Source: Nanoarchaeales archaeon (GTDB lineage: Archaea > Nanobdellota > Nanobdellia > Woesearchaeales > UBA583). From it: 50,375 nucleotides of DNA. This document shows, one piece after another, positions 1-50,375 of this stretch. The position numbers and the translations under genes were made by a program. The DNA lies in contig JABSQY010000005.1 of the NCBI GenBank assembly GCA_013215525.1, positions 1-50,375 on the forward strand. Reading direction: 5' to 3'. The notes beneath the pieces were generated by a model. The model made no database searches, was not told the origin of the DNA, and saw only the letters and a list, made by a program, of their open reading frames with translations. How positions within the stretch are numbered: the stretch's first letter is position 1; each line of letters begins with the position of its first letter.

Positions 1-190
1 ATCTGTTGTCAATATTGGCATGCAGAGCAGCTACGCTCTCGAGGATAAATGCTGAAAGCATCTAAGCATGAAACCTCCCTCTAAAAAAGATACATTGATC
101 TCTCATAAAAGATGAGTTTGATAGGCTCGGGGTGTAATTTAGAAGCTCACGCGACTAAGTCAGCCCGCGAGTACTAACGATTATTTTGTA
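1..190 (+). rRNA. Large-subunit (23S) rRNA, 3'-terminal fragment; the gene continues upstream of the window
   Basis: Conserved 23S 3'-domain strings GCTGAAAGCATCTAAGC (51-67), GATAGGCTCGGGGTGTAA and GAGTACTAAC (~169-178). Clearly more GC-rich than the AT-rich spacer starting ~190. The 3' boundary is approximate. Confidence 0.85.
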
Positions 191-474
191 TGAACATACA
201 ACAACTATTCATATTTAACCGCGTATTCCGTTCTGTACATTTTTCATAATGTAGAGAACTCAATTAAATTAAATATTATTCTAAACAAAAACAATTATTA
301 AAACATAAAATTTTACTATCTTCGATTATTTACTTATATTATTAGTAAGAATTTTACTATGTAAAAATTATATTTTATTCAAATCTTATTAATTTGATAA
401 ATTATTTACATAGTATTAACTTTATTTAATTAAAAATAATTACTTTTATAAATTAAAAACATTATATTAATATT

Positions 475-2352
475 ATGGTTATTGAAATTTTATCATCTGA
501 GTTAATTGATCAGATTGCTGCTGGGGAAGTTATTGAAAATCCTTCTGCTGTTATTAAAGAATTAGTTGAAAATTCTATTGATTCTGGTGCTACTGAAATT
601 GAGATTGAATTAGTTGATTCAGGTTTAACTTCTATTAGAATTATTGATAATGGGTGTGGGATTTCTAAAGAAGATTTATTAAAAGCTCCATTACGACATG
701 CTACTTCTAAAATTAAATCATTTAATGATTTATATTCTATTAATACTATGGGATTTCGAGGTGAAGCGCTTGCATCTATTTTTTCTGTTGCAAAAACTAG
801 AATTATTTCTAAATTTAAGGATTCTGATTTAACTTTTGAAATTAATTCAGAAAATATTTCAGGTGTGATTACAAGTTCTTGTTCTAAGTCTACAACTATT
901 ATTGTTGAAGATTTATTTTATAAAACTCCTGCGCGTAAAAAGTATTTAAAATCAAATACTATGGAATTAAAATCTATTGTTGAGATTGTAAATCGGTTTG
1001 AAGTTTTTTATAATAATATTAAAATTACTTTAAAAAATAATAATAAAATATTAATTAATAAACCTAAATTTGAATCAAAATATGATAATTTGATTTATGT
1101 ACTTGGTAGAGATTTAAAAAATAATTTATTTGAGTTTGATGAAAGTTCTAATGGGATTCGTGTTTATGGATTTATTGGAAAACCAACTTCAATTAGTTAT
1201 TCATTTGTTAAAAATCAATATTTTTTTGTAAATGAAAGATTTATTAAATCAAAATTATTACGTGATGCTGTTTATGAAGGTATGCGTAATACTTTAATGG
1301 TTGGACGTCATCCTTTGTTTGTGTTGTGTGTTGATATCGATCCTGAAATTATTGATGTTAATATCCATCCTACAAAAATTGAAATTAAATTTGAGAATGA
1401 ATTAGAAATTTTTGAATTTTTAAAATCTGCTGTAATTAAACAATTTGAAACACAGACAAATTTTAAAGAGTTTGAAGAACCTGTTAAAGAATATGATCTT
1501 GATTTATCTGATAAAATTAATGTTGTTAAACCTTATGATTTAAATTCTACAAATAAATTAAAATCTTTTGTCAAAGAACAAAAAAAAGATGTTTCTAAGT
1601 ATTATACTTCTGATTCTCAAAAAAGTTTTGAAGTTAATGAGGATGAAGTTGAATATGTGAGAACTCCAGTTGAAGAAATTAGTGAAAATATTTCGGATGG
1701 AGAAAAATCAGTTGAGAGAGAACTTGAAGAAGAAATTATTAAAGGTCCATTGTATGATGAATTATCTGACTTTAAAATTATTGGTCAATTAAATAAAACA
1801 TATATTATGGTTGAAACACCAAAAGAATTATTATTAGTTGATCAACATGTTGCTGAAGAAAAATTTTACTTTGAACAATTTAAAAAACAAATAATTGATG
1901 AAGGGAAATCTGCAGCTACACAGATGCTTATAAAATCTGAAATTATTCATTTAACTACTTCAGAAATGCTTGGTTTTGAAGAAAATATTTCAAGTTTAAT
2001 TAGTGTAGGTTTTGAAGTTGAAAAATTTGGAGATAATGAAGTTATTGTGCGTGGGGTTCCTGTGTCTGTTCGTCGTAATATTTTAAATGCTAATGATTTA
2101 AAAGATATGCTTTATGATGTTGTTGTTAATAAAAAAATTAAATGTGTTGAGGATGAAAAATTTTCAAAAGTAGCATCAATGGCGTGTCGTATCGCTATTA
2201 TGGCTGGAGATGAATTAACTATGGTTCAAATGAAAAAAATAGTTGAAAATTTAAGAACTTTAAAACAACCTTTTAATTGTCCACACGGAAGACCTACATT
2301 TTTAAAATATTCTTTTTATGAATTAGAAAAAAAATTTAAGAGAGTTGTATAA
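475..2352 (+). CDS. mutL: DNA mismatch repair protein MutL (endonuclease-type)
   Basis: 625-aa ORF. N-terminal GHKL ATPase motifs (ELVENSIDSGA, DNGCGI). C-terminal endonuclease motifs DQHVAEEKFYFE, MACR and CPHGRP. Confidence 0.93.
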   Translation: MVIEILSSELIDQIAAGEVIENPSAVIKELVENSIDSGATEIEIELVDSGLTSIRIIDNGCGISKEDLLKAPLRHATSKIKSFNDLYSINTMGFRGEALASIFSVAKTRIISKFKDSDLTFEINSENISGVITSSCSKSTTIIVEDLFYKTPARKKYLKSNTMELKSIVEIVNRFEVFYNNIKITLKNNNKILINKPKFESKYDNLIYVLGRDLKNNLFEFDESSNGIRVYGFIGKPTSISYSFVKNQYFFVNERFIKSKLLRDAVYEGMRNTLMVGRHPLFVLCVDIDPEIIDVNIHPTKIEIKFENELEIFEFLKSAVIKQFETQTNFKEFEEPVKEYDLDLSDKINVVKPYDLNSTNKLKSFVKEQKKDVSKYYTSDSQKSFEVNEDEVEYVRTPVEEISENISDGEKSVERELEEEIIKGPLYDELSDFKIIGQLNKTYIMVETPKELLLVDQHVAEEKFYFEQFKKQIIDEGKSAATQMLIKSEIIHLTTSEMLGFEENISSLISVGFEVEKFGDNEVIVRGVPVSVRRNILNANDLKDMLYDVVVNKKIKCVEDEKFSKVASMACRIAIMAGDELTMVQMKKIVENLRTLKQPFNCPHGRPTFLKYSFYELEKKFKRVV

Positions 2353-3270
2353 ATGGATTTTAATAAAGTTTTAATTACTTCATATAATCATTGTGACTTA
2401 GATGGTTTTAGTTGTAGTTTAGCTTATAATGAATATTTATTAAATTTGGGAGTTGATTCAGTTGTAAAATTTGAGGGTCCGATTACTTTAGAAGTATCTA
2501 TAGTTTGTGAAAAATTTAATTTAAATTTTGATTTGGGAAAAAAATCAGATTTTGAAAATAGAGAAATTGTATTATTAGATCATTCATCTCCTACTCATAT
2601 TTCTAAATTTATTGATATCTCTAAAGTTGTTTTAGTTATGGATCATAGAAAAGTTCATAATGCTCATTTATTTAAAAATGCAAAAACTCAAATTGAATTA
2701 GTTGCATCGTGTGCTACTTTAATTACTGAAAAATTTATTGAAAAAAATATGAAAATTTCAACAGATATTGCAAATATTTTATATTTAACAATTATGTCTA
2801 ATTCAATAAAATTAAATGCTAAAATAACGACCAGTAGGGATAGAGAAGCTTTAGAATATATTAAACAATTTCAAAATATTAAAGAAGATTTTATTGATAT
2901 TTTATTTAAAAAAAAATCAATAATTACTAATGTTACAGAAGCTTTATATAATGATTTTGCAGTATTTGATAAATTTAATTTATGTATTACTCAACTTGAA
3001 ATTTATGATGTTGATTTATTTTTAGAAAAAAATATAAATGAAATTTTAGATTATATTTTAATTTATAAAAAAGAAAATAATTTAAAATATACTTTTTTAA
3101 CTTTAATTGATTTAAAATTATGTAAAAACTATTTAGTTTGTAATGATTTAGATTTACAAGATATATTAACTACTACATTTAATAATACTTTTAATAATAA
3201 TATTCTGGTTCAAGATAAGATTTATTTCAGAAAAGAAATAGTTCCTTTAATTTGTGAAAAATTAAATTAA
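2353..3270 (+). CDS. DHH/DHHA2 phosphoesterase, family II (Mn-dependent) inorganic pyrophosphatase-like, divergent
   Basis: Start codon directly follows the mutL stop. By eye it aligns along its length with PpaC: NHCDLDG, LLDHS, MDHRKV (the DHH position reads DHR), a C-terminal FRKEIVP matching SRKKQVVP. Confidence 0.65.
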   Translation: MDFNKVLITSYNHCDLDGFSCSLAYNEYLLNLGVDSVVKFEGPITLEVSIVCEKFNLNFDLGKKSDFENREIVLLDHSSPTHISKFIDISKVVLVMDHRKVHNAHLFKNAKTQIELVASCATLITEKFIEKNMKISTDIANILYLTIMSNSIKLNAKITTSRDREALEYIKQFQNIKEDFIDILFKKKSIITNVTEALYNDFAVFDKFNLCITQLEIYDVDLFLEKNINEILDYILIYKKENNLKYTFLTLIDLKLCKNYLVCNDLDLQDILTTTFNNTFNNNILVQDKIYFRKEIVPLICEKLN

Positions 3271-3364
3271 TTTTATAAATTAATTTATTTTTAATTTTAA
3301 AATTTAAAAATTTAAAAATTTTATTTAATAATTATATTTGTTAGATTAAAGATGCTAACAAAAC

Positions 3365-3372
3365 TTTATATA
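3365..3372 (+). promoter_or_regulatory. TATA-like box upstream of the peroxiredoxin gene
   Basis: TTTATATA centred ~25 nt upstream of ATG 3394. The same spacing recurs at many genes in the window, which suggests short or absent leaders. Confidence 0.4.
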
Positions 3373-3393
3373 CTTAGTTTGATATAAACTAAT

Positions 3394-3957
3394 ATGGTTA
3401 AATTAAATATTGACGCGCCAACTTTTAAGACAGAGGCTTACCACAATGGTGAGTTTAGAACAGTTAGTTTAGATGATTACAAAGGAAAATTTGTAGTTTT
3501 ATTTTTCTATCCTGCTGATTTTACATTTGTATGTCCTACTGAGTTAGAAGATATGGCAAATAATTATGAAGAATTACAAAAAATGAATGTTGAAGTTTTA
3601 TCAGTTTCTACTGATACACACTTTGTACACGCTGCATGGCATAATGAATCACCTATGATTGGAAAAATTAATTTTCCTATGTTAGGAGATGCAAATCATG
3701 AAATCTCAACTGCATATGATGTTTTAAGAGATGGACAAGGAGTAGCAGATAGAGCAACTATTGTAATCGATCCTGATCAAAAGATTAAGGCAATTGAGAT
3801 TACTGATGAACCTATTGGTAGAAATGCAACTGAATTATTAAGAAAACTTAAAGCTTTAATTTTTGCAAGAAGTAATCCTAGTTTAGCATGTCCTGCTAAA
3901 TGGGAAGAAGGAAAAGATACATTAAAACCAGGTTTAGACCTAGTTGGTAAATTATAA
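3394..3957 (+). CDS. 2-Cys peroxiredoxin (AhpC/Tsa family)
   Basis: Peroxidatic motif FTFVCPTE and resolving Cys in LACPAKW. Typical 187-aa length. Confidence 0.92.
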   Translation: MVKLNIDAPTFKTEAYHNGEFRTVSLDDYKGKFVVLFFYPADFTFVCPTELEDMANNYEELQKMNVEVLSVSTDTHFVHAAWHNESPMIGKINFPMLGDANHEISTAYDVLRDGQGVADRATIVIDPDQKIKAIEITDEPIGRNATELLRKLKALIFARSNPSLACPAKWEEGKDTLKPGLDLVGKL

Positions 3958-4038
3958 TTTTGACTTTGTCAAAATTACTAATTATTTTTATTCTAGTTGT
4001 AACATCAATTTAAGTAATAAGTTTACTATGTTAAATTT

Positions 4039-4689
4039 ATGACTAATAAAATTATTCCAACAGTTTTTGCACTTGATACAGAAACTTTTGAAAAAAAATT
4101 AAAAATTCTTGAGTTTTGTGAAAATATCCATATTGATTTTATGAGTGGAGATTTTACTCCAAAAGCTACAGTTAATTTTTCAGAGATGAATTCCATATTA
4201 AAATATCCTAATAAAACTTTTCAAGTTCACCTAATGGCTAAAAATCCAATTCAATATCTTAATTCAATTAAATTCTTAAATATTAAAACAGTTTTGATTC
4301 AAGAAGAAGTTTTTGAGACTAAAGATGATTTATCAAATTGTATTCATCAATTTAAAGATGAAGGGATAGATGTATTTGTAGTTTTAAACCCTGATACTTC
4401 ATATGATAGAGTTAAGAACTTTTTTGACATTATTGATGGGATTATGCTTATGTCTGTTTTTCCTGGTGCTGAGGGTCAACCTTTTATTGAAAATACCTAT
4501 AATAAAATTGAAGAATTAAAAAGTATGATTGGTGATAGTTTCCCAATACAAATTGATGGTGGAGTTTCAGATTTGAACTCAGAATTACTAATAAAAAGTG
4601 GTGCAAATAATTTATGTGTTGGAAGTTTTGTATCTAGTTCAAAAGACCCATTTTCAAACTATCAAAAGTTAGTAAATCTAATCAAATAG
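4039..4689 (+). CDS. rpe: Ribulose-phosphate 3-epimerase family protein (divergent)
   Basis: Motifs HIDFMSGDF, VHLM, MSVFPGAEGQPF (compare PGFGGQxF), IQIDGGV and VGSF in the canonical Rpe order. 216 aa. Confidence 0.7.
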   Translation: MTNKIIPTVFALDTETFEKKLKILEFCENIHIDFMSGDFTPKATVNFSEMNSILKYPNKTFQVHLMAKNPIQYLNSIKFLNIKTVLIQEEVFETKDDLSNCIHQFKDEGIDVFVVLNPDTSYDRVKNFFDIIDGIMLMSVFPGAEGQPFIENTYNKIEELKSMIGDSFPIQIDGGVSDLNSELLIKSGANNLCVGSFVSSSKDPFSNYQKLVNLIK

Positions 4690-4767
4690 TATAAATTTAT
4701 TAGCATTTTTTTCACGAGTTTAGGTAAAACAAAGATTATATATACCATTTTTTTCATATTATATTTA

Positions 4768-5073
4768 ATGGTTGTAAAGGTTACTTTGGACTACGAATTT
4801 TATGAGGTGCTTAATGCATTTCCAATTCTATCTAATTTTTTTGAAAAGGATTTGAAGCTTTCTTTAAAGAGAGTAGTTGAAGGAGAATCAGTAAATGATT
4901 TTTTTGAGAAATTTAATTTATCTTTATTTGAGAAAGATACAGTTTTAAGACAAGTTAATACAAAATTAAGAGAGTTTTTCGCTAAACCTTTGAAATTGGC
5001 AGTTGCTGATGATGCACTTGTTGAAGAAGAATATGTTGATGATATTGTGTCTGCTGATGAAGAAGAGGAATAA
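4768..5073 (+). CDS. Hypothetical small protein with acidic C-terminal tail
   Basis: 101-aa ORF with a TATA-like ATTATATATA ~28 nt upstream. No recognisable family. Confidence 0.45.
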   Translation: MVVKVTLDYEFYEVLNAFPILSNFFEKDLKLSLKRVVEGESVNDFFEKFNLSLFEKDTVLRQVNTKLREFFAKPLKLAVADDALVEEEYVDDIVSADEEEE

Positions 5074-5118
5074 TTTTAAAATAATTAATGATTTATTTTT
5101 ATTTTAAAAATAAAATAT

Positions 5119-5646
5119 TTAAAGATTTTGTTTTTTCATGTGGTCTTCTATAATTTCTTCAATTCTAGTATTTCCAAATTCAAATTCTCTAGTCTTGATA
5201 TCACGATTAGTTTTTTCTACAGTATATCCTATTTTTTTAACTGCACTTTCTATTATATTGCATGTAGTGAATACATATGTTTTATTAGTTGGAAGAAATT
5301 TTATATTTTCTAATGGTTCTGTTATAAATCCATCTACAAAATAAAGATATAAATCTGATTTAGGTACTTTTTCATTATTAAAATGATCTAGTAAATCGCA
5401 GATGTGAATTTTATTTTTATCAAATCCTTCTTTATTTATTCTTCTTTTCATTATATCGCATGGGTATAGTGCGTGTGGAGTTAAATACAGTTCAATATCG
5501 TATTTATTACTACTATTTAATTTTCGATATTTGAAAAGTGAGTTCATGTGTGAATCATCATAAATTGTAATTTTTGGTTTTGTTGCCATACTTAAGTAAC
5601 TCATAAATATTATATAACTAACTGTTGCACTAGTTACTGATAGCAA
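5119..5646 (-). CDS. Hypothetical protein
   Basis: 175-aa ORF. The listed start abuts the trmB-like start with no promoter space. The internal Met (MATKPK, start codon 5587-5589) is more plausible and leaves a shared palindromic ATATTATATAA box between the divergent genes. Confidence 0.5.
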   Translation of the reverse strand: MLSVTSATVSYIIFMSYLSMATKPKITIYDDSHMNSLFKYRKLNSSNKYDIELYLTPHALYPCDIMKRRINKEGFDKNKIHICDLLDHFNNEKVPKSDLYLYFVDGFITEPLENIKFLPTNKTYVFTTCNIIESAVKKIGYTVEKTNRDIKTREFEFGNTRIEEIIEDHMKKQNL

Positions 5647-6381
5647 ATGATTGATAAATTAATTGAGATAGGATTAAATAAAAGTGAAGCTAAAATCTAT
5701 TTAAGTTTAGTACATAAAGGTTCAGCTATTGCCTCTGATTTAGTTAAATCTACAGGAATACATAGAAACATTATATACGATAATTTGGATAAACTTATTT
5801 TAAAAGGTCTTGTATCTTATATTACTGAGGGTTCAAAAAAAAGATTTTTTGCACAAAAAGCTGATTCTCTTGAAGAATTTGTGGATGAAAAACAAAAAAT
5901 ACTTGATGAAGAAAAACAAAAAATTTCAAAATTAGTTCCTCAAATTCAAGATATTTTAAATTCATCAGATTCTAAACAAGATGTTATGATTTTTAGAGGT
6001 AAATTGGGAATTAAAAAAATAATTTTAGAAACTTTAACTTCAGATGAGTTTTGGGTTTTTGGAGTTAGTAATGCTTCAGTTGATTTATTAGGTGAACTTT
6101 TTTGGAAAAATTTTAATGTTAAGCGAAAACATGGAAAAATTAAAGAACATTTACTTTATAATCCAGATTTTAAAAATGTAGTTAATATTGAAGAAGATAA
6201 TTTAAGTGAAACTAGAAAATTACCTAATGAATTAAATCAAGTAACAGAATTCTTTTTATTTGATAATAAAGTTGCAATTATAGTTTATTCTGAAGATCCA
6301 ATTGCGATTTTAATTGAAAATAAACTTGTATTTTTAGTATTTTTACAACAATTTAATTTTTTATGGAAATTATCAAAATAA
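5647..6381 (+). CDS. TrmB-family transcriptional regulator
   Basis: N-terminal winged HTH LGLNKSEAKIYLSLVHKGSAIASDLVKSTGIHRNIIYDNLDKLILKGLVSY, typical of the archaeal TrmB family. 244 aa. Confidence 0.8.
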   Translation: MIDKLIEIGLNKSEAKIYLSLVHKGSAIASDLVKSTGIHRNIIYDNLDKLILKGLVSYITEGSKKRFFAQKADSLEEFVDEKQKILDEEKQKISKLVPQIQDILNSSDSKQDVMIFRGKLGIKKIILETLTSDEFWVFGVSNASVDLLGELFWKNFNVKRKHGKIKEHLLYNPDFKNVVNIEEDNLSETRKLPNELNQVTEFFLFDNKVAIIVYSEDPIAILIENKLVFLVFLQQFNFLWKLSK

Positions 6382-6418
6382 TTTATATTTTTATTAAAAA
6401 TATTTATGCTAATTTAAA

Positions 6419-6724
6419 TTACTTCAACATGAAACGCTTTATATGTTCACATCTAGGACAAGTATAATTTTTTGTCATAGTTTTGGAATCAAATCTAATT
6501 TTTTGTAAATTATCTTTTTCAAAGTATAATGAACATTTTTGACAGAATAATAATTTTTGTTCTCTTGTTAATCTAATATTAAATCCTTGTGAAATTTTTT
6601 TAATTTCTCTAATATAATGATTGTCAAATTCAGGATTCTTACGACTTTTTAGCAATTCTATAAAAAAATCAAGGTTTTCTTTTCCCAAATTTGCTTGAAG
6701 TTGTTTTCTATCCTTATTTTTCAC
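6419..6724 (-). CDS. rnp4: RNase P protein component 4 (Rpp21/Rpr2 family)
   Basis: 101 aa, helical N-terminus plus zinc ribbon CQKC...CPRC. Lies in an information-processing operon. Confidence 0.75.
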   Translation of the reverse strand: MKNKDRKQLQANLGKENLDFFIELLKSRKNPEFDNHYIREIKKISQGFNIRLTREQKLLFCQKCSLYFEKDNLQKIRFDSKTMTKNYTCPRCEHIKRFMLK

Positions 6725-6738
6725 TTTTTATTTTATTA

Positions 6739-7242
6739 TTAGAATACTTTTCCATAATCTAATTTTCTTGATTTAGACATGTATGTTAGAAATTCTTTAT
6801 CTCTATGTGACATACAACCTAAATTATCTTTATTGTATACTACAATTTTAAATGGAGCTGAACTTGTAAACTCTACTTGTTCAACTTCTTCAACAAATAG
6901 ATTTTCAGCTGTAACGTATGATTTCATTGCTTTCTCATCTAATTTGATATAATTTTTAGTAGGAATAATCATTTTACTTCCCTCTAAACTTAACCTAAAT
7001 TTAGTTTCAGAATGAAAAATTCCAAAATAAATTCCTAATGAATTTACTCTTTCCAGATTTAATTTATCAATGTCAATTTTAGATAACATGATTTTATCTT
7101 TTGAAGTTATATACATGATGTAATCATTTAGAAAACTTGTATCAAATCCATAATCTATTTCTAAATTTTTAATTAAATCTTTTGTTCTTTCTTCATTTAA
7201 TTTTGTAAAATTCATAAATTTAGGGCCTTTATTTTGTCTCAT
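6739..7242 (-). CDS. NIP7-like pre-rRNA processing protein (PUA domain)
   Basis: The segment SLGIYFGIFHSETKFRLSLEGSKMIIP matches the eukaryotic/archaeal NIP7 core (SLGTCFGKFTKTHKFRLHV). 167 aa. Confidence 0.6.
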   Translation of the reverse strand: MRQNKGPKFMNFTKLNEERTKDLIKNLEIDYGFDTSFLNDYIMYITSKDKIMLSKIDIDKLNLERVNSLGIYFGIFHSETKFRLSLEGSKMIIPTKNYIKLDEKAMKSYVTAENLFVEEVEQVEFTSSAPFKIVVYNKDNLGCMSHRDKEFLTYMSKSRKLDYGKVF

Positions 7243-7316
7243 TTTAAAATTAGTGTTTTGTATTTATTAAATAAAATTTATAATTTATTATATTAAATTA
7301 TAAATTTGTTATTATA

Positions 7317-7505
7317 TTAGTATTTGATTGCAAATTTACCGTTTCCAGTAGTTTTTGCTTTATCTGCAACAACTGAATTATCATTTTCAAAAATTACAAT
7401 TGTTCCTTTGTACTTATCAGCAAATTGTCTTGAATTACAATTCCCGCAAACATCTTCTTTAGTCAAATGTCCACATTCTTTACATGCCTTATCTTTTACT
7501 ACCAT
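7317..7505 (-). CDS. spt4: Transcription elongation factor Spt4 / RNA polymerase subunit E''
   Basis: 62 aa with zinc ribbon CKECGH...CGNC. Starts 1 nt after the rpoE' stop, the canonical archaeal arrangement. Confidence 0.85.
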   Translation of the reverse strand: MVVKDKACKECGHLTKEDVCGNCNSRQFADKYKGTIVIFENDNSVVADKAKTTGNGKFAIKY

Positions 7506-7506
7506 T

Positions 7507-8037
7507 TTATTCGCTTGTTAACCAGTTTTCACATCCTAAACCTGGTTGTCTCATTGTTAATCCAACTTTCACGTTTCTGATATCTCTAAAAGATACAGCA
7601 ACAACAGCTGCTTTTACTTTGTCTCCAGCTTTTAGGCTTTGACCTGTTTCTGTTCCTTGAATCATTCCAGTATTACTGAAAGATACTTGATCAATCATTG
7701 TTTGAGATAAGTGAACCATACCATCAATCATTCCAAGATTTACAAATACTCCAAAGTTAGTTACTGAACTTACTTCTCCTTGCATTACTTCATGTAATTC
7801 AGGTTTAAATGTAATGATTGTAAATTCTACAACATAGTGTCTAGAAGCGTCTTCAGGTAACTTAAAACCATCACCAATGGAATCTACTCCTTCAACTGTG
7901 ATTACTAAACCGAAATCTTCAGTTGTTTTATCTTTATAATTTCTAATCAATTGTTCTTTAATTGATTCGTTTAAATTTCCGTTAAATAATTCTGGACTTA
8001 AATCCACATAATCTTTTAATTTTATTTTATAGAACAT
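7507..8037 (-). CDS. rpoE: DNA-directed RNA polymerase subunit E' (Rpo7), S1 domain
   Basis: 176 aa, N-terminal Rpb7-like fold plus S1 domain (GEVSSVTNFGVFVNLG..DGMVHLSQ). Followed by spt4. Confidence 0.9.
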   Translation of the reverse strand: MFYKIKLKDYVDLSPELFNGNLNESIKEQLIRNYKDKTTEDFGLVITVEGVDSIGDGFKLPEDASRHYVVEFTIITFKPELHEVMQGEVSSVTNFGVFVNLGMIDGMVHLSQTMIDQVSFSNTGMIQGTETGQSLKAGDKVKAAVVAVSFRDIRNVKVGLTMRQPGLGCENWLTSE

Positions 8038-8218
8038 CTTAAAAAAATAAGTTGAATTGTGTTTATAAAGTTTATTATCTACTGATTTTATTTAATTTAT
8101 AATTTATTTAGAATTATGGACTTTAATTACTTTAAAAAGAGAAAATAGATGTTTTATTTTATCTTTTTTTCTTGATTTTTTTTATATTTCTTTTAAATTT
8201 ATTTCATATTTGTCTTGA

Positions 8219-9367
8219 TTATCTATGTTTTTTTACCTCATTTTTCACCATAATTTGAAGATTTTTTAATAATTCTTGAGTCATTTTTGGAATATTCCAT
8301 TTTTCTTTTTCGTGTGAATGTAAATCCTCGTCAACGATTGAAGAATGAATTTCTTTATCAACTGAGATTATGTGGTTTCCATGTGAGAGTAATAATTTAA
8401 TGTCAACTTTTCTCATATGTGTTCCTATTGTATTCCCAATTGTTTTTACAGATAGTTTAAGATTATCATAATCTGACATTTTTGCAATTTTATCCATTGC
8501 TCTTCTTGAATAAATATCAATTAATTCATATTCATCTTCATATAACTTTCCTCCTCCAAGTATTTCTAAATGGTATTTTTCTACTTTATTATCTTCTCTA
8601 ATTAATCTAAATATATCTTTATATGAAAGCACAGTGTAGATTTCATTATCTTGATTACTTTGTGTTTCAGCCTCATTACCATTTGTTACAATGATTGAAA
8701 CTAATGATTTATTACTTAATATTTCAAGTGCATCTCGTATAGTTGAATGTTTAGATATTGTTAATGGTTTTTTATTGTAGATATTTGAAATTGGTAAATT
8801 TAATATTGAATCTTGTTTTTCACTAAAATATGAAGTTTTTTCATGATTACCATTTTTAAATAATTCATTTACAAGTAAATCCATTGGTCTAAGTTCTCCA
8901 ATAATTTGTAGTTTGTCAAGTACTGGAAGTAAATTTGTTTTTTTAGTTTTAAATAAAGATTTTGCAGAAGATATTTTATCATCTTCGTTTAATGCAAAAA
9001 TTTCGTGTCTACTGTTTGCTGAATCTATTGTTTGATTTAAAAAGGTATAATCATTATCTAATATTTCTTTAAATGCATCAGATAAATCATATATGTCATT
9101 TTCACTTGCTTTTATTACTAAATCGCCAGATTCTATTAATCTATTTAAACAATCACATTTAATTTTTGAATCACAATTTGAAAGCGGACGTTTGAGTGTT
9201 TTTAATTTCTCATTAACATCCTTTACATTTAAAGCAATTTCTCTAAAGTCCACATATGAGTTTCCATTTTCAAGGATAATATATCTTGAATTTTTTTTAT
9301 CATTTATTTCTTTTAAGAAATTTCCTACAGTGCTTTGCTCGTCGATTTTATAATAATTTTTTAACAT
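8219..9367 (-). CDS. Hypothetical protein, possible CBS-pair-like segments
   Basis: 382-aa ORF. The stretches TIRDALEILSNKSLVSIIVTN and YTVLSYKDIFRLI resemble CBS modules. Assignment is weak. Confidence 0.4.
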   Translation of the reverse strand: MLKNYYKIDEQSTVGNFLKEINDKKNSRYIILENGNSYVDFREIALNVKDVNEKLKTLKRPLSNCDSKIKCDCLNRLIESGDLVIKASENDIYDLSDAFKEILDNDYTFLNQTIDSANSRHEIFALNEDDKISSAKSLFKTKKTNLLPVLDKLQIIGELRPMDLLVNELFKNGNHEKTSYFSEKQDSILNLPISNIYNKKPLTISKHSTIRDALEILSNKSLVSIIVTNGNEAETQSNQDNEIYTVLSYKDIFRLIREDNKVEKYHLEILGGGKLYEDEYELIDIYSRRAMDKIAKMSDYDNLKLSVKTIGNTIGTHMRKVDIKLLLSHGNHIISVDKEIHSSIVDEDLHSHEKEKWNIPKMTQELLKNLQIMVKNEVKKHR

Positions 9368-9691
9368 TTTGTATCACCGATTCTCTATGACGTGACTACT
9401 TATTAAACCTTATTTACATTTACTAAGTTACAAATATCTAGTCGAAATTTTTAACTTTTGAAACTTATATAGTTTTCGTTTTTTGTGATCATTTATTATA
9501 TTTATCAATATTTTTTATTATTTTTATTATATTTGTTTACTTATGAGTTTTTAGAAGACTTGTAAAGTTAAGAAAAATTAAAACTTTCTAATTCTTTTTG
9601 AAATCAAAAATATTCAAAAAGTTTTTAAATAGATTTTAATTTATTTTAGTATTGAGAAAGAAATTCATTAGTTTGAACTTTACTTAATTTA

Positions 9692-9766
9692 TCCTCCTTT
9701 AGTGTAGCCCGGCCTATCATGCCACCCTCTCACGGTGGCGACTCGGGTTCAAATCCCGAAGGGAGG
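9692..9766 (+). tRNA. tRNA-Glu (anticodon CUC), no encoded CCA
   Basis: Hand-folded. 7-bp acceptor stem CCTCCTT/AGGGAGG with one G-U. D-arm GTGTAGCCCGGCCTATCAT, typical of archaeal tRNA-Glu. Anticodon stem CCACC/GGTGG with loop CTCTCAC. T-arm TCGGG-TTCAAAT-CCCGA. A T-run follows. Confidence 0.9.
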
Positions 9767-9872
9767 GCTTTTTTTATTCTAAAATTTTATTAATTAAAAT
9801 TTGTTAGAAATATTTGTACTATTCTGTTTATTTTTTAATAAGTAAAATTTAGTATATTAATTAAAAATTTAA

Positions 9873-10787
9873 TTATTTAAAATTTTTAATTTGTTCTAGA
9901 GTTTGCATTCCTCTAGCACCTTTTGTTGTAACTGAGACTGCTGCTGCTCTGATTCCAAACTGAATTGCTTTTTCAATTGTTTTATTTTCAAATAATTCTG
10001 AAACTAATGCTGCTAAAAAACAGTCACCTGCTCCAGTTGAATCAATTGGGTTATTAATTTTTAAAGCTTCAAATTTCATTTTATCTTTATTTAATTCAAA
10101 AAATTCTACACCATTCTTTCCTTTTGTAATTAAAACTTTTGAACAAATATTTAATAATTTATTTATTTCAATATTTAAAATTTTAAATTCAGATTCACTT
10201 AATATTAAATAATCACTTAAACTAATTAATTCTTTAATTGTATCTAATCCAAATTTTACAAATATATTTCCTGGGGAAAAGATGATTTTTGTGTTATTAA
10301 TTTTTGCTTTTTTAGAAATTGTACAATAATCTTTTAAAATATCTTTACTTACAAGACTTGTAAATACTAAATATTTTAATTTTTCATTATAAAATTCAGT
10401 TGGAAAATCAGTTTCATCAAAGTTTAGATAATTATAGGCATACATTATTCTTTGACTAGTTTTATCAACAATTGAATAACAAGAATTATTAGGTTTTTCT
10501 GAGACTTTTGCAATTGAGTAATTAACATTATCTAATTTGAAATCTTTAAGTAACATGTTTGTATGTCTATCTGTTCCTACATTTCCAAAAAAATAAACAT
10601 TTTTATTTAATTTTCCGATTCCTGCAGCGATATTTGCGGCAGCTCCACCAGATGAATTAGTTATTTCATTAATACTTCTTTCTTCATCTTCTTTACAAAA
10701 TTCATCCACAAAAAGTGTTACATCTACATTTAGAGAACCAACACAGACGATTTTATCTATGTTGATTTGTTTATTTAAATCAGTCAT
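9873..10787 (-). CDS. PfkB-family sugar kinase (ribokinase-like)
   Basis: 304 aa. N-terminal GSLNVDV, a GGAAANIA glycine-rich motif and the C-terminal PfkB signature DSTGAGDCFLAA. Confidence 0.8.
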   Translation of the reverse strand: MTDLNKQINIDKIVCVGSLNVDVTLFVDEFCKEDEERSINEITNSSGGAAANIAAGIGKLNKNVYFFGNVGTDRHTNMLLKDFKLDNVNYSIAKVSEKPNNSCYSIVDKTSQRIMYAYNYLNFDETDFPTEFYNEKLKYLVFTSLVSKDILKDYCTISKKAKINNTKIIFSPGNIFVKFGLDTIKELISLSDYLILSESEFKILNIEINKLLNICSKVLITKGKNGVEFFELNKDKMKFEALKINNPIDSTGAGDCFLAALVSELFENKTIEKAIQFGIRAAAVSVTTKGARGMQTLEQIKNFK

Positions 10788-10809
10788 TTGTTATTATTGT
10801 ATTATATAT

Positions 10810-11976
10810 CTATAATCTTTTATATGCTTTTAATGCGTTTTGTTGAAACTCTTCAATTGGTAAAAATATTTCTTCTTTATTAGCGTCCATATGTTCTTTA
10901 AATTCTTTTTCACCAAGACCTGTTACACTTTTGATTTCAGATTTAATATTTTGCATCATTTGCGCATAAGAAAGTTGAGCATCTATTTCATCCCCATAAA
11001 TTTTTCTCATATCTAATCCCCATTGATTTTGAGCTTGTGAAATTTTTGAGTGTGGATTTGAAGTAATATCTGTTCTATCTTCGCAGATTACAATTTTTTG
11101 TGGTAAGTCTGATTCTTTGATTTGATGGTCAAATACTCCGTGAGAATCAAATAGAGGAGTTAAACCTTGTTTATTAGTTCCGAACACATTTATTCTTGCA
11201 GAATGAGTAGCAAGAGTGTGAGTTGGATTCCAGGCAATTGATCCTGGATGTGCTAACATTGTTTCAATGTCTGAATGGCTATCACCTATATGTGAACCTG
11301 TCCAAATTTTAGTATCTTTATTAAATAAAATCTTTTTTACTGTATTACGTTTATGTTCTCCACCAATAAATCTTAAAATTTCACCATTGTAAATACCATT
11401 ATTTTGTCCAAATTGTGTTGCAATTGTTTTTTCAAGTCCAAGTCTTTGTGATACTTGCTGTGCTCCTTCTTGGTGACCTGCAGTAACATTTGTGATATTG
11501 TAACCTAACTTTTGAAGTTGTTCAATATTTTCTCTAGTACCAGGTACAAATCTCATATGTTTTCCAACAATACTATTGATCTCACTTGGGAGTCCATTTA
11601 ATATTGAACCTACAAATACACAAGGTGCATTCCAACAGTAAGAAGTTTCTCCTCTTGCAACTGCATCAATATTACTATTTGCAACTTTAGTAAAATATTC
11701 TAAAGCTTCATCTCCTCCAATAATTCGACACATATCTCTTGCATTATCATCAATTATTAATACTCCATCCATATCAGATGTTAAGATTTTACTTGAGATA
11801 TGAGACATAAGATAGTCTTCACCCACTTCATGTAGTTTTTTAACTATATTATTTCTCCCAATGATAGATTCAGAGCTTATATTACCATTATTCCCAATAT
11901 AATGTATTTCCATAAATAATTCATATTTCTCCCCTTTAAATAACTTACTATCAAGAGACAACAATAAGTATAACAA
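10810..11976 (-). CDS. HAD-superfamily hydrolase-like protein (function unknown)
   Basis: HAD motif I DMDGVL and motif IV GDSHSD. The likely true start is the internal Met (MEIHY, start codon 11911-11913), which has a TATA-like TTATTTAAAGG ~27 nt upstream on the minus strand. Confidence 0.55.
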   Translation of the reverse strand: MLYLLLSLDSKLFKGEKYELFMEIHYIGNNGNISSESIIGRNNIVKKLHEVGEDYLMSHISSKILTSDMDGVLIIDDNARDMCRIIGGDEALEYFTKVANSNIDAVARGETSYCWNAPCVFVGSILNGLPSEINSIVGKHMRFVPGTRENIEQLQKLGYNITNVTAGHQEGAQQVSQRLGLEKTIATQFGQNNGIYNGEILRFIGGEHKRNTVKKILFNKDTKIWTGSHIGDSHSDIETMLAHPGSIAWNPTHTLATHSARINVFGTNKQGLTPLFDSHGVFDHQIKESDLPQKIVICEDRTDITSNPHSKISQAQNQWGLDMRKIYGDEIDAQLSYAQMMQNIKSEIKSVTGLGEKEFKEHMDANKEEIFLPIEEFQQNALKAYKRL

Positions 11977-11986
11977 ACTTTAAAAA
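11977..11986 (+). promoter_or_regulatory. TATA-like box of purL within a short divergent promoter region
   Basis: ACTTTAAAAA centred ~27 nt upstream of ATG 12009. A mirror-image box for the HAD-like gene lies at ~11935-11946. Confidence 0.4.
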
Positions 11987-12002
11987 GAGGGAAAGTTGAA
12001 AT

Positions 12003-14981
12003 TTGTATATGGTACAAAGAATAGAGATTCAGTTAAAAATTGATGACGCGAGGTCCAAAATTATTAAAAAGGAAATTAATGAAGAATTTTCAAATTTAAT
12101 TAATAATGTTGTAGTCTCAGATGTATATACTTTAGATAAAGATATTTCAAAAGATAATTTTGAAAAAATTAAGGAACTAATTTCAAATCCAATTTGTGAA
12201 AGAATTAGTTTTGAAAATGATTGTGATTTTGGTTTAGACTTTGATTTTGCATTAGAAGTTGGTTTTTTACCAGGTGTTACAGATAATGTTGCAAATACTG
12301 CATCTCAAGTCCTTAAAGATGCTTTAGGAGTTGAAATTCCAGTTTATTCTTCAAAAATTTATTATTTATCTGGTGATTTAACTCTTGATAATGTTAAACA
12401 AATGGGGGAATTTTTATCAAATACTTTAATTCAAAGAAATCATATTAAAAGTTATGATGAATTTAAATCTAATAATAATACAATGGAAAAAATTGTTCCA
12501 AAAGTTAATTTAGATGATAATAAAAAACCATTAGTTGTTGAAATTATTTCAGCATCAGATGATGAATTAATTGAGATTGGAAAAAAAGGAATTTTAGATG
12601 TTGAGTCTGGTGAAAGACGTGGACCTTTAGCTCTTGATTTAGAATCTATGAAAACAATTCAAACATATTTTAAAGATGTTAAAAATAGAAATCCTTTTGA
12701 TATTGAATTAGAAGCTTTAGCTCAAACTTGGTCAGAACATTGTAAACATACAATTTTTGCAGCAAAGATAGATGATGTTCAAGATGGATTATACAAAGGG
12801 TATATTAAAAGAGCAACTAATGACATTCGTAAGATGCTTGGTGAAGATGATTTTTGCGTAAGTGTTTTTACAGATAATTCAGGAGTGATTAAGTTTGATG
12901 ATGATTATTTAATTTCAGATAAAGCTGAAACACATAATAGTCCTTCTGCTCTAGATCCTTTTGGTGGTGCAATTACTGGAATTGTTGGAGTTAATAGAGA
13001 TACTATTGGTGTTGGGATGGGAGCTATGCCAGTAATTAACGGATATGGATTTTGTGTTGCAGATCCTAAAAGTAAACCTGAATTATATAGAGGATTAAAT
13101 AAAACAAATCCTGCTTTAAGTCCTGAAAAAATTATGAAGGGAGTTATTGCTGGAGTTAATGAAGGTGGAAATTGTAGTGGTATTCCTACAATTCAAGGAT
13201 TTATGAATTTTCATGAAGACTTTAGAGGAAAACCTTTAGTGTTTGTTCGTACTGTTGGTTTAATGCCTAAAGAAGTTTGTTCAGTTGATTCAACTAAGAA
13301 AAAAGCAATTCCTGGTGATTTAGTTGTAGTTGTTGGTGGACGTGTTGGAAAAGATGGTATTCATGGAGCTACTTTTTCGTCTGAAGCGATGGATAGTGGA
13401 AGTCCTGCAACTGCTGTTCAAATTGGAGATCCAATTACTCAGAAAAAAGTAAGTGATGTAATTATTAAGGAAGCTAGAGATTTAGGTTTATATACTAGTA
13501 TTACAGATAATGGAGCTGGAGGGATTTCTTGTTCAGTTGCTGAGATGGCAACAGAGTGTGGAGGTTGCGAGGTTGATTTAGAGAAAGTACCTTTAAAGTA
13601 TCCTGGGATGAGCGCTTGGGAAACTTGGATTAGTGAATCACAAGAGAGAATGACTTTATCAATTCCAGAAAAAAATTGGAAACAGTTTAATGATCTTATG
13701 GAATCACGTGGTGTTGAAGCTGTAGTGATTGGTAAATTTACTGATTCTGGGTTATGTGTTGTTAAACAAGATGGTGTTGAGATTATGAATGTTGAGTTAA
13801 GTTTTTTACATGATGGTCAACCTAAAAAAGAATTAAAAACTATTTTTAATAAGAAAACTTTTGATGAACCTAGTTTAGATAATGTTAAAATTAATAAGAG
13901 TTTAGTTGAGATTTCAGGGAAATTAAATATTTGTAGTATTGAGTTTGTTAATAGACAATACGATCATGAAGTTGGTTCTGGTAGTATTTTAAAACCTATT
14001 TCTGGTGTTGGTGAGATTATATCTGATTCATCAGTTACTCGTCCAATTTTAACTTCTAAAAAAGCTATTGGAGTATCTCAATCTTTATTTCCTAGATATG
14101 GAGATATCGACCCATATAATATGGCAAGTTGCGCTATTGATTCATCTGTTAAAAACTTAGTTTGTGTTGGTGTACCTTTTGGAAAGATTGCATTAATGGA
14201 TAATTTTTGTTGGTGTAGTAGTGATGAAATAGAAAGACTAGGACAATTAAAAAGAGCAGTTGAGGGGTGTTATGATTATGCTGTAGCATATAAAGCTCCA
14301 TTTATTTCTGGAAAGGATAGTATGTATAATGATTTTAAAGGATACGATAAAGATAATAATCCTGTTAAAATTTCAGCACCTCCAACTTTATTAATTTCAT
14401 CAATTGGAGTTATGGATGATTATGAAAAATCAGTAAGTTCAGAGATTAAGTTTGAAGGAGATTTAGTTTATGTTATTGGTGAGACTAAAAATGAACTAGG
14501 TGGGAGTGAGTTTTATTCATATTTAGGAGAGAAAGAAACTGGTAAAAGTTATATTGGTAATAATGTGCCTAGTGTTGATTTTGATGTTAATAGTTTAACT
14601 TATAAGAAAATTACTGAGTTAATTGATAAAAAATTAATTGCAAGTTCTATGCCTGTAAATTTTGGAGGTTTAGGTGTTGCTTTTATGAAGATGACAGTTG
14701 GTGGAAATTTAGGTTTAGATGTTGATTTATCAAATGTTTCAAAAGTATGTGATTTATGTGATGTTACAACTTTATATTCAGAGAGTTCTGGAAGAATTGT
14801 TATTTCAATTAATCCAAATGATAAAGAAGAGTTTGAGAAAATTTTATCTGGTGTTCAGTTTAATGAGATTGGAAAAGTAGTTTCAAATAAAGTTTTAAAT
14901 ATCAAAGGAAGAGTACAAGAGGCATCAATTAAAATTGTTGATTTAGAAACAAAATATAAGGAGACTTTAGGAGGTTATTAA
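12003..14981 (+). CDS. purL: Phosphoribosylformylglycinamidine (FGAM) synthase, synthetase subunit PurL with long N-terminal extension
   Basis: AQTWSEHCKHTIF, HNSPSALDPFGGA and DNGAGG motifs. The listed start is TTG; the first ATG is at 12009. About 200 aa precede the SEHC motif, as in large-type PurL. Confidence 0.93.
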   Translation: MYMVQRIEIQLKIDDARSKIIKKEINEEFSNLINNVVVSDVYTLDKDISKDNFEKIKELISNPICERISFENDCDFGLDFDFALEVGFLPGVTDNVANTASQVLKDALGVEIPVYSSKIYYLSGDLTLDNVKQMGEFLSNTLIQRNHIKSYDEFKSNNNTMEKIVPKVNLDDNKKPLVVEIISASDDELIEIGKKGILDVESGERRGPLALDLESMKTIQTYFKDVKNRNPFDIELEALAQTWSEHCKHTIFAAKIDDVQDGLYKGYIKRATNDIRKMLGEDDFCVSVFTDNSGVIKFDDDYLISDKAETHNSPSALDPFGGAITGIVGVNRDTIGVGMGAMPVINGYGFCVADPKSKPELYRGLNKTNPALSPEKIMKGVIAGVNEGGNCSGIPTIQGFMNFHEDFRGKPLVFVRTVGLMPKEVCSVDSTKKKAIPGDLVVVVGGRVGKDGIHGATFSSEAMDSGSPATAVQIGDPITQKKVSDVIIKEARDLGLYTSITDNGAGGISCSVAEMATECGGCEVDLEKVPLKYPGMSAWETWISESQERMTLSIPEKNWKQFNDLMESRGVEAVVIGKFTDSGLCVVKQDGVEIMNVELSFLHDGQPKKELKTIFNKKTFDEPSLDNVKINKSLVEISGKLNICSIEFVNRQYDHEVGSGSILKPISGVGEIISDSSVTRPILTSKKAIGVSQSLFPRYGDIDPYNMASCAIDSSVKNLVCVGVPFGKIALMDNFCWCSSDEIERLGQLKRAVEGCYDYAVAYKAPFISGKDSMYNDFKGYDKDNNPVKISAPPTLLISSIGVMDDYEKSVSSEIKFEGDLVYVIGETKNELGGSEFYSYLGEKETGKSYIGNNVPSVDFDVNSLTYKKITELIDKKLIASSMPVNFGGLGVAFMKMTVGGNLGLDVDLSNVSKVCDLCDVTTLYSESSGRIVISINPNDKEEFEKILSGVQFNEIGKVVSNKVLNIKGRVQEASIKIVDLETKYKETLGGY

Positions 14982-14982
14982 A

Positions 14983-15750
14983 ATGATAAAAGCTATGGTT
15001 ATGACAGGACACGGTATTAATTGTGATAGAGAGACAAGAGAAATTCTTGAGTATGCAGGTTTTGAATCTGAAATAGTACATATTAATGATTTAATTAGTA
15101 AAAAGAAAAAGTTTTCTGATTTTAGTTTAATTGTTTTTGCAGGAGGATTTTCTTATGGAGATGATTTAGGTTCAGGGAAAGCTTTTGCTGCAATGATTAA
15201 AAATAATTTATGGGATGAGTTAATTGAATTTAAAAATAATGGTGGTCTTGTGATTGGTATTTGTAATGGTTTTCAAATTATGAATCATTTAGGTTTATTT
15301 GGTGAAAAGTTAGGAGAGAGAATTAGCGCTTTATTACATAATGAATCAGCTAGATATATTTGTAAATGGGTTGATTTAAAGATTAATACTAATTCAAATT
15401 GTATTTTTACAAAAGGGATTGAGACTTTAAGAGTTCCAATTGCACATGGAGAAGGTAAATTTTATGCAACAGATAGTGTACTTGATGAACTTGAAAAGAA
15501 TAATCAAATTGTATCAACTTATGTAGAAAATCCTAATGGTGCATTAAGAGATATTGCTGGGATTTGTGATGTTTCTGGTAAGTTTTTTGGTTTAATGCCT
15601 CATCCAGAAAGAGCAGCATTTTTTCATAATTTACCTGAATTTCATAAATTAAAAGAGAAATTAAAAAGAGATGGTGAAAAAATTCCTTATGATGCTGATG
15701 GTATTAAGATTTTTAGAAATGCTTTTAATTATTTAAAAAATAATAATTAA
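14983..15750 (+). CDS. purQ: FGAM synthase glutaminase subunit PurQ
   Basis: Class I glutamine amidotransferase with GICNGFQ (catalytic Cys) and MPHPER. Starts 1 nt after purL. Confidence 0.92.
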   Translation: MIKAMVMTGHGINCDRETREILEYAGFESEIVHINDLISKKKKFSDFSLIVFAGGFSYGDDLGSGKAFAAMIKNNLWDELIEFKNNGGLVIGICNGFQIMNHLGLFGEKLGERISALLHNESARYICKWVDLKINTNSNCIFTKGIETLRVPIAHGEGKFYATDSVLDELEKNNQIVSTYVENPNGALRDIAGICDVSGKFFGLMPHPERAAFFHNLPEFHKLKEKLKRDGEKIPYDADGIKIFRNAFNYLKNNN

Positions 15751-15752
15751 TA

Positions 15753-16133
15753 TTATTTTTTAGTTTTTATATGTTTATCTTCTATTGATGCAATACTTGG
15801 GTCAAATTTGAAAGTATCACCTAGTCTATAGTTAGAATATGTGTCTTTAGAAACATAAAATTTTTCACAGTAGTCATTTCCGTATTCAGTTTTTATATTT
15901 TTATCACAAACAGTTAAAATATAATCTTCATCATCAGTTATATTATGTGGTATTTGAATAAACATATTTCCTACCTTTATAGGTATCATTATACTTTTTT
16001 TATTTTCAGGTTCAAATGTTTTATTTTGAACATATCCTTCATTTATTTTATTTGTATCATCAATCATTGAGTCAATTGTTAGATATCCAACATATCCTAA
16101 CATCCCACATATAACTAATTTTAAAGTTTCCAT
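15753..16133 (-). CDS. Hypothetical membrane-anchored small protein
   Basis: 126-aa ORF with an N-terminal hydrophobic helix. Inserted antisense between purQ and purK. Confidence 0.45.
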   Translation of the reverse strand: METLKLVICGMLGYVGYLTIDSMIDDTNKINEGYVQNKTFEPENKKSIMIPIKVGNMFIQIPHNITDDEDYILTVCDKNIKTEYGNDYCEKFYVSKDTYSNYRLGDTFKFDPSIASIEDKHIKTKK

Positions 16134-16413
16134 AACTATATATTTATTTATTTATAAATATTAGTGTCGTTACTACTGATAAAAACATCAAGTCATTAGT
16201 TTATAAATAAAGTTTTATTATATTATATATTCTAAAAATTATAAAATTATTAGATTTGAGAAATATCTTTTCAACTACTGTTATTAACTATTAAGATAGG
16301 TTTTTATGGTTTAAAAAAATAATATCTACTCTGAATTTATATTAAAAAATAAGTAAATTTATATACCTTTAATTTTAAATATTAATTATGATGAGTATTA
16401 TAGGGGAAATAAA

Positions 16414-17532
16414 ATGATTATTGGAATTATTGGTGGTGGACAGTTATGTCGTATGATGGGTCAAGAGATAGAGAGAAAAAATCTAAACCATGAAATTATT
16501 GCGTTAGATCCAACTCCTAATTGTCCTGCAACTCCTTTTATTAAAGAACAAATTATTGGAGATTATAAAGATGAAAATAAAATCCGTGAGCTTGCAAAGA
16601 AAGTTGATGTTTTAACTTTTGAGATTGAACTTGCAAATGCTGAGGTTCTAAAAGAAATTGAAAATTATGGTGTTGTTGTTTGCCCATCTCCAGAATCATT
16701 GTATACTATTCAAGATAAATTTAGACAAAAAATATTTCTTAAAAAAAATGGACTTCCAGTTCCTGATTTTGTACAAATTAAATCTAGAGAAGATTTAGTT
16801 AATGGATTAAATCAGTTTGGATATCCTGCTTTATTAAAAGCTACACAAGATTCTTATGATGGTCGAGGCAATTATGTTATTAAATCAGAAGAAGATATTG
16901 ATATTGGTTTAAAACTATTTGAAAATAGACCTTTAATGCTTGATAGATTTATTAATTTTAAAAAAGAAATTTCAATTATTGCAGCTAGAGATTTAAATGG
17001 AAATATTAAAACATATGATGCTTGCGAGAATATTCATAAGGATAATATTTTAGATATAACTATTGCGCCTGCAAAAATAAGTGATGAGATTTCTAAAAAA
17101 GCAGATGATGTTGCAACTAAAGTTATGAGTGTTTTTAATGGTGCTGGAGTTTTTGGAATTGAGTTATTTGTTACAGAAGATGATAATATTTTAATTAATG
17201 AAATTGCGCCAAGAGTACACAACTCAGGACATCACACAATCGATGCTTGTAATACTTCACAATTTGAACAACATATTAGAGCAATTACAGGTATGGAGTT
17301 AGGTGATACTGATTTAATTAGTAATGCTGTTATGTGTAATATTTTAGGAACTGATTTTGAAGGAGAGTTTGATTTAGTTTGTGATAATTTACCTTCAAAT
17401 GTAACTGTTCATATGTATGATAAAAAGATTGCAAAACCTAAAAGAAAATTAGGTCATGTTACAATACTTGCAGTTAATGAAATTGATGCAAATATTATAA
17501 AAAGTAAAATTGAGTTGAGGAAAAGAGAATGA
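16414..17532 (+). CDS. purK: N5-carboxyaminoimidazole ribonucleotide synthase PurK (ATP-grasp)
   Basis: GIIGGGQL N-terminus, ATP-grasp core and C-terminal RKLGHV. Its stop overlaps the purE start (ATGA). Confidence 0.92.
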   Translation: MIIGIIGGGQLCRMMGQEIERKNLNHEIIALDPTPNCPATPFIKEQIIGDYKDENKIRELAKKVDVLTFEIELANAEVLKEIENYGVVVCPSPESLYTIQDKFRQKIFLKKNGLPVPDFVQIKSREDLVNGLNQFGYPALLKATQDSYDGRGNYVIKSEEDIDIGLKLFENRPLMLDRFINFKKEISIIAARDLNGNIKTYDACENIHKDNILDITIAPAKISDEISKKADDVATKVMSVFNGAGVFGIELFVTEDDNILINEIAPRVHNSGHHTIDACNTSQFEQHIRAITGMELGDTDLISNAVMCNILGTDFEGEFDLVCDNLPSNVTVHMYDKKIAKPKRKLGHVTILAVNEIDANIIKSKIELRKRE

Positions 17533-18410
17533 AAAAATTAATTGAGATAAGAACTGGAAGTAATTCTGATATTCCAAAAATTAAAGAGTGTTATTATTTT
17601 TTAAAAGAGTTAGGTATTTCTTTTTCTCCAAGAATTTTATCAGCACATAGAACACCTGAATTAATGGCTCAAGAAGCTCGTGATTTAGAAAAAAATGGAT
17701 TTTTAGTATCAATTGCTGCTGCCGGTGGGTCTGCTCATTTAGCTGGAATGACTGCATCTGAAACTTGTATTCCAGTTGTTGCTCTTCCAGTTACATCTTC
17801 AGTTGGAGGCCTTGATGCTTTGTTGTCTATGGCTCAAATGCCGCCAGGAATCCCAAATGGGTGTTTAGGACTTGGGCAGGCTGAAAATGCTGCAATTTTA
17901 GCAGCAAGAATTATGAGTTTAGATGATATGGAAGTTAGAAACAAATTATCTTCTAAACTTGATACAAAAATTTTAGCTGAATTAAATAATATTCCAAATA
18001 TTAGTATTGTAACAGATAATGATAAGTTAGATACTTCTCTATTAGATAGATTTGGAATAAATTATTCAATTAATTCAAAGATAGATTCGCCAGTTGTAAT
18101 ATATATATTAGATGAATCTGTAATTTCTAAAAGAATTCCAAATGATGTTGAACAAATTTCAATTATCTCTCCAACTGTTAAAGACTTTGAGAATTTTAAA
18201 TTATCTGAGTTAGATAATTTAGTTGATGGTCCGTACGCTTTTACTGGTGTTCAAAGAGTTTCAAATTCTATGATTTATGCAGCACAAATTTTAGGGAATT
18301 ATTTTCCTAATGTGCGAGATAAGTTTAAAGAATATAAACATGAGTTATATCTTCAAGTTGTAGAAAAAGATAAATTAATTCAAGAAAAAGGAGTCGATTA
18401 TTATTTATAA
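17529..18410 (+). CDS. purE: N5-CAIR mutase PurE (class I-like) with a ~140-aa C-terminal extension resembling a degenerate second PurE domain
   Basis: GSNSD, SAHRTP and AAGGSAHLAGM in the first ~150 aa. The second half repeats the fold pattern (ISIVTD.., ISIISPTV, SNSMIYAAQILG) but lacks the catalytic motifs. Confidence 0.88.
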   Translation: MKKLIEIRTGSNSDIPKIKECYYFLKELGISFSPRILSAHRTPELMAQEARDLEKNGFLVSIAAAGGSAHLAGMTASETCIPVVALPVTSSVGGLDALLSMAQMPPGIPNGCLGLGQAENAAILAARIMSLDDMEVRNKLSSKLDTKILAELNNIPNISIVTDNDKLDTSLLDRFGINYSINSKIDSPVVIYILDESVISKRIPNDVEQISIISPTVKDFENFKLSELDNLVDGPYAFTGVQRVSNSMIYAAQILGNYFPNVRDKFKEYKHELYLQVVEKDKLIQEKGVDYYL

Positions 18411-18505
18411 TTTCACCATATTATTTTAAATATTAACTTATTTTTATTTATTATTCTACATTAATTACTACTTACAATGACAACATATATAAACTAGATT
18501 ATATT

Positions 18506-18811
18506 ATGAATGAAAAATTTTATATGTCTACAAAATCATTTTTAAAAGATAGAAAGGAAGAACTTAGAGTTCTCAGTTTAAAGCATCCAGATGTTGAAAT
18601 TAGATCAAGTACTGAAAATATATATAAATTATATGAGATGAGTACAATTCGAGGAAGACAAAAATTATTGGGTGCTGCAGTTTTAGCTATTGGCGTATTA
18701 ATTGGGTATGGGATTAATAATTATGATGAATTAGCTAATTTAGAAAAACCAGTTTCAATTAATCAAAAACAACATTTAGATGATAAATTATCAAATACTG
18801 GAAATTTCTAA
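18506..18811 (+). CDS. Hypothetical single-pass membrane protein
   Basis: 101-aa ORF with one central hydrophobic helix (LLGAAVLAIGVLIGYGI). Confidence 0.4.
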   Translation: MNEKFYMSTKSFLKDRKEELRVLSLKHPDVEIRSSTENIYKLYEMSTIRGRQKLLGAAVLAIGVLIGYGINNYDELANLEKPVSINQKQHLDDKLSNTGNF

Positions 18812-18833
18812 AAAATAAGTATATTTTAAAATA

Positions 18834-19880
18834 TTACATTAAAGTGTCAAGTATTAAATTTACACTCTCTTTTATTCTTTGTTCTCTTGGCCTTAAGTCT
18901 GGAGAAAATCTTTTACCTGTTAAAAATTGATATCCTTCAATATATCTAACTGCGATTTCGTTTGCTTGCTTTTTTGTAAACATTTGAGTTTTTTCATCTT
19001 TAATCATTCCTCTTGCAAATTCTTTTGAGAAAGATTTAGGATTATTATTTTCATCTAATTCTAGATTTCCTTTACTATCAATTTTCCAAAATCTTGACGA
19101 ATCTAGAGTATATACTTCGTCTGCAACAACAATTTCTCCTTTTGAATTTTCACCGTGTTCTGTTTTTGTATCAACTAATACTAAACCTTTATCTTTTAGA
19201 AATTGAGTTATAATTCCAAATGCTAGAATTGAAGAATTTCTAATTTGAGTGTATTCATCAGTTGTACAAATATTGTTATCAAAAAAGTATTGAGGTTCTT
19301 TTGATTCATCATTTTTATCTTTAGTTGATGGCGTATCCATGATGTATGGTAGTTTACTATTTACAAATAAGTTTTCAGGTAAAACGTGTCCGCAAAATGT
19401 TCTTTGTCCATTTAAATAATGTTGATATAGTGATGTTGATGTTGAACTTTTTGCCATATACATTCTAATTACATTTTCAAATTTTATAATTTTTACATTT
19501 TCTGATGCAATTACTGTAGATGTGGATTTTAGGTTTGGAATCTCAAATTGTGATGACCCTAATACATCTTTTACAAGTTTTAACATAAAGTTATGGTTTG
19601 CTGCAAGAACTTGGTCTTTAAATGGGATTGAACCTCTGTTAACATCATGTGTTGAGATTCTATTTGTTCTAAACATTAATCTAATTGGTTCTCCATTTTT
19701 AGTTTTTAGTTTATCTGAAAATACTGAATCAGAAACTTTCCCAGGTTGGATTGTACAATCAGTTAATCTTGGAATTTCTCCATCTTCAATTAATTGCGTA
19801 ATTGTTCTACCTTCATTTACAAGGTCACAATATGTTTCAACTAATTCTTTTATTTCAAGTTTGTTTAAGATTTGTTCCAT
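18834..19880 (-). CDS. purC: SAICAR synthetase PurC (long form)
   Basis: NRISTHDV (compare DRISAFD) and DTKTEHG / LDSSRFW motifs. 348 aa. Starts 1 nt after the purB stop. Confidence 0.88.
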   Translation of the reverse strand: MEQILNKLEIKELVETYCDLVNEGRTITQLIEDGEIPRLTDCTIQPGKVSDSVFSDKLKTKNGEPIRLMFRTNRISTHDVNRGSIPFKDQVLAANHNFMLKLVKDVLGSSQFEIPNLKSTSTVIASENVKIIKFENVIRMYMAKSSTSTSLYQHYLNGQRTFCGHVLPENLFVNSKLPYIMDTPSTKDKNDESKEPQYFFDNNICTTDEYTQIRNSSILAFGIITQFLKDKGLVLVDTKTEHGENSKGEIVVADEVYTLDSSRFWKIDSKGNLELDENNNPKSFSKEFARGMIKDEKTQMFTKKQANEIAVRYIEGYQFLTGKRFSPDLRPREQRIKESVNLILDTLM

Positions 19881-19881
19881 T

Positions 19882-21306
19882 TTATAAAATAGTTTCTGGT
19901 TCGTATTTAGCCTCTTTAGAATATTTTTCTAAAAGTTCATTTGTAATTTCACATACTTCTTGAATTTGTTTTTTTGCTTTTCCAATAAATTTGTTTTTAT
20001 CACTTAAAATTTCTTCAATTACTTGTTTTGTAATTCCTACTTTATTTAATATTTCTTCATTTCCTAAATTTTCAGCAAGTTGAGGTTCTTTCCCTTGTCT
20101 CATATTTAATGCTTCATTAATTGCGTGTTTTTTAATAATCTCGTGCGCTTGTTCTCTTCCAATTCCTTTTTGAATTGCAAGCATTAAGATTTGTGTTGTT
20201 GCTAAAAACGGTAAATATTTGTCAACTTCTTTACTTATTACAGTTTCATAAGGTCCCATTTCATTTAAAATTGTAAGTGTTGTTTCTAATAATCCATCAA
20301 TTGTATAAAATGCGTCTGGAATTGCTATACGTCTTGTTACAGAACATGATACATCTCCTTCTTCCCATTGATTTCCTGATAAGTTTGCACTCATTGTTAG
20401 ATGTCCTTTTAATATTGCTGCAAATCCGTTTATTCTTTCTGAACTTCTTGTATTCATTTTGTGCGGCATTGCTGAGGAACCTACTTGACCTTCTTTAAAT
20501 CCTTCAGTTACTAAATCATATCCTGCCATTAATCTCATTGAGTTTGCAAAGTTTTCACATGCTGATGTGATTGCTACAAGTTTTGAAATTAATGATAAGT
20601 CAAAAGATCTTGGATATACTTGTCCAGTTGATTTTAATGTTTCTTTAAATCCTAATTGTGTTGCTACAATTTTTTCAAATTCAATTGTTTTTTCTTCTGA
20701 ACCTAATATTTTAATCATATCAATTTGTGTTCCAACTGGACCTTTAATACCTCTTAATGGATATTTTTCAATAAAATTTTCAAAATCTTTTATATGAAAA
20801 TATAATTCTTCAGCCCACATTGAAAATCTTCTTCCAAGTAAAGTTGCTTGTGCTGGTTGGTGGTGAGTTCTTGCAGTTAGAATAATATGGTCGTATTCAT
20901 TTGCTTTGTCTAACATGTGTTTTAATACAGAGATAGATTTTCCTAAAATTATTTTTGAAGATTTTAATATTTGCATTTGTTCAACATTGTCTGTTAAATC
21001 TCTACTTGTCATTCCTTTATGAATGTGTTCTGGCGCGTTTGCAGTTTTTACAAAACTTTCAATGTTTGCTTTTATATCATGTTTTGTTTTCTTTTCAATT
21101 TCTTCAATTTCTTCTAAATTAATATCATTTTTTGAAGACTCATATTTTTCAATATCTTCACTAGGAATATCAATTCCTAACTTTTTTTGCGCTTTCATTA
21201 CACTAATCCATAATTCTCTAAATGCGAGAATTTTACCTTTTTGTGAAAAAATTTCATTAATTTGTTTTGTTGTATATCTTTGAGATAAAACATTTTGATT
21301 TGTCAT
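19882..21306 (-). CDS. purB: Adenylosuccinate lyase PurB
   Basis: Fumarate-lyase signature GSSAMPHKMNTRSSE. 474 aa. Confidence 0.93.
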   Translation of the reverse strand: MTNQNVLSQRYTTKQINEIFSQKGKILAFRELWISVMKAQKKLGIDIPSEDIEKYESSKNDINLEEIEEIEKKTKHDIKANIESFVKTANAPEHIHKGMTSRDLTDNVEQMQILKSSKIILGKSISVLKHMLDKANEYDHIILTARTHHQPAQATLLGRRFSMWAEELYFHIKDFENFIEKYPLRGIKGPVGTQIDMIKILGSEEKTIEFEKIVATQLGFKETLKSTGQVYPRSFDLSLISKLVAITSACENFANSMRLMAGYDLVTEGFKEGQVGSSAMPHKMNTRSSERINGFAAILKGHLTMSANLSGNQWEEGDVSCSVTRRIAIPDAFYTIDGLLETTLTILNEMGPYETVISKEVDKYLPFLATTQILMLAIQKGIGREQAHEIIKKHAINEALNMRQGKEPQLAENLGNEEILNKVGITKQVIEEILSDKNKFIGKAKKQIQEVCEITNELLEKYSKEAKYEPETIL

Positions 21307-21406
21307 AATACTTTTTACTTTTTAGAGGTTATAAATATTACTAATTTGTCAAAGTTTTTACTTATCAGTGATACTATTCGAAATATTTATAAAGTTCAAT
21401 TTTTAA
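21307..21406. promoter_or_regulatory. Divergent promoter region purB-purC / purO-purH-purN
   Basis: 100-bp AT-rich spacer with TATA-like boxes facing both ways: ATATTTATAACC on the minus strand ~28 nt from the purB ATG, and TTTATAAA at 21387-21394 on the plus strand. Confidence 0.45.
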
Positions 21407-22177
21407 ATGTATATTATGATGGATTTAAGTAACTTAGAGAATATGGAATATAGTGGGAGAGGAATAGTAATAGGGATGACTCCAAATGGAACTCCTTTTG
21501 TAAATTATACTTTAACAGGTAGAAGCCCTTCAAGTCAAGCAAGAACTCTTGAATGGACCGAAGATGGAATTTCTACATCTCCAACAGATAAGAAAACTTT
21601 AGAAACGGGAAATAAAGCACTATTAGTGTATGATGCAATAAAGTTTTTAGAAAATGGATTAGTTATTAGTAATGGTGCACAAACTAATTTAGTTGCTCAA
21701 ACTTTTCAAAATTTTGATGGAAGTGGATACACTCTTAAAAATATTTTAAAAGAGTCATTTAGAAATCCATATATGATTGAAGATATTGATGTAACTGCAC
21801 ATGAACCAGATTCTCCAATTTTTACTCCTAGAATAACTGGAATTTTAAAAAATAATTTATTTGCTTTTGGAATTTGTAGAAGAGATGAGAATGGAGAGAC
21901 AAGTAGAGTTTATAGTAATGGGACATTAAAACCAGGTCAAGCACATTTTGTATCAACGTATAAGGGAGGAAATGAGAGTCCTATTGTTTTACCTTTTGAT
22001 TTAAATTCAGCTTTAGAAATGACTATTTCTGAGAATGATATTGGAAAATTAAATTCTGCTTTTACTAATGCTATTGTTTGTGATAGAGATAAACACTTTT
22101 TTGTAGCTAGTACAACAGTTGGTCTTAATAATAATAAATTTTCTTCTTATAACATTATTAACCGTGGCGATTTATAA
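21407..22177 (+). CDS. purO: Archaeal-type IMP cyclohydrolase PurO
   Basis: YSGRGIVIGMTPNGTPFVNYTLTGRS matches the PurO N-terminus ([24 protein letters not shown]). Spacing from the TATA box favours a start at ATG 21416 or 21419. Confidence 0.8.
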   Translation: MYIMMDLSNLENMEYSGRGIVIGMTPNGTPFVNYTLTGRSPSSQARTLEWTEDGISTSPTDKKTLETGNKALLVYDAIKFLENGLVISNGAQTNLVAQTFQNFDGSGYTLKNILKESFRNPYMIEDIDVTAHEPDSPIFTPRITGILKNNLFAFGICRRDENGETSRVYSNGTLKPGQAHFVSTYKGGNESPIVLPFDLNSALEMTISENDIGKLNSAFTNAIVCDRDKHFFVASTTVGLNNNKFSSYNIINRGDL

Positions 22178-23319
22178 TGGCAGGTGAAAATAGAACATTA
22201 CAATATAGGGAAAAGATGGATTCATCATCTATTCCAAATAATATAATTTTAAATTTAACACAAATTGAAGAATTAAGATATGGGGAAAATCCGGGACAAG
22301 CGGCTAAGTTTTTTGTAGAGTCTGGAAAAAAAAGTTCCTTTGAAGTTATAAAGTCAGGAAAAGGTGGGATGTCTGCAACTAATTGGCTTGACGTTTGTCG
22401 TGGTTATGATTTATTAAAACATTTTGATGATAGTTCAGTTGCTGTGATGAAACATGGTGTTCCTAGTGGAGTTGCTTCAGAGTATACAGATAGAACTTCT
22501 CAAAGAGATATTTATGTTGCGTCAAGAAATTGTGACATACGGTCTGCATTTGGTTCTGTTGTTGCATTTAATAAACCTTTAACAGTTGAGGCTGCAAATG
22601 AATTAAGTAAGTATTTTATTGAAGCAGTTTTAGCGCCTGAGTTTGAGGAAGGTGTACTTGGTATTTTAACTAAAAAAGCTGATATTAGAGCAATTATAAC
22701 TCCTAATTCTTCAAATTTACCTAAATATGAAGAGGATGAAGATGATAGAATTTTTTTAACAACATTACCAGGTGGTTTAATTTTAGCTCAGAAACCATAT
22801 ATGACTGGAATTAAAACTCATAATGATATTCAAAATTCTTATGAAATTGCAAATTCTGATGGACATAGTATTAGTCTTATTAAATCTGCTAATGAGGAAC
22901 AACTTAAAGAGATGGAATTTGCATGGAAAGTAAATTTTGGTGTTAGAAGTAATGGAATTGTTTTTACAAAAGATAGAAAAACTTTAGCAATTGGAACTGG
23001 AGAACAAGAAAGAGTTGGAGCAGTTGAACAAGCAATTGTTAAAGCTTATCAAAAACATGCAAGTTTACATAATATTGATTTTAATTCTTTAAATGGTATT
23101 TCAGATTTAGAAAAAATTATAAGTCCTTTACAGGGTTCAATTTGTTCATCAGATGCATTTTTCCCAAAACCAGATTCTATTGAAACGATGGCAAGAGTAG
23201 GAGTTGCAGGTGTAATTCAACCAGGTGGTTCTAAGGGAGATTATTCAATTGTTAAAGCAATAAATGAAAATAATATGGTTTTAGGTTTATCTGACAAGAG
23301 ATGTTTTGGACATTTTTAA
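22177..23319 (+). CDS. purH: AICAR formyltransferase (PurH, AICARFT domain only; no MGS-like IMP cyclohydrolase domain)
   Basis: LRYGENPGQAA motif and AICARFT core. 380 aa, so the bacterial N-terminal IMPCH domain is missing. Start overlaps the purO stop. Confidence 0.85.
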   Translation: MAGENRTLQYREKMDSSSIPNNIILNLTQIEELRYGENPGQAAKFFVESGKKSSFEVIKSGKGGMSATNWLDVCRGYDLLKHFDDSSVAVMKHGVPSGVASEYTDRTSQRDIYVASRNCDIRSAFGSVVAFNKPLTVEAANELSKYFIEAVLAPEFEEGVLGILTKKADIRAIITPNSSNLPKYEEDEDDRIFLTTLPGGLILAQKPYMTGIKTHNDIQNSYEIANSDGHSISLIKSANEEQLKEMEFAWKVNFGVRSNGIVFTKDRKTLAIGTGEQERVGAVEQAIVKAYQKHASLHNIDFNSLNGISDLEKIISPLQGSICSSDAFFPKPDSIETMARVGVAGVIQPGGSKGDYSIVKAINENNMVLGLSDKRCFGHF

Positions 23320-23417
23320 AATTGGAAAATTATTTAAATACAGGAACTGCTCAAAAAAATCCTTTTTTTCAAGGACTTAATTTTGGGTCTTTATATAGTC
23401 CTCAAGTACAAGGAAAA

Positions 23418-24242
23418 ATGAATGCTGCAGCTTTTATGAGTGGGTCTGGTTCTAATTTTGAAGAAATGTATGGATTAGAAAAAAGATTAGGAAATAATGC
23501 TCCATACAAAATTAAAGTTGTTGTTACAGATACAACAAAAGGATATATTAATGCAGGAAAAATTATTCAAAGAGTTACAGGAAATCAAGATACAATTCCT
23601 AGGATATTTTTGAAACCTTCTGTAATTATTGATGAAAGATTTAAAGGTAAAGATAATCCATTAAAAGAACGAGGTAGAACTCAATACGATATGGCTGTTA
23701 TTGAAGAATTAGATTCACATAATGTAAATTTTGGAATTTTAGCAGGATATATGAGATTATTATCAACTGATTTTATTACTAGATTAGGTTTTAATAATGT
23801 ACACCCATCACCTTTAAATGTAATTAATAAATTTACTGGAGAAAGAGAATTCACTGGGGATAATGCAGTTAGAGATCAAATTTTAGCAGGGAGAAATTAT
23901 TTACAATCAACTGTAAATGTTGCAAGAGCAGGAGCAGATACAGGAGAAATTTTAATGATTTCAAATAAATCAAATATTGATTTAGGTGGATATTCATTAG
24001 ATGATTTAAGAAATAATGATGATTTATTAAATAAAATAATTAGTTCTAATCAAGATAGATTAAAGAAAATTGGAGATTTAGATATTTTTCCAAAATCAAT
24101 GATTTTAACTGCATTAGGAAAATATAAATTTAATCCTAATGGTAAATTAATGTTTAATGATGTTGTAAAGTTTAAAAATTCTAGTGAAATGAAAATGGAT
24201 GAATTTAATAGAGCGTTAAAACACTTATCAATTAGAGTTTAA
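23418..24242 (+). CDS. purN: Phosphoribosylglycinamide formyltransferase PurN-like (with insertions)
   Basis: MNAAAFMSGSGSNFE (PurN N-terminus), AGYMRLLS, NVHPSPL. The ORF is open from 23301, but Met at 23418 matches the family N-terminus. Confidence 0.75.
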   Translation: MNAAAFMSGSGSNFEEMYGLEKRLGNNAPYKIKVVVTDTTKGYINAGKIIQRVTGNQDTIPRIFLKPSVIIDERFKGKDNPLKERGRTQYDMAVIEELDSHNVNFGILAGYMRLLSTDFITRLGFNNVHPSPLNVINKFTGEREFTGDNAVRDQILAGRNYLQSTVNVARAGADTGEILMISNKSNIDLGGYSLDDLRNNDDLLNKIISSNQDRLKKIGDLDIFPKSMILTALGKYKFNPNGKLMFNDVVKFKNSSEMKMDEFNRALKHLSIRV

Positions 24243-24248
24243 CGTAAT

Positions 24249-24258
24249 GTTTATAATC
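24249..24258 (+). promoter_or_regulatory. TATA-like box upstream of purM
   Basis: GTTTATAATC centred ~26 nt upstream of ATG 24279. Confidence 0.35.
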
Positions 24259-24278
24259 TCTTAATTTATATATTTTTT

Positions 24279-25403
24279 ATGAGTGAAAAAATTACATATA
24301 AGGATGCTGGAGTTAATGTTGATTTAGGTAATGAGGCGTCAAAAATTTTTTATAAAGCGTCAAAATTATCTTGGAATAATAGGGTTGGAAAGTTTGGGGA
24401 AGTTAAATCTTCTCAGAATTCTTTTTCAGGTTTAAGATTTTTAGATTTAGGGGATACTCCAAAAGGTACTAAAGTTTCATTAAGTTCAGATGGGATTGGT
24501 ACAAAAGTTGAGATTGCTGAGAGAATGAAAAATCATTCAACAATTGCTTTTGATTTGATTGCAATGGTTGCAGATGATGCAGTTGTTAGAGGTGGAGTTC
24601 CTATTTCTTTAGCTACAGTTTTAGATGTTAATTCTTTAAGTAAAGATAAAAATGTTTTTAAGTATTTACAACAATTAGGAGAAGGATATACAAAAGCTGC
24701 AGATAGTGCTGGTATTTCAATTTCAAATGGAGAACTTGCAGAGTTGCCAGATAGAATTTGCGGGTATGGTGATTTTAATTATAATTGGGGTTCAACTCTT
24801 TTATGGGCATCAACGTCTGATAAATTAATTGATGGGTCTAAGGTTGAAGTTGGTTCAAGTGTTGTATTTTTACAGGAAAAAGGATTTAGGTCTAATGGTT
24901 TTTCTTTGTTAAGAAAAATCATGAAATCTAATTTTGGTGATGAGTGGCATAATAAAGAAGTTGATGGAATTAAGTTAGGAGAAGAAGCTTTAATTCCTTC
25001 AACAATTTATTGTAAATGTGTTGTTGATATGATTGGAGATTTAGGTGAAGATGCTAAGTGTAATGTTCAAGCTGTGTCTCATATTACTGGTGGAGGAGTT
25101 CCAGAAAAATTAGGAAGAGTTTTAGAAGAAGTTAATTTGGGTTTAGAATTAGATAATTTATATACTCCTAATGCTTTGATGTTAAAGTGTCAAGAACTTG
25201 CAAGTATTCCTGATGAAGAGATTTACAAGACTTGGTGTATGGGTCAAGGAATGGCAATTATTACTAATGAACCTGAAAAGGTTATAGCTATTGCTAAAGA
25301 ACATAATATTGATGCTAAAGTTGGTGGAAAAATTGTATCTGGACAAAAAATTAGAATTAAAAGTCAAGGTTTTTTTAAAAAAGATGAGTGGTTAGAGTTC
25401 TAA
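24279..25403 (+). CDS. purM: AIR synthetase PurM
   Basis: SSDGIGTKVEIA, MVADDAVVRG and SHITGGG motifs. 374 aa. Confidence 0.92.
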   Translation: MSEKITYKDAGVNVDLGNEASKIFYKASKLSWNNRVGKFGEVKSSQNSFSGLRFLDLGDTPKGTKVSLSSDGIGTKVEIAERMKNHSTIAFDLIAMVADDAVVRGGVPISLATVLDVNSLSKDKNVFKYLQQLGEGYTKAADSAGISISNGELAELPDRICGYGDFNYNWGSTLLWASTSDKLIDGSKVEVGSSVVFLQEKGFRSNGFSLLRKIMKSNFGDEWHNKEVDGIKLGEEALIPSTIYCKCVVDMIGDLGEDAKCNVQAVSHITGGGVPEKLGRVLEEVNLGLELDNLYTPNALMLKCQELASIPDEEIYKTWCMGQGMAIITNEPEKVIAIAKEHNIDAKVGGKIVSGQKIRIKSQGFFKKDEWLEF

Positions 25404-25698
25404 TTATCATTTTATTTTTTATTTTATTTTTATTTAAATTATAGTATTCTAATTTGGTTCAAATTTGAAACTAAGTTGTTATCCTTGAGTATGACACTCA
25501 ATTCTTTTATTAGATTCTTTGTTATTTATATTTATGTTAAAAATATTTTAATGTATATTATAGTTATATAATATTTAGATAGTATTAATATTTATTTATA
25601 TTGTGTACGTAATGTATATGTATTGTATAATATTAGATTTTAATTATTATTTAATTAATTTTTAACAATGTTTTTAAACATAAAATTTGTAATTTAAA

Positions 25699-27195
25699 AT
25701 GATGAGAAAGATAATTTTGATTTTATTTGTATTTTTGAGTTTTATTATTAGTTTTAGTATTGTAAATTCTGCAACTTTGTCTAATATTTATGATATTTCA
25801 GTTGAACTTGTGTCTGATAAATCTGAATATATTGAAGGTGAGGGGATGAAGTTGAGTTTAGAAGTTACTAATCCATCTAGCAAAGATGTTTTTGGGCAGT
25901 TGTCTGGGAGTTCTATTGTTGGAAATACTGGTTTTGATATTTCTTGTATTGAATTTAATTTTCCTAAATCTCAAGGTTTGTCACTTCAGATTTTATCTGC
26001 GCAGGCGCAAATGAGTTCTTCAAATACTAAGACAATTACCTTGTTTTCTTCTTGTGGAGGTTCTCAATCTCAGTCAACTCAGACAATTGTTGATAATAGT
26101 GTTGCTGTAAATTCTGTTGATTCAGAAGTTGTTACACTTAATCCTTTTACTTTAAAGTATAGTTTTAATGGAACTGATTATGAAGTGTTGAGTAATAGTT
26201 TAGATATTACAATTCGTAAGAAGACTGAAGAGGAGAAAGAGCAAGAACAAGAACAACAAGAACAACAAGAACAACAAGAACAACAAGAGCAGGAACAAAA
26301 GGAGCAACAGCAACAAGAACAACAACAGTCTGAACAAGAAAAACAACAACAGCAGCAAAATCAAAAGGAATCAGAACAAAATAAACAATCTGGTCAACAA
26401 CAACAAAACACACAGAGTAATGGACAACAACAAGCTCAAAATCAACAACAATCAGAGGAGCAGAAGTCTGGCGAAGATGGAGAGTCTAAAGATTCCGATG
26501 GTTCTGAGAATGAAATGCCTGAACTTCCAAAGGGGGAACAGTTAAGCCAAAAGAAACAACAAGCTTTGAAAAATAATCAACAAAATCAACAAAGTTTATC
26601 TCAATTAAAAAATGAGATTTCAAAGATTAAAGTTAATGAGTCACAGTTGTCAAAAAAGAATTTAAGTTTTAATAATCAAACTTTAAATCAAAGTTTAGAG
26701 TTACTTGAAGAAACTCAATTAAAAGAATTAGAGGATGAAAAGAATAATAATTGGAAAATTATATTTGCATCTTTATTGTTTTTTGGATTGTTATATTTTA
26801 TTTATGTTAGATATTTTAAAAAAGTTCCAGAAGTAGTTAACTCAAAAGAAATTTTAGAAGATGAAGTTCCATATTATTTAGAGTTACTAGATTTAGTTTT
26901 AGTTGAACTGGAGTATAAAAATCGTGTGAAGTTGCTTGCTCAGAGTGTGCGTGAGTTTTTGTTTGTTGAGAAAAATTTAAAAAAAGTTCCAACGAATAAT
27001 ATTGGATTAAAAATTACAAAAAATAAATTGTTTAAAGATATTTTAAAAAGAGCAGAATTTATTGAATTTGCTAGAAGTTTAGATAAGTTAGAGATTAAAG
27101 AGTTAATTATTAAATTAAAGAAAGAGTATAAAATTTTAGATAAAAAAGTTGATATAGTTTCAAATAAAAATATTAATGAGGTTTCAAAAAAATGA
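25699..27195 (+). CDS. Secreted/membrane BatD-like protein with a long Gln/Glu-rich low-complexity linker
   Basis: N-terminal signal/anchor helix, an Ig-like segment (SVELVSDKSEYIEGEGMKLSLEVTN), ~150 aa of Q/E repeats, a TM helix (IIFASLLFFGLLYFIYV) and a basic helical C-terminus. Its stop overlaps the moxR start (ATGA). Confidence 0.6.
   Translation: MMRKIILILFVFLSFIISFSIVNSATLSNIYDISVELVSDKSEYIEGEGMKLSLEVTNPSSKDVFGQLSGSSIVGNTGFDISCIEFNFPKSQGLSLQILSAQAQMSSSNTKTITLFSSCGGSQSQSTQTIVDNSVAVNSVDSEVVTLNPFTLKYSFNGTDYEVLSNSLDITIRKKTEEEKEQEQEQQEQQEQQEQQEQEQKEQQQQEQQQSEQEKQQQQQNQKESEQNKQSGQQQQNTQSNGQQQAQNQQQSEEQKSGEDGESKDSDGSENEMPELPKGEQLSQKKQQALKNNQQNQQSLSQLKNEISKIKVNESQLSKKNLSFNNQTLNQSLELLEETQLKELEDEKNNNWKIIFASLLFFGLLYFIYVRYFKKVPEVVNSKEILEDEVPYYLELLDLVLVELEYKNRVKLLAQSVREFLFVEKNLKKVPTNNIGLKITKNKLFKDILKRAEFIEFARSLDKLEIKELIIKLKKEYKILDKKVDIVSNKNINEVSKK
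26226..26460 (+). repeat. In-frame (CAA/GAA/CAG)n microsatellite-like coding repeat
   Basis: Runs such as caagaacaacaagaacaacaagaacaacaagaa encode EQEQQEQQEQQ... Confidence 0.8.
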
Positions 27196-28175
27196 GTCAA
27201 AATAAAGAATTATTAAAAAAAATTGAGAGTAAAGCAAAGATTATTAGTTCATTAAAAAATGAATTAGGAAAAGTTATTGTTGGTCAAAAAGAAATTATTG
27301 AGAAAACAATTATTTGTGTTTTAGCGAATGGGAATTTATTATTAGAGGGTGCGCCTGGTCTTGCTAAAACTTTATTGATTAACACACTTGCTGATGCTAG
27401 TAGTTGTAGTTTTTCAAGAATTCAATTTACTCCTGATTTATTACCTTCAGATATTATTGGAACTAAAATTTTTAATCAAAAAGATTCTACTTTTGAGACT
27501 AAAAAAGGTCCGATTTTTGCAAACTTTGTACTTGCTGATGAGATTAATCGTGCGCCACCAAAAACGCAGTCAGCACTTCTTGAAGCTATGGCTGAGAAAC
27601 AAGTTACAATTCTTGGAGACACATATAAATTAGATAAACCATTTTTAGTTTTTGCAACTCAAAATCCAATTGAACAAGAGGGGACTTATCCTTTACCTGA
27701 AGCGCAAATTGATAGATTTATGTTTAAGTTACTTGTAGAATATCCATCTAAATCTGAGGAACTTGAAATTCTTGAAAGAATGACTACTAATGTTTTCCCT
27801 AGCGCGAACGCGATTATTTCAAATGATGAAATTATTGAATTACAAACTCTTGTACGTGAGGTATATATTGATGATTTAGTTAAAGAGTATATTGTATCAA
27901 TTGTTGATGCTACTAGAAATCCAAAAGAGTATGATGTTGAGTATGGGAAATTTATTGAGTGGGGAGCAAGTCCACGTGCCAATATTTTTTTAACTCTTGG
28001 AGCAAAAGCGTGCGCGTTAGTTGATGGGCGTGAGTATGTGAATTCAGATGATGTGAAAAAAATAGTTTATGATATTTTACGTCATAGATTAATTTTAAGT
28101 TATGAAGCTGATATTGAAAATGTTTCAACACATGATGTGATTGATGAAATTTTAGAAAAGGTTAAATGTCCATAA
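27192..28175 (+). CDS. MoxR-family AAA+ ATPase
   Basis: Walker A LLEGAPGLAKT and Walker B/MoxR signature LADEINRAPPKTQSALLEAM. 327 aa. Confidence 0.93.
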   Translation: MSQNKELLKKIESKAKIISSLKNELGKVIVGQKEIIEKTIICVLANGNLLLEGAPGLAKTLLINTLADASSCSFSRIQFTPDLLPSDIIGTKIFNQKDSTFETKKGPIFANFVLADEINRAPPKTQSALLEAMAEKQVTILGDTYKLDKPFLVFATQNPIEQEGTYPLPEAQIDRFMFKLLVEYPSKSEELEILERMTTNVFPSANAIISNDEIIELQTLVREVYIDDLVKEYIVSIVDATRNPKEYDVEYGKFIEWGASPRANIFLTLGAKACALVDGREYVNSDDVKKIVYDILRHRLILSYEADIENVSTHDVIDEILEKVKCP

Positions 28176-28196
28176 ATTTAAGATGGTAAATTAAAA

Positions 28197-29036
28197 ATGA
28201 CAAGTTTATTAATTAATAAAGATTATAAAAAATTTAGATATTTGTTTAAGAATTCTAAAAATTTGTTTGCTGGAAAATATTCTTCAAAACTAAAAGGACA
28301 AGGTGTAGAATTTTGTGATTTGAAAGTTTATGAGTTTGGAGATGATGTTCGTAAGATTGATTGGAATGTGACTGCGAGAATGAATGTTCCTTTTGTAAGA
28401 GAATTTTTAGAAGAAAAAGATGCTTCACACTATTTTTTAATTGATGCGTCTGGAAGTATGTTTAATAAGTTAGATGAAATTAAAAAATTAGTTTCAACTT
28501 TAATTTTTGCTTGTAATGGTTTTTCAGATAATTTTTCTGTTGTTATATGTAGAAAGAATTTTTTAAAAGTTGTTCCATTGTCAAAAGGAAAAAAACATTT
28601 AATTAGATGTATTTATGAATTATCAGAATTAAAAGAAGAAGGGTTTGGAGATATAAATGTTGGTTTAAAATATTTATTATCTACAATTAAAAAGAATTCA
28701 GTAATTTCAATTATTTGTGATGATTTGGATTTAGCAGATGATACTTTAAGTTTTATTACAGCTCTGAAAAAAAGAAATAAAGTTAGTTATTTTAATTTTT
28801 ATAATTCAACAGAATTAGAGTTTGATTTAGGACTTGATGTGTTTACGGATTCTGAGTCTGGTGAAGATGTGATGTATGATTTGGATGATGATGAAGTTTA
28901 TGAAATTATTTTAAGTTTTAATAATAAGTTAAAAAATTGTGAGAAATTAATTAAAAGAACTGGATCAAAGTATTTTAATTTTGATTGTAAATCTAGTGTT
29001 GTTGATGCTATGAGACTTGAGAGGTTTGAGATTTAA
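28197..29036 (+). CDS. DUF58-family protein (MoxR-associated, vWA-like)
   Basis: GDDVRKIDWNVTAR and VREFLEEKD motifs characteristic of DUF58. Sits immediately downstream of moxR. Confidence 0.8.
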   Translation: MTSLLINKDYKKFRYLFKNSKNLFAGKYSSKLKGQGVEFCDLKVYEFGDDVRKIDWNVTARMNVPFVREFLEEKDASHYFLIDASGSMFNKLDEIKKLVSTLIFACNGFSDNFSVVICRKNFLKVVPLSKGKKHLIRCIYELSELKEEGFGDINVGLKYLLSTIKKNSVISIICDDLDLADDTLSFITALKKRNKVSYFNFYNSTELEFDLGLDVFTDSESGEDVMYDLDDDEVYEIILSFNNKLKNCEKLIKRTGSKYFNFDCKSSVVDAMRLERFEI

Positions 29037-29037
29037 A

Positions 29038-29991
29038 ATGACTGAATACCTTAAGTTTACTGATGCATGGATTGTATGGGTTGGAGTTATTTTTATTGTT
29101 TTATTTTTATTAGTATATTATTTTTATTTAAAGAAAAAGAAATATTTAGCAAAAAAAATTTCATCAAATTCGATGATAGGTTCTATTGTTCGTAAAAAGT
29201 CTAAGAAAGAATTATGGATGAATTTATTTTTAGTGTTTTCAATTTTTATGTTGTTTGTTGCGTTATCAGACCCTCATATTAGAATGAATGATGAGAAAGA
29301 AGGAATTTCTGTTGTGCTTGTGATTGATAGTTCTGGGTCAATGATTGCTAATGATTTTAAACCTAACAGGATGGAGGCTGCAAAGATTTCTGCAGCAAAC
29401 TTTGTTGAGCAAATGAATTTAAAAGATACAATTGGTGTTGTAAGTTTTTCAGATTCAACAAGAATTGTATCTTTTTTAAGACAGGACACAGACAAAATTA
29501 TTAATTCGATTGCAACTATTTCAGCGAATGGTAGAACTGCAATTGGTGATGGGCTTGCGATGGGTGTTGATATGGTTGCATCAATTCCTAATAAAAAAAG
29601 GCTTGTAATTTTGTTATCAGATGGAGAACAAACTGCGGGACAAATTTCTATTGAAGATGGTATTAAATATGCTCAAAGTGAGGATGTAATTGTGTATACT
29701 GTTGGAGTTGGTTCAAAGGATGAAGTTGTTCTTGGACACGATTTTTGGGGTAGGCCACAAGTTGCAAGACTTGATGAGAAAAGTTTGAAAAAGATTGCTC
29801 TTGAAACTGGAGGTGCATATTTTCGTGCTCGTGATAATGTTGCGCTTGAGAGTATTTATGAAAATTTACCAGATAGAATTAAGAAAGAAAAAGAACTTGT
29901 ATCCGTTAAAGAAGAAACTGTGGTTTTAGTAATTATTATGCTTATTTCAATTCTTGCTTTGAAGTATTATAAGCGTGTGAAAATTTGGTAA
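29038..29991 (+). CDS. Membrane-anchored von Willebrand factor A protein (BatA-like)
   Basis: Two N-terminal TM helices, MIDAS motif VIDSSGSM, a C-terminal TM helix. The ORF is open from TTG 29017; ATG 29038 directly follows the DUF58 stop. Confidence 0.85.
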   Translation: MTEYLKFTDAWIVWVGVIFIVLFLLVYYFYLKKKKYLAKKISSNSMIGSIVRKKSKKELWMNLFLVFSIFMLFVALSDPHIRMNDEKEGISVVLVIDSSGSMIANDFKPNRMEAAKISAANFVEQMNLKDTIGVVSFSDSTRIVSFLRQDTDKIINSIATISANGRTAIGDGLAMGVDMVASIPNKKRLVILLSDGEQTAGQISIEDGIKYAQSEDVIVYTVGVGSKDEVVLGHDFWGRPQVARLDEKSLKKIALETGGAYFRARDNVALESIYENLPDRIKKEKELVSVKEETVVLVIIMLISILALKYYKRVKIW

Positions 29992-30013
29992 TTTTAACGA
30001 AGTTAAAATTATT

Positions 30014-30355
30014 TTATTTATCTGACCAAACTGCTAGTTCATTTCCTGATGGGTCGATGAATTGTAATCTGTGTCCTCCTGGAAATGAAAAGATATCCTT
30101 AGATATCTTACCATTAGAATTTAGTATTTTTTCTTTTATTTCTTTAAGTTCTTTGTAAAATAATACAACTAATGCACCGTTTATAATTTCATCTTTAGTT
30201 TTTTCAAAACCACCATAAATTCCACTATTTGAAAAACTTGTATACTCTGGTCCATAGTCTGTAAATTTCCAGTTGAATACTTTTGAGTAAAATACTTTTA
30301 TTTCTTCAAGATTGTTTGCTTTAAATTCTATATAATTTATTTTATTGTTTTCCAT
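30014..30355 (-). CDS. VOC/glyoxalase-family protein
   Basis: 113 aa with the typical beta-alpha-beta-beta-beta start (INYIEFKANNLEEIKVFYSKVFNWKF) and C-terminal FIDPSGNELAVW. Confidence 0.65.
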   Translation of the reverse strand: MENNKINYIEFKANNLEEIKVFYSKVFNWKFTDYGPEYTSFSNSGIYGGFEKTKDEIINGALVVLFYKELKEIKEKILNSNGKISKDIFSFPGGHRLQFIDPSGNELAVWSDK

Positions 30356-30400
30356 AAATTTTGAGAAGTTTTATAAGTTATAATATTTTGTTTTATATTT

Positions 30401-30874
30401 ATGAGACGTGACACGTTAACTGGATATTTAATTGTACTTGTCGGAGATGATAATGATTTATTTCGAGATGAGATTTCAAATTTAGGAATTGCTAATTTAA
30501 TTTTTGATACAACTGCAATACCAACACAACAATTAGTTGATGAAAAAAAATATAGGTTTGTAACACCTGAATTATTTAAAGAAAAATATTTCACAGAGGA
30601 TTATTTATTTAAATGGGATACAGTGCAAGGTTCTTTTGGAATATTTAAAAATACTGTGTACAATGCATTACGTAAAGGACAACATTTAGTTTGTTCTTTA
30701 AGTTTTGATAATGTTATTGGATTTATTAATAACCGAAAAGTTCCAAAGAAAAATTATATTTTAATTAATTGTACAAATAGTGGAGAAATTCCAAAAGGTT
30801 TTGATGAATATTCTTTTGATTTTACTACGTCAAACATTGATGAAATTTGTAAAATTGTTAAAAGACATATTTAA
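30401..30874 (+). CDS. Guanylate-kinase-like protein lacking a P-loop
   Basis: YRFVTPELFKEKYFTEDYLFKWDTVQGSFGIFKNTVYNALRKGQHLV parallels the GK core (YHFVS.eeF......fLE.a...gn.YGT). The N-terminal GxxGxGK is replaced by LVGDDNDL. Confidence 0.4.
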   Translation: MRRDTLTGYLIVLVGDDNDLFRDEISNLGIANLIFDTTAIPTQQLVDEKKYRFVTPELFKEKYFTEDYLFKWDTVQGSFGIFKNTVYNALRKGQHLVCSLSFDNVIGFINNRKVPKKNYILINCTNSGEIPKGFDEYSFDFTTSNIDEICKIVKRHI

Positions 30875-30956
30875 TTCATATTTTATTCTGTTTAATATTG
30901 TATGATTTAGTTTTATTAGAGTTAAGTTTATATATTATAAATACTATATTCTATTT

Positions 30957-31403
30957 ATGGTAAAAAAAGAAAATATTAAATCTACTACGCCAAAGAAGAA
31001 AAAAGGGTTTCAAGTTTTTATTTGGAATTCTAAAATCCATAATGCATTTATTGTGTTACTTGTGGTTTGTGTGTTTTTGTTATTTGGAGCTATGAAAGTA
31101 CAAACACTGTATATTCATCAATTAAAGACTGACATTATGTCAGATAGAAGTGAAGCTTTTGATTATGAGTATGATGTGATGCTTGCTGAGGATTTTTTAG
31201 AAAAAACAGAACTTGATTCTTTAAGTATTGCTGGTATGGTTAAATATTATACAGATAATAATTATGAAGATATTTATTATAATGCCGGATATGTTGAAGC
31301 TACTCTTGATCAATGTGGTGATAAAGGTTGCTTTAGAGTTACATACAGATATAATCAAAATAAGGGATTATATATTGATGTGTTACAGAAAAGAATTAAA
31401 TAA
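30957..31403 (+). CDS. Hypothetical single-pass membrane protein
   Basis: 148-aa ORF with a basic N-terminus and one TM helix. TATA-like TTTATATATT lies ~27 nt upstream. Confidence 0.45.
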   Translation: MVKKENIKSTTPKKKKGFQVFIWNSKIHNAFIVLLVVCVFLLFGAMKVQTLYIHQLKTDIMSDRSEAFDYEYDVMLAEDFLEKTELDSLSIAGMVKYYTDNNYEDIYYNAGYVEATLDQCGDKGCFRVTYRYNQNKGLYIDVLQKRIK

Positions 31404-31452
31404 TTCTTTTTATTTTTATTATTTTATAGTTTTAATTCTCTATAATTTTAAA

Positions 31453-32640
31453 TTAAAGTTCTTCTCTTAGTTTTCCTAAATAAATTGCGGACACAATTCC
31501 TATTGCTAATAAAACTGAAAATACTTGTTTTGAATCTCCAAAAAAGTATAATACTATTAATAAAATCGTTCCCATAATTACTTTTGCACTATGAATTCCT
31601 AATTCTCTTAATATTACATAATCCATTGGATTTACATTTTTTGCGTTATTATAAAATATTGACATAAAAGTTATTCCAAATACTGAATTTGTAAGTTTTG
31701 TAATTGTTTCAACTATATAGATTAAAATTCCACTAAATGTTAATACTAATATTCTTAGTATCCAGCCAAAGGATTTTAATTTAGATGTTTTTGTTAATAT
31801 TGATCTTTTTGGATGATTGTCAATATATTTTTTAAAGTATACCATTAAAAAAACACTAACTATTGATACAAAGGAAAATAAACTTCCTAAACTTAAAAAG
31901 TTATTTGATAATAATGTATATAACAAAATTGGCCAAAATCCCATATTTAAAAACCCTTCAATTCCTTCTGCAAAAAATGCTTTAAATGGTGTTTTAAATC
32001 TTGGCGTTTTATATAATCTTATATAATCTGAATATTTATATTTATGATTTTTAATTTTTAAATCCTCTGCAAATAATAATGGGATAGATCCGATTATAAT
32101 GATTATTAGAGATAATATTAATAATGAAGTTAATGATACAAATTCTAAATAATATCCACCAATTAGTGGCGCTAGCGCTGATACAATAGTAATTATTATT
32201 TGTAGAGTTCCGATTTGACTAGCTGAATGTTTTTTGTTTGAGTTTGCAATAATTTCAGAGTGCATTGCTGGCCAGAAAATTGCCATATGTAGTCCATAAG
32301 ATAACCAAGATATGTGAAATATTATTAAACTTGTATCAATGTAGTTTAGTGTTGCGATGTGAAATAGATATACTGGTACGCTTAATAAAAGAGAATATTT
32401 GAATCAGATTTTATTTATTATTTTACTTGTGTGTGGGATTAATACTAAGTAACTAAATGATATTGCAATTATAAAAAATATTACATATGAAAATGAATAT
32501 CCTAAAGAGTATATGTATACTGGCGCAAATATTCCAATTAATGATTTTACAAATGTTAGTAATGCTTGAAAAATATATAACTTTGACATTTTATCATGGA
32601 GAAGTTTATGAGTTAATGTCTCGTGTTCGTGGTGTAACAT
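31453..32640 (-). pseudogene. MFS-type transporter paralogue 1, interrupted by a single in-frame TGA (32404-32406)
   Basis: ORFs 32404-32640 and 31453-32286 are in the same frame. My hand translation of 32287-32403 is open and collinear with paralogues 2 and 3 (FKYSLLLSVPVYLF.. versus MKYTLLLSSPFFF..). The TGA replaces the GGA Gly of INKIG. Confidence 0.7.
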
Positions 32641-32714
32641 AATATTTTTTAATTTTTTTTGTTTTTAAGAATTAGTCATTTATATATAAAAAAACTTTTA
32701 GTTTTTTAATAAAT

Positions 32715-32799
32715 CATTTCCAAACCAATAGTTTGGTAAATTGAAATTCACAAACTCCAATGGATTTTGGAATATACTGAAATTAAAAATTTCAGTATA
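32715..32799. repeat. Intergenic hairpin-rich repeat unit between MFS paralogues (copy 1)
   Basis: Contains the hairpins CCAAAC-caata-GTTTGG, TCCAA-tggatt-TTGGA and TACTGAAATT-aaa-AATTTCAGTA. The last overlaps the stop codon of paralogue 2. Confidence 0.8.
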
Positions 32800-33988
32800 C
32801 TTCGTTCTCAATAATTGAATTTAAACCTATTGATGATATAATTCCAATTAGTACTAATAATGTTAAATTTGAAAAACTATTTTCTATAAATGATAAGATT
32901 ATAATTAATATAAAACAAAAAATAACTTTTGCCCCATGTAAATATAATACTCTTGTAAGTAATGCTTCTATAAAATTTTTACTGTTTGTGTTATTATAAA
33001 AAATTGATGTGAGTGTCATTGTTGAGATATTTGAGATTAGTTTTGAAATACTTTCAACTACATATAAAAATATTCCTCCAATTGTTATAAAAAATATTCT
33101 TGATAACCAACCTAGAGATTGAATTCTTGATGCGATTTTTAGTACTTTTTTTTTAGAGTGTTTATCAATATATGATTTTAATTTGATTAACACAAAGATT
33201 GTAACTATTGATAATCCAGTATACATTAATCCTAAACTTGCAAAGTTATTATTTAAAAATATATAAAGTATAATTGGCCATAAAAATACTGAAAGTGTAA
33301 CTTCAATTCCTTCACACATTTGTGTAATTTTAGTTTTTCTGTTTGTTTTTTTTTTAATTAATTTTAAGTAATCTTTATGATGAAAGTTAATTTTTGGAAT
33401 TTTTGTATCTTTAGATAATAGTAATGGTAAATTAGAAACAACTAAAAAAAATGTTGTAAAGATTAATAATTTATTATATGTTAAGTATTCTAAAAAAATT
33501 CCTCCAATTACTGGTCCAATTGTTGTAAGTATTGTTGAAATTATTTGAAGAGTTCCTAGTTCGTTTCCTCTTGATTTTCTACTTCCATTATTTATTACTT
33601 CACATCTAAATGTAAACCAAAATAGTGCGATATAAAATCCTCTTGATAACCAAAGTATATGAAAAAAAATTGGATGAGTTGTGATGTATTGTAATGATAA
33701 TAATTGTATGAAAAAAAATGGTGAACTTAATAATAATGTATATTTCATTCCAATTTTATTTATTATATATACAATCGCAGGCGCTATAATTATGAAAGTT
33801 AAAGAGATTCCTAATGCAAATAATAAAATCATACTTATGCTGAATCCCAAAGAGTAAAGGTATACTGACATAAATATACTTACAAGTGAACTTACAAATG
33901 ATGTTAGTGCTTGATATATGTAGAGTTTTGACATTTTTGAATGCAGAAGAGTGTGTGTTAGTTCTTGCATTGCTGGTGAGTGTAACAT
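32792..33988 (-). CDS. MFS-type transporter paralogue 2
   Basis: 398 aa, ~12 hydrophobic helices, MFS motif-A-like IINKIGMKY after TM2. Collinear with paralogue 3 throughout. Confidence 0.75.
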   Translation of the reverse strand: MLHSPAMQELTHTLLHSKMSKLYIYQALTSFVSSLVSIFMSVYLYSLGFSISMILLFALGISLTFIIIAPAIVYIINKIGMKYTLLLSSPFFFIQLLSLQYITTHPIFFHILWLSRGFYIALFWFTFRCEVINNGSRKSRGNELGTLQIISTILTTIGPVIGGIFLEYLTYNKLLIFTTFFLVVSNLPLLLSKDTKIPKINFHHKDYLKLIKKKTNRKTKITQMCEGIEVTLSVFLWPIILYIFLNNNFASLGLMYTGLSIVTIFVLIKLKSYIDKHSKKKVLKIASRIQSLGWLSRIFFITIGGIFLYVVESISKLISNISTMTLTSIFYNNTNSKNFIEALLTRVLYLHGAKVIFCFILIIILSFIENSFSNLTLLVLIGIISSIGLNSIIENEVY

Positions 33989-34046
33989 AATTATTTTTAC
34001 TTTTAATTGTTTTTAATAGTTTAGAATTATTTTATTATAAAACTTA

Positions 34047-34185
34047 TCACAAACTCCAATGGATTTTGGAATATATTGAAATTAAAAATTTCAACTAAAC
34101 TCATTTCCAAACCAATTGTTTGGTAAATTGAGATTCACAAACTCCAATGGATTTTGGAATATATTGAAATTAAAAATTTCAATAT
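34047..34185. repeat. Intergenic hairpin-rich repeat (one partial plus one full copy)
   Basis: The ~48-bp core cacaaactccaatggattttggaatatattgaaattaaaaatttcaa occurs at 34047-34094 and 34135-34184. The ccaaaccaattgtttgg module lies at 34100-34134. Same family as 32715-32799. Confidence 0.8.
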
Positions 34186-35375
34186 ATTTCGTTTTCAACA
34201 ATTGAATTTAATCCAATTGATGATACCATTCCTATAAATAATATTATTGTTAAGTTTGAAAAGTTTTCTTCAATCATTAATAATATTATTATTAATATTA
34301 TACTTAATATTATTTTTGTTCCGTGCATATATATTGTTCTTGTTAAAAGTGCGCGCATAAAGTTTTGACTATTTGTGTTATTATAAAATATTGATGTGAG
34401 TGTAATTGTTACAATGTTTGTGATTAAGTTTGCAAAAGTTTCGATTAGAAATAAGAATACACTTCCAAAAATAGTTAATATTGCTCTTAGATACCAACTT
34501 ATTGATAACATCTTTGAAGCTTTTTCTAGTACTTTTTTTTTAGATATTTTATCTATATATTTTTTAACTTTAAATAATGCAACTACAGTAATTAGTGAGA
34601 TTATTGTATATAATAATCCTAATACTGCAAAGTTTTCTTTTACAAATACAAAAATAATTATTGGCCAAATAAATGTAGATAATAATAATTCAACACCTTC
34701 TGCAACGTGTGAGATTTTACTTTGTTTATTAGTTTTTTTTCTAATTAAATCAATATAGTCTGAATGTTTAAATTTAATTTTTAAAAGTTTAATGTCTTCA
34801 GATATCATAAGAGGAACATTTGATAGTATTAATAGAAAAGTTCCAATTATTAAAAGGTTCCAATAACTTACATATTCTAAAAAGACTCCACCAATTATTG
34901 GAGCGACTGCGGTTAGTAATACTACAATTGTTTGTAATGTTCCTATTTGCTTTGTTCTATTTTCTCTACTTGAATTCATTATTACTTCTGCTTTAAATGA
35001 TATCCAAAATAGTGACATATAGATTCCTTGCGAAAGCCATAAAATGTGAAAAAATAACATGTTTTGAGTTATGTATTGTAATGATATTAAGTAGATAATG
35101 TAGAATGGTGTACTTAATAATAATGTATATTTTAGTCCAATTTTATTTATTATAGAAATTACAAGTGGCGCAGTTATTATGTATGTTGAAGAAATTCCAA
35201 TCGCGTATAATAGAATTAATATTATACTAAAATTGTTATGGTATAAATATACTGGAACAAAAATTCCTACAAGAGATGTTACAAATGCTACGAGCGCTCT
35301 GAAAAAATAAAGTTTTGTCATTTTATTTTTTAAGAGAGTTTCGTGTAGTAGATGTATGTGGGAATTGTGTAGCAT
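34179..35375 (-). CDS. MFS-type transporter paralogue 3
   Basis: 398 aa, collinear with paralogue 2 (IINKIGLKYTLLLS, GTLQ..., C-terminal NSIVENEIY). Confidence 0.75.
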   Translation of the reverse strand: MLHNSHIHLLHETLLKNKMTKLYFFRALVAFVTSLVGIFVPVYLYHNNFSIILILLYAIGISSTYIITAPLVISIINKIGLKYTLLLSTPFYIIYLISLQYITQNMLFFHILWLSQGIYMSLFWISFKAEVIMNSSRENRTKQIGTLQTIVVLLTAVAPIIGGVFLEYVSYWNLLIIGTFLLILSNVPLMISEDIKLLKIKFKHSDYIDLIRKKTNKQSKISHVAEGVELLLSTFIWPIIIFVFVKENFAVLGLLYTIISLITVVALFKVKKYIDKISKKKVLEKASKMLSISWYLRAILTIFGSVFLFLIETFANLITNIVTITLTSIFYNNTNSQNFMRALLTRTIYMHGTKIILSIILIIILLMIEENFSNLTIILFIGMVSSIGLNSIVENEIY

Positions 35376-35494
35376 ATATTTACAAAATTTTATTTTTATA
35401 TATCTTTTTAATTTTTATTAAAATGACAACTGTAAGGTTGCAATTTCCAATTAAAATTAATAAAGTATTTAAAGTATAATTAGATTATATTAGT

Positions 35495-35839
35495 ATGGTA
35501 GATTTTAGTAAAATTATGCATCATTTTCATATTAGGAAAAGGGTACATCAAAAATTGGAAAAGTTTCCAAGTACAGATTCTAAAAAAAGATTTTTAGATA
35601 AAATTATTTATTTTGTTGGAGTTTCAGGTCCAATTATGACAATCCCTCAAGTGTGGGAGATTTATTCTAAACATGATGCGACTGGAGTTAGTTTAGTGTC
35701 ATGGGGTTGGTATTTGGCGACTGCTTTTGTGTGGTTAACTTATGCAATTGTTCATAAAGAGAAACCGTTAATTATGACTTATGCGTTATGGATTTTAATT
35801 GAAATAGTTTTAGTAGTAGGGATAGTTTTATATTCTTAA
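35495..35839 (+). CDS. SemiSWEET / PQ-loop family small transporter
   Basis: 114 aa with three predicted TM helices and a PQ motif in the first (GPIMTIPQVWEIY). Confidence 0.55.
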   Translation: MVDFSKIMHHFHIRKRVHQKLEKFPSTDSKKRFLDKIIYFVGVSGPIMTIPQVWEIYSKHDATGVSLVSWGWYLATAFVWLTYAIVHKEKPLIMTYALWILIEIVLVVGIVLYS

Positions 35840-35870
35840 TTTTTTTATTTTTAATAATTTTTTAATATTT

Positions 35871-36040
35871 TTTCTCGCTGTGCGAAGTTTCCATATTGTG
35901 CCACTAGTACTATTTTTTAGTAGGTTGGCGAGATATAGATTCTACACCACCATACAAAAAAACTGCACTATTGACAAAATCTGAAAACGAAATTAAAATT
36001 AATCTAAAGTTAGCTATCGCTATGTTTTTATTTATTTTTT
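35871..36040 (+). ncRNA. Structured repeat element, copy A (divergent 3' module)
   Basis: 5' bulged hairpin TTT-ct-CGC-tgt-GCG-AAG. Closing stem CACTAGT/ACTATTG. Central hairpin GGTTGGCG-aga..tct-a-CACCACC. CTGAAAACGAA box. Terminal hairpin TAGC-tatc-GCTA plus T-run. Confidence 0.45.
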
Positions 36041-36069
36041 AAAAATTAGTTTTGTAAAATATATTATTT

Positions 36070-37026
36070 TTATTTTACAAGTTTAAGTTTATTACATAAA
36101 CTTTTCAAATCGCTTGTTAATGGTGCTACGAATTTGTGTTCTTTTCCATCGTATTCAAACTCTAATGTTTGCGCGTGTAGGAATTGTCTTTTTAAACTAT
36201 TTTCAAATACTTTGTTAATGTAATTATTACCATACATTTTGTCAGCAATGATTGGATGTCCGATTGATTTCATGTGTACTCTGATTTGATGTGTTAGTCC
36301 AGTTTCGATTTGAATCTCTACCATTGTTACTGTTTCTTCTTTGAATTCGTATTGGTCAATTACTTTGTAGTGTGATACAGATTTTTTTCCACCAGTTGGT
36401 ACAATTTTCATCTTTTCTTTCATTCCTTGTTCGTTTCTTTCCATTTGAACTTCAATAGTTCCTTCTGGATTGTCGAATTGTCCATCACATAATGCTAAAT
36501 ATTTTTTTGTAACTTTTCTTTCAGCGAATATCTTATTTAATTCTCGAAGTGTGATTTGGTTTTTTGCGCAAACTAAAACTCCTGATGTGTCTTTGTCTAG
36601 TCTGTGTACGTGGAAGTAATTAAAATCTTTAATGTCTCCTTTTTTATTTTTTAAGTATTGTAGGTGTAGTGATAATGATGTGTCGTTGTCTTGAGCTCCT
36701 TGAACTACAACACCTGCCTGCTTGTTTAGGATTAATAAATTTTGATCTTCATATATTGTATCAATTCCTAAATTTTTAGCTTCTTGGTTTTCTTCTGTGT
36801 TTACAGTTTGGTTTGCGCTTCTTAATTCAATGTCATCAAGCCAGCACTTTAACACGTCACCAGTTTTTAATTTAACTTCTCCTTTGATTTTTTTACCGTT
36901 TATTGTTAATCTTTTTTCTTTGATTAGGCGGTGTACCTTAGTGAATGGTACGTCTATCATTTTCTTTATGTAGCCCTTTGGGGATACTCCTTCGTAGTCT
37001 TTTGTTATTGTTATTTCGAATGCCAT
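36070..37026 (-). CDS. RluA-family pseudouridine synthase with N-terminal S4-like domain
   Basis: Catalytic motif HRLDKDTSGVLV, plus THQIRVH. 318 aa. Confidence 0.88.
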   Translation of the reverse strand: MAFEITITKDYEGVSPKGYIKKMIDVPFTKVHRLIKEKRLTINGKKIKGEVKLKTGDVLKCWLDDIELRSANQTVNTEENQEAKNLGIDTIYEDQNLLILNKQAGVVVQGAQDNDTSLSLHLQYLKNKKGDIKDFNYFHVHRLDKDTSGVLVCAKNQITLRELNKIFAERKVTKKYLALCDGQFDNPEGTIEVQMERNEQGMKEKMKIVPTGGKKSVSHYKVIDQYEFKEETVTMVEIQIETGLTHQIRVHMKSIGHPIIADKMYGNNYINKVFENSLKRQFLHAQTLEFEYDGKEHKFVAPLTSDLKSLCNKLKLVK

Positions 37027-37112
37027 TTTTATTATTGTTTAAGATTATCTTTGATAATCTTGCTATATATTAAAAAGAATACTTTTATGTTTAAAAGTGT
37101 GGTGTTTTTATG

Positions 37113-37292
37113 TTTTGCTCCTTGCTTTGCAGAGTTTCCATATTTGTACTATAGCACTAAAATTAAGACACAATTCGATATAGCAATGCTATTAATCGAG
37201 TGTCTGAATTTCAGCACTCTAGCACAAATCTGAAAACGAAGTTTTAATTGAGGCGAAAATTGGCTTCGCGTGTATATCTGCCTTTTTGTTTT
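37113..37292 (+). ncRNA. Structured repeat element, copy B (alternative central hairpin)
   Basis: 5' hairpin CTC-ct-TGC-ttt-GCA-GAG. Closing stem ATTTGT/ACAAAT. Central long hairpin AGACAC-aat-TCGAT-ATAGC-aat-GCTAT-ta-ATCGA-g-GTGTCT. 3' module AATCTGAAAACGAAG..GCGAA-aattggc-TTCGC..GCCTTTTTG. Confidence 0.55.
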
Positions 37293-38322
37293 ACTTAGTA
37301 TATATTTTCTTTTTCAGATTTTCATAGATTCCTTTTGTAAATTGTATCCAATTGTAATTTTTATCTTGAACTAATAAATCATAATGTATAATGTATTCTT
37401 CTGTATGTTTTTTGAATAATTCAATACTTGAATTTAATTCTTCTGGGTTTCTTGCGTTAAAATATAATATTAAATCGTAATCTCCAATAAAGTTTCCAGC
37501 ATAAAATATGTTTTGTAATTTTAAGAAAGGTTTCTTTAATATCTCATGTGGCGTGTTCTGTTTAATTCTTACTAATAAAAAATAAGTTACAAAACCTTGT
37601 TTTGATAAGTTTGGAATTGCTCCAAAATTAATTATTACTTTTTTTTCAATTAAATTTATAATTTTCTTTTTAACAGTATTTCTATCTATGTTTAATTCTC
37701 TACTTATGTTAATTAAAGACTCTTGTGGGTTTTGTGATAATATGTTTAATATCTCAATTTCTTTTAATGTTGGGTTATACTTTACAAAATCTTTTGATAC
37801 TGGAAAACTTTTTGTACATAATATATTACTAAATGAATGGTCTAGTTTTTTTTGAAACTTTGTATTTAAATTTAGAATTGGATTTAATTGCGTAAACTCT
37901 AAATCTGATAAATGCGTTAATATAATATATTCTTTTATTTTATTTTCACATAATTCAAATAGTTCTTCACGGATTTTATTTAAATGAAAACTATCTGTTG
38001 CATCTAGTATTATTTGTAAATCATATCTTCCAATAAATGAATTTGTCCACATAACATATTTATGTTTTGAAATTAGTTTAATTATGTCTTGCTTATTTTT
38101 AACTCCAATATCAAATCTTAATAATATGTGGTATCTTGTAAATCCTAAAACTCTTGAATCTATAAATAAAATGTTTTGTTTGATGTGTTTTTGTTTAATT
38201 AAATTATTTATTTTGTATGAAATTGTATCTTTTGATAATTTTAATGCTTTTGCAATTGTTGTAGTTGGAATTCTACAATTTTGAGCATATATTTCCATGA
38301 TTTGTAGGTCTTTTTTATCCAT
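37291..38322 (-). CDS. Tandem Lrp/AsnC-like transcriptional regulator (two HTH plus ligand-domain modules)
   Basis: Two repeats of the Lrp-type HTH (DLQIMEIYAQNCRIPTTTIAKALKLSKDTISYKINNL and EIEILNILSQNPQESLINISRELNIDRNTVKKKIINL), each followed by a ~70-aa domain. Confidence 0.7.
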   Translation of the reverse strand: MDKKDLQIMEIYAQNCRIPTTTIAKALKLSKDTISYKINNLIKQKHIKQNILFIDSRVLGFTRYHILLRFDIGVKNKQDIIKLISKHKYVMWTNSFIGRYDLQIILDATDSFHLNKIREELFELCENKIKEYIILTHLSDLEFTQLNPILNLNTKFQKKLDHSFSNILCTKSFPVSKDFVKYNPTLKEIEILNILSQNPQESLINISRELNIDRNTVKKKIINLIEKKVIINFGAIPNLSKQGFVTYFLLVRIKQNTPHEILKKPFLKLQNIFYAGNFIGDYDLILYFNARNPEELNSSIELFKKHTEEYIIHYDLLVQDKNYNWIQFTKGIYENLKKKIYTK

Positions 38323-38417
38323 TATTAGAATATTGTTTATTATATTATATAAATATTCCTCATTTTGATTAAATATGATTAATTGGTTTCTTATATTGTT
38401 TAGTACTCTTATTATTT

Positions 38418-39086
38418 ATGGAAATACAAAAAAACTTAATTGGAACTGTTTTTAAGACTGGATATAATGTTTTTAATGAAAAAGGATGTGTTATTGTTGG
38501 ATTAAGTCAAGGGAATTCTTATTTTAAAGTTGACTTAATTAATAATTTGTTAAATTTTTGTAAAAATAATTTTTCTTTTGTAAATATTATGAATGCAGAT
38601 AAACCTTCTATTTATACATACTTAGCTTTAGGACATAGTTTAGAAAAATCTGTTAAAAAAGCAAATAAAAATGGAAAATTATTAACTAATCATTGTAATA
38701 AGTTTATATCAAAAAGTTTAAGTTCAAAATTTAATTTATTTGATTGGGGAGTTGAAATTGATTCAAATAAAATTTATCAAGATGAATTAAAGAGATTAAA
38801 AGTACTTTTTGAATCTAACTTAAAATTTAAAGATGATGTTTGTAATACTACAAAATCTGTTTTAGAAAATAAAATACTTGATGTTTCTAAATTAGATTTA
38901 GGAATTTCAATTGGTGTTAATTATTTATTATGTGAACTTGCTTTTTTGTCAGTTTCTTGTGACTTATTTGGGATAGATAAAATTGCTTATATTTATCATA
39001 ATAGGTGGGAGGTGTTTGAGAACTTTGTGAATGGTGTTTATGATGGGAAGATAAATAAACATATTGGTTTTATTATTGTTAGGTAG
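38418..39086 (+). CDS. tRNA-dependent cyclodipeptide synthase (CDPS), NYH subfamily-like
   Basis: Collinear by eye with AlbC/YvmC. VGLSQGNSYF matches GIS(A/P)(G/F)NS(Y/R)F (catalytic Ser plus Asn). GVNYLLCELAFL matches NYVLAEAPLF (Tyr-x3-Glu). AYIYHNRW matches LCYH/LAYHRPW (Tyr-His). IGFIIV matches the C-terminal QGYLIV. 222 aa. Confidence 0.8.
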   Translation: MEIQKNLIGTVFKTGYNVFNEKGCVIVGLSQGNSYFKVDLINNLLNFCKNNFSFVNIMNADKPSIYTYLALGHSLEKSVKKANKNGKLLTNHCNKFISKSLSSKFNLFDWGVEIDSNKIYQDELKRLKVLFESNLKFKDDVCNTTKSVLENKILDVSKLDLGISIGVNYLLCELAFLSVSCDLFGIDKIAYIYHNRWEVFENFVNGVYDGKINKHIGFIIVR

Positions 39087-39100
39087 GCTTGTTTTTATTG

Positions 39101-39280
39101 TTTTGCTCCTCACTTTGTGGAGTTTCCACATTTGCACCAATGCACCAATTTTTTGTAGGTTGGCGAGATATAGATTCTACGCCACCGTACAAAAATTCGG
39201 CACCTTGATACAAATCTGAAAACGAAGTTTGATTTGAGGCGAAAATTGGCTTCGCTGTGTATGTCTGCCTTTTTGTTTTT
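39101..39280 (+). ncRNA. Structured repeat element, copy C (full length)
   Basis: 5' hairpin CTC-ct-CAC-ttt-GTG-GAG. Closing stem ATTTG..CAA / TTG..CAAAT. Central hairpin GGTTGGCG-aga-tatagat-tct-a-CGCCACC followed by GTACAAAA. The 3' module is nearly identical to copies B and D. T-run terminator-like end. Confidence 0.55.
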
Positions 39281-39376
39281 GTTTATTCGAATATATTTAT
39301 AACTATCTAATTATATTCATTTTGTTTGACAAGTTTTATATTATCTTTCCTTTACTTTGAAATAAATATGTTCAAA

Positions 39377-40198
39377 TTAATTAATTTTTTTAGTTTTATC
39401 TAAATTTAAATAATTATTTGATGATACTACTTTAGTTGTTGATTCTTTTTCTAGTTCTTTAATTGCATTTTTAGCAATATTGCCACCTTTTCTTGCTGAT
39501 TCTAAATTTTCGTTAAATCCTTGTGAATTCAAATCTTTAGATATTTGAGTTGTTGATGCTTCTCCAAGCATTGAAAATATTAATTCTAAGTCCGTCATAT
39601 GGTCTCTTAAATTTTGATTTGGTTTTATAATTCCTTTATGATTTTTATGTTCTTTAATGGATTTATCAAAGGTTGCTTTTGAAATTTCATTTGTTAAAAT
39701 TGCGAATTCTTGTGACTGTTCAATTCCTCTATTTTTCCATTCATCAGTTAATTCTTCTCTTACTGCTATTCCTCTTAATCTTTTTTCAATCCAACCTTTT
39801 GAATAACCTTTAACTTCATAATATTCTTTTACTCTTTGTTGTGCTAGTTCTGGATTTTCAATTTCTAATAGTCTATCTTCTCCAACTTGTGCTAACCATT
39901 GTTTAAATGGTTCTGCTTTTTTAGATGGAACTGATTGTATGATTCTTAAAAGTCCTTTTCTTGATACGCAATCTGTAACTCTCAACTTTCCATCAGTTGC
40001 TTTTAATTTCAACTGTCGACAATTTGTCGATAGTTCAACTCCTTGTTCTAATTCTCTTTTTTTTAATCTATACCAGTAATCTTTTGCATCTTTACTATCA
40101 GTTAATACTCTTATTATATCCACAACTGAAAAATACCATTCTTCATCATGCCACATTCTTCTTATTTTTTGGTTTTCAAAATTAATTATTTCTTCCAT
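39377..40198 (-). CDS. Bro-N domain / DinD-like (DNA-damage-inducible protein D family) protein
   Basis: Collinear by eye with E. coli DinD. N-terminal Bro-N-like segment (IRRMWHDEEWYFSVVDIIRVL) and NQNLRDHMTDLELIFSMLGEASTTQ matching NQKILDHMGSTELAANLFRATQTEE. Confidence 0.7.
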   Translation of the reverse strand: MEEIINFENQKIRRMWHDEEWYFSVVDIIRVLTDSKDAKDYWYRLKKRELEQGVELSTNCRQLKLKATDGKLRVTDCVSRKGLLRIIQSVPSKKAEPFKQWLAQVGEDRLLEIENPELAQQRVKEYYEVKGYSKGWIEKRLRGIAVREELTDEWKNRGIEQSQEFAILTNEISKATFDKSIKEHKNHKGIIKPNQNLRDHMTDLELIFSMLGEASTTQISKDLNSQGFNENLESARKGGNIAKNAIKELEKESTTKVVSSNNYLNLDKTKKIN

Positions 40199-40323
40199 TT
40201 TGGTTTAATTAATATTATAAATATTTAAAGTTTTATATATATTTATTTTATGTTGAAGTGAAACTATATATATGATATAAATCTGACGTTTATGTTACTT
40301 TGAAATATATTTTATTTTTTTAA

Positions 40324-40641
40324 TTACTCTAATATAAAATCTTTTTTTAAAGATTTATTATATCTAAAATTTGTTTGCTCAACATCAACTTTTCCTTTAT
40401 GATTGTAATAGTAATTTTTATCAGTAATAAAATTATTATATTTGAAAGTTTCAACATCTGCTCCAGTTAAAATATTATAATTATAATAAACATTAAATTT
40501 ATCTTTTCCATAATCTTTACTTAAGAACTGATATGACTCTGGATCAGTAATATTTTTCATTATTTTATTTTTAACATAAACATTATTATTGTCTTTTGCT
40601 ATATCATATACACTGTTTAAAATTATGAAAGACTTAGAATC
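40324..40641 (-). pseudogene. DKNYY-family repeat protein, 5'-truncated remnant
   Basis: The listed ORF (40324-40560) contains KDYGKDKFNVYY, GADVETFKY and TDKNYYY. By hand translation the frame stays open upstream of its ATG and still encodes DKNYY-like repeats (DSKSFIILNSVYDIAKDNNNVYVKNKI) up to ~40641, with no start codon, and ends at element copy D. Confidence 0.6.
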
Positions 40642-40720
40642 TGAAAACGAAGTTTGAAATTAGGCGAAAATTGGCTTCGCGTGTATGTCTGCCTTTTTGT
40701 TTATTCAAATATATTTATGG
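40638..40720 (+). repeat. Partial copy D of the structured element (3' module only)
   Basis: AATCTGAAAACGAAGTTTGAAATTAGGCGAAAATTGGCTTCGCGTGTATGTCTGCCTTTTTGTTTATTCAAATATATTTAT, near-identical to the 3' modules of B and C. An inverted 13-mer GCGAAGCCAATTT lies at 40771-40783. Confidence 0.7.
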
Positions 40721-40813
40721 AATGTACACTTACAAACAAAGCGAAACTATCAAAAGGATTTATTTATTTCGCGAAGCCAATTTGAATTAATTTTCCTTTA
40801 CTTTGGAATATGG

Positions 40814-42850
40814 TTATTTATCCCAGTTTATAACTTTTTCAAAATTAAACATTTGTTCATCAGATAATTTTTGTTTATTATAATTAAACTTTTGTCTATC
40901 GTACCAATTAACTAAAATCTTATCGTCATTATCTGAGTTTTTTCTATTTGGTAATCTATTATTGTTTTTAATAAATTCAATTAATAATTTATAGTTTTTA
41001 ATCCATAGTTCTAATTGACTATTTTTATTTATGATACTTTCCCAACTCCATATGGGTATGTTTTCCATTAATTCAATTTTTTTTTGAGTTAATTTATTTT
41101 GTCGAAATAAATATTTTTGTCTTTCAAACCAACTTACTATATCTTTGTCATCATTATTTACTTTTTTTCTATTTGGGAGTCTATTATTATCTTTTATAAA
41201 ATTAAACAAAGTATTATAATTTTTCATCCATAATTCTAATTGCCCTTTTTCACTTATTGAACTTTTCCAATTCCAAAGTTGAATATTTTCCATAAGTTCA
41301 ACTTGTTTTTTATTTAATTTATTTTGTTTGTATGAGTGCCTTTGTCTTTCAAACCAAAGTATTATTACTTTATCATCACTATTCTTTTTTTTTCTATTTG
41401 GGAGTCTATTATTATCTTTTATAAAATTAAACAAAGTATTATAATTTTTCATCCATAATTCAGATTTATTTCTTTCACTTCCCCAACTCCAAAAAGAGAT
41501 ATTTTCCATAAGATTAATTTGTTTCTTATCTAATTTATTTTGTCGAAATAAATATTTTTGTCTTTCAAACCAATATACTATAGATTTATCATCACTATTC
41601 TTTTTTTTTCTATTTGGAAGTCTCTTATTTTTTTCAACAAATTTTGAAAATATTTTATAATATTCACTCCAAGATTTATAACTTTCTTCTTTTCTATAAC
41701 CCCAAAACCATTTTTCTAAAGATTCAAGTAGATTTATTTGTTCGTCAGATAATTTTGAGTATGGGATTTGTCCTCTATAAACTCTTCTTTGTATCATACA
41801 CCAAACTCCTAATTTTTTTTCAGAAGGTATTTTAGAATCACCTTTAGGCATATTTCCTTGGTTTTTTGAAATAAAAATTAATAAATTATCATATATTTCT
41901 CCCCATTTATCTCTCCTTGTCCAATACCAACTAGGGAGAGACTCTAATAATTTTATTTTTTCATCAGATAATTTTTCTTTACTTTTTTCTCTTCCTGAAA
42001 AAATTCCTCTTTGTCTTTTAATCCAAGTATCTAATTTTTCTTCTGGTTTTGAAACTTCTTTAAATGGACTTCTATAATCTTGTTTAGTTGGATGTCTTTT
42101 ATATTTCTTAATAAATAGTTTTACTTTATTATAACTTATAAACCACATATCTTTTCTACTCCAAATCCAATGTTCTAAGTTTTCTAAATCATTAATGTTT
42201 TCTTTATTTAGTAAACCTTTTGTAAAATTTTGTCTTTGTATATTACACCACTTACCTAATTCGTGTTCTGTTTTATCTCTTGAAGCATTCGCAGGTGTTT
42301 TATTATTTAAGTTAGTGAATCTTTTTACAGCGTTATAAATAGTTTTCCAAGATTCTGATTTTATGTCTATAGATGCTCTTGTTTCAAAAGTTCCATCTGC
42401 TCTATATTTATAATAATATTTTATAATTCCTTTTATTATTTCTGTTCTTTCTTTAGAAATAATTTTCATTAATTTTTCATCTAATACTAATGTTTCATGC
42501 TCAGAAGTTAGTACTTTTCTTTTTTTAAATTGAATGTTTTTTTCAAAAGTAATTTCAGATTTATAATGTGCAACTTTATTTCTGATTTTTTGAATTTTTT
42601 CTATAGATTTCACAATTTTTTTAATTTCAACTTTATCAAAATTTTCAATTTTACAAATTTTTTGAAAAATTATAACTTTATTTTCAAAATTGAATTTTAA
42701 TAAAATTGTTTCTTGAAAAAATGAAGTTTTAGAAGTTCTTGGAGAAATATAATAATCTGAAATAAATGTTTCTAAATATGATTCAATATGTAATATTGTT
42801 GATAAAATTTCTCCAATTTTTTCATGAAATTCCTTTATCTTTTCTTTCAT
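40814..42850 (-). CDS. HEPN-like (Rx4H) N-terminal domain fused to seven helicase-associated (HA, PF03457-like) repeats
   Basis: The N-terminal ~110 aa are helical with KIRNKVAH (R-x4-H). Seven ~70-aa repeats then follow the pattern W..Y..L..F......P........LG/IV.W..RQR......L....I..LE....W.W. Confidence 0.65.
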   Translation of the reverse strand: MKEKIKEFHEKIGEILSTILHIESYLETFISDYYISPRTSKTSFFQETILLKFNFENKVIIFQKICKIENFDKVEIKKIVKSIEKIQKIRNKVAHYKSEITFEKNIQFKKRKVLTSEHETLVLDEKLMKIISKERTEIIKGIIKYYYKYRADGTFETRASIDIKSESWKTIYNAVKRFTNLNNKTPANASRDKTEHELGKWCNIQRQNFTKGLLNKENINDLENLEHWIWSRKDMWFISYNKVKLFIKKYKRHPTKQDYRSPFKEVSKPEEKLDTWIKRQRGIFSGREKSKEKLSDEKIKLLESLPSWYWTRRDKWGEIYDNLLIFISKNQGNMPKGDSKIPSEKKLGVWCMIQRRVYRGQIPYSKLSDEQINLLESLEKWFWGYRKEESYKSWSEYYKIFSKFVEKNKRLPNRKKKNSDDKSIVYWFERQKYLFRQNKLDKKQINLMENISFWSWGSERNKSELWMKNYNTLFNFIKDNNRLPNRKKKNSDDKVIILWFERQRHSYKQNKLNKKQVELMENIQLWNWKSSISEKGQLELWMKNYNTLFNFIKDNNRLPNRKKVNNDDKDIVSWFERQKYLFRQNKLTQKKIELMENIPIWSWESIINKNSQLELWIKNYKLLIEFIKNNNRLPNRKNSDNDDKILVNWYDRQKFNYNKQKLSDEQMFNFEKVINWDK
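40830..41700 (-). repeat. Tandem coding repeats (~216-225 bp period) encoding HA repeats 4-7
   Basis: A stretch of more than 60 nt is identical by eye at 41168 and 41393 (tctatttgggagtctattattatcttttataaaattaaacaaagtattataatttttcatccataattc), a 225-bp period. Flanking units are more diverged. Confidence 0.8.
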
Positions 42851-43092
42851 AAATTATTCTAAAAATTAATATTTATAATACTATTGTCTAAAATTGATAT
42901 AAAATTTCAATTTAAAGGAAACTAATTCCAGACTTTAGAAAAAATCCACCAAATTGTTTTAAAACTAGAAAATTACAAGTAACACATATTATGCCAACTT
43001 TGAGTTGGTATATCTTGAAAAAAGTTTACTTTTTGAGTGTTATTATTATTATTATTCTGAAAAACCAACTTTAGAATTAAAACTTTAAATTT

Positions 43093-43917
43093 CTATAAAT
43101 CAAAAGATTCTGTTGAGTTTAATTGTTCTTTTATGAATTTATTTAAATCTTCGATTAAATTTGTTGTGGATTTTGTATATTTATCAACATCTTTTCCGCT
43201 CATTTGGATTTGATTTTTTTCTACTTGTTTATACAACTCATACATTTGTTTTATTTGGACACCGTATTTTTCTATTGGAGTTCCTTTTAATTTTACTTTA
43301 AATATTTCAGGGATTTCTTTTGGACTACTTGGAGTTATTTTCTTTGCCATTAATGCTGCGTGTGCCATGTCAACTGTTGCGTAATATAAATCTAGAAAAC
43401 TGTTTTGCATATGTTTGTGTGTTTCCTCGAGCAGTGTTTCTGCTCTTGCTTTGTAGTTGTTAATTGCTTCAATTGTTGGTCGCATTCTACCAATTTCTAA
43501 TAAATATTGTAGTGGCGCGATTAAATCTCTATCAAATAATGGAGTTCCGTGTCTTAAAATGTTTGTTAAAACTGGGTCTCCTTTTCTACTCATGTCCCAT
43601 AATGCTGATAAATTAATTGTCATTAAATGGATTTTTCCTTTTGCAAGGTCTGTGTTTAGTTTGTTTGTAATAATTCTGTACGCTTCTCTTAATTCATCTG
43701 TTACAAAAACTGTAACGTTATTTAATACAACTAAAATGTCAATGTCTGAATCTTTGTTTAATGTGTCGTTTGTATTAGATCCGAAAAGCACAATACTTCG
43801 AACTAGTTCTCCCATTTCTTTAATTAAATTTTTTGAAAATTCTCTTGTAATTCTTAAATTTTCAATGTGATAGTTTTCTTCGTTTGAAGTTTGTTTTTGA
43901 TTTTGTTTGAAGTCCAT
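43093..43917 (-). CDS. Minimal nucleotidyltransferase domain fused to a HEPN-like helical domain (KNTase-like architecture)
   Basis: NTase motif VLFGSNTNDTLNKDSDIDILVV. C-terminal helical domain YYATVDMAHAALMAKKITPSSPKEIPEIF. Paralogous to 47047-48417. Confidence 0.7.
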   Translation of the reverse strand: MDFKQNQKQTSNEENYHIENLRITREFSKNLIKEMGELVRSIVLFGSNTNDTLNKDSDIDILVVLNNVTVFVTDELREAYRIITNKLNTDLAKGKIHLMTINLSALWDMSRKGDPVLTNILRHGTPLFDRDLIAPLQYLLEIGRMRPTIEAINNYKARAETLLEETHKHMQNSFLDLYYATVDMAHAALMAKKITPSSPKEIPEIFKVKLKGTPIEKYGVQIKQMYELYKQVEKNQIQMSGKDVDKYTKSTTNLIEDLNKFIKEQLNSTESFDL

Positions 43918-43977
43918 TTTGATTTTATTTATATTTGATTAATATTTTTGAGTATTTTTTATTTTTTTACCTTTTTG

Positions 43978-44529
43978 TTACGCTTTAATTTGGTGATTTA
44001 CTAAATCTAATTCGATTCTTGACAAGTCATCAATTATGTCAAACATTTTTCTTGATATATCTTTTAAGTCTTTTATTTCATCATCTTTTTGAGATAGTTT
44101 TTCTTTTAATAAATATAATTCAAGTTCAGAGCTGTGAGTTTGCTCTTTTAGTTTTTTAATCTCTGCTTTCATTTCAGATTTATTTTCTTTAATTGATGTT
44201 TTATTATGTTTGATTGATTCAATTAAACTTGAAATTTTTAAATGTTCACCGTGAGAGTCTGATACAATTTGTTTTAATTCTTTAATTTCAGCTTTCATTT
44301 TTTCAAATTCAAACGCTGAGATTTCATCTGGTTTGTTTTTTACGTGGTGTTTGATGTGGTGAATTTGTTCTTGAAGATGATTTGATACGTTATGGATTTG
44401 TTTTGAAATTTCTTTATGGTTTGATAAAAATTCATTATAATTGTGAGAAATTTTATCAGATAAAAATAACATATCATTTTTAACTTTTGAAAAACCTTCT
44501 TTGATTTTTGGAAGTTCTGTTTTAAACAT
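43978..44529 (-). CDS. Coiled-coil protein (His-rich segment), function unknown
   Basis: 183-aa ORF with heptad-like K/E-rich sequence and HHIKHHVKNK. Lies 60 bp upstream of the NTase gene on the same strand. Confidence 0.5.
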   Translation of the reverse strand: MFKTELPKIKEGFSKVKNDMLFLSDKISHNYNEFLSNHKEISKQIHNVSNHLQEQIHHIKHHVKNKPDEISAFEFEKMKAEIKELKQIVSDSHGEHLKISSLIESIKHNKTSIKENKSEMKAEIKKLKEQTHSSELELYLLKEKLSQKDDEIKDLKDISRKMFDIIDDLSRIELDLVNHQIKA

Positions 44530-44622
44530 ACTATTTTTTACATTTTTAGTTTTTTAATGTATGGTTTTAATTAGTAAGTTGTGACTGAAAGGATTTTCGA
44601 TATGTTTTTATAATTAGGTTGT

Positions 44623-45381
44623 TTGATTATATTTATGTTTATTAAAAATATTAAATTTAATTATGTTTACGTACGTGATTCAGGTGTTAAAATAGATTCA
44701 AATGTACATCCATTTAATTTAGATGTTTTTAATTTTTTTAAGAAAGGAGGAGAATTAATTTTTAATTCAAATGTTACTTTTTTTGTTGGAGAAAATGGAG
44801 CAGGTAAAACTTCATTTATTGAAGCGTTCGCTTATAAACTTGGTTTAAATAAATTTGGTGGATCTAAAAACTTTATTTTAAATGAAAATGAAAAACCAGT
44901 TTTATCTGATTTTTTGTCTATTGTTAAAGCTAATAATGCGTTATCAGGTGATGCTTTTTTTTTTAGAGCTGAAAATTTTTTTAATTTACAAGATGATTTA
45001 GATAAATATCTTAATACTTCTAGTACGTATACTGGTAATTCTAAAAATTTTCGAGAAATGTCACATGGTCAAGGTTTTAAAGCTTTTTTCGAGAACAGGC
45101 TTGGTGATGAAGGAATATATATATTTGATGAACCTGAATCTGCTTTATCAGTTCAATCACAAATAGAATTTTTATTTTTATTAAAGGAGTTATCAAAATT
45201 AAATAATCAAATTTTTATTGTTACACATTCGCCTATTATTTTATCGTTTCCGAACGCTGAGATATATGATGTGTCGCTGGACTTTGAGAAAGTAGATTAT
45301 GAGGAGACAACGCAGTTTTGTGATATGAAGAATTTTATTAATAATGTTGATAGATATAGATATGATTTAAAAAAAGATTAA
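44623..45381 (+). CDS. Stand-alone ABC-type (SMC/RecF-like) ATPase, COG3910-like
   Basis: Walker A GENGAGKTS, signature-like MSHGQG, Walker B IYIFDEPESALS, H-loop VTHSP. The listed start is TTG; the first ATG is at 44635. Confidence 0.75.
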   Translation: MIIFMFIKNIKFNYVYVRDSGVKIDSNVHPFNLDVFNFFKKGGELIFNSNVTFFVGENGAGKTSFIEAFAYKLGLNKFGGSKNFILNENEKPVLSDFLSIVKANNALSGDAFFFRAENFFNLQDDLDKYLNTSSTYTGNSKNFREMSHGQGFKAFFENRLGDEGIYIFDEPESALSVQSQIEFLFLLKELSKLNNQIFIVTHSPIILSFPNAEIYDVSLDFEKVDYEETTQFCDMKNFINNVDRYRYDLKKD

Positions 45382-45397
45382 ATAAATATTATATATT

Positions 45398-46042
45398 TTA
45401 TTCTCCTCCTCCTCCATCTCCACCCTCGAATTCAATTCCGTGATTAATTAAATTCTTTGAATTTGATTTTTTTTCATCATTTCTAGTACCGAATACTATT
45501 TTTTTTAAAATCACAATAAACATTAAAACTAAAATTGATAAAGAAATGTCGGTTTTAGTAATTAAACTATCAAAAACCCTATAAAAATCTTCACTAAATT
45601 TATGAATATTTTTATATTCTTTAATGTCCAAGTCTTTTTTATTTATATAATTTCCATGTTTATCAAAGAAATTATCTTTGATTTCAATTATTAATTCTTT
45701 AATTTCTTCATCATTTTTTATAATTTTTAATAAGTTTGTATAATTTGTTTCATTTGATATAAAATCAATAAATTGTTTTATACCGTTTGGATTTTCCATA
45801 TCAATTGCAGATATTAATGTGTATAAATTTATATTATAGTTTGTTTTACAATTTTCTATTATATTTTGTAAACCTGGATATTCTTTTTTTAGTTCTTGAT
45901 AAGCTTCAGTTTGAGTTACTAATGCGTATTGAGTTGCTAAATTTATTGAATCTTTATTTTCTAAATGTTTTATTGCTTGCGCATTACCAAACATATTTAT
46001 TATAAAAAATAAACCTATTCCTAGTTTTTTAATTTTTCCCAT
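45398..46042 (-). CDS. Secreted / C-terminally anchored hypothetical protein
   Basis: Signal-like N-terminus (LGIGLFFIINMFGNAQA), a C-terminal TM helix and a Gly-rich tail GGDGGGGE. Confidence 0.5.
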   Translation of the reverse strand: MGKIKKLGIGLFFIINMFGNAQAIKHLENKDSINLATQYALVTQTEAYQELKKEYPGLQNIIENCKTNYNINLYTLISAIDMENPNGIKQFIDFISNETNYTNLLKIIKNDEEIKELIIEIKDNFFDKHGNYINKKDLDIKEYKNIHKFSEDFYRVFDSLITKTDISLSILVLMFIVILKKIVFGTRNDEKKSNSKNLINHGIEFEGGDGGGGE

Positions 46043-46160
46043 ATTATTAAATTTAAAAATATGATATATAGTTATATCTTTTTATTAAAAGTGACAATAT
46101 GATAGATAAGTAAAAAATAAAAGTATTTGTGAAAAAAGTAGACTAATTTAATAAAGCAAA

Positions 46161-46514
46161 TTATAATATATTTATTAATACATAATTAAATGCCATAATT
46201 TCTGATAAGAATAAAACTAATTTAAATCCTATGTTTAATGTTCTATAAATTGAGTCTTCATCTCCAAAAGATTGGAATAAAGCGTATATATTAATTATAA
46301 ATGAAAATACAATTAAACTTCCTCCCCATTTATAATTATCAATTAATAATAAAAACATACCTAGTATAAATGATACTAATGCAGCTAGTAGCATACTTGG
46401 TCTTATTATTGCACCTTCTATAAAATTCTCTTTTGTAAAATCTTTTTCAGATAGACCAAACAAATATCTTTGCTGTGTCGTTTTTGATTTTGTAATCCTT
46501 TTAATATGTTTCAT
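46161..46514 (-). CDS. Hypothetical small membrane protein (about 3 TM)
   Basis: 117-aa ORF with three hydrophobic helices. Confidence 0.45.
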   Translation of the reverse strand: MKHIKRITKSKTTQQRYLFGLSEKDFTKENFIEGAIIRPSMLLAALVSFILGMFLLLIDNYKWGGSLIVFSFIINIYALFQSFGDEDSIYRTLNIGFKLVLFLSEIMAFNYVLINIL

Positions 46515-46602
46515 AACATTTTTTATTTCTTTTTGTTTATAAATATTATTTACTTTGTTTTAATTAGAAACTATTATAAAGTTTTAAAGTTGTATTTTTT
46601 TT

Positions 46603-46941
46603 ATGAGCGATAATAAAGTAACCGATGAGCCTTTATCATTTGAAAAGGAGTTAAGTAGATTACCACCTGAAATTGTTACAATTTTAAAGAAGAAAGAAAA
46701 AAAGTTTTCTAGTTTTATAGAACTTTTAAAAAAAAAATCTAAAGGAAAGGACATGGGAGTGTTCTTAACACCACATATAGAGTTAAAAAATAATGTTCCA
46801 ACACCTGATTTTAATAAGTTAACACTTAATTTTTTATATGATGATTTTGATAAACCTTTACCTGAGTTTAATCCTAAAATGTTCTTTGAGAAAGAATTTG
46901 ATTCAGTTTTAGAAATTGTAACTATTAAAGATAAAGATTGA
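46603..46941 (+). CDS. Hypothetical protein; possibly the N-terminal part of a 604-codon ORF continuing through TGA 46939-46941
   Basis: 112-aa ORF with a TATA-like box ~27 nt upstream. It is in the same frame as 47047-48417, and the 35 codons between are open (hand translation QEQSKYVLKEDKNITFFPTTVQHLRENCFDGIYDD). Confidence 0.5.
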   Translation: MSDNKVTDEPLSFEKELSRLPPEIVTILKKKEKKFSSFIELLKKKSKGKDMGVFLTPHIELKNNVPTPDFNKLTLNFLYDDFDKPLPEFNPKMFFEKEFDSVLEIVTIKDKD

Positions 46942-47046
46942 CAAGAACAATCTAAATATGTTTTAAAGGAAGATAAAAATATTACATTTTTTCCAACAAC
47001 AGTTCAACATTTACGTGAGAATTGTTTTGATGGAATTTATGATGAT

Positions 47047-48417
47047 ATGAAAAGATTAGGGTCTTCTATTGTTTATTATGATTCTCGTGGTTTTATTTCT
47101 GCGTTAAAAACTATTGATATTCATAGAAATATGTTACTTCAAAAGTTTGAGAAGTATGTTGTTGTATATGCTGGAGCTGGAAGTTGGTTACGTGGTGAGA
47201 AGTCAAATGATTTTGATGTTTTTGTAGTGATTGATGATACAGATGTGAAGCGTATGCCTCGTATGCAGGTTAAAGATCAATTAACTAAAATTATTTGGCA
47301 AATGAGTCGTGAGATTGCGCAAGTTACAGGAATTCAAATCCATATTCAAGTTTATTTATTAACAGATTTCTGGGATGCGTTAAAAGATGCACATCCAGTT
47401 ATGTTTACATTTTTACGTGATGGTGTTCCATTTTATGATAGAGGAATTTATGGAGCTTGGAAAGAGTTATTAAAATTAGGAAAAATTAAGCCTTCAGCGG
47501 AAGCGATTGATTTACATATGAATGCTGGAACTCAATTAGTTGATAGGGCGCGTAAGATGTTTAATGAGATTGCAATGAATGATGTGTATTACGCATTTTT
47601 AAATCCTGCGCAAGCTGTTTTGATGATGAAAGGTTTTAATCCTACAACACCAAAAGAGACACTTAAGATTTTCAAAGAAGTTTTAGTTGATAAAGATAAA
47701 GTTATTTCACAAAAAGAGTTTGATAATTTTGAAGAAGCTGTTAAATTATTTAAATCACTTGAACACGACCAAGAGAAAAAAGTTTCAGGGAAAGATTTAG
47801 ATAGGATGCTTAATAATGCTGATAAGTTTTTATCAACTATTAAAAAAATGTTTGACCAAATTACTATTGATAAAACAAAAGATTCTTTTAATAATACATA
47901 CACTGAATTTATTACTCAATTATTACAATTACCAAACTTTGAAAAATTATCTGAAAAAGATTTAGTTAAAAATTTTGAAGCAGAGTATATTACATCTGGA
48001 AAATTACCTGATTTTACAAAAGAATCTATTAAATCTATTAAGAAAGCAAAGGTTGATTTTGATAAGGATAAGATTACATCAATTGAAGTTAATAAAGTTT
48101 TAAAGGAAATTAGAAATTTATTATCTGAATTAAAGAGTTTACGTGATACTAACATTTTAACTGAAGCAAATTCTAAAAAGCTTGCATTGATTTACGATGG
48201 TGCAAAGAGTTGCGACTTATTTATGTATGATAATAAGATTTATTTAATTGATTTTCCTAATGATAAAACTTATGAGTTTAAATCTCAAAAATTCATTGAG
48301 TCTAAGACTAAACGTGAAGATTTAGCGGATTCAAGTAAACTTCAAGATATGGAACTTACTGGAATGATTATTGATTGTGTTAAAGATATACTAAAAGCTA
48401 AATCTTTAAAGATTTAA
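47047..48417 (+). CDS. Nucleotidyltransferase/HEPN-like fusion protein with extended helical C-terminus (paralogue of 43093-43917)
   Basis: NTase motif YAGAGSWLRGEKSNDFDVFVVIDD. FLRDGVPFYDRG..LGKIKPSAEAID and YYAFLNPAQAVLMMKGFNPTTPKETLKIF are collinear with the paralogue. Confidence 0.7.
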   Translation: MKRLGSSIVYYDSRGFISALKTIDIHRNMLLQKFEKYVVVYAGAGSWLRGEKSNDFDVFVVIDDTDVKRMPRMQVKDQLTKIIWQMSREIAQVTGIQIHIQVYLLTDFWDALKDAHPVMFTFLRDGVPFYDRGIYGAWKELLKLGKIKPSAEAIDLHMNAGTQLVDRARKMFNEIAMNDVYYAFLNPAQAVLMMKGFNPTTPKETLKIFKEVLVDKDKVISQKEFDNFEEAVKLFKSLEHDQEKKVSGKDLDRMLNNADKFLSTIKKMFDQITIDKTKDSFNNTYTEFITQLLQLPNFEKLSEKDLVKNFEAEYITSGKLPDFTKESIKSIKKAKVDFDKDKITSIEVNKVLKEIRNLLSELKSLRDTNILTEANSKKLALIYDGAKSCDLFMYDNKIYLIDFPNDKTYEFKSQKFIESKTKREDLADSSKLQDMELTGMIIDCVKDILKAKSLKI

Positions 48418-48438
48418 TCTTTTTATTTTATTTTATTT

Positions 48439-48623
48439 TCGAAGTACGTTTTGAAACGAATGCTTGCAGTCACTACGTAAACTTTGTTCGGGACATAGTG
48501 AACAAGTTCACGAAGTTTTGTCCAGAGCACTCACTTTTTTAGAATCGCGCAAGTATATATCTTAGTCGCGATTCAAAAAGCAAGCACTCTGAACAAAAAT
48601 CTTCCTAAGTTCATCGTTTTTTG
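48439..48623 (+). ncRNA. GC-rich structured element E (candidate ncRNA; shares only the 3' flank with elements B-D)
   Basis: Nested helices TGCTTGC (48461-67)/GCAAGCA (48580-86), GGAC (48491-94)/GTCC (48520-23), GTGAAC-aa-GTTCAC (48498-48511) and GAATCGCG (48542-49)/CGCGATTC (48567-74). T-run at 48615-48623, then GTTTATTCGAACATAT as after copies C and D. Confidence 0.35.
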
Positions 48624-48700
48624 TTTATTCGAACATATTGATTATTATTTTAAAACTAGAAATTTTTATAAATACTAATTCTAATATTTAATTATAATAA

Positions 48701-49435
48701 ATGGCATTTGATAAATTATATAACTATTTTATAAAAAATAAATCTGATAAAACAAATGATTCTAAATTTTGGATAAAAGAAATTATTCATAAAGGAAATA
48801 GTGATGATGTTTGGATATGTTTTTTAGGATGGAAAACTTCAATTTCAATTGCTAAGAAATTAAACTTACTTCCAAAGTCGGGAAAAATTATTGTTTATCA
48901 AGAACCAAATGCACTTGTAAATAAAAATCCTGATGTTAGTAAAGAGTTATTTTATGAGTTATATAATGATGTTAAACAATATTTAAAAAATACTCAGGTT
49001 AATGTTTTATCTTTATCACTTGGAAATATGCATGGTTTTTATATTGCTTCTAGATATGATGTTAAAAAGTTTATTTCAGTTTTACCAGGTCCAGAACTTG
49101 GACGTAATATTTGGAAAAGTTGCGCGTCAGAAAAAATAATGATGGAGTCTATACTATTAGATTTTTCTCAAAAAAAATATGACAATGTTTTAAAAAATCT
49201 TGAGTGTAGTTATAATTATATGAATTTACCACATAATTCTTATTTTTATATTGCAAAATCTGATGATTATATTCCTAGTGAAGATCAAATTGATTTAATT
49301 AATCATATTAAAAAACATCATATGTATAGAAAAATATCATACTTTCATTTAGGACATATTTTTTCTCACCTATATTTTGGGTTATTAAATACTATGAATA
49401 AAATTCCTTGGGAGGATAAAAATAATTTAAAATGA
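48701..49435 (+). CDS. Alpha/beta-hydrolase-like protein (putative)
   Basis: 244 aa. Nucleophile-elbow-like LSLSLGNMHG, later acidic (KSDDYIP) and His (LGHIF) candidates in triad order. Confidence 0.4.
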   Translation: MAFDKLYNYFIKNKSDKTNDSKFWIKEIIHKGNSDDVWICFLGWKTSISIAKKLNLLPKSGKIIVYQEPNALVNKNPDVSKELFYELYNDVKQYLKNTQVNVLSLSLGNMHGFYIASRYDVKKFISVLPGPELGRNIWKSCASEKIMMESILLDFSQKKYDNVLKNLECSYNYMNLPHNSYFYIAKSDDYIPSEDQIDLINHIKKHHMYRKISYFHLGHIFSHLYFGLLNTMNKIPWEDKNNLK

Positions 49436-50127
49436 TTAAAAAAACTATTAAATCATTAAAATTAGGTTTTGAGTTAGGTTTTATTACTTTATTATTAATT
49501 GGTCTAATTTATTATTTTAATTTAACTCAATATATAAATATTGAACAAATGAAATATTTTATTGAGATTAGTGGGATGTATGGGATGATAATTTATATTT
49601 TAGGATTTTTATTTTTATCTTTAATTGGAATTTCTGTAACTCCTTTAATTATTTTAGGAGGAGTTTTGTTTAGTTATAAAAATGGATTTATTGTATCTTT
49701 TATTGCTTTATTTTTAGCATCAGTTATAGCTTTTTATGTGTCGCATTTTGTTAGTAATATTATTCATAAAGGAAAACATAAAACACATGGTCATAAGTTT
49801 AAAGTGATTGATAAAATAATTAAAAAACTAGAATCTAAAATTTCACATAATCAATTTAAAACTATATTTTTATCTAAATTTCTTATTCCTAATATTCTAG
49901 TTAGTTATGCTTTGGGTACAATGTATAGTGAAATTCGTAAAGTTACATTTATTGTTGCAACGTTTTTAAATAATTTAGTTTATTGTTTTTTATTAATTTT
50001 TTTAGGGTCAAAGTTTACTGAAAATCTTTCTTATTTGTTTGTTGCTCTTGCGTTTGTATTTGGTTTTTATATTATTAGATATTATTATAAATCTCATTAT
50101 ACACATACTGCGCCTAGTGTTGATTAA
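49432..50127 (+). CDS. TVP38/TMEM64 (DedA-related, VTT domain) family membrane protein
   Basis: 231 aa, 5-6 TM helices, glycine-rich re-entrant-like segment ISVTPLIILGGVLFSYKNGFIVSF. Start overlaps the upstream stop (ATGA). Confidence 0.5.
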   Translation: MIKKTIKSLKLGFELGFITLLLIGLIYYFNLTQYINIEQMKYFIEISGMYGMIIYILGFLFLSLIGISVTPLIILGGVLFSYKNGFIVSFIALFLASVIAFYVSHFVSNIIHKGKHKTHGHKFKVIDKIIKKLESKISHNQFKTIFLSKFLIPNILVSYALGTMYSEIRKVTFIVATFLNNLVYCFLLIFLGSKFTENLSYLFVALAFVFGFYIIRYYYKSHYTHTAPSVD

Positions 50128-50291
50128 TTGATAATTAATACTAATCTTTTTAAAAGATATTTGTGTGAGATAGTTATATGGCTAAACATTATGAACCACT
50201 TTGTAACTTTTATCATCATGATGAAAAAAAACATAATTTATTTTCTAATTTTTTAAATTTAGTTTATATATATGTAAGTTATAATTTTATT

Positions 50292-50375
50292 ATGTTAAAT
50301 GTCTATAAATGTTTTCTCACTGGAAGTACAGGAGGACATGACCCTGATTTATCAATGTATGACCCATGTAATTTA
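50292..50375 (+). CDS. Partial ORF running off the window end (unknown function)
   Basis: Frame open to the window end (MLNVYKCFLTGSTGGHDPDLSMYDPCNL). TATA-like TTTATATATA lies ~25 nt upstream. The frame is also open from ATG 50178. Confidence 0.25.
   Translation, partial: MLNVYKCFLTGSTGGHDPDLSMYDPCNL

What the first reader, a model, noticed from the sequence alone, without database searches (positions are those of the whole stretch)
35871..40720. Multi-copy ~180-nt structured element with compensatory base changes at gene-cassette boundaries
Three full copies (A 35871-36040, B 37113-37292, C 39101-39280) and one 3'-only copy (D 40638-40720) of a GC-rich element sit in AT-rich spacers. They separate the cassettes RluA | tandem-Lrp+CDPS | DinD+DKNYY remnant | HEPN-HA. 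The 5' bulged hairpin keeps its shape while the sequence changes: A TTT-ct-CGC/GCG-AAG, B CTC-ct-TGC/GCA-GAG, C CTC-ct-CAC/GTG-GAG. That gives several double compensatory substitutions, plus a U-G pair in copy A that works only on the + strand. A closing stem (ATTTG../..CAAAT) encloses a central hairpin. A and C share this hairpin; B carries a different but equally well-paired one (AGACAC..GTGTCT), which looks like a module swap. The 3' module (AATCTGAAAACGAAG, hairpin GCGAA-aattggc-TTCGC, GCC-TTTTTG) is almost identical in B, C and D. I do not recognise it as tRNA, C/D or H/ACA sRNA, SRP RNA or RNase P RNA. No transposase, integrase, reverse transcriptase or TnpB-like ORF is adjacent. Selection on structure plus the boundary position suggests either a paralogous ncRNA family or an RNA/DNA recombination-site element that organises this accessory island.
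Basis: seen in the sequence. Interest (0 to 1): 0.78.

Follow-up and report, generated by a model that had tools for sequence, protein, structure and literature searches.

The report
Strand-specific long-hairpin repeat family, DPANN archaeon

Summary
The repeats are real. A, B and C are full copies and D is a truncated one. I found three more members: G (window 48495-48613), its orthologue G' in a related genome, and E on another contig from the same samples.

The core is not a closing stem around a central hairpin. It is one continuous, imperfect hairpin of about 45 bp. These hairpins are the four most stable 110-nt folds in the 50-kb contig.

In all six hairpins the fold is far better on the minus strand. 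There are 34 G:U pairs on minus against 3 on plus, which runs against the local compositional bias. Pairing is kept through many two-sided changes, including between orthologues. The 52-nt apex of G and G' is identical although 29% of synonymous sites differ.

There is no Rfam match, no tRNA, and no transposase or integrase on the contig. The box order that defines attC is not met.

The long hairpin is an optional module. An orthologous site in a relative has the flanking frame without it, next to AACTT(C/A)G. Every window copy lies where gene content differs from close relatives.

Best reading: a functional, lineage-restricted palindromic element, most likely acting as minus-strand RNA. A single-stranded-DNA recombination role is not excluded.

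The parts
35866..36045 (-). Copy A. On the minus strand, in order: A/E-type leader module, long hairpin (35887-35988), small hairpin. It lies between RluA(-) and the PQ-loop gene(+).
   Evidence: Energy is -36.6 kcal/mol on minus and -20.7 on plus. G:U pairs: 5 on minus, 0 on plus.
37105..37300 (-). Copy B. Leader and module 1 (37227-37300), long hairpin (37134-37237) with its own apex, small hairpin (37117-37134). The leader supplies the last codons and the stop codon of the Lrp-like gene. The copy sits directly upstream of the RluA promoter region.
   Evidence: Energy is -48.0 kcal/mol on minus and -29.4 on plus. G:U pairs: 5 on minus, 0 on plus.
39093..39300 (-). Copy C. Leader and module 1 (hairpin GGCGAAAATTGGCTTCGC at 39238-39255), junction AAATCTGAAAACGAAG (39212-39227), long hairpin (39122-39223), small hairpin (39106-39122). 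It lies between CDPS(+) and Bro-N/DinD(-).
   Evidence: Energy is -50.8 kcal/mol on minus and -28.3 on plus. This is the most stable 110-nt fold on the contig.
40638..40720 (-). Copy D. It keeps the leader, module 1 and the first ~12 nt of the hairpin arm (GTTTTCAGATTC). The rest was deleted together with the 5' part of the DKNYY gene.
40768..40783 (+). Inverted fragment of the module-1 hairpin (CGCGAAGCCAATTT), in the opposite orientation to D.
   Evidence: (weak nhmmer match at 40770-40783).
48495..48613 (-). Copy G. Long hairpin (48510-48606), small hairpin GTGAAC-TT-GTTCAC, and a C/D-type leader (TTCGAATAAACAAAAAAC). It lies downstream of the 604-aa gene. Shared gene order with the relatives ends here.
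   Evidence: Found by a model built without it (R1: 39.5 bits, E about 2e-7). Energy is -51.5 kcal/mol on minus and -34.8 on plus. G:U pairs: 6 on minus, 0 on plus. Also.
37027..43092 (.). Accessory block: Lrp-like, CDPS, Bro-N/DinD (PADLOC PDC-S13), DKNYY remnant, HA-repeat protein. It is absent between NTP_transf_2 and RluA in relatives. Copies B, C and D lie within it or at its RluA-side edge.

Best explanation
This is a lineage-restricted, modular family of intergenic elements. The core is a long imperfect hairpin of 100-160 nt that is selected to fold on the window's minus strand.

Read on that strand, the element consists of:
1. An A-rich leader.
2. An optional short hairpin (module 1).
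3. The conserved junction AACTT(C/A)G.
4. The long hairpin, which has a conserved base, a stem constrained only for pairing, and an apex constrained in sequence.
5. A small 6-bp hairpin.

I think it most likely acts as a minus-strand RNA. It could be a stand-alone small RNA or a module at the end or start of neighbouring transcripts. Its apex would be a specific binding site and its long stem a stability or processing determinant.

The hairpin module has been gained or lost next to AACTT(C/A)G, in the manner of a MITE. The dispersed copies recombine, which would explain the mosaic copies and their position at gene-content breakpoints.

Shown: the family, the fold, the strand asymmetry, the covariation, the presence/absence at an orthologous site, and the coincidence with breakpoints. 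Inferred: that the folded molecule is RNA, and what it does.
For: Fold stability:
- The hairpins are the four most stable 110-nt windows on the contig, at -36.6 to -50.8 kcal/mol. The minus-strand background is -10.8 +/- 5.1. The tRNA scores -35.7.

Strand:
- G:U pairs on minus versus plus: A 5/0, B 5/0, C 6/0, E 8/2, G 6/0, G' 4/1.
- The background runs the other way. The plus strand is G/T-rich beyond coding effects, and ordinary windows fold better on plus.

Covariation:
- On six sequences, 87.6% of cells are paired, against 40-50% when partners are slid. 34 of 50 pairs have two-sided changes, and 0 of 500 shuffles reach the observed values.
- On an unfitted MAFFT alignment of four copies, 82% are paired, 17 pairs have two-sided changes, and 0 of 500 shuffles reach the observed values.
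- One G:U pair is invariant in 6/6 copies. Another position is always a wobble pair but flips between GU and UG.

Orthologues G and G':
- In the 15 pairs of the lower stem there are 5 two-sided compensatory changes and 2 wobble steps.
- The 52-nt apex is 100% identical although third-codon identity in RluA is only 71%.

Modularity:
- L027 ~8729-8810 has module 1 and the small hairpin joined as AAACTTCG|CAAAGCGGAG with no long hairpin. This is the site orthologous to B.
- L025 has AAAACTTAGC where G' and G carry a hairpin.

Possible promoter:
- A TATA-like AAATATAT lies about 20-27 nt upstream of the first conserved G on the minus strand in B, C and D.
Against: - There are no expression data.
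- With DNA energy parameters the same strand asymmetry holds, so single-stranded DNA is equally compatible.
- The plus strand carries a conserved T-run (GCCTTTTTGTTTATTCG) at the plus-sense 3' end of seven of the eight loci that carry the frame (not E). It resembles the terminator after tRNA-Glu. The minus strand has no consistent T-run after the element.
- Only six hairpins from two or three closely related genomes are available. The six-sequence alignment was fitted to the model. Tests on this few sequences are weak.
- All window copies sit at gene-content breakpoints, which fits a DNA-level role at least as well.
Confidence: 0.45

Rival explanations
1. The element is a structure-specific DNA site. 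The minus strand folds as single-stranded DNA and is recognised by a recombinase or transposase encoded elsewhere in the genome. This would be analogous to attC, REPIN/RAYT or IS200/IS605 ends. The enzyme would insert, excise or exchange gene blocks at AACTT(C/A)G.
For: - Every window copy lies where gene content differs from close relatives. B, C and D are in or at the edge of the inserted 6-kb block. A replaces a 224-aa gene present in relatives. G is where shared gene order ends.
- The hairpin is present or absent next to a conserved AACTT(C/A)G at orthologous sites.
- Imperfect 5-8-nt direct repeats flank the hairpin.
- Copies are mosaic: hairpin types are combined with different flank types, and G carries a C/D-type leader.
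- A remnant of an A-type apex sits at the other edge of the L027 insertion.
- The strand asymmetry holds with DNA parameters.
Against: - No recombinase, transposase or HUH protein is encoded in 50 kb.
- The attC box order is not met.
- Genes between copies are in mixed orientations.
- G and G' show a sequence-invariant apex with a compensating lower stem. This is the reverse of attC, where the base is the conserved part.
- D's truncation is an ordinary deletion running into a gene, not a clean half-site.
- No population variant with different cassettes was seen in 10 contigs.
Confidence: 0.25
2. The element is a bidirectional terminator or insulator at gene ends. The hairpin and the T-runs would stop or stabilise transcripts arriving from either side. 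No separate RNA or DNA activity would be involved.
For: - Three of the six full copies (A, C, E) lie between convergent genes. Five of the seven loci with a module 1 or long hairpin (A, B, C, D, E, G, G') follow a gene on each strand.
- A conserved plus-strand T-run resembles the tRNA terminator.
- T4-T7 runs occur in the ascending arm on the minus strand.
Against: - Archaeal termination does not need hairpins, let alone stems of 45 bp.
- This reading does not explain the sequence-invariant apex, the strict strand asymmetry, or the absence of the element at the same gene ends in relatives.
- The terminator scan found none at the copies.
Confidence: 0.12
3. This is the first reader's version: a plus-strand ncRNA of about 180 nt, with a 5' bulged hairpin, a central hairpin and a 3' terminator module.
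For: - The plus-strand T-run lies at the 3' end.
- Copy A has a U-G pair that works only on plus.
- AT-rich, TATA-like sequence lies upstream on plus.
Against: - Plus-strand folds are weak, with z-scores of -1.2 to -2.0 for whole copies.
- The long stem would carry 4-8 C.A mismatches and almost no G:U pairs: 3 on plus against 34 on minus.
- Four of those mismatch positions are conserved.
Confidence: 0.08
4. These are decaying selfish palindromes (old MITEs) with no host function. The arms would be kept complementary by templated quasi-palindrome correction.
For: - MITEs are common in some DPANN genomes; about 105 per Mb are reported for a Woesearchaeal genome (PMC11602168).
- The hairpin shows an insertion/deletion difference at an orthologous site, with flanking direct repeats.
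Against: - Templated correction should not produce a 34:3 strand bias in wobble pairs against the mutational skew.
- It should not keep 52 nt invariant while 29% of synonymous sites differ.
- Copies within one genome are 60-80% identical, so they are not a recent burst.
Confidence: 0.1

Closest known systems
REPIN / REP and ERIC-type intergenic palindromic repeats of bacteria
   Same: - They are imperfect hairpins of about 100 nt in intergenic DNA, often at 3' ends of genes.
- The fold depends on the strand.
- Copies are dispersed and mark variable junctions.
- They can act as RNA stability elements.
   Different: - There is no sequence relationship.
- There is no GTAG-type REP head and no RAYT gene on the contig.
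- The host is archaeal.
- Very few copies are known, and they are diverged.
- The apex is constrained in sequence between species.
MITEs (non-autonomous transposons), reported as abundant in some DPANN genomes (PMC11602168)
   Same: - The inverted repeats span the whole arm.
- Short direct repeats flank the element.
- The element is present or absent at an orthologous site.
- It encodes no protein.
   Different: - All copies sit next to the same AACTT(C/A)G, so the flanking repeat is not an ordinary target duplication.
- The copies are not near-identical.
- No parent IS was seen.
- Pairing and the apex are under purifying selection.
Integron attC sites, including archaeal ones (PMC9668308)
   Same: - The function of the hairpin depends on which strand folds.
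- The base is conserved and the centre variable among paralogues.
- The position is at the junctions of accessory gene blocks.
- Arrays without a nearby integrase (CALINs) are common.
   Different: - The base reads GTTT(T/C)CA...TG(G/A)AAAC rather than RYYYAAC...GTTRRRY.
- The stem is near-perfect and about 45 bp long, with no extrahelical bases of the attC kind.
- The genes between copies are in mixed orientations.
- There is no IntI.
Retron msr-msd ncRNA
   Same: - It has a long, variable hairpin.
- The 5' flank can pair with the 3' tail: A UUUC:GAAA; B and C CUUC:GGAG; G and G' GAAC:GUUC.
   Different: - There is no reverse transcriptase on the contig.
- Several copies lie within one locus.
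- There is no Rfam match.

Membership tests
Any Rfam 15 family (tRNA, C/D, H/ACA, SRP, RNase P, OMEGA/tracr-like and others) | A covariance-model match at the gathering score | tested here: not met
   At the gathering score only the 23S rRNA 3' end and tRNA-Glu match. At E<=10 on 35500-41000 there are only sub-threshold plant miRNA-precursor hits, on the minus strand, which reflect generic hairpin shape. L027 8400-9000 gave nothing. ARAGORN finds only tRNA-Glu.
Integron attC | R'' box RYYYAAC at the 5' base and R' box GTTRRRY at the 3' base of the hairpin | tested here: not met
   The hairpin base is 5'-GTTTTCAG...TGGAAAC-3' on minus and 5'-GTTTCCA...TGAAAAC-3' on plus. The order is GTT...AAC on both strands, the reverse of attC.
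Integron attC | An integron integrase nearby, or an array of co-oriented cassette ORFs each followed by a site | tested here: not met
   No tyrosine recombinase is found among all ORFs of at least 100 aa on the contig. The genes between copies are in mixed orientations. An integrase elsewhere in the genome cannot be tested.
Integron attC | Strand-selective folding with extrahelical bases and an unpaired central spacer | tested here: inconclusive
   There is a strong strand bias, but it comes from G:U or G:T pairs. There is a conserved 1x1 purine-purine mismatch after base pair 7. There are no attC-type extrahelical bases.
MITE | Terminal inverted repeats | tested here: met
   The arms are complementary over about 45 bp.
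MITE | A target-site duplication that differs from site to site | tested here: inconclusive
   The flanks are imperfect direct repeats of 5-8 nt: AAACTTCG / AAACTCTG, AAACTCCA and AAACTTCG. The same sequence flanks every copy and is also present at the empty sites.
MITE | Many near-identical copies and a related autonomous IS | tested here: not met
   There are five copies in 50 kb and they are 60-80% identical. No transposase is on the contig. The rest of the genome could not be scanned.
MITE | Insertion polymorphism at orthologous sites | tested here: met
   B has the hairpin and the orthologous L027 site has the frame without it. G and G' have it while L025 has the empty AAAACTTAGC.
REP/REPIN | A conserved REP head and an associated RAYT (Y1 HUH) gene | tested here: not met
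   There is no Y1_Tnp hit on the contig and no REP-like head in the sequence. Genome-wide presence is not testable with these tools.
IS200/IS605-derived PATE | Separate left-end and right-end subterminal hairpins, and TnpA or TnpB nearby | tested here: not met
   There is a single long hairpin and no TnpA or TnpB.
Retron | A reverse transcriptase gene adjacent to the ncRNA | tested here: not met
   No RVT domain is found on the contig.
Intrinsic-type terminator | A G+C-rich stem immediately followed by a T-run | tested here: not met
   The scan finds no such site at any copy. The plus-strand T-run lies 10-60 nt beyond the nearest stem.

The most novel reading that the evidence does not exclude
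The hairpins could be the sites of a structure-specific, strand-specific recombination system in DPANN archaea that is not of the attC type. An enzyme encoded elsewhere would act at AACTT(C/A)G on the folded minus strand, and this would assemble and reshuffle accessory and defence gene blocks. In effect it would be an independent archaeal analogue of integron cassette capture.
Probability: 0.15. Interest if true: 0.85.

Novelty: new variant of a known kind. Interest (0 to 1): 0.55.

Why it matters
DPANN archaea have tiny genomes, and almost nothing is known about their non-coding elements. This element is unannotated, clearly under selection, and tied to the places where gene content changes between sister lineages.

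If it is an RNA, it adds a structured RNA class to a group where few are known. If it is a DNA site, it points to a way of assembling accessory and defence islands without an integron.

The corrected strand and anatomy, and the covariance model built here, make both readings directly testable on metatranscriptomes and on other Nanoarchaeales genomes.

Tried and rejected
- A pattern scan of GTDB representative genomes gave only 8 chance hits in bacteria.
- A pattern scan of JGI metagenome contigs gave 7 chance hits in GC-rich contigs without hairpins.
- Two scans of viral contigs gave nothing or one chance hit, L017.
- blastn against the phage and plasmid collections found no match.
- A chimeric query made of six-frame peptides of the elements, run against the 5.8-billion protein set to fish for ORFs called across copies, found no hit.
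- Relatives found through RluA (L025, L026, L028, L036, L038) have no copy.
- The nearest Bro-N homologues are only 75% identical. One of them led to copy E.
- A weak covariance-model hit at 47579-47684 is not a member; its fold has z = -0.7.
- A possible half-site after NTP_transf_2 (GGTTTTTCAGAAT, ~43050) has no significant similarity to the elements.
- An archaeal bulge-helix-bulge intron was considered for the optional hairpin and rejected. The junctions cannot form 3-nt bulges around a 4-bp helix.
- C/D and H/ACA boxes were looked for by eye and not found.
- The 224-aa genes next to E and next to RluA in L025 are unrelated.
- L039 looked like a variant context but is collinear with the window.

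Full report
**Source and setting.** The window is a complete 50,375-bp contig of an NCBI MAG labelled Nanoarchaeales archaeon. It has about 26% G+C. It carries housekeeping genes: the 23S rRNA end, tRNA-Glu, MutL and a purine-synthesis cluster. Near-identical contigs occur in several ENA and Logan assemblies of one sample series.

**The observation.** The repeats are there.
- Alignment and motif searches confirm full copies A (35866-36045), B (37105-37295) and C (39093-39285). D (40638-40712) is a partial copy.
- The 18-mers AATCTGAAAACGAAGTTT and GGCGAAAATTGGCTTCGC occur 4 and 3 times, against 0.27 and 0 expected.
- No Rfam family and no tRNA match the copies.
- No transposase, integrase or reverse transcriptase is encoded anywhere on the contig.

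**Anatomy and strand.**
- It folds far better on the minus strand. A: -36.6 vs -20.7 kcal/mol. B: -48.0 vs -29.4. C: -50.8 vs -28.3.
- For whole copy C the z-score is -6.2 on minus and -2.0 on plus.
- The cause is wobble pairing. The minus-strand stems hold 5, 5 and 6 G:U pairs and the plus-strand stems hold none.
- In a sliding 110-nt scan of the whole contig, these hairpins and G are the four most stable folds. They are 5-8 SD from the minus-strand background and more stable than the tRNA.
- The bias runs against local composition. The plus strand is G/T-rich beyond coding effects, and ordinary windows fold better on plus (-13.7 vs -10.8).

**More members.** Scans of GTDB genomes and JGI metagenomes gave only chance hits, so I reached relatives through proteins.
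- nhmmer found copy E on another contig from the same samples (L030 14626-14836). It has a 160-nt branched hairpin and a leader like A's.
- A covariance model built from A, B, C and a trimmed E (R1) found G at window 48495-48613(-). It also found G' at L027 2939-3065, at 39.5 and 39.7 bits. L027 is from GCA_000484915.1, whose RluA is 88% identical.
- G and G' lie downstream of the same 604/605-aa gene, so they are orthologues.
- They show the same strand bias. G: -51.5 vs -34.8 kcal/mol, with 6 vs 0 G:U pairs. G': -37.8 vs -26.7, with 4 vs 1. E has 8 vs 2.
- The total is 34 G:U pairs on the model strand against 3 on the other.

**Selection.**
- On an unfitted MAFFT alignment of four copies, 82% of cells pair. 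17 pairs have two-sided changes and no shuffle in 500 reaches the observed values. Sliding the partners drops pairing to 35-48%.
- On the six-member, model-fitted alignment, 87.6% of cells pair and 34 of 50 pairs have two-sided changes. Again 0 of 500 shuffles reach the observed values.
- One G:U pair is invariant in 6/6 copies. Another position is always a wobble pair but flips orientation. Both lie in a GUGC/GUGC tandem-wobble motif.
- Between orthologues G and G', the 15 lower-stem pairs show five two-sided compensatory changes, two wobble steps and one break.
- The apical 52 nt of G and G' are identical, although third-codon positions of identical RluA residues are only 71% identical. A neutral stretch of that length would stay identical with probability of about 1e-8 (my calculation from that rate).
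- So the stem is constrained for pairing and the apex for sequence. This is not decaying junk.
- With so few sequences, formal covariation statistics remain weak.

**Modularity.** Read on the minus strand, a full copy consists of:
1. An A-rich leader.
2. Module 1, a short hairpin (GCGAA...TTCGC).
3. AACTT(C/A)G.
4. The long hairpin.
5. A 6-bp small hairpin.

The modules combine differently in different copies:
- At the site orthologous to B, just upstream of the RluA promoter region, L027 has module 1 and the small hairpin fused as AAACTTCG|CAAAGCGGAG, with no long hairpin.
- L025 has AAAACTTAGC at the place where G' and G carry a hairpin.
- Each hairpin is flanked by an imperfect 5-8-nt direct repeat of that junction.
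- The 5' flank can also pair with the 3' tail: A UUUC:GAAA; B and C CUUC:GGAG; G and G' GAAC:GUUC.
- Hairpin types (A/C, B, E, G) are combined with different leaders. B, C, D and the L027 frame share one leader, and A and E share another. G carries a C/D-type leader.
- D lost its hairpin in a deletion that also removed the 5' part of the DKNYY gene.

**Position.**
- In relatives with 80-85% identical RluA, NTP_transf_2 abuts RluA directly. L027 has a DUF2238 gene at that spot.
- The window instead has the 6-kb block 37027-43092, with B, C and D in it or at its RluA-side edge.
- A sits where relatives have a 224-aa gene or its remnant.
- Shared gene order with the relatives ends at G.
- So every window copy coincides with a difference in gene content.
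- However, G' in L027 lies in conserved gene order. No cassette polymorphism was seen among the population contigs.

**RNA or DNA.**
- With DNA energy parameters the strand asymmetry persists, so thermodynamics cannot decide.
- On the minus strand, a TATA-like AAATATAT precedes the first conserved G by about 20-27 nt in B, C and D. There is no consistent T-run after the element.
- On the plus strand, GCCTTTTTGTTTATTCG resembles the terminator after tRNA-Glu.
- I favour a minus-strand RNA. Wobble-tolerant compensatory evolution combined with a sequence-specific apex is the usual signature of a functional RNA, and the folding strand has the composition of the leading-strand template. That last point is my inference from the skew.
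- I hold this view at only about 0.45. I give a single-stranded-DNA recombination or transposition site 0.25.

**Comparison with known kinds.**
- The element works most like bacterial REPIN/ERIC-type palindromic repeats or a domesticated MITE. MITEs are reported as abundant in some DPANN genomes (PMC11602168).
- It is not an attC. Archaeal attCs have the canonical structure (PMC9668308). Here the base reads GTT...AAC, not ...AAC...GTT.... There is no IntI and the genes are not co-oriented.
- It is not a retron, a PATE or any Rfam family.
- I class it as a new variant of a known kind.

**Verdict.** The feature is real, selected and unannotated. Interest 0.55.

Noticed in passing
window 40799-41676 (gene 40814-42850, minus strand): The HA-domain gene contains tandem repeats of about 225 nt. 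Its length differs between population contigs: 678 aa here and 603 aa in L009.
   Followed up: partly
window 34047-34198: A 64-nt direct repeat (89% identical) with an internal 25-nt inverted repeat lies between two paralogous MFS transporter genes.
   Followed up: no
window 35255-35370, plus strand: A strong plus-strand hairpin (-36.6 kcal/mol, z = -4.1) spans the start codon of the MFS gene 34179-35375(-). It is unrelated to the element family.
   Followed up: partly
window 46603-48417: The 604-aa ORF is interrupted by a stop codon here (46603-46941 and 47047-48417). It is intact in the 99.3% identical contig L039. This is either a pseudogene or an assembly error.
   Followed up: partly
window 39377-40198(-), 43093-43917(-), 44623-45381(+): The Bro-N/DinD protein matches the PADLOC candidate defence family PDC-S13 (E = 1e-115). 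NTP_transf_2 matches PDC-S09. The small AAA_15/21 ATPase resembles GajA, AriA and PtuA. The neighbourhood looks like a defence or accessory hotspot.
   Followed up: partly
window 37291-39086: A cyclodipeptide synthase gene lies divergent from a tandem HTH/Lrp-like regulator in a DPANN archaeon. The regulator's last codons and stop codon are supplied by the leader of copy B.
   Followed up: partly
window 40768-40783: A 14-nt perfect inverted copy of the module-1 hairpin (CGCGAAGCCAATTT) lies about 85 nt from D. It looks like a remnant of a copy in the opposite orientation.
   Followed up: partly
L027 7841-7865: TGGTTGGTGTGAGAATCTATTTCTC matches the apex of the A-type hairpin at 22 of 25 positions. 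It lies at the NTP_transf_2-side edge of the DUF2238 insertion.
   Followed up: partly
window 48418-48495 and L027 3040-3081: Extra conserved sequence lies beyond G and G' (CGTTTCAAAACGTACTTCGAAAA). The window also has a ~55-nt insert there with further small hairpins.
   Followed up: no
whole window: Coding-strand GC skew is +0.30 for plus-strand genes and +0.09 for minus-strand genes. This indicates a compositional asymmetry of the replication type, with the plus strand rich in G and T.
   Followed up: partly

What the first reader, a model, noticed from the sequence alone, without database searches (positions are those of the whole stretch)
38418..39086. tRNA-dependent cyclodipeptide synthase in an archaeal accessory cassette
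The 222-aa product carries the CDPS hallmarks in the correct order and spacing. These are the catalytic Ser and Asn in VGLSQGNSYF, Tyr-x3-Glu in NYLLCE, and Tyr-His in YIYH (NYH-type). It is collinear by eye with AlbC and YvmC. CDPSs hijack aminoacyl-tRNAs to make 2,5-diketopiperazines. They are mostly bacterial, and archaeal examples are rare. Here the gene is divergently paired with a tandem Lrp/AsnC-type regulator and flanked by structured elements B and C. It lies close to three MFS paralogues and a SemiSWEET, which are candidate exporters. No recognisable tailoring enzyme (CDO, P450, methyltransferase) is adjacent, so the product may be an unmodified cyclodipeptide.
Basis: partly seen in the sequence, partly recalled or inferred. 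Interest (0 to 1): 0.7.

Follow-up and report, generated by a model that had tools for sequence, protein, structure and literature searches.

The report
Archaeal cyclodipeptide synthase with paired regulator
The gene is a genuine, catalytically intact tRNA-dependent cyclodipeptide synthase in a tiny DPANN archaeon; the enzyme family is well known and the gene is already labelled as such in GenBank, but in these archaea it is consistently inherited together with a double Lrp/AsnC-type regulator, a pairing I could not find described.

Summary
ORF 38418-39086 (+) encodes a 222-aa NYH-type cyclodipeptide synthase (CDPS). It scores 90 bits on Pfam PF16715 (cut-off 27) and 105 bits on TIGR04539 (cut-off 45). 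The AF2 model (pLDDT 95.8) matches solved CDPSs at TM 0.80-0.85. All catalytic and signature residues align with AlbC: S30, N33, Y169, E173, Y193, H194.

The host is archaeal. GenBank labels the contig Nanoarchaeales archaeon and already annotates the protein (NQZ84196.1) as a tRNA-dependent cyclodipeptide synthase.

New here:
- The enzyme belongs to a large uncharacterised NYH subclade with a conserved P1 pocket. Its product cannot be predicted.
- In 11 distinct loci (10 archaeal-type, one bacterial) the CDPS is divergently paired with a ~340-aa fused double Lrp/AsnC protein. The two genes co-diverge (Mantel r = 0.94).
- Nine of those loci share a conserved back-to-back promoter region, while the flanking genes are unrelated.

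No tailoring enzyme or exporter recurs, so the MFS/SemiSWEET link is not supported. In this genome the pair is bracketed by copies of a 185-nt hairpin repeat and abuts a defence-type island.

Best reading: a self-contained module, probably amino-acid-responsive, that makes an unmodified cyclodipeptide. It is a new member of a known kind, of moderate interest.

The parts
38418..39086 (+). NYH-type cyclodipeptide synthase, 222 aa (GenBank NQZ84196.1). Catalytic S30, Y169, E173, Y193; signature N33, H194. P1 pocket I26 G28 M58 A60 W110 F176 L177 Y191; P2 pocket T144 S147 V148 N151 N195 W197 E198.
37291..38322 (-). Fused tandem Lrp/AsnC (feast/famine) protein, 343 aa, with two wHTH + RAM units (halves 29.5% identical). 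Predicted regulator, divergently transcribed from the CDPS (GenBank NQZ84195.1).
38346..38362 (-). Conserved block TATATAAATATTCCTCA (on the - strand TGAGGAATATTTATATA). Inferred BRE/TATA promoter of the regulator gene.
   Evidence: Near-invariant in the alignment of 7 loci and also present in L020 and L021. The promoter assignment is an inference.
38363..38386 (.). 24-nt spacer between the two promoter blocks. A partially palindromic segment, TCATTTTGATTAAATATGA, spans 38360-38378. Candidate operator for the tandem Lrp protein.
   Evidence: Palindromic spacers occur in L010, L011 and L014. The operator role is an inference.
38387..38401 (+). Conserved block TTTCTTATATTGTTT (consensus TTTATTATATTGTTT). 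Inferred TATA box of the CDPS promoter, ending 17 nt before the ATG (short or absent leader).
37105..37289 (+). Copy B of a ~185-nt repeat with a ~40-bp imperfect hairpin core. It abuts the regulator's stop codon.
39093..39276 (+). Copy C of the same repeat, starting 7 nt after the CDPS stop. It ends in T-runs and could act as a terminator.
35859..36039 (+). Copy A of the repeat, between the PQ-loop-like ORF and the RluA-family gene.
40638..40700 (+). Partial copy D of the repeat (the 3' 63 nt).

Best explanation
ORF 38418-39086 encodes a functional NYH-subfamily cyclodipeptide synthase of a DPANN archaeon (Nanoarchaeales/Woesearchaeota-type MAG).

Mechanism, by homology with AlbC and YvmC:
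1. The enzyme takes the aminoacyl group of a first aminoacyl-tRNA onto Ser30, with the side chain sitting in pocket P1.
2. It transfers a second aminoacyl group, held in pocket P2, from a second aminoacyl-tRNA to form a dipeptidyl-enzyme.
3. It cyclises this, with help from Tyr169, Glu173 and Tyr193, and releases a 2,5-diketopiperazine.

P1 is lined by hydrophobic and aromatic residues (IGMAWFLY), so at least one residue of the product is probably hydrophobic. The exact product cannot be predicted.

The gene forms a self-contained two-gene module with the divergently transcribed fused double Lrp/AsnC protein. I infer that this single-chain 'dimer' binds the spacer between two back-to-back archaeal promoters. 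From there it would control both its own gene and the CDPS in response to a small ligand, most likely an amino acid (the family norm) or possibly the cyclodipeptide itself.

No tailoring gene or dedicated exporter is part of the conserved module, so the product is most likely an unmodified cyclodipeptide.

Shown here: family membership, intact catalytic residues, fold, the pairing, co-divergence and the conserved promoter blocks. Inferred: activity on archaeal tRNAs, DNA binding at the spacer, the ligand, and the biological role.
For: CDPS membership:
- Profile scores 3- and 2-fold above the Pfam and NCBIfam curated cut-offs.
- The closest solved sequences are the BtCDPS, S. haemolyticus, YvmC and AlbC enzymes.
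- AF2 model pLDDT 95.8 and pTM 0.91. All the top PDB fold hits listed (50 chains) are CDPSs, TM 0.80-0.85 for NYH members and lower for XYP members.
- S30 is nearly invariant, and N33, E173 and Y193 are invariant, across 32 subclade members.
- No HIGH or KMSKS motif. Helix 75-100 carries 7 Lys/Arg against 1 Asp/Glu.

The pairing:
- The CDPS lies divergently next to the tandem Lrp gene in 11 distinct loci: the window, L007, L010-L015, L017, L020 and L021.
- Flanking genes are unrelated among the eight loci compared all-against-all, and the Pfam contexts of L017, L020 and L021 also differ.
- Pairwise identities of the two genes are tightly correlated: Mantel r = 0.935, p = 1e-4.
- Promoter blocks are near-invariant with fixed ~24-nt spacing in nine loci, from genomes of 24-59% GC.

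The partner as a DNA-binding regulator:
- Two HTH_AsnC/HTH_24 hits above cut-off.
- Sequence-profile hits only to true Lrp/AsnC regulators such as FL11, PH0140, LrpA and ST1022.
- AF2 pLDDT 95.3, with each half matching FFRP structures at TM 0.75-0.85.
- Conserved basic residues in both recognition helices, and highly conserved RAM domains.

No recurrent tailoring or export gene.
Against: - No expression or product data exist.
- This allele, shared with L001, carries rare residues at positions well conserved in the subclade: H73 (Tyr in 93%), N83 (Arg in ~84%), K87 (Asn in 83%), T90 (Lys/Arg in ~77%) and C142 (Arg in 67%). They lie in or near the basic helix that CDPSs are known, from the literature, to use for tRNA binding. 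The 92%-identical L002 allele has the consensus residue at four of these. Activity or tRNA choice may therefore be altered.
- Whole-gene dN/dS against L002 is 0.54, high for an enzyme.
- The partner is more conserved than the enzyme (median 62% against 40% identity), which is unusual for a local regulator.
- Its only full-length structural analogue is the enzyme NirDL.
- Two distant members of the regulator family pair with a Peripla_BP_6 gene instead of a CDPS.
- DNA binding at the spacer is not demonstrated.
Confidence: 0.75

Rival explanations
1. The pair is a horizontally mobile cassette. The ~185-nt hairpin repeats that bracket it would be recombination or mobilisation sites (attC- or MITE-like), making the CDPS a recently acquired accessory gene rather than a lineage-typical module.
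For: - Three full copies and one partial copy of the repeat, all in the same orientation, occur only at 35.8-40.7 kb. They delimit [RluA], [regulator+CDPS] and [Bro-N/PDC-S13 + DKNYY].
- The hairpin is kept by compensatory changes between copies.
- Downstream genes are of defence or mobile type: PDC-S13 E = 1e-115, an AriA/GajA-like ATPase fragment and a nucleotidyltransferase.
- The pair sits in unrelated contexts in other genomes and also occurs in a bacterial MAG.
Against: - No integrase or transposase is present in the 50-kb window.
- The repeat is absent from all other pair-carrying loci.
- Regulator and CDPS co-diverge smoothly across 11 loci.
- Near-identical strains keep the same arrangement.
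- Genes in the units have mixed orientation, unlike integron cassettes.
Confidence: 0.15
2. The tandem Lrp-fold protein is not a transcription factor. It would be an enzyme or protein partner acting on the cyclodipeptide or on the CDPS, as the Lrp fold does in the siroheme decarboxylases NirDL and AhbAB.
For: - The best full-length structural match is NirDL (4ch7, TM 0.61, E = 2e-15).
- The protein is more conserved than the CDPS.
- The RAM-like domains are its most conserved parts.
Against: - Only 12-13% identity to NirDL.
- AhbA and AhbB models score 25 and 22 bits against cut-offs of 140 and 125.
- A family profile finds only genuine Lrp/AsnC regulators in the PDB, not NirDL or AhbAB.
- Both HTH motifs score above the Pfam cut-offs.
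- The promoter region is conserved, and its spacer is palindromic in several loci.
Confidence: 0.07
3. This particular allele is drifting towards loss of function. It would be a relic CDPS that no longer binds tRNA productively.
For: - Rare residues at five well-conserved positions of the basic helix region and nearby.
- dN/dS of 0.54 against L002, while the adjacent regulator has no nonsynonymous change.
Against: - The ORF is intact in three strains or assemblies.
- All catalytic and all 15 pocket residues are unchanged.
- dN/dS remains below 1.
- The helix remains strongly basic, with 7 Lys.
- The model is confidently folded.
Confidence: 0.08

Closest known systems
YvmC (Bacillus), S. haemolyticus CDPS and BtCDPS: NYH-subfamily cyclo(Leu-Leu) synthases with solved structures
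   Same: Closest solved relatives by sequence (E = 4e-11 to 7e-9) and by fold (TM 0.80-0.85). They share the Ser/Tyr/Glu/Tyr catalytic set, the Y-H signature, Trp at AlbC position 206, and a similar start of the P1 pocket ([L/I]-G-L-A against I-G-M-A).
   Different: Only ~20% identity. P1 position 119 is Trp here, against Phe, Thr or Arg in those enzymes (alignment in this region is less certain). P1 position 200 is Tyr, against Leu or Met. P2 is different. There is no pulcherrimin-type P450 (CypX) neighbour. The host is archaeal and the regulator is different.
AlbC (Streptomyces noursei), the founding CDPS
   Same: Collinear, with all six catalytic and signature residues aligned. Same fold (3oqv TM 0.69; the AlbC-type entry 4q24 TM 0.80).
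   Different: 17% identity. P1 is LGVVLLFL against IGMAWFLY. AlbC sits in a cluster with the cyclodipeptide oxidase AlbA/B; no oxidase is present here.
Uncharacterised NYH CDPSs of candidate-phyla-radiation bacteria in the 2018 census (Moranbacteria OGI43181.1, Kerfeldbacteria OGY85379.1, Ryanbacteria, Andersenbacteria)
   Same: Nearly the same pocket motifs: IGFAWFLY/TGVGKWE and VGLAWFLY/TAVGKWT against IGMAWFLY/TSVNNWE. They are listed in the 'NYH, unpredictable' sheet. The window's nearest 150 relatives share this P1 type.
   Different: These are bacterial. Two are fused to a C-terminal domain that the census calls an 'ABC transporter-domain'; long relatives of the window's enzyme carry a solute-binding domain (SBP_bac_3) in that position, probably the same kind of fusion. 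No tandem Lrp partner is reported for them, and none has been characterised.
AQS34941.1, the only archaeal CDPS in the 2018 census of 765 sequences
   Same: A CDPS from an uncultured archaeon known only from metagenomic data.
   Different: It is XYP subfamily with different pockets (FGLVWILH/IENNGSL). The window's enzyme is NYH.
FL11/PH1519 and other archaeal feast/famine regulatory proteins (Lrp/AsnC), for the partner gene
   Same: Each half has the wHTH + RAM fold (TM 0.75-0.85) and is the best sequence match. These proteins bind amino acids and palindromic DNA sites.
   Different: Here two units are fused into one 343-aa chain (a covalent pseudo-dimer). This architecture has been solved only for the enzyme NirDL, which is unrelated in sequence.

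Membership tests
Cyclodipeptide synthase (PF16715 / TIGR04539) | Significant full-length match to the family profile above the curated cut-off | tested here: met
   PF16715 90.3 bits (cut-off 27), profile positions 12-219 of 220. TIGR04539 105.4 bits (cut-off 45).
Cyclodipeptide synthase (PF16715 / TIGR04539) | Class-I aaRS-like Rossmann fold superimposable on solved CDPSs | tested here: met
   AF2 pLDDT 95.8. Foldseek TM 0.80-0.85 to 6ez3, 7azu, 3oqj and 4q24, and all 50 listed PDB hits are CDPSs.
Cyclodipeptide synthase (PF16715 / TIGR04539) | Catalytic Ser37, Tyr178, Glu182 and Tyr202 (AlbC numbering) | tested here: met
   S30, Y169, E173 and Y193 align with them and are conserved in the subclade.
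Cyclodipeptide synthase (PF16715 / TIGR04539) | Absence of the ATP-binding HIGH and KMSKS motifs of class-I aaRSs | tested here: met
   No H[IVLM]GH or KMSKS-type match in the 222 aa.
Cyclodipeptide synthase (PF16715 / TIGR04539) | Basic patch (helix alpha4) for tRNA binding | tested here: inconclusive
   Helix 75-100 has 7 Lys against 1 acidic residue. However, the subclade-conserved Arg83 and Lys/Arg90 are replaced by Asn and Thr in this allele.
Cyclodipeptide synthase (PF16715 / TIGR04539) | Formation of a cyclodipeptide from two aminoacyl-tRNAs | not testable with these tools
   Needs expression or in vitro assay with LC-MS.
NYH subfamily of CDPSs | Asn40, Tyr202 and His203 (AlbC numbering) | tested here: met
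   N33, Y193 and H194. NYH structures rank above XYP structures in the fold search.
Published CDPS specificity groups (cLL, cYY, cWW, cCC, cFX, cPX and others; Gondry 2018) | P1/P2 motifs matching a group consensus | tested here: not met
   IGMAWFLY/TSVNNWE matches none of the characterised motifs available to me (Table 2 and the cPX, cGE and 'NYH CDPSs' sheets); the consensus logos and the cLL, cYY, cWW, cCC, cFX and cWX sheets were not held. The best match is 5 of 8 to the inactive CDPS 79 (VGMAWFFF). It is closest to the unclassified CPR sequences.
Lrp/AsnC (feast/famine) transcription regulators (partner gene) | N-terminal AsnC-type wHTH | tested here: met
   HTH_24 45.6 bits (cut-off 21.9) and HTH_AsnC-type 44 bits (cut-off 27), with two stretches each at residues ~1-44 and ~185-230.
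Lrp/AsnC (feast/famine) transcription regulators (partner gene) | C-terminal RAM (AsnC_trans_reg) ligand-binding domain | tested here: met
   The Pfam AsnC_trans_reg score is sub-threshold (17.7 against 25). But the AF2 halves match full FFRP structures, RAM domain included, at TM 0.75-0.85, and the family profile aligns across it (residues 181-302 to FL11).
Lrp/AsnC (feast/famine) transcription regulators (partner gene) | Sequence-specific DNA binding modulated by a small ligand | not testable with these tools
   Only indirect support: a conserved, partly palindromic spacer between conserved promoter blocks.
Siroheme decarboxylase NirDL / AhbAB (considered for the partner) | Match to AhbA/AhbB family models | tested here: not met
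   25.5 and 22.4 bits against cut-offs of 140 and 125. Absent from the profile search of the PDB. The resemblance is architectural only.
Integron gene cassette array (considered for the repeats) | Adjacent IntI-type tyrosine recombinase and co-oriented cassettes each ending in an attC | tested here: not met
   No recombinase in the 50 kb. Gene orientation is mixed. attC motif models were not available.
Diversity-generating retroelement target (considered for the variable patch) | Adenine-specific substitutions and a nearby reverse transcriptase with template repeat | tested here: not met
   The 30 substitutions are of all types and at all codon positions. No reverse-transcriptase domain hit among the annotated ORFs of the window.

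The most novel reading that the evidence does not exclude
The fused double Lrp protein and the CDPS together form an ancient, cross-domain-transferable 'feast/famine-gated cyclodipeptide signalling' module of DPANN archaea. The regulator would sense amino-acid supply, or the diketopiperazine itself, and switch on synthesis of a diffusible, unmodified cyclodipeptide. The cyclodipeptide would mediate communication or antagonism between these host-dependent ultra-small archaea and their hosts or neighbours. That would be the first dedicated small-molecule signalling system proposed for DPANN archaea.
Probability: 0.2. Interest if true: 0.7.

Novelty: new member of a known kind. Interest (0 to 1): 0.45.

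Why it matters
CDPSs are a well-understood enzyme family, and this gene is already auto-annotated as one. Identifying it is therefore not a discovery in itself.

What may matter is the following.
- There is a populated archaeal (Woesearchaeota/Nanoarchaeia) branch of the NYH subfamily. The last family census knew one archaeal sequence, of the other subfamily.
- It belongs to a large subclade, with CPR-bacterial relatives, that has a conserved but uncharacterised P1 pocket. One expression experiment could assign a product to hundreds of sequences.
- It comes with a strictly linked, co-diverging double Lrp/AsnC partner and a conserved promoter architecture. This gives a rare, directly testable regulator-target pair in organisms that cannot be cultured and have very few transcription factors.

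If the product is a signal or an antagonist, it would bear on how DPANN archaea interact with their hosts.

Tried and rejected
1. The search for related loci with CDPS alignments A2 and A3 failed because no sufficiently conserved stretch exists. The single-protein scan of GTDB species genomes found no relative. I then anchored on the better-conserved regulator instead, which worked. The metagenome scan gave only one distant regulator without a CDPS.
2. The word-indexed homology search on the CDPS was nearly blind, with 2 and 7 hits. The exhaustive representative search was needed.
3. A diversity-generating retroelement as the cause of the variable patch between the window and L002 is rejected. 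Substitutions show no adenine bias, and no reverse-transcriptase domain hit appeared among the annotated ORFs.
4. An integron or attC reading of the 185-nt repeats is not supported. There is no recombinase and gene orientation is mixed.
5. A viral origin of the repeat is rejected. Five IMG/VR contigs share only a 19-23-nt word, not the element.
6. Rfam has no family for the repeat; the only hit is a chance microRNA-hairpin match.
7. Independent replacement of the CDPS next to a conserved regulator, which I first suspected from 61% against 31% identity, is rejected. The two genes co-diverge (Mantel r = 0.935); the CDPS simply evolves faster.
8. Siroheme decarboxylase identity for the partner is rejected at the sequence level.
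9. MFS or SemiSWEET as dedicated exporters: there is no conservation across loci.
10. Product prediction from the published pocket code gives no match to the characterised motifs that were available.
Full report
OBSERVATION

The ORF listing returns an ATG-initiated ORF at exactly 38418..39086 (+), 222 aa. It matches Pfam CDPS PF16715 at E = 2e-25 and 90.3 bits (gathering score 27) over profile positions 12-219 of 220. It matches NCBIfam TIGR04539 'tRNA-dependent cyclodipeptide synthase' at 105.4 bits (cut-off 45).

Against PDB sequences the best hits are all CDPSs: BtCDPS 6ztu (E = 3.6e-11), the S. haemolyticus enzyme 6ez3, YvmC 3oqh and AlbC 3oqv. In the HMMER alignment to AlbC, whose chain numbering reproduces the literature numbering, the residues map as follows:
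- S30 = S37
- N33 = N40
- Y169 = Y178
- E173 = E182
- Y193 = Y202
- H194 = H203

An AlphaFold2 model built on 32 relatives is very confident (pLDDT 95.8, pTM 0.91). In a Foldseek search of the PDB, all 50 listed hits are CDPS chains. TM is 0.80-0.85 for the NYH enzymes 6ez3, 7azu, 3oqj and 4q24, and the XYP enzymes rank lower. The sequence has no HIGH or KMSKS motif and has a Lys-rich helix at 75-100.

HOST AND PRIOR ANNOTATION

The window begins with the 3' end of an archaeal 23S rRNA. It encodes RNA polymerase subunit E'/Rpb7, a NIP7-like protein and TrmB, along with a purine-biosynthesis cluster and MutL. GC content is ~26%.

An exact-sequence look-up shows the window is a 50,375-bp GenBank contig of a 'Nanoarchaeales archaeon' MAG (Nanobdellota). 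The protein is deposited there as NQZ84196.1, 'tRNA-dependent cyclodipeptide synthase'. Its neighbour is NQZ84195.1, 'AsnC family transcriptional regulator'. The family assignment is therefore already public, by automatic annotation.

Two near-identical loci exist in other assemblies: L001 (99%) and L002 (92% at the protein level). Both have the same gene order.

PLACE IN THE FAMILY

An exhaustive HMMER search of 1.84 billion cluster representatives finds 439 relatives, 228 of them at E <= 1e-10.

I mapped the published pocket positions onto the sequence. They are P1 = AlbC 33-35-65-67-119-185-186-200 and P2 = 152-155-156-159-204-206-207 (PMC5816076). This gives P1 = IGMAWFLY and P2 = TSVNNWE.

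The 150 nearest relatives share a strongly conserved P1 of the form (I/V/L)-G-(M/F/L)-(P/A/T)-W-F-(L/I)-Y and a variable P2. In the 2018 census this motif type appears only in four uncharacterised CPR-bacterial sequences in the 'NYH, unpredictable' sheet, for example Moranbacteria IGFAWFLY/TGVGKWE. No characterised motif available to me matches better than 5 of 8 positions. The product therefore cannot be predicted beyond a hydrophobic, aromatic-lined P1.

That census saw one archaeal CDPS among 765, and it was XYP type. Full-text searches found no paper linking CDPSs with DPANN, Woesearchaeota or CPR, or with Lrp/AsnC.

THE PARTNER GENE AND THE MODULE

The divergent gene 37291-38322 (-) encodes a 343-aa protein.
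- It has two AsnC-type HTH hits above the Pfam cut-offs.
- It gives two-stretch matches to archaeal Lrp-type models (LysM, LrpA).
- Its halves are 29.5% identical to each other.
- Its model (pLDDT 95.3) has two wHTH + RAM units. Each half matches Pyrococcus FFRPs at TM 0.75-0.85. The only full-length analogue is the fused Lrp-fold enzyme NirDL (TM 0.61, 12% identity).
- A family profile finds only genuine Lrp/AsnC regulators in the PDB, not NirDL or AhbAB. The AhbA and AhbB models score far below their cut-offs.

I therefore read it as a single-chain double Lrp regulator. The enzyme reading remains a minor rival.

The family is a sharply bounded orthologous group. More than 110 clusters at 90% identity have 45-75% identity to the window protein, and identity then drops to 26%. 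Source names are Woesearchaeota, Nanoarchaeia and Nanoarchaeota.

I anchored searches on this protein and found a CDPS divergently adjacent in every one of six GTDB genome loci. The same holds in L007 and in L017, L020 and L021. Counting the window, that is 11 distinct loci.
- One locus (L015) is a Bdellovibrionota MAG whose neighbours are bacterial: an NtrC-type sigma-54 response regulator and GmhA. The pair has therefore crossed domains as a unit.
- Two of the most distant regulators (L018 and L019, 45-46% identity) are instead paired with a Peripla_BP_6 amino-acid-binding protein.
- Outside the pair, flanking genes share no homology among the eight loci compared. No tailoring enzyme or exporter recurs.
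- L020 has CDPS-PLP enzyme-MFS on one strand, but that MFS is not orthologous to the window's.

Pairwise identities of regulator (44-83%, median 62%) and CDPS (21-65%, median 40%) are tightly correlated: Spearman 0.91, Mantel r = 0.935, p = 1e-4. The two genes have been inherited together, and the CDPS evolves faster. This settles my earlier puzzle of 61% against 31% identity.

The ~95-nt intergenic regions of seven loci, from genomes of 24-59% GC, align with two near-invariant blocks about 24 nt apart. Both blocks also occur in L020 and L021.
- TATATAAATATTCCTCA lies at window 38346-38362. It reads as BRE/TATA on the regulator's strand.
- TTTATTATATTGTTT lies at window 38387-38401, as TTTCTTATATTGTTT.
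- The spacer is often palindromic: L011 CATTTTTCTTAAAAATG, L010 CTCATTATTCTAAAGAATAGATGAG, and the window TCATTTTGATTAAATATGA.

I interpret this as two back-to-back archaeal promoters with an operator between them. This is an inference.

MECHANISM

By homology (established CDPS mechanism; PMC5816076, PMC3105412), Ser30 is acylated by a first aminoacyl-tRNA whose side chain sits in P1. A second aminoacyl-tRNA, with its side chain in P2, gives a dipeptidyl-enzyme. Tyr169, Glu173 and Tyr193 then assist cyclisation to a diketopiperazine.

The conserved module contains nothing else, so the product is most likely left unmodified. The RAM domains are the most conserved parts of the partner, which points to a conserved ligand. 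For this family the ligand is normally an amino acid, which would link production to aminoacyl-tRNA supply. Sensing of the product is an alternative.

CAVEATS ON THIS ALLELE

The window and L002 are 100% identical over ~2.5 kb except in two places. There are 30 substitutions at 38549-38841, inside the CDPS (17 amino-acid changes at residues 56-142), and 5 substitutions at 38269-38359.

The changes are of all types and codon positions (21 nonsynonymous, 9 synonymous). This looks like a recombination tract or a mosaic of strains, not retroelement mutagenesis. No catalytic or pocket residue differs.

At four well-conserved positions (Y73, N87, K/R90, R142) L002 carries the consensus residue and the window allele carries a rare one. 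Both alleles lack the conserved Arg83. These positions lie in or near the basic helix that CDPSs are known to use for tRNA binding, so activity or tRNA preference could be altered.

SURROUNDINGS AND THE 'CASSETTE' IDEA

A ~185-nt element occurs three times in full and once in part, all on the + strand and only at 35.8-40.7 kb. The coordinates are 35859-36039, 37105-37289, 39093-39276 and 40638-40700. Its core is a ~40-bp imperfect hairpin maintained by compensatory differences between copies. Each copy lies just beyond a gene's 3' end, and the element ends in T-runs.

The copies delimit three units: [RluA-family pseudouridine synthase], [regulator + CDPS] and [Bro-N/DinD-like gene + DKNYY]. 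The same arrangement is present in L001 and L002. The element is absent from all other pair-carrying loci. It has no Rfam family and no real viral match.

Downstream genes are of defence or mobile type:
- 39377-40198 matches PADLOC candidate PDC-S13 at E = 1e-115 and phrog_15286 at E = 1e-94.
- 43093-43917 is a nucleotidyltransferase.
- 44623-45381 is an AriA/GajA/mad3-like ATPase fragment.

No integrase or transposase is present in the window. 'Accessory cassette' is therefore plausible for this neighbourhood but unproven. The comparative data instead show a stably co-inherited two-gene module.

The three MFS genes are true paralogues, 36-57% identical to each other, but they are 3-7 kb away and not conserved with the pair. 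The 'SemiSWEET' is only a sub-threshold PQ-loop match.

VERDICT

The finding is correct and well read. The enzyme family is known and the gene is already labelled, so it is a new member of a known kind.

The added value is threefold: the archaeal NYH branch, the uncharacterised conserved pocket type, and the strictly linked, co-diverging double Lrp partner with a conserved promoter architecture. None of these appears in the literature I could search. Interest is moderate (0.45).

Noticed in passing
window 35859-36039, 37105-37289, 39093-39276, 40638-40700: A ~185-nt repeat family with three full copies and one 3' partial copy, all on the + strand and clustered within 5 kb. Its ~40-bp hairpin core is kept by compensatory changes between copies. 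Each copy sits just past a gene's 3' end and ends in T-runs. It has no Rfam family, no recombinase nearby, and is absent from other genomes' loci. Terminator, MITE or cassette boundary is unresolved.
   Followed up: partly
window 38549-38841 compared with L002 1379-1671: The window and the Logan contig L002 are identical over ~2.5 kb except for 30 substitutions confined to ~300 bp inside the CDPS, causing 17 amino-acid changes, plus 5 in the promoter and regulator 5' region. All substitution types occur. L002 carries the clade-consensus residue at four conserved positions where the window allele does not. This is a recombination tract or a strain-mosaic assembly.
   Followed up: yes
window 39377-40198 (-): The Bro-N / DinD-like protein immediately downstream of the CDPS matches the PADLOC candidate defence system PDC-S13 almost full length (E = 1e-115) and phrog_15286 (E = 1e-94). 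This is strikingly high conservation for a gene in an archaeon.
   Followed up: partly
window 43093-45381: A nucleotidyltransferase (PDC-S09-like), a coiled-coil protein and a 252-aa AriA/GajA/mad3-like ATPase that looks truncated. Together with the 678-aa protein at 40814-42850, which has seven helicase-associated (HA) repeats, this resembles a defence or mobile island.
   Followed up: partly
window 31453-32640 (-) compared with L001 2948-4135: The first of the three MFS paralogues aligns full length (395 aa, 99.7%) in one frame with its L001 counterpart, yet is listed as only a 277-aa ORF in the window. This implies a single in-frame stop codon (nonsense mutation or sequencing error).
   Followed up: partly
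relatives P0017, P0023, P0053, P0058, P0062, P0077, P0083, P0090, P0103, P0108, P0115, P0129, P0144: A group of CDPS relatives (two clusters in the NJ ordering) has Cys in place of the catalytic Ser (C-N-Y-E-Y-H/Y), with distinctive P1 motifs (LPFPWFLY, LAFTWFLY). These may be thioester-forming CDPS variants.
   Followed up: no
relatives P0022, P0044, P0096; loci L006, L018, L019: There is a recurrent link between this CDPS clade or its regulator family and amino-acid-binding proteins. Some relatives are CDPS-SBP_bac_3 fusions. The CDPS in L006 is flanked by Peripla_BP_5/6 genes. Distant regulator homologues are divergently paired with Peripla_BP_6 instead of a CDPS.
   Followed up: partly
L015 5118-7011 (Bdellovibrionota MAG JBIKWF010000002.1): The regulator + CDPS pair also occurs in a bacterial genomic context (NtrC-type sigma-54 response regulator, GmhA, AccC). 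This implies cross-domain transfer of the two genes as a unit. The promoter blocks conserved in the archaeal loci are not recognisable there.
   Followed up: partly
L017 3104-3922: The CDPS paired with the most distant regulator checked (45% identity) is 272 aa. It lacks the NYH signature (Val at position 40, Gln at 203, Phe at 178) while keeping Ser, Glu and Tyr. It is a divergent variant within the same module.
   Followed up: no
L020 659-3885: In this locus the CDPS is followed on the same strand by a PLP-dependent enzyme (PALP) and an MFS transporter. This may be an extended operon with a tailoring or supply enzyme and an exporter, and is not seen elsewhere.
   Followed up: no
window 36070-37026 (-); L015 2313-3083; L007 1723-2655: RNA-modification genes lie within ~3 kb of the pair in three of the loci: an RluA-family pseudouridine synthase in the window and in L015, and a dihydrouridine synthase (Dus) in L007. 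This may be coincidence. An RluA-type enzyme with an S4 domain is itself unusual in an archaeon.
   Followed up: no
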